Positions 1 through 64,000 of a DNA stretch of 64,000 bases are shown piece after piece. The notes under the pieces were generated by a model. The model ran no database searches. It had not been told where the DNA came from and saw only the letters and a program-made list of their open reading frames with translations. Positions within the stretch are counted from its first letter, which is position 1, and every line of letters starts with the position of its first letter. The translations under genes were made by a program, and so were the position numbers. The stretch is from Eledone cirrhosa (Eukaryota): positions 133,362,001-133,426,000 of the forward strand of contig OZ024741.1 of NCBI GenBank assembly GCA_964016885.1, in the 5' to 3' direction.

Positions 1-1284
1 ATATTATCATTCATGATTTCGTACAACATAACCTTGAGGCAAAGCCAGTGCTTGGATATTTAGCACTCTAGGCTAGCTCTACAATGTGTGTCTTGCAGAT
101 AAGGAAAATTTCAACTTACAAGGTAAGCTAGCGAATTTAGTTTTTGACACACCTTGCTGACAACACTAAAAAAATTACTAAGCCTGCATTTTCCACTATG
201 CACTCCACATTCAGCCACATCAAATCATGTGATGGGCTATAACACCATACAATCCCCTCTACCACCTTTGGATATTTGAAATATGTTGCTACATGGCAAT
301 AGATCACTGCAGGAATTTATTGTTTGAGTTATACAAAATTTGTCTTAAATTGTGATCCTTTAAAATTCAGTAATTCATCTCTCTGGGGTTAGCACTCTAG
401 GTAGCTGCTTAGGAGGTGACCAAATTCAGCCAACCTAATGTACTCAGGGGGGGAAAAAGGCAGTTGATTAGCAGAATCATGAGAACCACTTTCACCTGCT
501 GAGGCCCTAAGCTATATGAAATTTGAGGCTCTTTAAAAAAATGTTAAATAATTATACATGATTATAATTTTTTTTTGTATGTTAAAAAATGAATAATATA
601 TATATATGGACGAAGTGTCAAATTTTCATTACGTTTATTCAGTTGTGATGCATCTTTCACAATTGATCAGCTCAAGGTTCGATCTGTGTTAATCAGGCCC
701 CGACTCTGGCATTAAAATGGAGACTACGCATTGAGTGCTCACTTTGGTGAACCTACAGTAACGAGATGTTACAGTCCCTAAACTATATATATATGATGAT
801 GATTTTAGTGTTAAAGAATAAAAATATATTTTTAAAATGAGGCTCCTGAAAGCTTATCAGTCCAGCACTGATAACTTTTTTTTTTTTTTTTTTTTTTTCT
901 ATTATTATATAACTTATAACTTAACTTTTTCATCCTTCCTGCTGATTTGCAGCTAAACGACATCAAAACACTGATGCTAAAGTTATTGCTTTATAATGCT
1001 AGAAATAGTAGCCAAATACCAACAACAAAACACTGAAGCTAAAGTTGCTGCTTTACATGCTAACAATAGCAACCAAATACCTCTCAAATCATAACCCCCT
1101 CTTCCCTCCAAAAAAAACATACCTTGGATAACAGTCCTAACTACACAATCAATTTCTATGGCTGTAATGGTTTTGATCATAGATGTTGCATGTCCAGAGA
1201 TGAACTGGGGCGAAGCAACCACAAAACACTATTAAGAGCCTTTGGGAGTTAAAAAGATACTATTCTGAACATCAGCATGTAGTT

Positions 1285-1880
1285 GTGGAAGCATGTGGCC
1301 TTGTGGTAAGGGTGTTACTTACCATCATAATGTGGGTTTGATTCCTCTACTGCAGTGGCTCTCAAAGTGAGTTCTGCAAAGGAGTGTCTGGGGTTCCATG
1401 AAAAATGATAATGGAATATATTTATATTACAACCATATAATAATTGTTTCTACTTTTGGCACAAGGCCAGCAATTATCCCAGTGCACTACTGGTGCTTTA
1501 TTTTATCGCCCCCCCCCCCCCCCCCCCTTAAGGATGAAATGCAATGCAAAGTTAAGCTCAGTGGGATTTGAACTCCGACCATATAATAATATTAGACTTT
1601 GGGGTTCCCCCAAAAGTTTCTGAACCAAAAAAGGTTCCCTGTTTGTAAGAGTTTGGATAACCCTGTTCCACTGGTTTGTGTGTTGTGCTCTTCAGCAAAA
1701 CTTATTGCTCCAGTATACTCAGCTGAAAATTAGTACCAGCAATAGCTGGGGATTTAACCCTGCGATGGATTGGTGTCATCTAGGGAGAGGGGGGGCTCAT
1801 GTACTCTCAGTTGCTTCAAGTCACAGAAACTGAGATAAGCACTGGCTTGATGAGCCTCCAGGCTCGAAATATACTTGATT
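1285..1880 (+). mobile_element. Degenerate tRNA-derived SINE interrupted by a hAT-like MITE (1353-1665), which itself contains a second SINE fragment (~1450-1580)
   Basis: A-box-like TGGCCTTGTGG and B-box-like GGTTTGATTCC. The insert has CAG...CTG termini and an imperfect 8-bp TSD (ctctactg/ttccactg). The internal ggcacaaggccagc...gatttgaactc segment belongs to the common SINE family. Confidence 0.55.
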
Positions 1881-2804
1881 TTCAGTTGTGATCATGTGTT
1901 CTCAGAAAATGCAGGCAGATGAGGTGTGTACTATCATATATAAGTAGTTTTAGAAGTAGAAACTAACCCTCATTGTTTTTCACTGAATTTGTCACTGGCA
2001 CATCAGCCTTCAGATGAAAAGGAATTTCAATTATTACCATCTCGTTTTGTACATCAGGGATTAACTGCCTTGACCAATGTATCCCTGTTAGTGTTTAGTC
2101 CAAGGTTAGACCTTACTGAGCAGCCTTGAGAAAAGGCATGCAGCTATAACCAGCCCATTCCATCACCCTTAAGCATTGCATACTTTTAAGATGGGACAGT
2201 ATTATTTGAAGGAGATTTGGCTGCTATTTCTTGTGGAGAAGCATCCCTCATTGGATAATCAAATCTGATTTTAAGAGCAGTAAGTGGGTACAGAAAAAGC
2301 AGGATGCTGAAGAGATACTTTGTGTCAACTCTTTAGTCAGAAGGGTGTTGATGAAATAAATGCTAATTAAGTTACCACTGGGATTGGCAAAATCCACTAC
2401 AGGTAGTAGATCAGTAATAGTTGGTCCATTATCAGAATTGGTAGCATGTTGGACAAAATGGCTCTGATATTTAGTTAAGCCCTCTATATTCTGAATTAAA
2501 ATCCTTCTAATTTCACTACAGCCTTTCCTTCTGGGGATAACTAATGACATCGCTCCCTAACTATAAGTAAGAGTTAAACTCTGCACTTGTACCCTCAGTC
2601 ACTTAATACCAATGAAAGCATAAGATCCAGTCGAATGAGCCTCAGGGCTTGGGATAGACTTATTTTTTTTTAATTGTTTTTTTTTCCCCCCACGTTAACA
2701 GGTTAAGTAAAAATAAAAAAAAAGAATTAAGAAAAAATAACACAATTTGAGATATTTAGCTCTTTATTTGTGGGAGAGTGAACATAATATCACTGGTTGA
2801 AGAC

Positions 2805-4272
<1,468 letters not shown>

Positions 4273-6960
4273 TCAAATACTCAAGTTGAGAAAAAAGCTG
4301 ATGTATGGAAAAGCAAAGATTTTCTATCAGCACACATCCATCCACACCCATCTAGAGCCAGATTAAATAATCCTTTTGATGCCCTAAGTACTTAAAATAT
4401 TAAGCCCTACCCTCTATAACATCTGGAAAAAAATAGCAACACATTTAAATTGATTAAAATGTAGCCCCTCTTTCCTTGATGCCCTAAACATGTACTTATT
4501 TTACTTAATGGTTAATTCTTTATCGGAAATACTAGTGAGAAGTGTTTGAGATTTTTTTTATTAATATATCTTTATTTCTGTATGATCGTATATTTGTCTC
4601 TAAAATGCCCTATAGAATGGATTGCTATTTTTCATGAATTTCTGTTCATCACTACCATCAATATCATATGAATAAGTCAAGGCCCAAATGGACTCTAAAT
4701 GAATAAAAAAAAAAAGACGAAAGCAGTGAATTAGGGTAATCATTCTTTCTAACATAGGCACAGGACCAAAAATTTGGAGAGAGAAGGGAGTCGGTTAAAT
4801 TGACCCCAGTACAGTACTTGTTCTTTATCTTATCATCCCCGGGAGGATGAAAGGCAAAGTTGTCCTAGACAAAATTTAACTCAGAACGCAAAGAGCTGTA
4901 ACTAAACGCTGTAATGCATTTTGTCCGCCGCTCTAACTATTTTGCCAATTCACTGTCTGAATGATTTGTACTAATAATAATGTTTTTATGCATCAAAACA
5001 AAATAAGGAATATAATAGCGTAGAAAAATTAATTTCCTTATCTCATTTCTGTTCAGGATAATACTTTGATTAAAAAATGACGAGATGTTGTCCATGAAGA
5101 GGTCGTCTTTTATAGGAATACATACAATAATGGTTGTTCAAATGCTAAAATCCACATTTACATCACTGATAAATTCTCCTAACATCTTTTCAACACAGAA
5201 TAAAGTACACTCGAAGGTGTTAAGACGACTTCTCACAAGGAAACTGGCGCCAAGTTAAATCAGCTGGGCTAGTCCATGAGAGGGTGAGTAATGTCATAAC
5301 TGACAGTTGACAGCATGACACATGCGATGTTTCTCTCACACGAAAACTTTTCGGATTATATTCTATCAAACTAAGCGTAATGGAATGTTAAATTGGTTAT
5401 GCCTTAATGAGGATGATTACATTGGTTTCTTATTTAGGCACGAGGCCAGCAGTTTTCAGGGGAGGGGAAAGTAAATTAAATCGGCTCCAGCCCTAGACTG
5501 ATACTTAATTTTGTCGACTCTGGGAGGAACAATTCTCACAATCCATCGCCCTGATGACGATGATAATAAGGACTTTATATCAGTGGTCTTAAAAGGGCCA
5601 TCACGTCTTGGAGGAGAGGCACAGTGGGCCAAAAGAGAGATGAGATGAGAGGACGTGACTTGCACCAGTTATAATGCTAACCTGCAATACAGCTGATAGG
5701 CAGCTAGTTATTGCTTTCTTCAAAATGTTTACGCATTTGATAGTATTGGGATATGTGAATTAATACAAAATGCAGGGGCACAAATTTTCCGTTTCAAAAT
5801 TTTCTGTCGCGTGCCATTGAGAAGTTGTTTGCGGACCGTGTGTTTGAGACGCTTGCTTTATATAGTGTACAATAGGTTTTGGCTTCTAATTTAGGTACAT
5901 CGCCAGCGAATTGGTGGGTGGGGGTGTGAGGAAGACGATTATATTGCCCTCAGTACTTGACTGGTACTATATTTTATCAACCCCCGAAGGATGAAAGACA
6001 AAGTTGACCTCTACAGGATTCGAACTCAGAACTTGAAGAATCGGAAGAAATACCACAAAGTATTTCGTCCAACACAAACGATGATGCTAATCCATCGATA
6101 ATAATTTCTTAGCGTTATCCTGTATTTTAACAGCGGATACTAAAACCTATCTTATTGAACGAATAGTAACCCACCCTGCTAGAAATAGCAGCCAAATCTC
6201 CCTTAAGCCCTATCCTAAAGATATGTTAGACAATGTAGCCGTAACGATACAAAAAGACGAGATGGATGTTCATAGCTGGAAATGTATTTCGTCATAGATC
6301 TGCTCGATTGTGGGACCACAACTACATGTATCCAATATCCGAACAGGTCATCAAATCCGCCTCCACATCAAAAATTTCTGCACTATTACGATAAGAAATT
6401 GATTCTTAATATCCCTCTTCCTCAAATCATTAATATGTTCGTTTTTAGAACGGAGGGTTTTTTTTCCTCACATTCAAGCGCGAACATTCGATCGCCGAGA
6501 TGAGGCTTCAATTCGAACAGTTGAAATATAGAATATTCACATAGACGAGACAAGGAGGGAATCTCCTTGTGATCACTAAGGCTTGCTAGAAATAATCTTC
6601 TTTACATCATACAACAAAAGAAAATAATCACATAAAACAGATTCAAACAACTTAGAATGAAGAATACCATTCAATGCAGTCACCCCTACCACACGTCTCA
6701 CTTCCTTTTCAATAATAAATGTTTATTTATGTATATATTTAAAACATAATTGTTATGTTATTCTACTGTAAATTTATTTATATGCTTTGTTTATATTTTC
6801 ATTCTGAAAGAATTGCAAACGATTTGTAATGTTATTTAATATTAAATATATTACTTGTCTAAAAAAAAATAATAAATTCAACCTCGAAATGTAAATAGCG
6901 GTCACTCGCCCAATAGCAATAAGGATTATGATGATGTCATTGATGATAATTAAAATGAAT

Positions 6961-7115
6961 TTAATCTCACTATAATTAATTTCTAAAATATTTGAAATAC
7001 GAAGAAGGTGGTGATTGTTGGATCTTATAAGTGCTTATGTAGTCGTAGTGCTGCAATGTTCGCTCACACGGATTCGACGTATCCTTAATGAGATCGAAGA
7101 TTTGTTCGGAATCTC
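6961..7115 (-). pseudogene. Vestigial duplicate of alpha-tubulin gene 1 exon 1 (ATG changed to ATA) inside intron 1
   Basis: 7054-7102 is nearly identical to the 5'UTR at 9587-9635. The junction reads ATA|gtgagattaa versus ATG|gtaagattaa in the intact copy. Confidence 0.7.
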
Positions 7116-7364
7116 TGAGATGTCAAATATGTGAGTGAGCGTGAACGCGCGCACTCACACACACATATATGTAAATTAGTCCAACTACTTTAACTACCAC
7201 TTTTCCAATATATTCTTTATTCTTTTGGTGGTTTCAGGCATTAGACTGTGGCCATGCAGTGGTACCACCCACTACCAACACTTGGTAGTGATAGTGATGA
7301 TTTTAAAACCCAAAAATGTTTTATTTTTCATTAAAAAATTCCTATCTTTGACTGAAAAATAGCA

Positions 7365-7373
7365 CACACACAC

Positions 7374-7405
<32 letters not shown>

Positions 7406-7640
7406 ATATACATATATACATATATATGCATATATATATATACATATGTATATATACATATATATATATACATATATATATATATACATATATATACATA
7501 TATATATATATACATATGTATATATACATATATATATATACATATATATATATACATATATATACATATATACATATATATATATATACATACATATATA
7601 TATATACATATATACATATATATACTGTATATATATATAT
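7365..7640. repeat. (TA)n/(TACA)n compound microsatellite
   Basis: Directly visible. Confidence 0.95.
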
Positions 7641-7724
7641 TTACTGAAATTATTCTCTAGTCAGAAAATGTCACTCCTCCACCCCACCATTCATTTCATT
7701 TTGCAACTATCACCCCCACATTTG

Positions 7725-7762
<38 letters not shown>

Positions 7763-7772
7763 AATGTATAGT

Positions 7773-7823
7773 TCTTGTTTGATGACCTTGTGAGAAACAT
7801 GTGAAATTCCAGAGTAACAAGAC
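7773..7823 (+). ncRNA. Degenerate type I hammerhead ribozyme relic
   Basis: tcttgt-TTGATGA-...-GAAA-ttccagaGTA-acaaga. Stem I tcttgt/acaaga is intact but the core has C3>U. A related copy lies near 16941-16985 (core CGGATGA). Confidence 0.45.
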
Positions 7824-8642
7824 TCACTATTGAGCCTTAATAAAAGAAAAAACTCTATTTCGGTATTGAGTGCTCTTTTCTCTCGGCTGTCAACTACATA
7901 CATCACTACTATTGCCGTCAGTATTTTACTAAGTCATTTTCTGTGTAACCTTTGTTGTTGGTCTCCATCTTTCCGTGTATTTATTTATTTATTCATTTAT
8001 TTGGATCAATGATCAGTTTTACACACCGACAACATAAATGTTCACATACGTAGACGAATACACATACATAAATAATAAGTGATGGCATACAAATAAACAC
8101 ACAAGTATGCACATTACGTTACATACACAAAGCACTCTTAAATAAGCAAATACAGAAGAAGAGTAATTACTATAATACTGCGAATATTCTATTACTACTT
8201 CCACATTACTAGAGAGGTTTTCTAGTGCTCCTCGCGATATTTTGTATTGGCAGCGGTTCGTTTGTCCACCCCTTTCGCCTGCCCTTTGTTGAATGTGGTC
8301 CTAGATGTGTGTATTATCTGCTTGTATTTTTTTCCTTTCCCGTTCCTTTCTTTTTCTCTTTTTATTTGTAATATTTTGATAATGGTTATATTGACAAATA
8401 AAGTTTTACAGAGAGTTTTCAACTTCCACACGCACATTCAATACACACATATATAAATATTGAGTAGTTTACCTTTTTCCTATCCAGCGAATTTTTTTAC
8501 AACACACACACACATATATATTTACTCATAAGATGCGATTACAGTAATAATTATATTACATTGAAATGCATACAGATGCATTCATTTAACATTTTTTTTG
8601 ATTTGTAGTCTCACTAAAATGTATCGAGCACAGAAACAGATG

Positions 8643-8690
<48 letters not shown>

Positions 8691-9510
8691 ATATATATAT
8701 TCTGCAACAAGTTGTCCTATTTCTGCGGTAAACCTCTCAACAACCACCAGGCATAAAACTATGATAAAAGGAATGTAAAGCAACTTTACTCTAGGTATCA
8801 GAATTTTATCACAAGAAAAAAATTCAATATTCGATGATAGCTGTAAAACAGCCAAGAATCACAAGAAACAAAAAAAAAAAAGAGGCTTGAAATAAAAGGA
8901 ATAAAATTACTGAAAAACAAAATAAAACACTGAAAGTAAATGGAACAAGGTTTGAAGAGATTTAAGAATCATTGGGAAAAAATCCGTCATTTTCGACGGG
9001 TACTACAGTAATATTAGCATATTTTAGAGTCGATGATGATGATAATTTCTTTTATTAGCCAGAAGAACCCAAGGCATTGTGGTCAGTGCAATAGTAACTA
9101 GGAATAAGTAAGGTGTAATCAACAAGACAATAAAAGAAAATCAACAAATAGGTAACAATAGAAATAACAATATAGAATAACAAAGGACACCTCATATAGG
9201 CTATTTAACCAGTCGCCAACAACTTACATAAATATTTACTGAAGGGTAACACCTCCCTCTCTATGTTCCCTTCCTCTAAGTGGTACCTGAAGAAGTTGAT
9301 GGGGGCTTGGACCGAGGGGAAAAACCCTGTCATAAAACCTTTCAACCGTGTTGAAGGAGTTCGTAAGGGCCTGACCAGAGGGAAAAACTTTGTCCTCAAA
9401 CCTCTCAACCATGACTACAACACAATTTACGCAAAACACACCAGACAGAGGAAATCTTCCTGCTCTTTAATTGTAATAGTGTCTGTGGTGATAATTGAAA
9501 TTAATCTTAC

Positions 9511-9673
9511 CATAGCGGATTTTGGTTGTTTTTAAGATATTCGAAAGATGAGGTTGTGGTGGTTTTTAGTAGTAGTAGTACTACGACAATGTTCGCTCAC
9601 ACGGACTCGATGTATCCTTAATGAGGTCGAAGATTGGCTTTGAATGAAGCTGGCAGTGTCAGGACTTTATATA
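9511..9673 (-). promoter_or_regulatory. Promoter and exon 1 (5'UTR plus ATG only) of alpha-tubulin gene 1
   Basis: Minus strand reads TATATAAA (9673-9666), Inr-like TCATTC about 28 nt downstream, then ...ccgctATG|gtaaga (ATG 9513-9511). An ATG-only first exon is the usual metazoan alpha-tubulin layout, and exon 2 begins with R2. Confidence 0.85.
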
Positions 9674-10211
9674 CGCGCGTGTATGTATATGTATCTCTAT
9701 GCATGTGTGTATATATACACATATATGTATGCAGAGCAAGTAGTGCGACTCCTCAAACCACCACCTTTCACAATAGATATTTACTATAATTATTATGCAG
9801 GTTTCATACCAACTGTCGCTCTCTCCTCCCTTCTTTCTTTCTTACCCTGCCTTTCGCAACGGACACATCCACATTGGAATCTCATTAGACAACAACTACT
9901 ACCTCTACCACTACTATCACCAACACCACTACCACTATTACTACTAGAAATACTTTCATCGCCACTACTACTACCTCTACCACCGCCGCCAGCAGTAGTA
10001 GTAGCACCACCACAGCACTACTACTACTACTACTTTCTGCATAATGTTTGCAGATATCGTTTAGTTTCGGTGTGCATCTTTTCCATCTAGTATTTATTTA
10101 TTCACTTATTCGGATCAGAGATCATGATTACACACGCACATGTGATCATTGGCGCAAACAAATTACCACACATAGATACGCACACCATACAATGAAAAAT
10201 ACACAGGAGAG

Positions 10212-10277
<66 letters not shown>

Positions 10278-10366
10278 CAAAACGCAAACAGAAATAACAA
10301 AGCAAACGACTCAGTACAATGAAGAAATATATCATTAGTTTTACGCTTGTTGTAGTAGGAAAAGAG

Positions 10367-10402
10367 TTTTAACGTTTCGGACGCTGGTCCTTCATCAGAA
10401 AA
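10367..10402 (-). ncRNA. Minimal type I hammerhead ribozyme
   Basis: Minus strand: tttt-CTGATGA-A-GGAC cagc GTCC-GAAA-CGTT-aaaa. Palindromic stem III (ACGT); stem I is weak. Confidence 0.6.
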
Positions 10403-10896
10403 AAAAAAGAATGAGAAATTAAAGAAGCAAGAGCAAGATTGAGGAGACGGGCATGGCGGAAACGGAAGTGTTGTGGTATTATTTTGGCCACATGCATTTG
10501 GTCGCTTTATTCTTGGTGTCAATTTATTAACCTTTTATGTTTACTTTGGATGAAAATGTATTAACTTTTCACACCATCGAGTGCTTTGTAACTGCCTTAA
10601 ACAATTTGATAGGTATCTGCTATATTGAAGCTACAACTTCGATTTAAACCCATTATATATATATATATTTCGCTCTACATGGGTGAATACAATAAATGTA
10701 ATCTGAGTTTTTTCGAATATTAATAACATAATAACATTCGATTCGTTTGCAATTTTGCAAACAAGCCTCAATTTTATAGCCATGTCAGTAGAATGAACAC
10801 TTCATTCTTGCTCTTGTGTTGGCATGCGATCAGTCACTGTATTTTTGAAAATAGCATATATTTTCACTAGCTCTGACAGTTTGGCTGATGAACAGT

Positions 10897-10946
10897 GAGC
10901 TGTACTGATGAAGGGTGATACCCAGAAACATTAGTGTCTGCAGTTC
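10897..10946 (+). ncRNA. Type I hammerhead ribozyme, predicted cleavage after GUC at 10938
   Basis: gagctgta-CTGATGA-a-GGGT gat ACCC-a-GAAA-CA ttag TG-TC-tgcagttc. 8-bp stem I with 2 GU pairs and a complete core. Confidence 0.85.
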
Positions 10947-11546
10947 TGTTCGCATGCCAACATAAGAGCAAGAATGAAGTGTTCATTCTACTGACATGGC
11001 TATAAAATTGAGGCTTGTTTGCATAATTGCAAACGAATCAAATGTTATTATTAATATTCGAAAAACTCATGTCAGTAGAATGAACACGTCATTCTTGCTC
11101 TTATGTTGGCATGCGAACAGAACTGCAGACACTAATGTTTCTGGGTATCGCCAGCTGACTGTTCACCTGCCAAACTGTCAGAGCTAGTGAAAATATATAC
11201 TATTTTCAAAAATACACAGTGACTGATCGGCCTGATTTGCACATTAGCAGACTGACTGATCAGTAAGATCTGCATATTTAGCAGATCCACTGATTAGCCA
11301 GATTTGCATATCAGCAGACTGGTCAGTCAGTTACCTGTGTACAAGCGATAAATGGCCGGCTTTGCCAAATTCAAATAAAAAAGAAAATTTCGCTCTACAT
11401 GGCTGAATACAATAAATGTAATCAGAGTTTTTCGAATATTAATAATAACATTCGATTCGTTTGCAATTATGCAAACAAGCCTCAATTGTATAGCCATGTC
11501 AGTAGAATGAACACATCATTCTTGCTCTTATGTTGGCATGCGAACA

Positions 11547-11596
11547 GAACTGCAGACACTAATGTTTCTGGGTATCACCCTTCATTAGTATAGCTC
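11547..11596 (-). ncRNA. Inactivated copy of the same hammerhead (core CTAATGA, G5A)
   Basis: Reverse complement gagctata-CTAATGA-agggtgataccca-GAAA-cattagtgtc-tgcagttc. Confidence 0.65.
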
Positions 11597-11834
11597 ACTG
11601 TTCACCTGCCAAACTGTCAGAGCTAGTAAAAATATATGCTATTTTCAAAAATACACAGTGACTGATCGGCCTGATTTGTACATTAGCAGACTGGCTGATC
11701 AGTTAGATCTGCATATTAGTAGATCCACTGATCAGCCAGATTTGCATATCAGCAGACTGGCTTTTCGAAAAACTCAGATTACATTTATTGTATTCAGCCA
11801 TGTAGAGCGAAATTTTCTTTATATATATATATAT

Positions 11835-12428
11835 AAATGAGCGGAACAAGTAATCATCTAACAATCTTTTAAATAAATTAAAAAACGATTTAAATATTCA
11901 CCTGTTCTATTGCTGTTACCGACGGTTTCACTAATCAAAAGATTGGAAATTCAGAGAATTTCCAATGGAAAGAATTAGATCTTCAGACAGCTATTTCCAT
12001 ACTAATAAGAGTATATAACCTCATAGTAAGAGAATATATCGCTTCCTGCCCGTTGCATGGGGTCAGGCCGTTAAAGTGACCTACACACAAAAATCGGCCA
12101 TAAGTAAAAGCGGGATATTATAAATTTGTTGATCATGCCGCTAAAAATAGCAGTGCGATACGTTTTATTCTCTACATATAAGGAGAATAAATATAAAAGG
12201 GTATGGATATTCTAACAGGTACTAAGTACCCACAGAAATATGCATGGTGTTTATAATAGTTGTGGCTCGATGGTACTAATTTGAGATACCAGAACTATAA
12301 AAATGAGCGGAACAAGTAATCATCAAACAATCTTTTAAATAAATTAAAAAACGATTTAAATATTCAACTGTTCTATTGCTGTTACCGACGGTTTCACTAA
12401 TCAAAAGATTGGAAATTCAGAGAATTTC
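11835..12428 (-). mobile_element. Non-coding hammerhead-bearing unit, 466-nt period plus a partial tandem repeat
   Basis: 11835-11962 is repeated at 12301-12428; the unit abuts (TA)n. Confidence 0.7.
11912..11991 (-). ncRNA. Type I hammerhead ribozyme with extended stem II, GUA cleavage triplet
   Basis: Minus strand: gctgt-CTGAAGA-t-CTAATT..ATTGGAAATTC tct GAATTTCCAAT..GATTAG-t-GAAA-CCGTCGG-TA-acagc. Confidence 0.85.
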
Positions 12429-12899
12429 ATACAGTATATATGATGAAAGGTTAGTTCCCGGCGACTGAACTTACGCTGTTTCAGAGGTGAGAGGGTAACT
12501 GAATTAATTGATTGTTCGTCTTTAGCTATTTCCATATGCAGTTTCTTCAGCGGTGGTGACAGTGCCGGATTTAATGGGGGGGCACCATGGACGGCCATAG
12601 CAATTTATTTCTGCCCTCTGTTGGCTTTTTAGTTTTTATCCTTTTAACAACGAGAACGATTTTTAACAAGAAGAAGTTTTTAATGTCCTTACTGTGGCAA
12701 AATTCATCAAATTTTCTCAAATTTAGAGACATCAGATTATTATCCGAAGTTGTAAAAGAATGACATCAGTAAAACGAATCCGACCAAGATGACACGGGAC
12801 AGAGCTGATTGATGATTATGCCATAATACTATAACTTCATTACATTTGTACGATTTCTTCGAATAGTAACGGCATCATTTGTCTATGCTGCTAATGTTC

Positions 12900-13740
12900 A
12901 TACAAAATACAGACCAAGAAACTCTCACACTTTCTCAACGAGATAGAAGCGAGTAAATAATCAAAGATAGATTTAATTTTATCGTCAAGAAAAACTGAGA
13001 GAAGGAACACCAAAAAACATTTGCTTGGGTTTATTATGTCATCAAACCGAGAAAGATGATCGTAAAGTAAATGTGAGTAGTTTTCGTTTTCGTCATGGGA
13101 TATGCTGGCCACCTGCGCATCATCAATATACGTGTAGACGAAGGGTAAACCTCATACTACCGTGACGATGAAACGCTGGAAGGTTGGTGCAGTATTTCGT
13201 AAACCGAATGGCATCCTGAGAAACTCAAAAAGGCCGAAGGGAGAGTCGTAATGGCTGTTTTGGGAATGACACAGTTCAATAAGAATCTGGTGGAACGCCT
13301 GCACAAGATCATTTTTCGAAAAGAATCTAACGCCATGTAGGGTAGAAGAGAAGTTCTGTTAAGTGAGGCACAAGATACTTATCGGGTTTCGTACATGTAT
13401 TTAACAAACAGATAGTCACCAGAAGGTCACCGATCACCTGTAGAGTTTTTTTGAACCATGTGAAGAGGTGAAGACCAACTGCTGCTGGATAGATGAACAA
13501 TGCTCAGCTCCAGTATATGATCAAACTCTCCTCTAGCAATTTTAGCACGATCGGGAGCAATTCGATGTGGTTTAGAAGAAACCAGTGCGCAATCGGTCAT
13601 GATATGGTGCGAAACACTGTGGCTTACAGGTCGGACGTTAAACACGGAGTGAGTGATGTCGGGGTATTTGTGCAATATAGCGTCGTACATGCCTGAATGG
13701 GCAGGTCTTGCTTTAGTACTGATAGCATGTACAATCTGTT
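12900..13740 (-). mobile_element. Degenerate Ty3/Gypsy pol (reverse transcriptase) fragment
   Basis: Motifs across broken frames: SSSWSSPLHMVQK, GDY, DLVQAFHQI, PFGLFEFLRMPFGLRNTAPTFQRFI, YTYIDD. Frameshifts and stops present. Confidence 0.85.
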
Positions 13741-14690
13741 GTGCTTGACTAATAGGCCAAAATGATGTAAGAATTAGGAATCTGGAAAAAGTAAGATTAG
13801 GAGAATCTCTAACTTATCCCTTGATTAGGAAATATTCAACAAGGCCACCCCTTACTATAATGAGGGTCTATTCAGGAGTGGCTTTAATTTATATGATGAA
13901 TCTCTTATTCTCCCAGCACTTGAGGAAACCCAGAAAAATATCCTGGTTTACACCTTTTCTCAAACACAATTTAGATATTAGCTATAAATACTACTAACTC
14001 TTCAAAATTAAGCTTATCTATTCTTGCGTAGACAACATCACTTCCGGTATTACACGTTACAATCAATAACTTATTGTTCATTTCTTTCGCCTCCTCTCGC
14101 CTTCCTCATCTAATTCTCCACCTCTCTTCTTTTCCCTCTCATTTCCTTCTCTCTTTTTTTTCTCCATTTTCTTCTCTTCTTTGCCTACACTCTAATCTGA
14201 CTACTCTTTCACTTCTTGTTTGGGTTGCCCCTGCCTTCTTCACTTCCTCTTCGTCTGTGACCACGTCAATGGCTAAACTTGCCTTTTCACCTATCAGTCG
14301 TACATTTTATTTCCTTCCACATTATCATTATGCACCTGTTACATTGCTTGACTATCTCACATAAACATTTAACTGTTTCTGCTATGGCACATGGTCAGCA
14401 ATTTGAAGGGATGGGGAAAGTCGATTAAATCAAACCCATTGCGATATTGGTACTTTATTTTATTGACCCCGTAAGGATGAAAGACTAACCATGGCGGAAT
14501 TTAACAAAATCCTTTTCTTGTTTGTTGTACTTCTCTCTGGTGGCTATTTTATGGCCCTGGATCCGATGAGGCGAGTTGTTCAATTGTTTAATGAGTCAAA
14601 ACTGCGTCCGAACTTTGTACAATAGTTGATGACAGGAATGTAGAGTGAGTTGTTTTTGCACACATACACACGCACACACACACTCGCACG

Positions 14691-14767
<77 letters not shown>

Positions 14768-15256
14768 TGCTATCGCAATATACCACGCCCACACCGCAAC
14801 AGTACTACCACAACACCATACGACTACAACACGACATAAACAATAACATCATAATCACACCACCACACTACTACAATCCTTCATCATCATACTACAGAAC
14901 ACCACCACAACATCACACAGTCACATGACCGACCACACCCAAAATCACACCATCACACAACTACTGTCATATGACCACACGACACCACTATAAACCCCAT
15001 CATATAACCATACGAGGCTACAACACTACCACACCACACCACCACACTATCACATGATCACACGACATCACCCCGCAACCACACCACTGACCAGCACCAA
15101 ATACCAATATCTCTAATAGAATAATTTATCGAACATTTTCAGTTGGGAGATGAATTAACATAAAAACCAAAGAAATATATAAATAAATAAGAATTGGTAT
15201 CCATATCGTTATGAGTGAGTCACTAGTAAGTATTTCATGTTATATTAATGAAGTTG

Positions 15257-15680
15257 AAGGCGCGTGGCTTACTGGTTAGATCGTTGGGGTTACAATCGTC
15301 AGGTTGTGAGTTTGATGCCCGGACCAAACTGTTTTGTGTCCTTGAGTAAGACACTTTATTTCACATTACTCTAGTTTTTTCAGCTGTACAAATGAGTTAC
15401 CACGTTACTGGTGCTGTATTGGCGTTTCCCTTGGACAATATCATATATAGTATGTATATAATCTATATAGTATATACATGAGTTGTGACGTCACTGGTGC
15501 CAAGCTACGTCGACCTTTGCCTTTTCCTTGGACAACATTGGTGGCGTGGAGAGGGGAGACTGGTATGCATGGATGACTGTTGCTGGTCTTCCGCAAAAAG
15601 ACCTTTCCTAGATTTGTGTGCCTGGGAGGGAGAACTTTCTGGGTGCAACACCCATGGTCATTCGTGACCGAAAAGTCTTT
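15257..15680 (+). mobile_element. tRNA-derived SINE
   Basis: A box TGGCTTACTGG, B box GAGTTTGATGCCC, core gtccttgagtaagacactttatttcac shared with the 50633 and 59944 copies. Confidence 0.7.
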
Positions 15681-15991
15681 AACTACCTATTAATGAATTA
15701 TGGTGGTGGATTGGCAGAATCGTTAACGCGTAGAACTTTTTCGATATGTTTTCCTGCTCTTTACTTTCTGGGTTCAAATCCCGCCGAAGCCAACTTTGCA
15801 ATTCATTCTTCTAGGGTCGATAAAATAAAGTACCAGGATCGATGTAAAGATAAAGTTGACCTCAGCGGGATTTGAACTCAGAACGTAATGTGCCTGAACA
15901 TTATACTGCTAAGTATTTACCCCACACTCTAACGATTCTGCCAATTCATCGCTTTTTAAAGGTTTCTAATTTTGGCACAAGGCCAGCAATT

Positions 15992-16051
<60 letters not shown>

Positions 16052-16715
16052 CGCGTGCGGGGGGTTACTCAATTATATCGACCCTAGTATTATTATTTTT
16101 CAACTTTGGAAGGTAAAGTTGATCTCGGCTATGCATTTGTCTGACGTTCTAACGACTCAGTTAATTGCCACGCACACACACGCGCATGTGAATGAAGTGT
16201 AGATGAGGAGAATGATGGAAGTTAAGATGACTATACATTGACTTCAGGGAAGCGTATAGTGATAAGAGAAGGGAGGAAGAGGAGGAGGGGTGGGTTAACA
16301 GGATGAGAGACAAGAATTATATGTTATTATTACATAGTTAACCTGGTAATGTGGTACAAAATGATACGAAGTGGGGTTAGGTAGGCAGGAAATGGAGATT
16401 GAGGAGAAGGAGCTCGTGGAAAAAAGCAATCATCAAAAAACCAAGTGTCAATTTTTCGCTGTAATAACTCATGGAAATCTAAAAATACTTAAGGTGCAAG
16501 ATTTGATGTGGGTGCCTAAGGGAAAGTATAAATGGAGAATAAAGGTCACGCAGGCAAGAGTTCAGGGTAATGAGGCAGATACAAGATTACAACTTGAACC
16601 TGTACCTGAGTAGTAAACGCTTTTGGCTAGCTTTACAATATGCGCCTCCTTCTCTACATATTTTGTAGCGTAGTGCAATAATATATATATATACGAGTAT
16701 ATATATATATATATA

Positions 16716-16871
16716 CAGTAAAAGTCCGTTATAACGAAATTCACCGAGTATTAAAAATTCGTTGTAACGAAAAATTCTTTATAACGAGATCGACCTAACA
16801 CATTGAGCGTGTAGCCGGGGATTGAAAAATTTCGTTATACTGAAAAATTCGTTATAACGGAATTTTACTTG
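16716..16871. mobile_element. Tc1/mariner (pogo/Tigger-type) MITE
   Basis: TIRs CAGTAAAAGTCCGTTATAACGAA / TTCGTTATAACGGAATTTTACTTG flanked by TA, with internal cgttataacg subrepeats. Confidence 0.75.
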
Positions 16872-17257
16872 TATATTAGAGAGTCGGAGACCAACGGCTG
16901 AGCTCTTGCTATTTCGACATCTATCTATCTATCTATCTATCGGATGACCCTGTGATAAACAGGCGAAACTCCAGTGTAAGAAGACACACTATTTAGCCTA
17001 TTAAAATGTTCGGTATTGAGTACTCCTTTCTCTCAGCTGTCAACCACATACGGATATATATAAACTTGTACATATGTGTGTGCATGTCTTAGTTATGTCT
17101 ATGTGTAACAGGTGTTTTTTTTTCCCCTTTTAATTTTGTGGCATGAGTCACTGCGCACTATTATATGGCTGAGCGACATCCACTCCAAAACTTACACATG
17201 TCAACCAATTCAACCACCACCTGCGGCATTTTCATCACCACCATCACTACTAGTAGT

Positions 17258-17335
17258 GATACTACTACTGCTGCTGCTGCTGCTGCTACTGCTACTACTA
17301 CTACTGCTACTCCTACTACTGCTACTACTACTGCA

Positions 17336-17386
<51 letters not shown>
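17258..17386. repeat. (CTA/CTG)n trinucleotide microsatellite
   Basis: Directly visible. Confidence 0.9.
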
Positions 17387-17389
<3 letters not shown>

Positions 17390-17503
17390 CGTGCGTCCGT
17401 TAAAGTCACCACATCACAGCACAACACCAACCACCAGAATATCTGATGACGTGATGATTTATTTAGAGAATAGATACTTTCTATAATTGTGTATTACTAT
17501 TCA

Positions 17504-17605
<102 letters not shown>

Positions 17606-17664
17606 ACGTACATACATATATGTATACAGACGTACAGTAGTATGTATATATATATATATATATA

Positions 17665-17933
17665 TACGATATTAAATAAATGGAAACTATATTTATAAAA
17701 CCATATTTATTTCATTATATATATTTCAGGGATATCATATTAACAATATGTTATGCCTTCCTCAGACAAAATACAATATAGACAGTTTTATAGATAAATA
17801 GATTTGACATACCGTTCAACATCGACTTTTGTCTGAGGAAGGCATAACATATTGTTAATATGATATCCCTGAAATATATATAATGAAATAAATATGGTTT
17901 TATAAATATAGTTTCCATTTATTTAATATCGTA
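17665..17933. repeat. Perfect 107-bp inverted repeat (17665-17771 / 17827-17933) carrying a hammerhead in each arm
   Basis: The arms are reverse complements with a 55-nt spacer; the element is flanked by (TA)n. Confidence 0.9.
17827..17888 (+). ncRNA. Minimal type I hammerhead ribozyme (mirror copy at 17710-17771 on the - strand)
   Basis: ttttgt-CTGAGGA-agg...cct-GAAA-TATATA-TA-atgaaa. Palindromic stem III ATATATAT. Confidence 0.7.
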
Positions 17934-18165
17934 AATATACTCCAAATACTTGTTGAGTGCTTTTATATCAGTTATAAATATTTACTAGTTGTAACCCAAC
18001 AATTTAAATATAACTTTCCATATATATATATATATATATATATGTACGTATGGATTCACCGAACATTTATTATAATGCTCGGTGTGTTTGTAAACAAACA
18101 TCCCGTATTAAGCCGTACAGTGTCTAGCAACCATCGTTGCTCATTTGTTCAACACTGACAAAGGA

Positions 18166-18208
18166 ACGCTGTACTAGTTTCAAGCTTATTAGCTATCATC
18201 AGCAACGT
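18166..18208 (-). ncRNA. Minimal type I hammerhead ribozyme, GUA triplet
   Basis: Minus strand: acgttg-CTGATGA-t-AGCT aata AGCT-t-GAAA-CTAG-TA-cagcgt. Palindromic stem III ACTAGT. Confidence 0.85.
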
Positions 18209-18398
18209 ATACCTTCCTGCCAGATGATTGAACGTCTGAAAGTATATACTTTCCTTATGCATATTAACGGCTGAGCAGCCTAATTTGCATATCGAGTGAA
18301 AAATTTGCATATAGTGAAAACTGGAACGGGAACAAAACAGAGAGGCAGTACGAACAAAGGTTTATTAGTTTCACGCTCTTGAGAGTGGGGGTGGTGGG

Positions 18399-18433
18399 GA
18401 CGACGTTTCGGGCATAAGCCCTTCTTCAGGCGA
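18399..18433 (-). ncRNA. Minimal hammerhead motif with eroded stem I
   Basis: Minus strand: cgc-CTGAAGA-A-GGGC ttat GCCC-GAAA-CGTC. Confidence 0.6.
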
Positions 18434-18673
18434 AAAGTGTGTGGGAAGAGAGTTCCAAGGGTGTGTAGGGGAATGGGGAGAGGCATTTAGAAAAAAAAGG
18501 GGGGGGGGGGGCGAAGGAAAAACGGTGGAAGGGGTACAAATAAAAAAAAAAAATAAAAAAAATATATATATATATATACAAGTGGAAGCTTGCTGTGGCC
18601 AAGCAAAATCGACCTACAATTAAGAATGAGTAGCAAAGCAGCACTCAAAATGGTAGGACCTCAGAGTAATAAC

Positions 18674-18713
<40 letters not shown>

Positions 18714-18732
18714 GTTATTACTCTGAGGTCCT

Positions 18733-18812
18733 ACCATTTCGTCCGACGAACGAATAAAGACGTTTCTTTCGTATTCGTCTTATTCGGGAAACCTCTGGAA
18801 TGAGGTAATTAT
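18733..18812 (+). ncRNA. Hammerhead-like motif (core CCGACGA) with long stem II, beside a 29-bp inverted repeat around (TA)n
   Basis: CCGACGA-a-CGAATA a AGACG...CGTCT TATTCG-g-GAAA-CCTC tggaat GAGG-TA. Stems II and III are good; stem I is poor. Confidence 0.5.
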
Positions 18813-18909
18813 ATTGTATTGTTTTTTATACATTAAATTTTGCTCTGGTACTTACATAGAGCACTCTTCACTCCTATGACTTTTTCAATTTTCAACGGAA
18901 ACTTCAATA

Positions 18910-19011
<102 letters not shown>

Positions 19012-20038
19012 TTATTATTAATATTGCACTCTACTTATGAAGGAAACCGACCATAGTATAACTACTAATTGTATAATCGACCCCGTAAGGATGAAAGGCA
19101 AATTTAACCTCGGCGGGTATTATAATAATGCCATGTGCTATACAGTACTTAAACGAACCCACCTACGCAGCGTATGCTGAAGTTGAAGGGGTGTGTATAT
19201 GTGTACTTTGTGTTTTGGTCGACGTACGCCTGCGGACATATGTGTATTTACATGTAGGTATGTGTGTGCGCGTGTTATATACCTTTATTTAATTATATGT
19301 ATACACGCACACACGCATATATATATATATATTTTATATATTTTTTTTGTGTATTTGGTGTATACGTTCGTATGTGTGTGGGTACAGGCGTTGCGTGGGT
19401 TCTGTATATGCGTGCGGTTTTTTTTGTGTACGTGTGTTTTCGCGTATGCTTGTGTATGTACGTATATGGATGCGTGTATGTATTTATTTAATTTCAATTA
19501 CCTCTGTATTTTATTTACTTTATTCTTAACTCTGAAGCCCAGAATCATTCGGTTTCTTAGTTAGAATTTTAGTCTACGATTTTAGTTATACCATTTACGT
19601 GGTTTTGTCTTTGCGTGCAATTGTTCTCACTGATCCATATAATGACGTATTATCTCCGTTTTTTCCATTTATTTCCAGAGGACGTCTCCTTGAACCACCT
19701 AATAGAATATTAGTCTACGACTTCATTTATACCATAAACGTGGTTTTGTCTTTGCGTGTAATTGTTTTCACCGCTCCAAATAATTCTTTCTACTTTAGGC
19801 ACAAGGCCAGCAATTATCCAGTGCATTACTGGTACTTTATTTTATCGACCTCGTAAGGATGAAAGGCAACGTCAACCTCTTCCACGAACCAAAGTATCGT
19901 CTTCCTGTCTTCCTCCGGTTGCAACGTTTTTTGAAATATTTACTTCTGAGTTCACAGATTGACTTTTTAGGTTTCAGAAGATCCCGTTAAGGGTGAAAGC
20001 AGCGATTCTTTGCTTAAACTTTAATCTGTTATTTTAAT

Positions 20039-20071
<33 letters not shown>

Positions 20072-20239
20072 TAAGAATATTAATAAATGGAAAATATCTT
20101 TATAAAACCATATTTATGTTATTATACGTATTTCAAGGGTACTAATATTTAAGTACGCTTTCATCACATACAATAAAATATTTGTTGTTAAGATAGTGAC
20201 ATATCTTCATGTGAACTTAATTGTATAAGCCCAATGAAG

Positions 20240-20320
<81 letters not shown>

Positions 20321-20406
20321 CAGTGTTGCTATTATTGGGTATAGACTCAACCAGAGGGTTTAAAGCTCAATACAATAGGGTTCATGCAGAGCTGGTGTTT
20401 CTTATT

Positions 20407-20486
<80 letters not shown>

Positions 20487-20490
<4 letters not shown>

Positions 20491-20855
20491 GAAAAAGTGG
20501 AGAATAACATGGTCAACAGTACAAAAAAGGAGATTTATTTACAGTCTAACAGTTGTTTCACTGATAGAGTTGTCTAAAAATTGCTAAACACTGAAAGTAG
20601 TGCCACGCAATTTAAATACATGTTGGCATATCTTCAGAGACTGAGAAAAAATATAAATATATGCATAACCGGCAAATTTACAAATTTTTTCTCAGTCTCT
20701 GAAGATATGATGATGCCAACATGTATTTTAAATTGCGTGGCACTACTTTCAGTGTTTAGCAATTTTTAGACAACTCTATCAGTGAAACAACTGTTAGACT
20801 GTAAATAAATCTCCTTTTTTGTACTGTTGACCATGTTATTTTCCACTTTTTCAAT
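20487..20855. repeat. ~165-bp inverted repeat (foldback) between (TA)n tracts, containing a hammerhead
   Basis: 20487-20651 is the reverse complement of 20685-20855 apart from small indels. Confidence 0.9.
20693..20801 (+). ncRNA. Type I hammerhead with a large branched stem II (mirror copy at 20542-20643, with a 6-nt deletion)
   Basis: cagtct-CTGAAGA-t-aTGATG...(tgcca/tggca hairpin)...TATCAg-t-GAAA-CAacTG-TT-agactg. Perfect 6-bp stem I. Confidence 0.6.
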
Positions 20856-21017
20856 GTTATTATTCCAAGATAACTTACATAGGAATACAAGTGAAATCAT
20901 AAACTCGTCATCTATGTTCACCACTTGTTGAGTCATACAACGTCGTACGCTAAAACTATCCATGATAAGAAGTATTCACAACCTCTAATTTGATTACCTA
21001 TAACGATATCTTGTTAT

Positions 21018-21088
<71 letters not shown>

Positions 21089-21090
<2 letters not shown>

Positions 21091-21700
21091 CACTGATGAA
21101 GGACTCATTTTATTCATATGTAACCCATCTGCAACCACGCAGCACGCCATTTTTTCATATTTTTTATATTTATATATTTTCCTCCACTGTGACCCGTCTG
21201 TTTCTTTCTTACTGCTTCCCCTTTCTCTGTATCTCTCACTTTCTTTTTACCCCCTCTGCCAGTCACTCTCTCTGTTAGCCTCTTCCTCACACTTTCACTC
21301 ACTCACTCTCTGCTACTCCCACTCCATCACTTCCTCCAATTTGACCTGTGCGAAATTCTTTCCTTGCTCACATTTCGACCAGGTTGGATGGTCTTTATTC
21401 TCTCGTCCACGATTTCACAGAACTTATGTTCATCGATTTCAGGGACTTGACTCCTTCTTCCTCACTTTTCGTTGCATTATCATTTTTGTTTGTTTACTGT
21501 CTCGCTCGTTCCCCCTATTTACGTGTCCCAACGACTTTCTTTAGTCGTTGCTCGCACCAACCAGAGGTATATGGTCTTTAAAGCGATGAAATACTAATGA
21601 AGGCTGGAAGATCACTGATGAAGGATTCATTTTATTCATATGTAACCCATTAGCAACCACGCAGCACGCCATTTTTCATATTTTTCATATATATATTTAA
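21089..21700 (+). mobile_element. Non-coding unit with 522-nt period and a ~90-nt terminal direct repeat between (TA)n tracts (pLTR-like; only half of a hammerhead core)
   Basis: atcactgatgaagga...gccattttt at both 21089 and 21611. Confidence 0.55.
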
Positions 21701-22526
21701 GTCGTTTGGAAGCCTCGACAATGCAAATGGGTAAATCTCCGGGTAACAAGGTCCGGTGGTGGAGAGAGAGAGATAGATGTAAGTGGGTGTACGTTGAAAT
21801 GCGCGATGTGTATAAGATGTGTGAGATGTGTAGAATGAAGGGAAGAGTATAAAGGATAAAAATAAAAATAACAACACAAGAGAGAGTTACCTTGGGAGAG
21901 ATTTAATAGTCCCTATATATTTCGGATTCACATCCATCAACTGGGGTTTTTTTCCGGGGTGGGGGAAAAGGTTGTCTGTCGGACAACTCGGAACGCGTCT
22001 TTCGCTGTTTGTTGATTTGAATATCTGAGGTATTCGGCAGAGCGCGCGTGCGCGTGAAATGGGGTCGGTCGTACAGAGGTCAGCGGCCGAATATGGGAGT
22101 GGGATGGCGCTAGCTGTCAATCCATTCTCTGCCTGTTTGTTAAATGTTACTGTGTGTGTGTGCGTGTGTTGTTGTCTCGCTTGAGTGTGTGTGTGTGTGT
22201 GTGTTGTTGCCTTGTTCATCTGTATTGGCAGTGTAGTATGTTCGTATGGTGGAATGCTACTGTGTGTGTGTGCGCGTGTGTGTGTAGTTGTCTCGTTTGC
22301 GTGTGTGTGTGTGTGTGTGTGTGCGTGTGTTGTGTTGTTGCATCGCTTGTTAACTTAAACCAGCCATTTCATTTCGCTTCTCTCTGATCGGTTGTTTATT
22401 TGCGGTTGCAGTCGTTTGATAAAAAGCGCTTCCTTGATACGTAACGTGCCGACGTTTCTTTCAGTCGCTAGAATTGTGACAATGGGCCTTCCGTCTTTGT
22501 TTCCGCATTTGTCTATGTGTTTCCGG

Positions 22527-22564
<38 letters not shown>

Positions 22565-22566
<2 letters not shown>

Positions 22567-23297
22567 TAGCAGAATGGCTCGGCGTTGCTCGGGATTTGCT
22601 ATAGGGTTCTTATATATTTGATATATATTTATCCTTATTGAACCTCGTGAATAAATACGTTTGTTTATATTTTGTTATTGTGTATGCAAAAATATCTGTC
22701 CATAAATATATAATTATATATATATATATATTAAAATAACAGACTAAAGTTTAAGCAAAGAATCACTGCTTTCACCCTTAACGGGATATTCTACCTAAAA
22801 GCAGTATGCAGTACACTAAGACTAATTGATGTAATCTTTGGCCTTGTTTGTTTATATTTTGTTTTTGTGTATGCAAAAATATCTGTACACGAATATCTAT
22901 ATTAAAATAACATATTAATGTTTAAGCAAAGAATCGCTGCTTTCAACCTTAACGGGATCTTCTTAAACTAAAAAAATCAATCTGGAAAACAGGAAGACGA
23001 TACTTTGGTTCGTGAAGACGTTCCCTGACATAAGAATATATACACACACACACACACTGATCGCGTCATAATGACGTAATGCAGACAGTCAGGCATACAG
23101 ACAGATATTATGAAGGCGCGACGTCATATCTATGTATCTATCTAAAAAGAGAAAGACTAAGAGAAAGAGAAAGAGATCGCTAAATCGCCTAATGCGGTCC
23201 ATAGGGCATTGAAAATTTGTTACATGTATAAAGTTTGAAAAAAACCGGTTGGGTACTTCTCGAGTTTTAGGAAAACAGACACACAGACATCCTCTGT

Positions 23298-23310
<13 letters not shown>
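22565..23310 (-). mobile_element. Non-autonomous Helitron-like element
   Basis: The minus-strand end has a GC hairpin (cccgagcaacgccgag) followed by CTAG|T. Internal segments are shared with 19880-20030 and 48410-48550. Confidence 0.55.
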
Positions 23311-23358
<48 letters not shown>

Positions 23359-23365
<7 letters not shown>

Positions 23366-23936
23366 CAAATAACGAAACAAAATTAAATTTTGTTTCGTTT
23401 GTAACTCACTTTTGTATGACTGACGCTTAAACAATTAAGTTAAAAATGTACATCCACATATGTATACTGAAATACTAGTATGCATATGAATACACACACG
23501 TGAGTTACAAACGAAACAAAATTTAATTTTGTTTCGTTATTTGTTTTTATCGTCTCCGCTGAACCGGTACGTACTCACGCTCTATGCAAATTAGTCTGCC
23601 CACTACTAATTTTCATAGAAAAAGCATATAACGATATGTGCTTTTACGATTCTCTAGAAAGGCCGGAAGATAGGTAAATATTGCTGATGAGATGTAACAA
23701 CATCGAAACTAGTCCAATATTCCTTGTCTGGCTTTCTGGAGAATAGAGGAAAGGTGTTTCCTCGAAAACCAGTATGACTCTAAAAACCGGTTTGTCTGTG
23801 TGTTTACATACAGAATAGCTGGACACTCACAGTAAAGTGTCCAGTGAAAAACTCGGTACATCTACATATGTACACGTGTGTGTATTCATATGCATACTAG
23901 TATTTCAGTATACATATGTGGATGTACATTTTTAAC

Positions 23937-23942
<6 letters not shown>
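23359..23942 (+). mobile_element. Non-coding hammerhead-bearing unit with an inverted segment spanning its head-to-tail junction, inserted in (TA)n
   Basis: 23359-23409 is the reverse complement of 23500-23550, and 23433-23502 is the reverse complement of 23873-23942. Confidence 0.75.
23677..23721 (+). ncRNA. Minimal type I hammerhead ribozyme, predicted cleavage after GUC at 23714
   Basis: aatattg-CTGATGA-GATGT aaca ACATC-GAAA-CTAG-TC-caatatt. Perfect 7-bp stem I, 5-bp stem II, palindromic stem III ACTAGT. Confidence 0.9.
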
Positions 23943-23974
<32 letters not shown>

Positions 23975-23976
<2 letters not shown>

Positions 23977-26022
23977 TTTACGTATCGAGAAAGAGAGAAA
24001 AAGGAGGGATAGGTGATACATATAGTTATTTGCCAAGTAGCGTATGCCAAAGGTGCTCGATACTAGTGCCGGCAGTATTAAATATTCGAAGTGTTAATAT
24101 TTAGTGGGCTAGAGAGTTAGCAGAGCGTAAGCACGTGGGAAAGTAAAAAATCGGAGAATAGACCGTTAAAACATGTTTATTTAAAATATCACCTACGTAC
24201 GTTTCGCCCAGTTGGGCTTCTCAAGGGCATAAATAATCACAAGTGTTCCTTATATAGTTCGGAAAGAGTTTTGGGGGTTAAATCTACATCAAGATTCATT
24301 GCTTGCAAAAATATCTTGTTTTGATTTTGCAGCAGGTCAAGGGAGGTAACTCTAGCCGGTGTTAGGGCAGTCTTTCCCGGATAATTTTTTTTTTTTTTTT
24401 TTTTGCCGCATCCGTTTGTCTGAGGCTGGGTCTGGTATGCAAGGATTGTTTTCTGGGTGTTATTTTGCTGCGCCTGCCCGCCGGGGTGTTAAGACTTGTT
24501 GCAGGGAGATCCAGTGTACTATTTCACTCTTCATTCTTAACCCATCTAAAGAAGGATATTTTTAAGCGATGTGTACAACTTATCGCTGTTTCAGCTCTGC
24601 TGTTGATGAGCTCGTGGGGTGCAGTTATGATGTGGTAGAGCTCCATGAGGCAAAGATCGCATTTCCTCTTGAAGCTGTACGGTGCAGCCCTGCCGAAATC
24701 TCCCAGTGCGTGGAGAAGCTGATGTTTAAGTCCTTTAGTGATGTGATGTAGTCCGCGAGCGAAGTGGAGTGCCTTAGTTTTCTATTTGTGAAAGAGTGGA
24801 GATGTGTTCGAAACCTAATTTTGAACGGGCCGGAGGTGGCCCCTATATAATGTTTAACGCTATTGTGGCTAGTAATAGTGCATCTATATATAACCCTATC
24901 AGTCAAGCAGTATCCTCTAAGGGGGCAGCGTCCTCTGTCGCGGCAGTTGCAATTTCTGTCGCGGTTCCGTCTATTTCCCACGGTAAGGCTATCATTGTTG
25001 CTGCCTACGTTGTTACCTACGCTACCGCAGCTGTCGTTAGCACAATTACAACCCACAGCACGCGGGATGGTGCGATTGTTATTCCGCACGTCATGTTCTG
25101 CATGTTCCCCAGTCACTTCGCGGTCATTCTGGTTGCGTCTGCGGATGCCGTTGCCAACACTATTGGATGCTGTCAGGGAGTTGTTAAGGCCGATATAGTT
25201 ATTGTCAGGTGTAGGTGCGTCTGTGTCGAGGTGCTGTGTCTTGGTGATCTTACTGTGGTTCGTTGTTCCTATGATGTCTGCTAGGTTAGGAGTAGTAGAG
25301 AAGGATATTTTTATATTGTTCCTATTAAGAATTTTTCTATACCTATGGTTGGGTGGGAAGTTCTTCTCTAAGGCTTCGAAGAATATCCGGGATATGTTGG
25401 AGGCCACACTTCGAGAGTAGGGGGTGGTGGAACCATAGGACGTTACGGTAGCGATTACGTGTCCTTGTACTTTTGCTACGGGTGGTTCCATCTAAGTGAT
25501 CGCTCTTATGTGTGTTAATGCGCTGTCGCCCGTTCGGTGCCCCTTTCACTTTATGCTCGAGTGCACTCTTTCTACCTCTTCCATGTTTATGTACACGAAG
25601 ATGTTGGTTGGAAGGCGTTGGTAGTAGGCCGTCGCCTTTGTTGGTTTTGTAATAGGGGAATAGTTTGAGTAATCTACAGTATTCCCCGTCGCCGGGGACG
25701 TGATCTTTGGTGCGGTTATCTATTCTATTATATCCGACTTTAACGATGTCGCCGCGTGATCGGTTATAGCTATGGCTTACTATAACGTTAGTTTTATGAG
25801 GGGGGGGGGGGGGGGTTAGAGCTAGCGTTAGGGATGTAGGAAATTCCTCGGTTAAAGCCGGCGCTTATCAGGGCCCTATTGTAGTAATCAGCCGCTTGGT
25901 TGAAGATATCCTCATTGGCGGATAGCATCGAGATTCTATGTGAGATACTATAGACTATGGAGTTGAGAATCTGCTTAGGGTGGTTGGAGGCATAATTAAT
26001 ATAAGAGAGGCACTCTCCAGGC
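23975..26022 (-). mobile_element. 5'-truncated Penelope-like element (Neptune-type): RT thumb/linker, Cys-rich region and GIY-YIG endonuclease, frameshifted
   Basis: YINYASNHPKQILNSI...RISMLSANEDIFNQAADYYNRAL (~25830-26020), WF-xx-PYSRSVASNI, CNCRDRGRCPLRGYCLTDRVIY...HYIGATSGPFKIRFRTH (ORF 24625-25491). (TA)n on both sides. Confidence 0.9.
24190..24230 (-). ncRNA. Hammerhead-like motif with atypical core in the 3' pLTR region of the Penelope element
   Basis: Minus strand: tgcc-CTTGAGAA-GCCC aact GGGC-GAAA-CGTACG-TA-ggtg. Palindromic stem III ACGTACGT. Confidence 0.55.
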
Positions 26023-26057
<35 letters not shown>

Positions 26058-27699
26058 TTATTTTCACCTCACCTAACGGATTATGAGGAGTGCTGGTCTA
26101 AGCACACCCTATCATTCTAACAAAAACACGTTATATAACGCAGTCTGAAGTATACGATATCTAAAAGAAAGAACAGCTGGAACATCTCTGATCGTAGTTT
26201 AACACAACTAGACCTAATTTAATACCTGAACAATATTCACGTCAGTAATAACAACTGTCTCAAATCACGTGGTGGATCAAACGAGATAATGGTTTCTAGT
26301 TTAGACACAAGACCAATAATCTTGGGAAGGGGAAAGTCGATTAAATCGACCTCAGTACTTTACTGGTACTTTCCACAAGTTATTATGCTAACCTGCAATA
26401 CAGCTGATAGACTGCTATTTATTTATTTTTTTCATCAAAATGAATACACATATAAGTGGGATATGTGAATTAATACAAAAGGTAGGCAGACAAATTTTCT
26501 GTTACAAATTCTTCATAATTAATCACGAAAACTTTTCTGCCGTGGACCATAGAAAAGTAGTTTGCGGGTCGCATGTTCGAGAGCCCTACTTTATATAGTG
26601 TATGATAGGGTAATGGCTTCTAATTTAGGCACAACTCCAACGAATTGGGGGTGGGAGGAAAACGATTAAAAACAACAAAAACAAACAAACTAAAAAAAAC
26701 CCATAAAATGGTCACAGCTGTATATTTTATTGACCCAGGAAAGATGAAAGTCAAAGATGACCTCGGCGGCATTTGAACACAGAACATAGGGAAACCGCAG
26801 TATTTGGGTCAATTTAATCAACTTTCCCTTCCCCTTAAATCAGAAACTATTACATATATCAGGTTGATTTTAAATAACATTGGGAACATTTGAAATTTGA
26901 AATGTAATCATTTCAAACCATTATATGTTTACTTGATCACAGCTGAATTAGTGCGCTACTACAACTACTACTACTACTGCTGTGGCTATTATTACTTTTA
27001 TTACTACTACTGCTGTGGCTATTATTACTTTTATTACTACCACTGCTATTACTACTACAACCAGCTGCTGTTCAATCCTATTGTATGCCATATTTAGGAA
27101 GTATATTTACCATAGCCATGGGTTGATGCAAGTTTTATCAGTGAACTTGGTTATGTGGAAATTATGTGAAAGTCCATTGGATGGATTGTACTTGTAACAC
27201 CAAGATCGAGCCTTTTCACATATTGTATCATATTAGTTCTTTTGCTTCTTTCCCTTTCTTTTTGATGTTTCGTTTAAATATTAGTTTTTAATTGTAAATA
27301 TTATTAAATACTCCCCATCCCGTAGGGGTGCCGTATTGACATACGGCGTTTCTGGAGCATTTTAAAACCTGGCGGAACTCGTCTCCTCTTCAAGTCTGAA
27401 TACAGTAGATTTCTTCCAGACAAGGATAGTTAGTGAGAAAATGGAAGCGAGAAAGAGATATAGAGGAAGAATCGACACCAGTACTAGACTAGTACATTTT
27501 TTTTATCGATCTCGAATAGTTGAAAGGCAAAGTTGACCTTAGCGGGATTTGAAGTCAAAGAGCAGAGAGCCGGAACGAATACCACAAGGCATTCTATCCG
27601 ACGTTCTAACGGGTCTGCTAATTCACAGCCTTTTATTAAATATAGTCACCTAGTTTTAAAGAAATAACTTCATTGAAATTTATTAAATGATTTGACCTA

Positions 27700-28445
27700 T
27701 ACGATCAGCGCGATGGGATAGCTGTAGCGGGGTGATAGTGATAGAGAACTGTAATAGTGGGAGTGGTGGATGTGAATAAAGAGGCTGCCGGGGGAAAGCG
27801 ACAGTTAATAAATAAGGTTTGGTAGCCTGCGCAGTGCACTCTACATGTGAATGGAGTTCCACTGAAGTAGGTGGATAAGTTCAAGTATCTCGGGGTCGTG
27901 TTCATGAGTGAATGAAGACAGGAGGCTGAAGTAAGTGCAATAATTGTAATAGTGCGTCAGCGTCAGCTTTCGGTAAACAGAAGCCGAACTCGCTATCTTC
28001 AACTCGGTAATAGTGCCAACCCTTACCTAGGGTCATGAATCTTGAGCAGTGACCGAAAGAATACGATCGCGAATACAAGTGGTCGAAATGGGGTTCTTCC
28101 GAAGAGTCTTTGGAGTAACGTTACTCGATAGAGTACGTAGCTTTAAGATAAGAAAGTCGCTTCAGGTAGAGTCGCTACTTCCCCGAATTGAGAGATCACA
28201 GCTCCGGTACTATGGGCATGTGATTAGAATGTCCCAGGGAAGAATCGCTGGACAGATTTTATGGGTAAAACTAACCAGCAGGAGACCCAGGGGTAGACTC
28301 CAAACAAGATGGTTGAATAACATCCATGAGCTTGGCTGGTCACGCTTGGGGATCCAGCCGGATAGTTGGAGTCGGTTGCTTCTGACAGGACCCGCTGGAG
28401 GGAGTGTTTGAGGACTCTTCCCCCCACGACCCTCTCAAGAATAAA
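27700..28445 (+). mobile_element. Degenerate RTE-clade LINE 3' fragment
   Basis: VDKFKYLGV, then ORF 28049-28411 EMGFFRRVFGVTLLDRVRS...IERSQLRYYGHVIRM...RPRGR..RW. Confidence 0.8.
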
Positions 28446-28654
28446 TGGGCGAAGAAGAAGAAGAATAAAGTTTCGTATTGGATATGCAAATGAAGAATCA
28501 ACAGCAGTTATGGTCGATGTGGTACGTAAGGATCCATAACTCATGATAGAGTCATAGAGGCGCTGTATTGACGTTCAGCATGTCTTGGGCATTTTTGAAC
28601 CTGGTGGAGCTTATCCTCTCTCTATGTTTATAACACAGCCGAATTCTTCGATAA

Positions 28655-28656
<2 letters not shown>

Positions 28657-28738
<82 letters not shown>
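28657..28738. repeat. (GA)n microsatellite
   Basis: Directly visible. Confidence 0.95.
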
Positions 28739-28742
<4 letters not shown>

Positions 28743-30595
28743 GATTAGAAGAAGAACTGACCCCAGTACTAGACTGGCACTTTTTTATCGACCTTAAAAG
28801 GGTGAAAGGTAATGTTGATCTCAGCAGGATTTGAATACGAAGCGCAGAGTGCCTGTGATGTTTTTTTGCGACAAATGTCAATTAATGTATGTGTTGACAA
28901 CTTTTCTTAGTTCTCTCACACAGATACTGCGGGTATATAACGCTAAAATATTTGTCTCACGTCACATTAACGTACTGAACATTACGAGTGCCTCACATAC
29001 CTCTAACACTTGTCCAATCATTCAAAATAGTAGTTCTTGTTTTAACGATCACAGAAAGGCGAAGTTTGTGTATCGTCTTCAGTCCGTGTATGTGCTACTT
29101 ATTCCATATTATCTCTGTCTGTTTCCTTATTAAGACAAGTTGACGCGATATGGCCGAATGGTTAAGGTGTTCGTTTCGCAATCATTACGTCCTGGTTCAA
29201 TCCCACTGCGTGACATTTTGAGAAAGTGTCTTTTACCATAGCTATACCTCGTTAATGAAATTAGGTAGACCGTCGGATGAACTGTACCTGTAATTCAAAG
29301 TGCCAGCCTTATCACACACGGTGTCAGGTTGAATCTCCTTAAAAATCAACGTTACGGGTATGCGCATCTGTGGAATGCCCAGCCACTTGCACGCTAATTT
29401 TCAGTTGACCGAACAGCTGAAACACTCATCGTCGAAGCCGTTCTTATTAGAGGTTCCATCGTCGTATTGGTGATGGTGAAGATGATTGTGGTGATACTGA
29501 TCATGTTTAGACCCCAGAATTATGATGAAAAATTTCAAACCATGGTAAAACTGTCTTTTTTTCAGGAATGGAATACACCTGACTACATTATCTAATGCTT
29601 CCCCCACTTTTTTAAGACGTTGTTTGTGGAAGATTCCTCTTTCTAAGTCGACCGACTACATAAAGACCCTTTGTGTATGGTAAGAAGGATGAGTAATACT
29701 TATTAATAGTAGTTTAGCTCCAGCTCAGCCCTGGTTGAGCAGACCAATGATCAAAGGCGTTCCGGTTGTGAACAACCTGCCTTTTTATATATTATGACCA
29801 TATAGGACATAGTATTCCTCGTTTTAAAATACAATGAGGCATACTTTGAGGGAGGTTTGACTACTATTTCTAGCATATCGAGCCTATTGGTGCCTTCGTA
29901 GGGGGTGATGACGAGAAATGAAATATATGATGGGAACAATGAACGGATGATAATTATAGGTTGTGTAAATGTATATATTGTCTGTGTAATGCGTGTGTGT
30001 CTATGTGGCCGGTTGGCCGACATTGCAAGAGAGTAAATAGCTAAAAAGGAAGACAGAAAAGTAAATTGAAAAAAAGCTAATATCTACAGAGAGAAAAAAA
30101 AAGAATGTGAATGAACGAAATCAGCAGTGAAATCTAATATAGCCTTGACTGGCAAAATTATGAGCAGATGCGAGAAATGGGATGAGGAAATGGACGAGGT
30201 AATAAAGACATACAGAGAGGCTGGTGAAGTAAATGGAGAAAGAAAAAGAGTGTGTGGGTGATGGCGACAGAGGGAGAAAGAGAAAGAGCGAGGTGGGTGA
30301 TAGAGACAGAGAGACAGAGAAACAAAGAGAGTGAAGTGAATGTTAGTGACAGAGAGACAAAAAGCAAGAGAGTGAGGCGGGTAATGGGGACAGAGAGAGA
30401 GAAAGAAAGAAGTGGGTGATGACGACAGAAAGAGAGATTGAGAGCGTGATAGTCATGTAAATAGTAAGAGACAGAAGTGTGTGATATTGAGAGTAAGAAA
30501 GAGGGAAAGGGAGAGAAAAAGCTAAGTAGGAGATGGAGACTAAAAGATAGAGATATAATAAATGGTGGTCGGAGGGGGGGGGGGAGATTAGCTAC

Positions 30596-30765
30596 TATAT
30601 AAACGAGGGGCTCGAGCATTTACAGCAGTCTTCTCCTAACTCACGAAAGATACCTCAAATCTGTGTGAGTGGCAACGTGCTTTCATTTCCCACCCTAAAA
30701 AAAACGAAAACTTTTTCAACTCTTTCACTTGCTTTGTTCAATTGAAAACCCATCAAATCATCATG
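30596..30765 (+). promoter_or_regulatory. Promoter and exon 1 (5'UTR plus ATG only) of alpha-tubulin gene 2
   Basis: TATATAAA at 30596-30603, Inr-like CAGTC near 30626, then atcatcATG|gtaagt (ATG 30763-30765). The 5'UTR shares a motif with gene 1 exon 1. Confidence 0.85.
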
Positions 30766-33700
30766 GTAAGTTATTGTAACAATAATAGCTGTCTTTAATT
30801 ATTGCTATTTATCTCAGTTTTAATGGCTTTCACCCTATATTTTTACAACTATTAAATTGTTCCGTCTTTATTATAATTATAAAATCTGTTTCAGCCTTAG
30901 GTTACCTCCTTATTTTAACGTTCGCTTTCTCACGCTTGCATGTGTTGGACGAATCTTCTACAATACAGCTTTTTTCCACTTATCGCATTCCTTCAGCATT
31001 TCTATGGTTCGCTCTCATCACTTCTATCCAGTTTTCCACTTTTGTAGCTTTCCACTAAGTACTTCCCTCAACAATCGTCACCCGTCGCATCAGCGTAATT
31101 TCTCTTGTACACATCTAATTCCCGTCATGTCTAGTTTTTAATTCATGTCATTTGTTCAAGTACACTAATACTTATTTAGCTGAGCATGCCTGCTTCATTT
31201 CTTTCTAATCGTCGCACATCATTTGCCTATATCTCATTACCATGCAACAGCGGACTTTGGTACTGAAGCATAAGCAGATTTTACGGACTTTCTTCTTATG
31301 GAATGGACAACAATGACTGAGAATTAAACTGCGATTAATCCCCACCTGCATATTGAGGTTCTCTCTGAACTCTTGATTTTTACTTGACTTTCATCGCTCT
31401 CGCAAGCCACACACCAGACATCACATCAGGCAACTTTCTCCAGATGAACGAAAGCTTGAAACCTGTAATTGTCTCATTAAGATAGAGGGGCATCGATAGT
31501 ACTGACTTGGCAGAAAACCAAACTGCATCACATCTAATCTCATATTAATTAGTGCTTTCATAACTCCCATCCATCAGTTTAATGCCTCTCTAATAGCTCT
31601 TTTCTAGAGCATCATCTTTTCCCTTGTAGCAATTAATTATATTGCTACACCAGTCATTGGTAGTGTATGATGCCATTTATCAACAGCATCTCGACAACTC
31701 TCTGATAGTCCGGCAGTTTTTATCCTGCACCACGCTTATAAATCTGAAAATATTTCGTAGGTGACTTTTCCCCTCCCCTTTTGAACGTCATCTTTGTATA
31801 CTTTTTATCCGTCTTTTTTAAATAGTGATTTTTGCGTAAACCTTTTTTTTTTTCTTTTGTAATTTTTCGACTCATCCCACCAAGCTTAACAGATTACTCT
31901 GTAAGTTTCGGAAGAAGCAACCTTGCGGAAAATTTAAATTGTAACAATACCTTTTTAAAAAAAAAAAATCGTAATTGAAAATGTATTTTTTGAAAGGTCA
32001 AAAACGAAACAGTTATGTCTGGTTTCGTACTCCAAAACGAAGTGTTGGCATAAAATGAAAAACTGAATTTTTTTTTCTCCCGAATCACTATTTCTAATGC
32101 AAATCCCCTTCAAAACTATGGGCTGCTGGCTTTGGAATAGCAGATTTACTCGACTGCCTTTCTTCCTCAAATTTTTGGGCTTATCCCTAATGTTAGGAAC
32201 ATTACAGACACATTCATTCTACTCTATCGAAAGTAGAAATGATTTATCTACGCAGAATATGAACTGTTCAGTCAATTTCACTATTGAAGATTTTATTCTT
32301 TAATGCCTTTAAAAAAGCAGTCTTTGGATTTTCGTTTGAAATATAAATTCTGAATCTGGATTTTTTTTTTTTTTTTTTTTTTTTTAAAGAAAATGAAAAC
32401 TTTTGTATAATTTTGTTAACATGAAAGCGCTTTGAATTTTTTTTTACTTACTAAAAATGCAAAACTCTTTTAGTTTCAATAAAAAATATAATATATTTAA
32501 ACACTTGTATATCCCTAGCACTAATGAAATTATGGTTTTAAAAAAATATAAAGATCGGATTCTGAATCTCCGAAGTTTAAAATCAAAATCGGAAAAAACG
32601 TTTTTATATGTAAAATAGTGTAGGGATTTAATTTTACAACCAAACACCCATTCAACCAACTGCCTTTTTTTAACTCGTAGAAAATGCTAAGTCATCAGAT
32701 TCCATTAGAATTCTAACGCCACTGTGCTTTTAACATTGTCCATATATATAACGAAGCCCTACGGAATCTTACATTCGCTCTCCTTGGCTTGCCGTTTTTA
32801 GTTCCAACATTTTCTGCTGTACTCTCATTCTCCGAAGAATTTATTCCGAACATTTTCCGAGGATGTTTAACGACGGGGTGGGTAGGAGAACCCTGAAAAA
32901 TGATCTCCTCTGATTCAGCTTCAAACCACACCTCACTATCTTAAACGAATGATGCAATCTAGATTGTAGCCTTTAGTACTATCTGAAAATAGGATAGTTA
33001 CACCGTGATTTATCAACCAAATCTTTTAAACAATTTCTCGCAAGGCATGAATAGAAGCCTTGGCGCAAGAGGATGGAATGCCGAACTACTAGTAATATAG
33101 TAGAAATACCTTATTTTCGACTATTAGCGTTGCGATAAAAAAAAACCAAAGAATCTATATTAAACACAGTTTTAGCATTATAATTTCTAATCATTTATTG
33201 GGTGTTATGAATACCGGCAATGAATCACCGTTACTACCTACTTAAATTTTAAAAACGTGTGTAACGACTTCCTATGTATTAGGAAGAGCTATTTCAAAGC
33301 ACTTGCCCTAAATACCATTCTGTTCATTGTAACTATTACCCATCCTTTCTTCCCTCTTCCCTTCTCTACACATCACTTTTAGTAAAACTTCTTTCTTCTA
33401 TAATTTTTTTGAAGAAAACACACACACTGTATGATTCATCCAAATTGTTATTCGTATTGCCTGAAAGTTAGATTTTTTTTTATTTTTTTCATTTTATACG
33501 CTAGCTATACTCATTCTCGGTCTTATAGCTTTTGACTATCTGGAATGATGTAGTAATTTAAATGACGGAGTTTCCCTCATTCTCGAATGAACTCGAAACA
33601 CCGTTATTTCAGTAGCTCAAGCGAATTTTCTTTATTACTATCAACATTTAATTCTGGATTTTTGTCGGTATTTCAGTTTTACGTTGCTGAGTAAATTATA

Positions 33701-33913
33701 TGTACATGCATATATCCTTTGGGGGCAATACTATGCATATAATTAACATATATATAAGGCGTGAATAATACATAACAGCAAGGCTTAATTCGAATTTGTA
33801 CTTAGTATGTAATAGGGATCAATCGTGTCAAATGGTTTGCTAGAGTTGATTAACTTTCGCGCTTTTAAAGTAAACAAAAAAACATTTTGTCTATTCGTCA
33901 TAAGAAAATGGGG

Positions 33914-34225
33914 CACTACCATGCTATTAGCTGTCAGAAGTGAAAGTTTCGTTATTTTAATAAAACATATCGATGTAAGTGGAGTTACTTAAATGAAAAT
34001 ATAGGTGGCCCTTAAAAGGGCCAAATTAGAAAACAAGTAATGGTTATCAAATAAATTGGATTTAATCATTTATATTATCATAGACATGGTTATCAATGTA
34101 GAAAACAAGTCACTTACATTGATATGCTTTATTAAAATAACGCGTGGTAATACGGAAATAAACGATGTTTACAATTGAGAAGGTTGACGAAACTTTCACT
34201 TCTGACAGCTAATAGCATGGTAGTG
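33914..34225. mobile_element. MITE with 39-bp perfect TIRs, in intron 1 of tubulin gene 2
   Basis: CACTACCATGCTATTAGCTGTCAGAAGTGAAAGTTTCGT at the left end and its reverse complement ending at 34225. Superfamily uncertain; no clear TSD. Confidence 0.8.
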
Positions 34226-36183
34226 TCGAAAAGGCAAAAATGGATATAATTTATTGGGAGTGGTGTCAAGAAACCCAAGATTTTAAAGTTTACTTGAAGC
34301 AGCAAAGATTTTGAGATAATTATAAATACCAGTGTTTTTGGAAACCGCGCAGCAGACAGCGCTGTTTTAAACGCCCGCCTTTTACTACCACACCTCGTTT
34401 TTAGTCTTATTGAGCCAACAGGAGTCTGTGACCACTTTATCTGCAAGAAATCCCTCAAATCATATTCTTTCATTTTAAGGGTTCGTTGGTCACTAGTCCG
34501 TCTATTATTTCGCGCCGTCCCTACTACTGGTAGCTTTAAAACTGACACAGGATGGGGTGTGATGGAGCAACAATCCGTTGTCGCTTTATATACTTAAAAT
34601 CGTTTCTCTATACGTTAGCACATGTATTCTTTCACGAATAATTAGCCCTATAAGTTCAGCCGTCACCCATTATTTCAAGATTGGTGTAGTGGCAACTGCT
34701 TATAACTTCAGTAGCTATTACTATATATATTTTACAGCGTGTGAGAGAATCGGATGAGAATAGTGTGACACGTCAGTTGTTTTTAGACGAATAAACATTC
34801 AGAAAGCTTAATACTTTAAAAGAAGGAGTGCACCACCTTCTAGTGCTTTGTTACTGAGTAACGACGTACAAAAACTACTATTATTTATAATCATTAATAA
34901 AGTACCAGTAATGCACTGGGTAATTGCTGGCCTTGTGCCTAAAGTAGAAACAATTATTTATAATCATTAAAAAAAATAAGTAATTGGATAAAAAAAATAA
35001 ATAGTTGAACAAAGGCGGGTGAAGACTGCTACAACGGAAGAGGCGGGCTTCCCTCTAATATTTGAGTCCAGCTAAGGCACTCGTGGCATTGCCGCGGTTG
35101 TTAGTGAGGCAAAGAATGGAATAACTAAGCACCTGATAATTTAGTCAAGCTAGCCATAACAAGAACCTCATTGTCAGCGGTCAAGTTCCCTTGAACATTA
35201 CAGGCAGAAAATCTGGCTGCTTTTAGAGTTGAGGAGTTATTGAATCTAGCTGGACCTACTTATTAGGTTCAATTCAGTATGATGAGCGAAGGGCAGACTA
35301 TTCATAACCCATGTTGGAGTTAAGGCCTTTCCATATCGTCATGAAAATTTCCTTCATAAACCAATCCCCAATTTAGTGAAACCTAACTTTAATAAATGAT
35401 TAATACGATCAATTTTGTATTGTAAGGGGTGTGGCTAGAGGTTATTCTCATGATGGTTCGTTTAATTTCTGTATCCCTAGTTTAGCCCCAGGTCTGCCTT
35501 GATCTTTTCGTCTTTTTCCCATAGTATATATCCAAGCTTACCCAATGTGTCCTTGTCGGTCGTTTACCAAGCTCAGATATTTTGATAATGCCAGAGACTG
35601 GCTTTTTCATCTGAACCACTCTTTCTATAGAATATTAGAGAAGTGAGCAGTTAGTTAAAAATAATTTCGAAGTAATTGTCATTAAAGCAAATGAGAAATA
35701 GCATCTTGGGCATACCTCTCTAGGTCTGAATACAGCCTATTTCTCCCTGAGAGGAATCAGAAACCATTATTGGACTGGTGCTCCATTTATCAATCTTGGA
35801 AGGATGGATGGCAAAGCTGGCCTGGATTTAAACTCAAGGCAGGAACAGATACTGCATAGCATTCCATTTGACAATAGTTAAAAGGATGTTTTTTTTTATT
35901 TGATGTTTAACTCAAAAATATCCTTGTAGTCAGAATAGACTATTGTAAATGAATGACAGTATCTCAGTTTCAGACTCCGCACAGCTGTTTATGTTCAAAC
36001 CATAAGATTTAAGAAGTTTACAACATAGATTGACTGCATTTCAATTGATAAATTTTTCACTATTGTTTTTGTTGGTTGAGCAACTGTGTATAGCCCCTCA
36101 CTCCATTGTCTGTATTGTGTTACCATATGGAATTATAGCTATCCTCTAGTTGCTCTACTTAATGATAGTTTTTCATAAAATAA

Positions 36184-37692
<1,509 letters not shown>

Positions 37693-39401
37693 ATATTTTG
37701 AACATAGCTGCAAAAAATATCAGCTACAAATAAAAACAAATAACTACAAATAAAATCAAAAGTATCATCTACAAATATTTTTTCTTTTTATTTGATATAC
37801 AATATATTATTTCTAAACTAATATGTAAATAGACAGTAGCTTACTATAATAATTGCTCCGTGTTAAGATATTGTGTAATACTAATATGGTATTTCTACTA
37901 TAAGGGTAAGATTTATTGGAGAAAAAAATGTTCTATTTCAAGCATGTTGACGAAAGATTTAGCTGTGATAGCATCATATAGTAGATATGTTAACTGGAAC
38001 TGGAGAAATCTATAGGATGTGGTGGTAATAGTGAGATTTTTTATTTTTTTATCTTAACGATTTTTTTTTTTTTTAGGCACCTATTGATTTGATAATGCAC
38101 TCTTCTGCTTACGGGGTGAACCTATATGGACGTATATAGTCTGCTGTTAAGATCAGGACTAGCAATCTGTTCTGTTTGGTATCTAACCGTTTCTATATCA
38201 ACCTGCTCGAAATTGCCTCTATGGAACAGAATACCCATTTTAAAGGGATTCTATTCTACAAGTTTTGGAAGACCACGAAAAGGGGTCAAGGGCACTGACC
38301 AAACGTCAAAAAGGGAAAATATCTGAAAGTGGACGCTCTACCAATAGATATAGTGTTCCTGAAAACAATGGGACTGGGATCTGACGTTATTTTGTTTTTA
38401 CTGTTATGGTCTATTATGTAAAATGTTTTACAAAATGGATACAGATTAATCCCAGTTCATCGCTCAATATGTATGAACATTGGCGTCTCTAGTCCTAGAA
38501 AGGGTGATCTGTGTGAGTTTGAAGATGAACCATGTATCTGATATAATAGCTACAACTGAACACTGGCCTCAGAGAAAAAAACATTTGCATTACAGTGAAA
38601 TGATATATTAACACCAATGGTCATCCAATTGAGTTTGATTGATCACTTTATAAATGCTCTAGGTAGATAGATATTTTAGCTACATATGCTGAACATACGT
38701 GTGAAAACATTCCTTAGGAGCTATAAGGCCGATAACTGCTGTAAGAATTACTATCTTTTTTTTTTTTTTTTGTAAAGCTAGCTGTAAAAATGAACAAACT
38801 CCATTAGCTTTTTATTTGAATAATTCCTCGGTGAGGAACGGGATGAACGATTTCATAAAAAAAAAACTACGTCTAACGTGAATATAGATATATGTAAAAT
38901 CCCGACCACGGCACCGAGTGGTATATATATATATATATGTTTTAGAACCAGTGTTCTCAATATAACCGAAAGAGGGTCTAATATTAAGTTACCAAAATTG
39001 TGCGTCCTCAGTGAAAGGTAGTTTGGTATGACACGTCATTTGTTTTAAATAACCAAAAGACGTTCACGAAGCATTACGTTCCCAGAAAAAACTACTCATG
39101 CAATCTTTGATTTTTCTTAGCGAGTTTAATGTACAAAAACTCGAAATTATATTAAACCCTTTCGTTACCATTTTTTATTGCTTGTGATTTTCAAATAATT
39201 TTGAAAATCAAGAAGTTCGAGGAATTGAGTAATATAACTCATTTCTTAAGTTGGTTGGAACAACTTACACAAAATTATGATTGAAGTCTTGTACGACCCA
39301 AAAGCATCCTATTAAGGGGATAGTGTTCTCAGCAGATACTGTAAAGTGGTTGTCATTAGGAAGGGCAAGTAACTACTAACCAAGCCCAAAACAAGTTTGT
39401 A

Positions 39402-39675
39402 CAAGTTCACAATCTCTTCTCCGAAAACCTTGGGACCAGACACTTCGGAATGAAGGATTTTTAGTGTAGTTTTTAAAGTTTATTAGATGAAACATTATAG
39501 GGGACTAAAACAAAAAAAACTTCTGTGAGCAGTAGAGGCGACGTGCGTCTGACTGGTAGGAGCACTGAGACAACTGCGGGTCAAGTTTGGCGGCAAACGT
39601 TAGCTTTGGTGTGCAGACGACATCCTAGAAAAAATGTTCCGTTTTCGGAATTTCGGATAAAAGATTGCGAACCTG
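39402..39675. mobile_element. Tigger-like MITE
   Basis: Imperfect 25-bp TIRs CAAGTTCACAATCTCTTCTCCGAAA / reverse complement CAGGTTCGCAATCTTTTATCCGAAA; TA on the left. Confidence 0.6.
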
Positions 39676-39680
39676 TTTTG

Positions 39681-39897
39681 CAGGTATGGGCAACTTTTTC
39701 GAGAAGCAGACCGCATGAGATATGGCTCATCAGGCGGGTCGCAAGCGCTAATTTACATTTGTTTCTTCAGAATTCCTACACCTTGTTTTCCTCGATCGTA
39801 AAAATAATAGAAAGAGTAAAAAATCAGAAAGATTTCACTTCGATGACTTAGGCGAGCCATTCAGAAAGCTTCGCGGGCCGTAGGTTGCCCATGACTA
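39681..39897. mobile_element. hAT-like MITE
   Basis: CAGGTATGGGCAAC ... gcgggccgtagGTTGCCCATGACTA termini. Confidence 0.5.
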
Positions 39898-40229
39898 CTG
39901 AATTGCAAAACATTTTATGCCAACCAATTCTGTAGAAAAATTTGCATTTTCCAAGGGAGAAAACTTTAAAATTAGTGGTTTTGTTACCTCCCTGAACACC
40001 CAAAGCCAGTTATTCTCAGTTCGCGAAGACACTTAGAAACGCCTATCATAATCTATAATGCTCACCCGATCAAGTTAGTCTCCTTAGCCCGATAAATACA
40101 TTTCAATAATAGGTTTTTGTACTTCCTGTTGAAATTTGATACCCATCCCCACGATCTCACAAGATGTTGAGGTCCTAAGCAAGTAAGCTATATATATATA
40201 TATATTACGACCGATAATAAGAATGTCGG

Positions 40230-40835
40230 TACTACAACGCATTGGCTGTCAGAAGTGAAAGTAGAAGAATGTGACGTCATTCGTCAACCTTCGTTTATTT
40301 CAGTATCACCACCATGCAAAACTTGGTTTTTCACTTTGGGATAATACACGTATTTGCAACTGGAAAAATATGAATTCTACATTATACCCCAGCGTAATAC
40401 TAATTCCTTTCTTTCTGTGTTCGTGGCAGTTGAGTATCAACCATCCATAAATAATTTTTACCCGCTAAGAATCTCAATGGGGAAAATTTTCTTCAATTTC
40501 TGCCAGTATTACAAAACAAGGTTATCTTGTAGTTAAATTGTTTTTTTTTAAAAGAAAGTCGGTAGTGTCGGCCCTATGAACTTCATTTGTTTTCTAATTT
40601 GATAACTATGACTATGAAATAAAACGCGTGGTGATTCGAAAACAAATCGATTTCGCTAAACGTAAACATAAATAAGTTGCAAATACGTGTATTATCCCAA
40701 AGTGAAAAACCAAGTTTTGCATCAACGTGGTGATTTCAAAGTTTATTTATTTACACATGGTGGTGGTGGTGATACGGAAATAAACGAAGGTTGACGAATG
40801 ACGTCATATTCTTCTACTTTCACTTCTGTAGTGCC
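40230..40835. mobile_element. MITE with long interrupted TIRs, related to 33914-34225
   Basis: 40250-40360 is inverted at 40676-40828; shares ctgtcagaagtgaaagt with the 33914 element. Confidence 0.75.
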
Positions 40836-42302
40836 AGAATGTCCAGTCTAAAAAAACCTTTATTTTCGGACAAGCGCCATATCACCTGTAATTCCAGCCC
40901 TAGGAATAAATACGAGCATATATTATAAGAACGTATAAGAACAATTGACATATACTTAAATATATCAAACATTAGCAGGAGAAAATTTGTAAAACGTGTA
41001 AGAACATATATCTAATTCCAAAAGGTAGCATATTTAAAATGTAAATACCTAGATTTCAGCATCCTTGCATATACATTTTATTATTGCTTAAGAATATGTT
41101 TCATGAATTAAATAGGTGAGTTCAATAGTCGATCATCACTGCAAGGTTAATTGATTATATGAACTCACAACCACTAAATACACATCCAGAACTGACGAAA
41201 ACACGCACATAGTTAAAATCACTCCCTCTAATCGTTGTCCCCGTGAGGTGCAAGAAATATTGATAGCTAGAAATAGCAGCCAAAATCTTTCCACTATATC
41301 AGCTCTATTAAAATATATTTAGGAGCGAATATATAACTGGCGAATCTCGCGAGGGCGCTTGGTTGTTCCAGCGCATTAACCTCGCCATCACCCGAGGCAA
41401 CGCTGCGAGTGTGCTGGCTTGCCTCAAAAATCATTAGAGAGGTTGCCCGGTACTCCTCGCGACGTTGCTGTCTTTTGCTCTGGTGTTGTTCACCCCTTCC
41501 TTTACATTTTCTTTAATATTGTAACACTGAAAGAATATATCTTTCTGAAAGAATCGCGAGCAATTTATAATGTTATTTAAGCATTTGTAATGTTATTTAT
41601 GTATATATTTATTTATATGCTCTGTATAATAAAAATATTATCTGTTTTTAGGAGCATATTTATATTACTAACAATAATAAGAATGTCAAGTCTAAAAAAG
41701 AGTTTTTTTCAGACAAGCGGAAAAAAAAATTATATGTGTGTGTATGTATGTATACACACACACACACACATATATAATATAACATTAGTTGAATATAAAT
41801 GTATCATCTAAACATATATACATATTACCCTATAGGGTTGAAGGCCATCTACAGTAATTTGGGTCAAAATCCCACATAAATTACCACATCATTTTACCAT
41901 GAAAGGCATCGAAAGAGTCAACTTCTGGTCCCCCCCCCCCCCCCGTTTAGAATAGCACAGAATAGACCCCCATTCAGCTTTGTTAATCTTATTAATCTTA
42001 CCCATCTTTTGTGAAACAGACTAAAAGACAAAACTTCCTTCTCTGCTGCTACCTTCATTTTTCAAGTTGATGAGTTTGGCCAGAGAAGAAAATACAAGTA
42101 GCAATGGGCAACCATGTTAAACACTTTAGTCTGTTTTAGATTGACCAGTGTTCTGCCAAGACTATGTCTATTCATGACTCATCTTATGAGGTGGAGGTTA
42201 TCAAGAATAGACCTGCCATGGATTGTACAGGTATGTACATCTTCGATTATACTACCATTGACAAGAACCATCATCTTGGTGAGCACCTTTGCCAATACTA
42301 AT

Positions 42303-42487
42303 AATTGTTTCTACTTTTGGCACAAAGCCAGCAATTACCCAGTGCATTACTGGTACTTTATTTTATCGACCCCGTAAGGATGAAAGGCAAAGTTAACCTT
42401 GGCGGGATTTGAACTAAGATGGCAAGGGCCGTAACTCTATGCGTCAAAGCATGGCGTCCGACCCTCTACCGATACTGCCAATCCATA
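42303..42487 (-). mobile_element. tRNA-derived SINE, full-length representative of the most abundant family (other copies ~4750, 5890, 14380, 15710, 15840, 19790, 26720, 27470, 28755, 34900, 48760, 51693)
   Basis: Minus strand: A box TGGCAGTATCGG, B box AGTTCAAATCCC, then aggttaactttgcctttcatccttacggggtcgataaaataaagtaccag. Confidence 0.8.
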
Positions 42488-43306
42488 CTAATAATAATAA
42501 CTATAGTAATGGTAATAATAACAACAATAATAATAAAATATAAATAACAAAAACATTCCCAAATATTATTGAACATATGTTTACTGTGATTATATTATTT
42601 AGATGCATAGAATATGGAAATTTTAATTAATGACTTGTTTTCTGTTAATTATTATTATTAACTTATCCCCTCCCCACCTATCCACTGTTTTTTGTTTTGA
42701 TTATATTTTTCACAAATTTTATAATAAAAATAATAATGAAATTATTGTGTACAGTGCTCAGGTGTACTACAACTTGTCAAATGTGCATGTATAGTACATA
42801 GAATAATATACAAATATCAGGGAAGTGAATAGTGTATGAGTGATGATATACATGTGTGCATGTGTATGGAGTAGGAATATTAGGTGTAGTGTTGGCGAAT
42901 CTCAGGAAGCATGGAGGTTTTAAAGGATGCAGTGTCTCGACAGCTAACAACTGATGCAGGTAGTTTGTCCGAAAGTCATGTGAGCTGTGCTATTGTCTGA
43001 CTTTGTGGGCATGCCCACGTGTGTTAGACACATGGAAATCAAAAAGGTGCTCAGGGTTGTTGTTGGCAAGATGGTTAATAATTTTGTGGGTGTTTACCAA
43101 GTCAGTTGCCAGACGTCGGAGCTTTAATGTATCCATGCTCAGGGAAGCAAGGCGTTCAGAGTATGGTAGATGCCTGATGGAGGATATTCACTTGGTTGCA
43201 TGTCTCTGAACAGTTTCCAAGCGGTCAATGTTCTGAGCAAGATAGGGGTTCCAGATTGGTGATGCAAATTCTAAGTGTGGTCGCACCATAGCTATATACA
43301 GCTTCA

Positions 43307-43527
43307 ACCCTTTAGCATTCACATTACTTTATATGTACTATTATATTTTCATGGTAAAGGCTTTATCTCGCATAATTATCTCACATAATATCAAATCTAC
43401 AAAATCTTGATATTATTTATTTTGAGAACAATACCGTAACATCAGTTTGAGTGACCAGTTACAGCCAGTTTCAACAGAAAAAGGTAGAGAATTCTGGCTG
43501 GTTTTGGCCGGTTTGAACATTAAAGCA
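43307..43527. mobile_element. Short piggyBac-like MITE inserted in the CR1 3' region
   Basis: tcaa|ccctttagcattc...gaacattaaagca|ttaa termini interrupt the CR1 coding sequence. Confidence 0.4.
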
Positions 43528-44374
43528 TTAAATGGATAGCTGGAGAGCGACTGACAAAGGTCTTGCTGAGTGATGCTAAGACACCCTCGGCCTTCTTGAC
43601 AATTTTAGAGACGTGCTTTATCCAACATAAATCGCTGCTGACCGTAATGCTCAGGTCACGTTCACAAGAAGACTTCTTGATATTAGTGTTGTGGAGGGAA
43701 TATGTGAACGCTGGGTTTTTACTCCCAAAATGCATAGTGGTAGACTTGTCCACAGTTAGTTTGAGTTGCCAGTCTGTGATCCATTGTTGCATTGCGTCCA
43801 GGTCAGATTGCAGGAAAGATCTATAGTGTTCAGGATCTGTCCTTTTTATCTCAAGGTTGATGTCATCTGCATATTTCAGTACTGTGGCATTCTTTAAGTT
43901 GGCATCTATGTCATCAATATATGCCACAAACAAAAGGGGGCCAAGAACAGATCCCTGTGGTATACCAGATGACATCTCATATGGTGAGGAATGCTGTCCT
44001 AGAACCGTGACTACTTCTCTTTGACTGAGAATGAAGGCCTTCAACCAATTAAAAAGATCATCCTTCACACCCATTGCAGAGAGTTTTGCCATAAGTCTTT
44101 TGTGTGGCAGAGAATTGAAAGCTTTAGCAAAGTCAAGGTAAACAACATCCACCCATGAGCCGCCATCAGTGATCCGGGTGATGTATTCAAGAAACTCGAT
44201 AAGTTGATCACAGCAGCTGGAGTTAGGGTACATCCAAATTGCGAGGCCCGGATAAGACGTGAGAGTTCCAGAAGTTCAAAAGCGTTTCTCTGACACAGGA
44301 TTCCATCAGTTTGGCAATGCAGCTAGTAAGACTGACTGGACGTGATGTTCGGTTGTAGCAAGAGTTGCCTCCCT

Positions 44375-45038
44375 TGTTATGACGATCACATCACCAGTAG
44401 AGTAACACTCTCTAGAAAGGAAGTAGCTGGAGTTACTTCCCGTTGTGGTTGCCTTTCTGTCCAGGGACCATATAAAAGGGACAGCTCAAAGCTGTCTCCC
44501 TCTCATTTGCCCTTTCGGCCAGGTGCGTTCGCCGAGGCTCTACTCTCTGGCAACCCTAACATGGTCTCTTGCGAGCTCACTTCAAAACGGTAACAAATAA
44601 CTTTACTTCATTTCTTTCATCTACTCTTGACATGTCAACCATTCTGCTCTACATAACTCAACCATGTTAAATAAACATTGTACATATAACTGAGTCTCTT
44701 GTTATATTTATACATCCCAGTAATTCTGTTATAAGTGGTGACCCCGAAAAAAGAAAAAAATGCGTGAATGTATATAAAAAAATTAATTAGCAGTACTCCA
44801 TTTTCGTTGGAATGTGTCGACCAACATTTCGAATACGCAGCAAACTTTATTAACAAACTAGGAAAAATATGCAGACACAGAAACGAACACACGCACATGT
44901 GAAAAAAAAAAGAAATTTTTTCTCAGCAAGCAAAATAAACAGAAAATTTTGCCTTGCACGCACGTGTCGTACAACAACTATGTGTCGCATTTCACTGGAT
45001 GTATATATATGTTTTTCGTTTCTTCTTACAACGAACAC
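44375..45038 (+). mobile_element. LTR plus tRNA-Trp primer-binding site and leader of an LTR retrotransposon, inserted into the CR1 RT
   Basis: Starts TGTTAT, has TATAAAA (~44471) and AATAAA (~44670), then TGGTGACCCCG (44736-44746). It splits CR1 between VIPVLK and KGGNS. Confidence 0.7.
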
Positions 45039-47807
45039 TTTAAGAACAGGAATGACACTGGCAGTTTTCCACTGTTCTGGAGTAACACCGTTGTTCAGAC
45101 AGAATTCGAAGAAGCGTGATAGCTGGTGCAGAAGGAAGTACCCACCACGTTTGAGAAGCAGGTTCGTAACACCACCAAGACCAGGAGAAGCATAGTTGCG
45201 TTTATTTTTAAGGTGACGTCGCAGCATTGCAGGTGTAAATTCCATAGTTGTAATAGAATCCGATGCCAGAGGTGGTGGAGACGGTACACTCTGGTCTTCA
45301 ATAGTGAAAATGCCTGCATAGCATTCAGCAATGAGCTGTGCGCATTCCTTGGGGTCGTCAGTAACATGGCTTGTGTGGGGATTGCGAAAAGGACCAACTG
45401 GAGAGTGAGGCCTCTGCTTTGAGTGAACATACTTCCAGAACACCTTACTGTCAAGGCTAGTTGCTATGCGCTGCTCAAATTGAAGCACTGCCTTTTTTGT
45501 CAACTGTTTGAGATGGTTGGATGATTTATTTCGCTTCTTCCTATTGATATCTGATTTATGCAGTTTGTACTCACGTTCAGCATTACGACGTTCTTTTCTG
45601 GCAAGACGGACTGATGCAGTCTCCCAAATTGCAATTTTAGAATGATTTTTCTGCTTACGTGGCACCGATACTGCACATGCTGTCCATATTGAGCTCAGGA
45701 TGTTCTGGAGTACAGTGTTGACATCTCCAGAGTCATAGAACTCAAGCCAGTTTGGACATTGCAACTTGGTGCAGTAACAGTTCCAGTCTGCTTTATTCCA
45801 GTCAAAGTGAGCAGTTTGGAGATGGTTGTGGTTTTTGTTACTGCCCATGAGGGATAGATTGGCAATGCTCATAGTATGATCAGAGTCACCTAAAGGTTCC
45901 TCAGTAGTAACACTAATAACCGTTTCAAGAGTAGTGGTGAAGAGTAGGTCCAAAGTGTTGTCACTTCTTCTTGGGACCAGTTCTAGTCCAGCAATAGCTC
46001 AAAGAAGTCATTTGCACTTGACGGCCAACGAAAGGTTTCCCAGTCAATCTCAGGGTGATTGAAATCCCCTGCAATAAAAACATAAGTAGCTGTTTTCCTG
46101 GCAGCAACTCTGAGGATATCACAAAGTTGAGTGTCCTGATGGTAATTTGGGGGACGGTAAACGACTCCAAGTAGCAGTGTTGACATGGTCATACGTATAT
46201 CGCAGAAAAATACTTCCTGCTGCGATTGGTTCAAATCAACACAAGGAATTGCCGAAAAATTTGACCGAACGTAGACCATTACACCACCACCACCACGATT
46301 AATGCGGTCTTTACGAAACAAGTGGTAGCCAGTTATGCTGAAAACCCCATCACATTTCCGTGACTGTAATCAAGTCAGGGTTGATACTTTTGACGTAGGA
46401 GTAAAAAAAATGAATCTTATTGCATAGACTACGTGCATTCAAGGACAACAATTTGTACCTTGATTTCAGTCTATGATTATGTGTAGGGGATGGCAGGTTG
46501 TACTGATTTAGTTTGCCAGAGTTTTTTCAGTTTTTTCACTGTCAGTTGTTGTGGGTACAGTGTTTTCAGACCAACTAGTATCTCTTTTCCATGTTTCACC
46601 AGCCCTAATAAACTTCCATATATGCCCATCATCACGTAGGCTGAAGCTTTCATGTTCTGCCAAGCTACGGTTTAAGGAAGCTGCAGCACGCAGCTTTGGG
46701 CGGACATCAGGTGGAAGACCAGGGCGTGTTCGGAAGGCAATCCGACTTTCACGCCTAGCTTTATCAGAGGTCAAAAGATATGAACGTGCCTCAGTTGAGT
46801 TCGAAAAGGACAGTCTAATTAGTTTGGGTTTCGGACCTGGTTGGCCAAGGCGTAGAGCACCCTTTGGGGGAGCACAGCCCAAGTCTTTGGATGAACTGGC
46901 AGCAAATGCCTGAAGATCTACTATATCTTCTGGTACACCAATGGCAATCACTTCATGGTTTACAGATTCAGTGGCATTCTCAATGCGTTTAGATTCGGCA
47001 AGAGGTACGTGGAGATTTTTTAACAAGCCACACCAGTAAGGTTCCACATGAACGCTTGATTTTATTCCCGCTTTTTCTCGGCTTAAAGCGGAAATCATTT
47101 GCCGTATTTCCTCAAACTCCGTATTGACGGTTGATTTTTGTTGTTGTTCTTCTTCTTCAACAGGCATGGCAGGGGAAGACACAGTCGTCGGTTGTTGTTG
47201 AAAAGTAACGGGGAAGGAAGACATGGGTTGCTGTTGTTGATGAAGTCGTTCAACAGGGGTAGTAGCAGAAGTGGTAGAGGAATACACGATCTTCGGTTTT
47301 TGTTGTTGTTCAGCAGCAATGGTAGAGGCAGACATACAAGCCAGGCACCGAAAGGAACAATTTGTTAGCTAGACCATTTCCCAGAGCCCATCCATCATAG
47401 AAGTATGGTGTCTCTTTTTCTGACCCGGGATCTTTCGAAACTTTGTGGCACATTGAAGGCAAACAGAAACACGACATCTGCCACATTCGACCCATCGATT
47501 TCGGAAGGAGTTCTCTGGTTCTGTACATAGATGACAGACGTGATTTTCTGGGCAATGTTCTATTTTGGAACATCGCCCAGTTTTGTTGCACACTTCATCC
47601 ATGGATGTCACAATAGCTATTTTGTCCTGTCTGCCTATCCGTACAGTATAACAAGATGTAAATGTAAACAAATAAATATGCTGCGTAAGTTTAGCACATT
47701 TGTTAACGAGATAAATGTTTGTTTATGTTTTGTTTTTGTATTTCTATTTCTGTTTTCCTATGTATTGTGTGTGTGTGTGCAAAAAGATCTGCACACGAAT
47801 ATATAAT

Positions 47808-49868
47808 CTCTCTCTATATAAAACGGTAGATGCCTGTCTGTTTGTGTGTATGATTTTTATGCATCTCCACATTTCTCTACCCGTGTTGATGATTTTTTTT
47901 TCAATGTGCTCCAAATTTACCAAGTCAGGTCAACGCGTAATCATTTTTGCCAAAAATTTCCTGCTTCTATGAAAAAAAACGATAAATCTAAATACATGCT
48001 GTAACCCTCTCTCTTACACGCTTCATTCCTCTCACTAATACCAACAAAAATCTATGAAACTACATACATGTTGCAACTCTCTCTCTCTATATATCACACA
48101 CACACACACATATATACATCTAAAGAGAGAAAGGGAGATGTAGAGAGAGAGAGAGAGAGTGAGATAGGTCGTTATACAGAGAGAGGTACAAGATAATGAG
48201 ATAGAGACAGAGAGAGAGAGGGAGAGAGAATGGCGACGAACGCTGGTTCACACACATACACACACACAAACAAACACATATATATATAAAGACAGAGAGA
48301 AAGTGACAGAGATCGAGAGAGATCTGCGCGTTCTTTATTGTTCTCCATTCTGTAGAAGAAGAGAGAGAGGGTATGAGAAAAAAGGGAGAGGGGTTTGAGA
48401 AAGAAAGAAAGTTTAAGCAAAGAATCGCTGCTTTCAACATTACGGGATCGTCTGAAACTAATAAATTCAATCTGTGAACGCAGAATTAAATATTTAGAGA
48501 AACATTACAACTGAAGGAAAACAGGAAGACGCCGTGAAGACGTTCCCTGGCAATGAACGGAAAAAAGCGAGGATAATACGTCGTTATGTTGAGCGGAAAG
48601 AACAATTTCATGCAAAGACGAGACCAAGTTTATGGTATAAATGGAGTCGTTAGACTAATATTCTATTTAAAATAACAGAATTATTTCCAGCCCCGGAGTT
48701 TAAGAATGATGTAAATAAAATTGTAAACGAAAAGGACAGAGGTTATTAAAATAGTTGTTTCTACTTTTGGCACAAGGCCAGCAATTACTCAGTACATTAC
48801 TGGTACTTTATTTTATCAACCCCCGTAAGGATGAAAGGCAAAGTTAACCTCGACGGGATTTTAACTTTGCCTTAAAATAGTAAAAGTAAATAGTGAAGAT
48901 TTAGGCCAGTACATACGTATGCGCCGACGGACATACACATACATATACATACGCACACACAAATGCATACACACACGCGTGTGTGTGTAAACCTTATACA
49001 TTTCTAGAGTATTTTCACCAAACTTAAGACATAAGTTACTTATGTACTCCGGATGGTCATGGGCACCTTCCTTTTTTCCCAGATATTGATTATAGGGCAT
49101 CCCGGCAGATAACCCCCTTCAACCACTTCCTTGGAGTCGACTGAAGCACTGCAGTGCAATGCAACAAAACGTCATAACTTCTGGAGTTCGCAACCGATTT
49201 TCACAAAACTTGACACATGGGCTACGTTTGTTCTAGAGATGAATGTGAAAGGAACTTAACATTGTAACTTTAACACAACTACTAAGCAGCCCCGAACAAC
49301 GCCGGGCTTTACTGCTATAGGCGATAAAGTTGTGCAGACAGACAGTCATGCAGAGAGGTGATATAGGCGATAAAGTCGTGCAGACAGAGAGTCGTGCAGA
49401 GAGGTGGTATAGGCGATAAAGTTGTGCAGACAGATAGTCGGGCTGATAGACGATGGAGGCATGTAGACAGATAGTCGTGCAGAGAGGTGATAGGCGATAA
49501 AATTGCATTTTTTTTTTTTTTTTTCCATGTCCATCCAATTTCTTTGTTTCAAAATAACTGATAGTTTGGTTACGCTGATGTTTTTCTCTGAGACAAGTGT
49601 TGCAATGTTTACATTTTCGATTTTTGTTAATAGATTACCAGTGCAGTTTTTATCCCCAGCATCCTCTTTTGTTTTAACATTCGGGTTATGGTTATGTTTT
49701 CTTAACTTCATAAGGCATACTGTTGGTTGAGGGAATATTAATCAAAAGTACCACATGAAAGTCTACACTGTAGACTCTACAGTTTTTAAGCCAAGAAAGG
49801 AACTTAACATTGTAACTTTAACACAGCTACTGAGCAGCCCCGAGAAACGCCGGGCTTTACTGCTAATT
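47808..49868 (+). mobile_element. Composite non-autonomous Helitron-like region with a duplicated 3' end
   Basis: 5' tctctatataaaacgg..tgtctgtttgtgtg. The 3' hairpin cccg.g.aacgccggg plus ctttactgcta occurs at both ~49290 and ~49838. A 46-bp tandem repeat lies at 49315-49500. Confidence 0.45.
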
Positions 49869-50632
49869 AAAAGGTGTATGTGAGTTAGAAACGAAGTCAG
49901 TGTTCAGAAAGATTTTACAAATGTACGTAAGATTGTCTCACACGAAATAGTGTGGTTTCTTTTCACTTGTGTGCGGTATGTATGTATATAAAAATCTGTG
50001 TGTATATTGTTGTTTATAGGTTTTGTGAAGTACTTACTGTGATCTATAAGGGATGTATTGATTTTTATTTTTCCCCTTTCATGTCCACACGTGGTTTATT
50101 GGCGAAAATCAAATCAAATATACTTCGTTAAAATAATTTTATGTTGAAGCTGGTACTAGTAGTCAGGGAACAGTCACAGTATTTGTAATAATGAATATTG
50201 TAATCCATCTGACATGTGTTAAAAGGTCAGTTTTTGGTGAAAATATATTTGGTTGGGAAGACATGGTCAAACGTACTTCCTTGTCGCCATTTCACTTTAA
50301 TTTATATTCAATAAAAAAAAAACAAAAAAAAAACTGAAAATTATTTTGATGTATAGAGAGGAAAGATCATTATTTATTGAATACGTTTGTATATTTAGTC
50401 AAGGCATGGGTATGACAAGGAAAATTAAGATAAAGAAAAGAAAAAACAAAATGGAAAAAAAGAGTTCTATAAAAGACATTTAAACTGTTGACAATGGAGG
50501 CAAGCCAAATATGGAAGAAAATGGAAAGAGTTCCATAAAGGATTTATGGTTACATCTGTTGACGGCAGAGGCAAACTTTAGCCAATTATGGAAGAAAAGA
50601 GGCAGAGCTCCATAAAGGACATTTACATCTGT

Positions 50633-50985
50633 GGAGGCACATGGCTTAGTGGTTAGAGCATTAGCCTTGCAATCGAAAGGTTGTGAGTTCAATTCTCAGA
50701 CCGGGTGATGTGTTGTTTCCTTGAGCAAGACACTTTATTTCACATTGCTCCAGTTTACTCAGCTGTAGAAATGAGATGGAATGATAGGGACCCCAGTCCC
50801 TATCATTCCACTGCAAAGTGGTCGTGGAGGTGCCACGCAAAAAAAGCACCCAGCACTCACTGTAAATGAGGTTGGTGTTAGGAAGGGCATCCAGCTGTAG
50901 AAATCAAGCCAGAATCAGTTCCCGTCCCACCCTTGCAAGCAGGGAAAAGTGGACGTAAAATGAAATGAAATGATGAAATGAAATG
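50633..50985 (+). mobile_element. Young tRNA-derived SINE with an RTE-LINE-derived 3' tail
   Basis: A box TGGCTTAGTGG, B box GAGTTCAATTCT. The 3' end matches the RTE 3'UTR at 60750-60925; nearly identical to the 59944 copy. Confidence 0.88.
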
Positions 50986-52197
50986 ACAGTTGAGGCAAAC
51001 CTTTAGCCATATATGGAAGAAAAGAGAAGTTCCATAAAAGACTCACATTTAAATCTGTTAACAGCATTAGATCCTATAATGTATATATCTGTGTGTTTGT
51101 GTGTGTAAACAAGACTTGGTTGACTTACAAAGCATTGAGGAATTTGAAAATATAGTCGCCACAATGCAGATAACCACAAATAAGATATGATATGACTGAT
51201 TTATTGTTCATTTCATTATAGCAGCTTTCTTGGGATAGCTCTGTGATAGCATCCTCCTTTGATGTTGTAACAGTTCTGTGATGACACCTTTCTAATATAT
51301 GTTGGAGGTAGCTGTGTGATATTGTTCTCCTTCCATGTTGTAACAGTTCTGTGATGACACCTTTCTAACATATGTTGGGGACAGCTGTGATATCGTCCTT
51401 CCACCCTCTCTAATATATCAGCTACTCAAGGATTGCTTATCATTATGACAATATCTTTACTGACATGTGATATCATTATGACAATATCTTTACTGACATT
51501 TTTGAAATTAGAACTCTAACATCAACCCTGTTGTTGCTATTAGTTACAACAATCCTATAATAACAGTGGCATTATGATAGCCATGTTAAGACATGTCTTA
51601 GCAGAACTGCTCTGGGATCTGGATCATGATCACAGCATCACAGCCACAGTGATCACAGCACTCTAACCACAGCTCAAATGTGACAGTATAATAGTTTCTG
51701 ATATAGACTCAAGGCCAACAATTTTTGGGGAAGGGAAAGTCGATTAAATTCACCCAGTGCATTACTGGTGCTTTATTTAAACGACCCTGTAAGGATGAAA
51801 GACAAAGCTAACCTTGGTGGGATTTGAACTCAGAATGTAAAGGGACGTAACTATATGCTGCAAAGCATGTTCTCTGATGCTCTACTGATATTAGTAATCC
51901 ATCACCCTCAAATGTGATAGTATAATGGCAAATCAATGACAAATTCTGAGTGACGACAGTTTGAAAATGATAGTTGGGTTGACATTACTATGATGGACGT
52001 TGCATGCAGACAGCTCTGAATTTGCAGCTGTAATGACATTCCAAAAATAACTACACTGCAATAACACTTCTCCGATGATGTGATATAAATTCCATAAAAG
52101 TTAAATTTGTCTAAAAATAGTTTTAGTTGTTTTCACTTTTAAAGCATTAGGGTTAATGATGTCACTTAAATAATGACACATGGTTTCTGATGTATAT

Positions 52198-54208
<2,011 letters not shown>

Positions 54209-55189
54209 CTGGAAAATAAAAGATATCAAATAAATAATGATTTATTTCATAGCAATAATCTATGTCAATAATAAAAAGTATCAGTCAAGTACTGGTGTCG
54301 ATTTTTCCTCTATATCTCTTTCGCAATCTCTCTATCCTTCTCTGGAAGAAATCTGCTGTATTCAGACTTGGAGAGATGGGATCTGCCAGGTTTTAAAATG
54401 TCAATGTGGCACCCTTATGACTTCCCCAGGAGTTATGGGTTAAAAAGAAAAAAAGTAATCTTGTATACACACAACTGTAACATTAATTTACACACAAGGC
54501 CAGAAACAGCCTATAAGATGGCCCTGTACCCCCTACTTTTCAATAGTGCTCCTTTCAATTTAGAAAATAGTTTATAAAAAAAGCATCCTGAAATATATTC
54601 CTTGAAGTTGCAATTTTACTAACTTTTCTTCTTAAAACAAAAACAAAGAACAAAAATAACTAAAAAAAAGTTAACCAAAGAAGTTGGTAAAAAAATTCCC
54701 CTAGGGAATTAGAATGGCTACCCAGAATGTTGTGAAGCACCCTGAGCCCCAAAGCTTATGAGATTAGGTGTGAGCATTCAAAATAACAAAAACAACAAAG
54801 TATTTGATTGGTTGAATAGTACTTATTTTATTGACCTTGTAAGGGTGAAAGTTGAGCTTGGCAGTATTTGAAATCAGAATGTAAAAGTGCACTAATTTAC
54901 TGGTAATTTCTTATTGATGAGTATATCTTTCACTGACACACACTCACACACACATGCAGTGAGATCAAACCCAGAAATCATATTTGCAAATCAAACTTCT
55001 TAACCGCCCACACAGCTATGCCTGCACACAGGAAAAAATATAGAAATTCATTAAAAAAAAATGAGTGAAAATAGAAAGATCTCATTTTGTGGCCTTTTCC
55101 TCATCGTCGTCGTCATCATTTTTACCTTTCCATGCTGGCTTGAGTTAGATGGGACTTTTTATTACAATGCTTTATTGCCAGAGTGTTGC

Positions 55190-58100
55190 TTCTTATGACA
55201 TGTAGGGATACAGTGTATCTATTCTAAACCAGCTACACAGTCTTCTTATAACATGTAGGGATACAGTATACTTATTCTAAACCAGCTACAGTCTTCTTAT
55301 AATATACAGGGATATAGTGTACTTATTCTAAACCAGCTACACACAGTCTTCTTACAATATACAGAGATACAGTGTACTTATTCTAAACCAGCTACACACT
55401 GTCTTCTTATAATATACAGGGATATAGTGTACTTATTCTAAACCAGCTACACACAGTCATCTTACAATATATAGGGATACAGTGTACTTATTCTAAACCA
55501 GCTACACACAGTCTTCTTATAATATACAGGGATACAGTGTACTTATTCTAAACCAGCTACACACAGTCTTCTTACAATATACAGAGATACAGTGTACCTA
55601 TTCTAAACCAGCTACACACTGTCTTCTTACAATATACAGGGATACAGTGTACTTATTCTAAACCAGCTACACACTGTCTTTTTACAATATACAGGGATAC
55701 AGTGTACCTATTCTAAACCAGCTACACACAGTCTTCTTACAATATATAGGGATACAGTGTACCTATTCTAAACCAGCTACACACAGTCTTCTTACAATAT
55801 ACAGAGATACAGTGTACCTATTCTAAACCAGCTACACACTGTCTTCTTACAATATACAGAGATACAGTGTACTTATTCTAAACCAGCTACATACAGTCTT
55901 CTTACAATATACAGAGATACAGTGTACCTATTCTAAACCAGCTACACGCAGTCTTCTTACAATATACAGAGATACAGTGTACCTATTCTAAACCAGCTAC
56001 ACACAGTCTTCTTACAATATAAAGGGATACAGTGTATTTATTCTAAACCAGCTACACACTGTCTTCTTACAATATACAGAGATACAGTGTACTTATTCTA
56101 AACCAGCTACACACAGTCTTCTTATAATATACAGAGATACAGTGTACTTATTCTAAACCAACTACACACAGTCTTCTTATAATATACAGGGATACAGTGT
56201 ACTTATTCTAAACCAGCTACACACAGTCTTCTTACAATATACAGAGATACAGTATACTTATTCTAAACCAGCTACAGTCTTCTTACAATATACAGAGATA
56301 CAGTGTACCTATTCTAAACCAGCTACATACAGTCTTCTTACAATATACAGAGATACAGTGTACTTATTCTAAACCAGCTACACACAGTCTTCTTACAATA
56401 TACAGAGATACAGTGTACCTATTCTAAACCAGCTACACACAGTCTTCTTACAATGTGTAGGGGTGCGGTGTACCTATTCTAAACCAGCTACATACAGTCT
56501 TCTTACAATATACAGAGATACAGTGTACTTATTCTAAACCAGCTACAGTCTTCTTACAATATACAGAGATACAGTGTACTTATTCTAAACCAGCTACATA
56601 CAGTCTTCTTACAATATACAGGGATACAGTGTACTTATTCTAAACCAGCTACACACTGTCTTCTTATAATATACAGAGATACAGTGTACTTATTCTAAAC
56701 CAGCTACACACTGTCTTCTTACAATATACAGAGATACAGTGTACCTATTCTAAACCAGCTACACACAGTCTTCTTACAATATACAGGGATACAGTGTATT
56801 TATTCTAAACCAGCTACACACTGTCTTCTTACAATATACAGAGATACAGTGTACTTATTCTAAACCAGCTACACACTGTCTTCTTACAATATACAGAGAT
56901 ACAGTGTACCTATTCTAAACCAGCTACACACTGTCTTCTTACAATATACAGAGATACAGTGTTTCTATTCTAAACCAGCTACACACTGTCTTCTTATAAT
57001 ATACAGGGATACAGTGTACTTATTCTAAACCAACTACACACAGTCTTCTTACAATATAGAGATACAGTGTACTTATTCTAAACCAGCTACACTAAGTCTT
57101 CTTACAATATACAGAGATACAATGTACTTATTCTAAACCAGCTACATACAGTCTTCTTACAATATACAGAGATACAGTGTACCTATTCTAAACCAGCTAC
57201 ATACAGTCTTCTTACAATATACAGGGATAAAGTGTACCTATTCTAAACCAGCTACACACAGTCTTCTTACAATATACAGAGATACAGTGTACCTATTCTA
57301 AACCAGCTACATACAGTCTTCTTATAACATGTAGGGATACAGTGTACTTATTCTAAACCAGCTACACACAGTCTTCTTACAATATACAGAGATACAGTGT
57401 ACCTATTCTAAACTAGCTACACACAGTCTTCTTACAATATACAGAGATAGTGTACCTATTCTAAACCAGCTACACACAGTCTTCTTACAATATACAGAGA
57501 TACAGTGTACCTATTCTAAACCAGCTACACACTGTCTTCTTACAATATACAGAGATACAGTGTTTCTATTCTAAACCAGCTACACACTGTCTTCTTATAA
57601 TATACAGGGATACAGTGTACTTATTCTAAACCAACTACACACAGTCTTCTTACGACATAGAGATACAGTGTACTTATTCTAAACCAGCTACACTAAGTCT
57701 TCTTACAATATACAGAGATACAGTGTACTTATTCTAAACCAGCTACATACAGTCTTCTTACAATATACAGAGATACAGTGTACCTATTCTAAACCAGCTA
57801 CATACAGTCTTCTTACAATATACAGGGATAAAGTGTACCTATTCTAAACCAGCTACACACAGTCTTCTTACAATATACAGAGATACAGTGTACCTATTCT
57901 AAACCAGCTACATACAGTCTTCTTATAACATGTAGGGATACAGTGTATTTATTCTAAACCAACTACACACAGTCTTCTTATAATATACAGGGATACAGTG
58001 TACTTATTCTAAACCAGCTACACACAGTCTTCTTATAATATACAGGGATACAGTGTACTTATTCTAAACCAGCTACACACAGTCTTCTTATAATATACAG

Positions 58101-59775
58101 AGATACAGTGTACTTATTCTAAACCAGCTACATACAGTCTTCTTACAATATACAGGGATACAGTGTACTTATTCTAAACCAGCCACATACAGTCTTCTTA
58201 CAATATACAGGGATACAGTGTACTTATTCTAAACCAGCTACACACAGTCTTCTTACAATATACAGAGATACAGTGTACCTATTCTAAACCAGCTACACAC
58301 AGTCTTCTTACAATATACAGAGATACAGTGTACCTATTCTAAACCAGCTACACACTGTCTTCTTACAATATACAGAGATACAGTGTACCTATTCTAAACC
58401 AGCTACACACTGTCTTCTTATAATATACAGAGATACAGTGTACTTATTCTAAACCAGCTACACACAGTCTTCTTACAATATACAGAGATACAGTGTACCT
58501 ATTCTAAACCAGCTACACACAGTCTTCTTACAATATACAGAGATACAGTGTACTTATTCTAAACCAGCTACACACAGTCTTCTTACAATATACAGAGATA
58601 CAGTGTACCTATTCTAAACCAGCTACACACAGTCTTCTTACAATATACAGGGATACAGTGTACTTATTCTAAACCAGCTACACACTGTCTTCTTACAATA
58701 TACAGGGATACAGTGTATTTATTCTAAACCAGCTACATACAGTCTTCTTACAATATACAGAGAGACAGTGTACCTATTCTAAACCAGCTACATACAGTCT
58801 TCTTACAATATAGAGATACAGTGTACCTATTCTAAACCAGCTACACACAGTCTTCTTACAATATACAGAGATACAGTGTACCTATTCTAAACCAGCTACA
58901 CACAGTCTTCTTACAATATACAGAGATACAGTGTACTTATTCTAAACCAGCTACACACAGTCTTCTTACAATATACAGAGATACAGTGTACCTATTCTAA
59001 ACCAGCTACACACAGTCTTCTTACAATATACAGGGATACAGTGTACTTATTCTAAACCAGCTACACACTGTCTTCTTACAATATACAGAGATACAGTGTA
59101 CTTATTCTAAACCAGCTACACACAGTCTTCTTACAATATACAGAGATACAGTGTACTTATTCTAAACCAGCTACACACAGTCTTCTTACAATATACAGAG
59201 ATACAGTGTACCTATTCTAAACCAGCTACACACAGTCTTCTTACAATATACAGGGATACAGTGTACCTATTCTAAACCAGCTACACACAGTCTTCTTACA
59301 ATATACAGGGATACAGTGTATTTATTCTAAACCAGCTACATACAGTCTTCTTACAATATACAGAGATACAGTGTACTTATTCTAAACCAGCTACATACAG
59401 TCTTCTTACAATATACAGAGATACAGTGTACCTATTCTAAACCAGCTACATACAGTCTTCTTACAATATAGAGATACAGTGTACCTATTCTAAACCAGCT
59501 ACACACAGTCTTCTTACAATATACAGGGATACAGTGTACTTATTCTAAACCAGATACACATTCTTCTTACAATATACAGAGATACAGTGTATTTATTCTA
59601 AACCAGCTACACACTGTCTTCTTACAATATACAGGGATACAGTGTACCTATTCTAAACCAGCTACATACTGTCTTCTTACAACGTGTAGTGGTGCGGTGT
59701 AGCTATTCTAAATCAGCTATACAGTCTTCTTACAACATACAAGGATACAGTGTACCTGTTTTAAATCAGATACAC
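55190..59775. repeat. 55-bp tandem satellite, about 83 units
   Basis: Unit caatatacagRgatacagtgtacYtattctaaaccagctacacacagtcttctta, with degenerate edges and no unique spacers. Confidence 0.98.
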
Positions 59776-59943
59776 ATGTTTTTAAAAATTCCAAACTGAC
59801 AACCCCCAAACAAGGCTTAATGTGACTTACTGAAATATAAACCCTTAAGTTAAGTAAAGGCTCACATACTTAATGCTGTAAGCAAAAATAATTTCTAACC
59901 TATTTTTATAGTTGTAATGAGAAAAATTGACAATTTTTATCAT

Positions 59944-60273
59944 GGAGGCACATGGCTTAGTGGTTAGAGCATTGGCCTTGCAATCGAAAGGTTGTGAGTT
60001 CAATTCTCAGACCGGGTGATGTGTTGTTTCCTTGAGCAAGACACTTTATTTCACATTGCTCCAGTTTACTCAGCTGTAGAAATGAGATGATAGGGACTTT
60101 CCACTGCAAAGTGGTCGTGGAGGTGCCACGGCAAAAAAGCACCCAGCACTCACTGTAAATGAGGTTGGTGTTAGGAAGGGCATCCAGCTGTAGAAATCAG
60201 GCCAGAATCAGTTCCCGTCCCACCCTTGCAAGCAGGGAAAAGCGGACGTAAAATGAAATGATGAAAATGATGA
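59944..60273 (+). mobile_element. Young tRNA-derived SINE with RTE-derived tail (sister copy of 50633)
   Basis: Near-identical to 50633-50985 except for two short indels and a few substitutions. Confidence 0.88.
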
Positions 60274-60749
60274 GGACAAGGGAAAGAACTTTCAAATTTA
60301 AATCAATTAAGAATTAAATGGAGGCATGCAGTGGTAAATAATTTGAGTTTTTGATGAAATGATGGTAACTTTAGATATGTTTCAGTTTTATTAAACCTTT
60401 CCAGGGAAGTATAGTCTAACATATATTTACCAGATCTCAGAATGACCGAGAGGGTATAGCTTTTGTGATTAGGCAATTTGATATGACATTTGAAAATTTT
60501 CTAGGGATGCCATCTGCATAAAGAACACATAAATGTGTATACATTACCCACTCCCCCATATATATATATAATCAGTGTTATCATCACTGTTTAACATCTA
60601 TTTTCGATGCTTGCATGTGTTAGATAGGCTGTCATTTCATGAGGTTAGACTTGTCAGGTGACCATGTCTTTCTCATATGTTCAGGTTTTGGGTTCGTTTT
60701 CAACAGCTAGAGGCCCTTCCTTATGTCAGCAGCCACATTACAGCATATA

Positions 60750-62597
60750 TATCATCATCATCATCATCATCATCAACGTTTAACGTCCGTGTTCCACGCT
60801 TGCATGGGTTTGGACGGGGGTAGTCCCACTTGAGGCAAGAGTGATTGTCTTGCTCGCATAGGACTGTCTGGCAGGTTTTCTACAGTTGGATGCCCTTCCT
60901 AACACCAACCACATTTACAGTGTGGGTCTGGGAGGTTTTTACCGTGTTGCCTACACGGCCACATTACAGCGTGGACTGTGTGTTTTTTTTGTCGTGACAC
61001 CTACACGATCTCATTTGTTTCGGCCTGGATGGTGTGGCACCAACACAACTTTACATAGAACGGGGTGGTGGGACGGGGGGGGGGGGTATTTTGTTAGAGA
61101 TGCCTACTGGCTGTAGTAGGTTTTACTATGTATTTAGGTAAGGCGGGTCTTCTCTGTTACTGAGTACCGCCAAAGGTCTCGGTCCAGTGACATTGTCTTG
61201 GAGAGGTGTAAGTGTGTGAGGTCGGAGTTTATCAGCTCGTCCTAGGTTTTTCTAGGTCTGCCTATTCCGTGGCTACCGTCTATCTTTATTGCCCTGCACT
61301 TTGTTATACAGCTATCGACTTTCATGCGCATCACGTGTCCATACCAACGTAGCCTTCTCTCGAGTAAACAACATCTGATCCCTCTTATTTCTAATTTTTT
61401 CCTTAGTTCGTTTATGCTTTGCCGTTCACGTATATTACTGTTACACATCCAGCGGAGCATGCAAGCTTCGTTCCTCTCTAGTCTGCGTATATCCTCTGCA
61501 CACAATGCCCAGGTCTCACTGCCATGCAACATTGCTGTTCGTATGCAGGCATCGTACAACCTGCCTTTCATTTTTAGGGAGAACCCTTTAGCAGCTAATA
61601 GTGGTATAAGCTCTCTGAACTTTTTCCAACCAGTTCTGACTCTAGCTACTGTACTTTCAGAGCACCCTCCCCCACTGATGATTTTATCACCCAGGTAACG
61701 GAAACTGTCCACTATTTCTATAGAACCCTCTGCGCAATTGAAAGAGCTAGTATTTTGTGGGCACTTGCTGCTACTTATTGCACCAGAGCACCGGCCACAT
61801 GTAAAATCTATGTTCTTAGTTAGCTTACCTGTGATCCCACTACATCTTTTATGCACCCATACTTTGCATTTAGGACATAAAATGGAGTTTCTACCTACGC
61901 CTTTCCTACACACCGAGCACGACCATTTCCCAGAAGGGACCGCCGCCTTATTTTCTTTCCTACAAACTAGAACTTTAGTCTTAGCCAGGTTAATTTTAAG
62001 GCCTTTTGATTCTAGGCCGTGCTTCCATGTTTGGCATTTCTTCTCTAGCTCGGCCATTGATTCCGCTATGAGTGTCAGGTCTGCGTATAGGAGTTCCCAT
62101 GGGCAGCTGGTCTTGAACTCCTCTGTTATAGCCTGAAGGGCAATAATAAATAGTAGGGGGCTGAGAACAGAGCCCTGATGGACGCCAACTTTTACGCTAA
62201 ACTCTTCACTATATTCGTTGTTAATTCTAACCTTGCTGACTGTTTCTTTATACATGGCTTGTATAGCTCTCACAAGCCATTCGTCAACGCCTAGTTTTCT
62301 AAGAGCCCACCAGATAATGGAGCGGGGGACTCTGTCGAAGGCTTTCTCCAAGTCGACAAAAGCTAAGTAGAGGGGTTTACCTTTAGCTAGGTACTTCTCC
62401 TGTAGTTGTCGTACAATGAAAAGAGCGTCTGTGGTACTTTTGCCTGACACAAACCCGAACTGCATTTCATCTAGGTCAATTCTCTCTCTGATTAGTTGTG
62501 CTATTACTTTTTCCGTGACCTTCATGACCTGGTCGATTAATTTAATGCCTCTATAGTTACTCCTATCTAGGGTGTCTCCTTTACCCTTATAACAGAT
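60750..62597 (-). mobile_element. 5'-truncated RTE-clade LINE (RT with PHD-like Cys-rich insertion), (TGA)n tail
   Basis: ORF 61242-62525: QFGF..GKSTTDA, DLEKAFDRVPR, GVHQGSVLSPLLF, YAD-L (one Asp lost), CSVC..CPKC..VHKRC..CGRC, RLRWYGHVMRM. Confidence 0.92.
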
Positions 62598-62604
62598 ATA
62601 TATA

Positions 62605-62938
62605 TAATATATTAATAAATGGAAACTATATTTATAAAACTATAATTATTTTATTATATATATTTCAAGGGAAACCAAGGCAAATTATGGTGCGCTTTCA
62701 TCAGATAAAATACAGATTTGTTTTATAAATAAATATTGACATACCCGGAAAAAAGACAACCTTGAAGTTCCCTGGATAGATCAGGTTGTCTTTTTTCCGG
62801 GTATGTCAATATTTATTTATAAAACAAATCTGTATTTTATCTGATGAAAGCGCACCATAATTTGCCTTGGTTTCCCTTGAAATATATATAATAAAATAAT
62901 TATAGTTTTATAAATATAGTTTCCATTTATTAATATAT
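62605..62938. repeat. Perfect ~157-bp inverted repeat with a 20-nt loop, carrying a hammerhead in each arm
   Basis: 62605-62762 is the reverse complement of 62783-62938. Same family as 17665-17933 and 20075-20180. Confidence 0.92.
62833..62898 (+). ncRNA. Minimal type I hammerhead ribozyme (mirror copy at 62647-62712 on the - strand)
   Basis: tattttat-CTGATGA-AAG..ACCA...TGGT..CTT-GAAA-TATATA-TA-ataaaata. Perfect 8-bp stem I. Confidence 0.8.
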
Positions 62939-62941
62939 TGA

Positions 62942-63556
62942 ATAAACGGAAAAAATGAAACGAAATTTCATTTCCCACTCTTAGTACGGCTGTTACTTAA
63001 ATATAAGTATGTATACGTACATACATATATGTATACAGACATACAGTAGTATGTATATATACATACATGCACACATATATATATGTACGTAAGGATTCAC
63101 CAAACATTTATTATAATGCTCGGTGTGTTTGTAAACAAACATCCCGTATTAAGCCGTAGTGTCTAGCAACCACCGTTGCTCGTTTGTTCAACACTGACAA
63201 AGGAACACTGTACTAGTTTCAAGCTTATTAGCTATCGTCAGCAACATATACCTTCCTGCCAGATGATTGAACGTCCGAAAGTATATACTTTCCTTATGCA
63301 TATTAACGGCTGAGTAGCCCAATTTGCATATCGAGTGGGTTAATCGGCCGGGAGCACCGAAAACGATAAACGGAAAAAATGAAACGAAATTTCATTTCCC
63401 ACTCTTAGTACGGCTGTTACTTAAATATAAGTATGTATACGTACATACATATATGTATACAGACGTACAGTAGTATGTATATATACATACATGCACACAT
63501 ATATATATGTACGTATGGATTAAGTAACAGCCGTACTAAGAGTGGGAAATGAAATG
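62942..63556 (-). mobile_element. Non-coding hammerhead-bearing unit, 424-nt period with a partial tandem repeat and a short inverted end
   Basis: 62942-63097 is repeated at 63366-63521, followed by the inverted piece taagtaacagccgtactaagagtgggaaatgaaat. Same family as 17600-18297. Confidence 0.8.
63205..63247 (-). ncRNA. Minimal type I hammerhead ribozyme, GUA triplet
   Basis: Minus strand: atgttg-CTGACGA-t-AGCT aata AGCT-t-GAAA-CTAG-TA-cagtgt. Confidence 0.8.
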
Positions 63557-64000
63557 AAAAGCGGATGTAAAATGATGATGATGATGATGATATATATATA
63601 TGCATTTTTCCTACTATATCAAGCATTAAACTAATATATATATTTTCATTAAAATGTATCGTTTATTGTATTGGTTTCTATCTACTTTTCACATATATAT
63701 ATTTATATATATATTGGAAGACCCTCAGTTGTGTCAAAGACATGACAGCTTCTCCTGTCCTGTGCACTTGGTGGTTTGTCAACCGTACATCAAGGAGACA
63801 CAGATCCCTGGCTTGCTTGAGAGATCAGTGGCTCTGCTTCAGTACTGACTTGATCTATGTAGATCCATCCAACCCTTACTAGCTGGGAAAGTGGATGGTA
63901 AAATGACAACAATAATGATGATGATATATACACACATGTGCGCACACACACGCACACAGCACATATATATAAGTGCAAGCTAACATACTTAATGTGAATA

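Follow-up and report, generated by a model that had tools for sequence, protein, structure and literature searches.

Two-armed insertions of a 466-nt hammerhead-bearing repeat family in Eledone cirrhosa: two fixed outer ends and probable priming from both target ends on one RNA

Introduction

The window analysed here is a stretch of 64,000 nt from the Eledone cirrhosa contig OZ024741.1 (positions 133,362,001 to 133,426,000). At 23359-23942 it contains a hammerhead-bearing unit, part of which lies next to it in the opposite orientation. This locus raises the question of how the inversion arose and what kind of RNA was copied. The original prediction saw in the inverted segment the preserved head-to-tail junction of a circular or multimeric RNA of about 465 nt, and attributed the inversion to a template switch. 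The template part of this view is retained in the analysis described below, while the inversion is better explained by priming from both ends of the target.

The insertion in the window

The segment 23359-23942 is a single insertion of a 466-nt hammerhead-bearing repeat family, flanked on both sides by (TA)n. A target site duplication is unreadable because both flanks are (TA)n. The numbering of the monomer starts at the hammerhead cut site. The parts of the insertion and its surroundings are as follows.

23298..23358, no strand: (TA)n microsatellite, left target flank (from sequence; the same flank lies beside the outer ends of most copies)
23359..23502, minus strand: left arm, or A arm, monomer 159-302, 144 nt; its outer end, towards the left-hand (TA)n, is fixed site A (302)
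23371..23399, minus strand: tail hairpin, left-arm copy, 13-bp stem (from sequence)
23410..23432, minus strand: the 23-nt linker of the original prediction, monomer 229-251, first part of the B-to-A tail (6,574 exact genome matches of the 41-mer across it)
23500..23502, no strand: central junction of the two arms, with a 3-nt exact microhomology, GTG (from junction analysis)
23500..23942, plus strand: right arm, or B arm, monomer 252-466 then 1-228, 443 nt; its outer end is fixed site B (228)
23510..23538, plus strand: tail hairpin, right-arm copy (from sequence and conservation)
23584..23591, plus strand: ATGCAAAT, octamer-like motif (from sequence; kept in the family and also found in the related family of about 424 nt)
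23677..23721, plus strand: type I hammerhead motif with a short palindromic helix III (from the motif; predicted cut after 23714)
23943..23973, no strand: (TA)n microsatellite, right target flank (from sequence)
23975..26022, minus strand: GIY-YIG Penelope-like element (PLE), 5'-truncated and frameshifted, with its own unrelated terminal repeat; a neighbour in the same TA tract, outside the insertion

The predicted inversion of 23359-23502 relative to the plus unit is borne out by two reverse-complement pairings, one between 23433-23502 and 23873-23942 (exact, 70/70 nt, E 1.5e-31) and the other between 23359-23415 and 23494-23550 (57 nt, 96%). The plus segment 23500-23942 is also as described, except that 23500 is a variable inner truncation point instead of the start of a unit. 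Its 443 nt and the 23-nt joining stretch add up to 466 nt, which equals the period of the tandem arrays in the genome (463-470). The joining stretch is genuine family sequence, to judge from the genome matches of the 41-mer, but what was taken for a head-to-tail junction is continuous family sequence; the point of RNA ligation is predicted to be the hammerhead cut site, 23714/23715.

The window unit has no ORF of 90 aa or longer. The tail hairpin of the window copy has an A:T pair at monomer positions 270/282 in both arms, where most loci have G:C. The motif ATGCAAAT is labelled octamer-like and may be a promoter element; a literature search for a snRNA-type octamer promoter gave nothing that names the octamer.

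The repeat family and the locus samples

The 466-nt repeat family is young and has thousands of genomic copies. Exact pattern searches of the 3.0-Gb genome gave 1,625 matches for a hammerhead 32-mer and 6,574 for the 41-mer across the 23-nt linker (reversed controls 0), as well as 2,263 for end A plus TA and 1,005 for end B plus TA (controls 0). The hammerhead matches cluster in arrays with a period of 463-470, in which the minus copies come first and the plus copies after, and the arms of the insertions reach at least 20 turns. Each monomer carries a hammerhead; the monomers are arranged head-to-tail in tandem, are non-coding and dispersed, and have no autonomous ORF attached. These sequence features place the family among the metazoan non-LTR retrozymes, a described class, and support the retrozyme-like character originally suggested for the template.

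Three samples of loci, all on one contig, were used. The hammerhead-anchored sample comprises all 29 clusters among the first 100 matches listed. The A-anchored sample has 80 loci, the first 80 of 87 new ones among the first 100 listed of 2,263, and the B-anchored sample has 20 loci from the first 100 listed of 1,005, two of which were selected for an apparent site B at both ends. A set of 63 loci with both an A and a B end (A+B) includes the window copy. Two loci, L096 and L097, are one insertion with the same junction and variants, present twice about 17.7 kb apart as a segmental duplicate; L097 is left out of the 63-locus set, while both are included in the 80-locus count.

Other features in and around the window

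A second, diverged hammerhead family with the same plan and a period of about 424 nt is found at 17608-18300 and 62975-63560 (minus). It has a similar hammerhead, tail hairpin and octamer-like motifs, and relatives of it occur in L139, L163, L182 and L183. A third small element, at 17680-17900 and 62620-62920, has two inverted arms and a CTGANGA...GAAA core and adjoins TA. Minimal PLE-type hammerhead motifs of other families are located at 18406-18429 and 10375-10398 (minus).

The window also contains a tubulin gene cluster (2808-3959 minus, 36487-37689 plus and 52201-54241 minus), and the regions around the first two of these genes contain near-identical stretches in opposite orientation. At 33983-34027 (minus) there is an Rfam histone 3' stem-loop with a score exactly at gathering; Pfam gives no match for the closest ORF tested upstream of it. 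LINE-type reverse transcriptase fragments (Pfam RVT_1) are present at 43523-44275 and 61245-62639 (minus), and a similar LINE-type element interrupts one retrozyme insertion (L055:2909-5113). Of four sequencing runs of unrecorded kind whose contigs were compared with the window, X1 behaved like genomic DNA. Run X4, which has an other-organism label, gave over 23500-23938 a single 495-nt looped monomer contig with one haplotype, either RNA or a collapsed tandem array; it has no contig over 23976-27500, and a filter may drop contigs, so this run is given no weight.

Two-armed architecture and fixed outer ends

Most insertions consist of two divergent arms in (TA)n, with fixed outer ends and variable inner ends. 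The outer end at site A is at 302 (variants at 296-300) and that at site B is at 224-233, each followed by (TA)n. A tail of 70-74 nt with a 13-bp hairpin separates sites B and A. An adjacent minus/plus pair of arms of at least 25 nt is present in 75 of 110 loci.

Each sample shows the same combination of ends. Among the hammerhead-anchored clusters, 23 of 29 are A+B and none is A+A or B+B; the other six are truncated, interrupted or extend beyond the locus. In the A-anchored sample of 80 loci, A+B accounts for 58 (both arms mapped in 43, a B arm shorter than 25 nt in 12 and a short A arm in 3) and A+A for none, so that the tail of about 70-74 nt is at one end only; the remainder comprises 13 loci without a second arm, 4 ending elsewhere and 5 extending beyond the locus. 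The B-anchored sample gives A+B in 13 of 18 loci, with the two picked pairs excluded. These pairs, L174 and L175, have site B at both outer ends and are exceptions to the rule of one of each.

The inner ends do vary around the monomer, which agrees with the circularly permuted start points envisaged in the original prediction. The fixed outer ends mark priming sites and are no argument against a circle.

Origin of the inversion

If the inversion came from one cDNA, by fold-back, template switch or self-priming followed by an asymmetric central deletion, the two arms should differ in length in a characteristic way. A self-priming model of this kind has been put forward for PLE inversion (PMC3846280). 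Just 3 of the 63 A+B loci have the expected difference (two of them, L132 and L142, are near-perfect palindromes), and the junctions of L036, L084, L090, L126 and L128 are at natural palindromes, as such a process would allow. Over the whole set, the lengths of the two arms show no correlation (rho 0.16, p 0.22); the B arm is the longer one in 29/63 loci, and in another 29/63 the A arm exceeds it by more than 90 nt. Since arm lengths are uncorrelated and so few loci show the expected difference, a fold-back switch is unlikely. The great disparity between arms in 58/63 loci, in either direction, also speaks against it, as do a second arm of less than 25 nt in 15/80 loci, inner coordinates of the two arms that are mostly unrelated and the second fixed outer end, which it leaves unexplained. 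We regard this origin as improbable. The template switch that had been proposed in the fold-back sense is therefore given up: because either arm may be longer and the two outer ends are different fixed sites, priming from both target ends fits better.

The two arms nevertheless appear to derive from the same template. Locus-private alleles common to both arms (35 alleles) occur in 22/63 loci, 'private' meaning not seen in any other locus of the sample, which is small and comes from one contig. Arm-fixed differences amount to 1 in 4,991 positions with at least two copies per arm. Central junctions are resolved in 36/63 loci, 20 being flush or overlapping and 16 having extra bases. Half of the flush junctions (10/20) have a microhomology of at least 3 nt, compared with 6.4% by chance (P about 1e-7). 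From the uncorrelated arms, the common haplotype and the junctions we infer that both target ends, one at A and one at B, were primed on one RNA. The inversion is thus likely to come from two coupled primings on one RNA rather than from a fold-back switch.

The hammerhead and constraint on the RNA

The hammerhead originally described at 23677-23721 is present, with the core CTGATGA and GAAA. Helix I is formed by AATATTG/CAATATT, helix II has 5 bp, and helix III has 2 bp with a palindromic 2-nt loop. The cut is predicted after GTC at 23714. Rfam at its gathering score gives no match to this segment. Among 69 loci the core is nearly invariant and position N17 is C or T only. In 24 loci helix II has a compensatory change, a swap of A:T to T:A, which is probably one subfamily event. 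A palindromic helix III suits hammerhead cleavage that depends on dimers (PMC4209133), and self-cleavage by a type I hammerhead is predicted for the retrozyme family.

Constraint is not confined to the hammerhead. Folded as a circle, the monomer has a predicted energy of -147.6 kcal/mol (z -10.5 against 60 shuffles), and in this fold a long stem closes around the cut site and is conserved. The most conserved part of the monomer is the B-to-A tail, with a divergence of 0.003-0.016, compared with 0.05 at positions 9-140.

Circular or linear template

An arm runs through the cut site in 58/63 insertions and both arms do so in 42/63. This agrees with the original claim that the template was longer than a unit, either a tandem multimer or a circle of about 466 nt, and shows indirectly, as far as genomic copies can, a multimeric or circular template. 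The 264 passes through the cut site contain 1 indel, where about 9 are expected from background. End-to-end jumping between cleaved linear monomers was also considered, and is disfavoured by these passes.

Coupled priming from both ends might equally have used a linear, uncleaved read-through multimer transcribed from young homogeneous arrays, with no circle involved. Clean passes at the cut site are equally expected from uncleaved RNA, and homogeneous arrays could be produced by DNA-level duplication. A PLE does not need hammerhead cleavage in vitro (PMC11167929), and cleavage in vitro was seen in 1/9 Xenopus retrozyme dimers (10.64898/2026.07.22.740005).

The distribution of derived variants bears on this choice. 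In 44 loci, 174 singletons are found in 67,515 cells and 92 variants are fixed across every copy of a locus, while those mirrored in one turn of both arms number 3 in 17,885 testable pairs. In the three loci concerned, L037, L046 and L140, the outermost turns of the two arms share a derived variant that is absent from the inner turns. These three favour the linear multimer and count against a monomer circle, on which they would need conversion or a change of template. However, singletons outnumber mirrored variants about 15-fold per cell, and variants fixed in all copies outnumber them about 30-fold. A circle is favoured because read-through of an ageing array should pass on mirrored variants, whereas a monomer circle fixes variants. 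The conserved hammerhead and the conserved stem that closes around the cut site also argue against the linear multimer, as does the finding that circles of related elements build up in coral, mussel and axolotl (PMC7229834). Given priming from both ends, the template was, on this evidence from genomic copies, fairly probably a circle; the linear multimer, though a serious competitor, is rather unlikely.

Inner ends occur all round the monomer but are slightly enriched close to the cut site (17/126 compared with 10.9, P about 0.04), an enrichment that fits linear cleaved templates or RT pausing and counts against the explanation preferred here. Long arms appear to be partly post-insertional, through DNA-level duplication, because 9 of 15 have higher-order shared variants.

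Neighbouring Penelope-like elements

The PLE that abuts the window copy may be described as Neptune-like on the basis of its Cys-rich linker, a feature described for Neptune PLEs (PMC8557442). Its two ORF pieces have no match in Pfam. The family to which it belongs is abundant and young, with at least 150 near-identical endonuclease matches. In 30 loci (L144-L173) this family has a variant hammerhead-like core and two fixed 3' ends 158 nt apart, a spacing much greater than the usual PLE tail of 30-40 nt. All five inverted pairs in these loci carry one of each end. Since this autonomous PLE family also follows the rule of one of each end, the rule appears to belong to the PLE machinery.

The adjoining PLE raises the possibility that the 466-nt repeat derives from the 3' end of an autonomous PLE as ordinary debris (pLTR pieces). 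Targeting of (TA)n, a one-sided tail and a 5'-truncated copy in inverted orientation are indeed PLE traits (PMC8557442), and fixed ends together with a constantly adjoining Penelope ORF had been named at the outset as the sign of such debris. Fixed outer ends are indeed seen, but 0 of 110 loci have a PLE ORF in sense orientation in the 700 nt upstream of an arm (with one 644-aa PLE protein as query, which distant clades may escape); a PLE ORF fragment is present somewhere in 25 of 110. The abutting PLE is antisense and separated by TA, and its terminal repeat has no similarity to the 466-nt repeat. The arms consist of monomer arrays that have haplotypes of their own and no ORF, and neither the unit nor its arms have the autonomous layout of an RT plus GIY-YIG ORF between pLTRs. 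Such an origin is very improbable indeed.

The 3' flanks of the other PLE fragments in the sampled loci, scanned for a hammerhead core, have none of the type found in the retrozyme family. A partner PLE enzyme was not found among the neighbouring family and the PLE fragments in the sampled loci.

Proposed mechanism

The explanation that we consider probable is that a borrowed Penelope-type enzyme primed from both target ends at two fixed sites on one RNA, probably a circle, to make the insertion. Tandem copies would be transcribed, and the hammerheads, probably acting as dimers, would cut the RNA into monomers of 466 nt, which would be circularized by ligation. A PLE protein with RT and GIY-YIG parts, probably a dimer, would bind the tail hairpin and cut (TA)n on both strands. 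Priming would then take place twice on the same RNA, from one target end at site A and from the opposite end at site B. Both cDNAs would run 5'-ward round the template, displace each other and stop at random points, and their free ends would be joined, often via 1-5 nt of microhomology. Some long arms may have been lengthened later by DNA-level duplication after insertion. Besides the mirrored variants, the excess of inner ends near the cut site and the partly post-insertional length of long arms, the B+B ends of L174 and L175, the 13/80 A-anchored loci without a second arm and the extra bases at 16 of the 36 resolved junctions stand against this explanation.

A bolder version of coupled priming is tentative, and on balance we lean slightly against it. 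A PLE RNP would grip the 466-nt circle at the hairpin, with two RTs, one on each side and one for each cut (TA)n end, both rolling into multimeric arms. The Penelope tail and inverted copy would in general arise in this way, and the retrozyme family would be the minimal substrate of the process.

Comparison with known systems

The retrozyme family has non-coding tandem monomers, a type I hammerhead and a short palindromic helix III in common with metazoan non-LTR retrozymes (PMC7229834; 10.64898/2026.07.22.740005), as well as low GC, high copy number and co-occurring PLEs. Its monomer of 466 nt is above the range of 150-450 nt given in PMC7229834 and within that of 51-972 nt given in 10.64898/2026.07.22.740005. 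Retrozyme circles have been seen in published systems, whereas the present family is known from genomic sequence. Rolling reverse transcription of retrozyme circRNA is a proposal (PMC7229834), and circles have also been proposed as PLE templates (PMC4209133). The accessible portions of the main texts of PMC7229834 and 10.64898/2026.07.22.740005 do not describe, for retrozymes, insertions with two divergent arms, a pair of fixed priming sites or targeting of (TA)n; the supplementary model figure S9 of PMC7229834 may bear on novelty. Titles, abstracts and partial texts found in a literature search contain no description of two-armed retrozyme insertions or of a coupling of one site per end.

An inverted copy, a one-sided tail and a (TA)n bias are known for PLEs (PMC8557442, PMC3846280). 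The anole Poseidon PLE cleaves and extends both strands in vitro, two internal start sites bound its tail, and it is predicted to be a dimer (PMC11167929). In the same system the main substrate is uncleaved RNA and the start sites are alike on both strands, two results that count against the explanation preferred here. The retrozyme family is like EN+ PLEs in its head-to-head inverted copy, its tail at one end, its (TA)n or AT-rich targets and its two start sites at a stem-loop. It differs from them in having no ORF, in that both arms are monomer arrays, and in a tail of about 70-74 nt compared with 30-40 nt. Its start sites are coupled, one per end, a coupling not reported in the accessible part of the in vitro study (PMC11167929).

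The origin of tandem and inverted PLE insertions and of their one-sided tail is an open problem (PMC8557442). The value of the retrozyme family is mechanistic, since its copies point to a single RNA, probably circular, that was primed from both target ends in a coupled manner. It offers thousands of young insertions, a small non-coding template and two mapped start sites. With one site per DNA end and one haplotype, the PLE insertion problem could be reduced to an in vitro test with a 466-nt RNA.

In L1 twin priming, too, a single RNA is primed from both target ends, and microhomology joins the inverted arms. The second primer of L1 is at a variable site, and the two arms cover different parts of the RNA. 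In the retrozyme family, by contrast, the two sites are fixed, and whole turns of the monomer are common to both arms.
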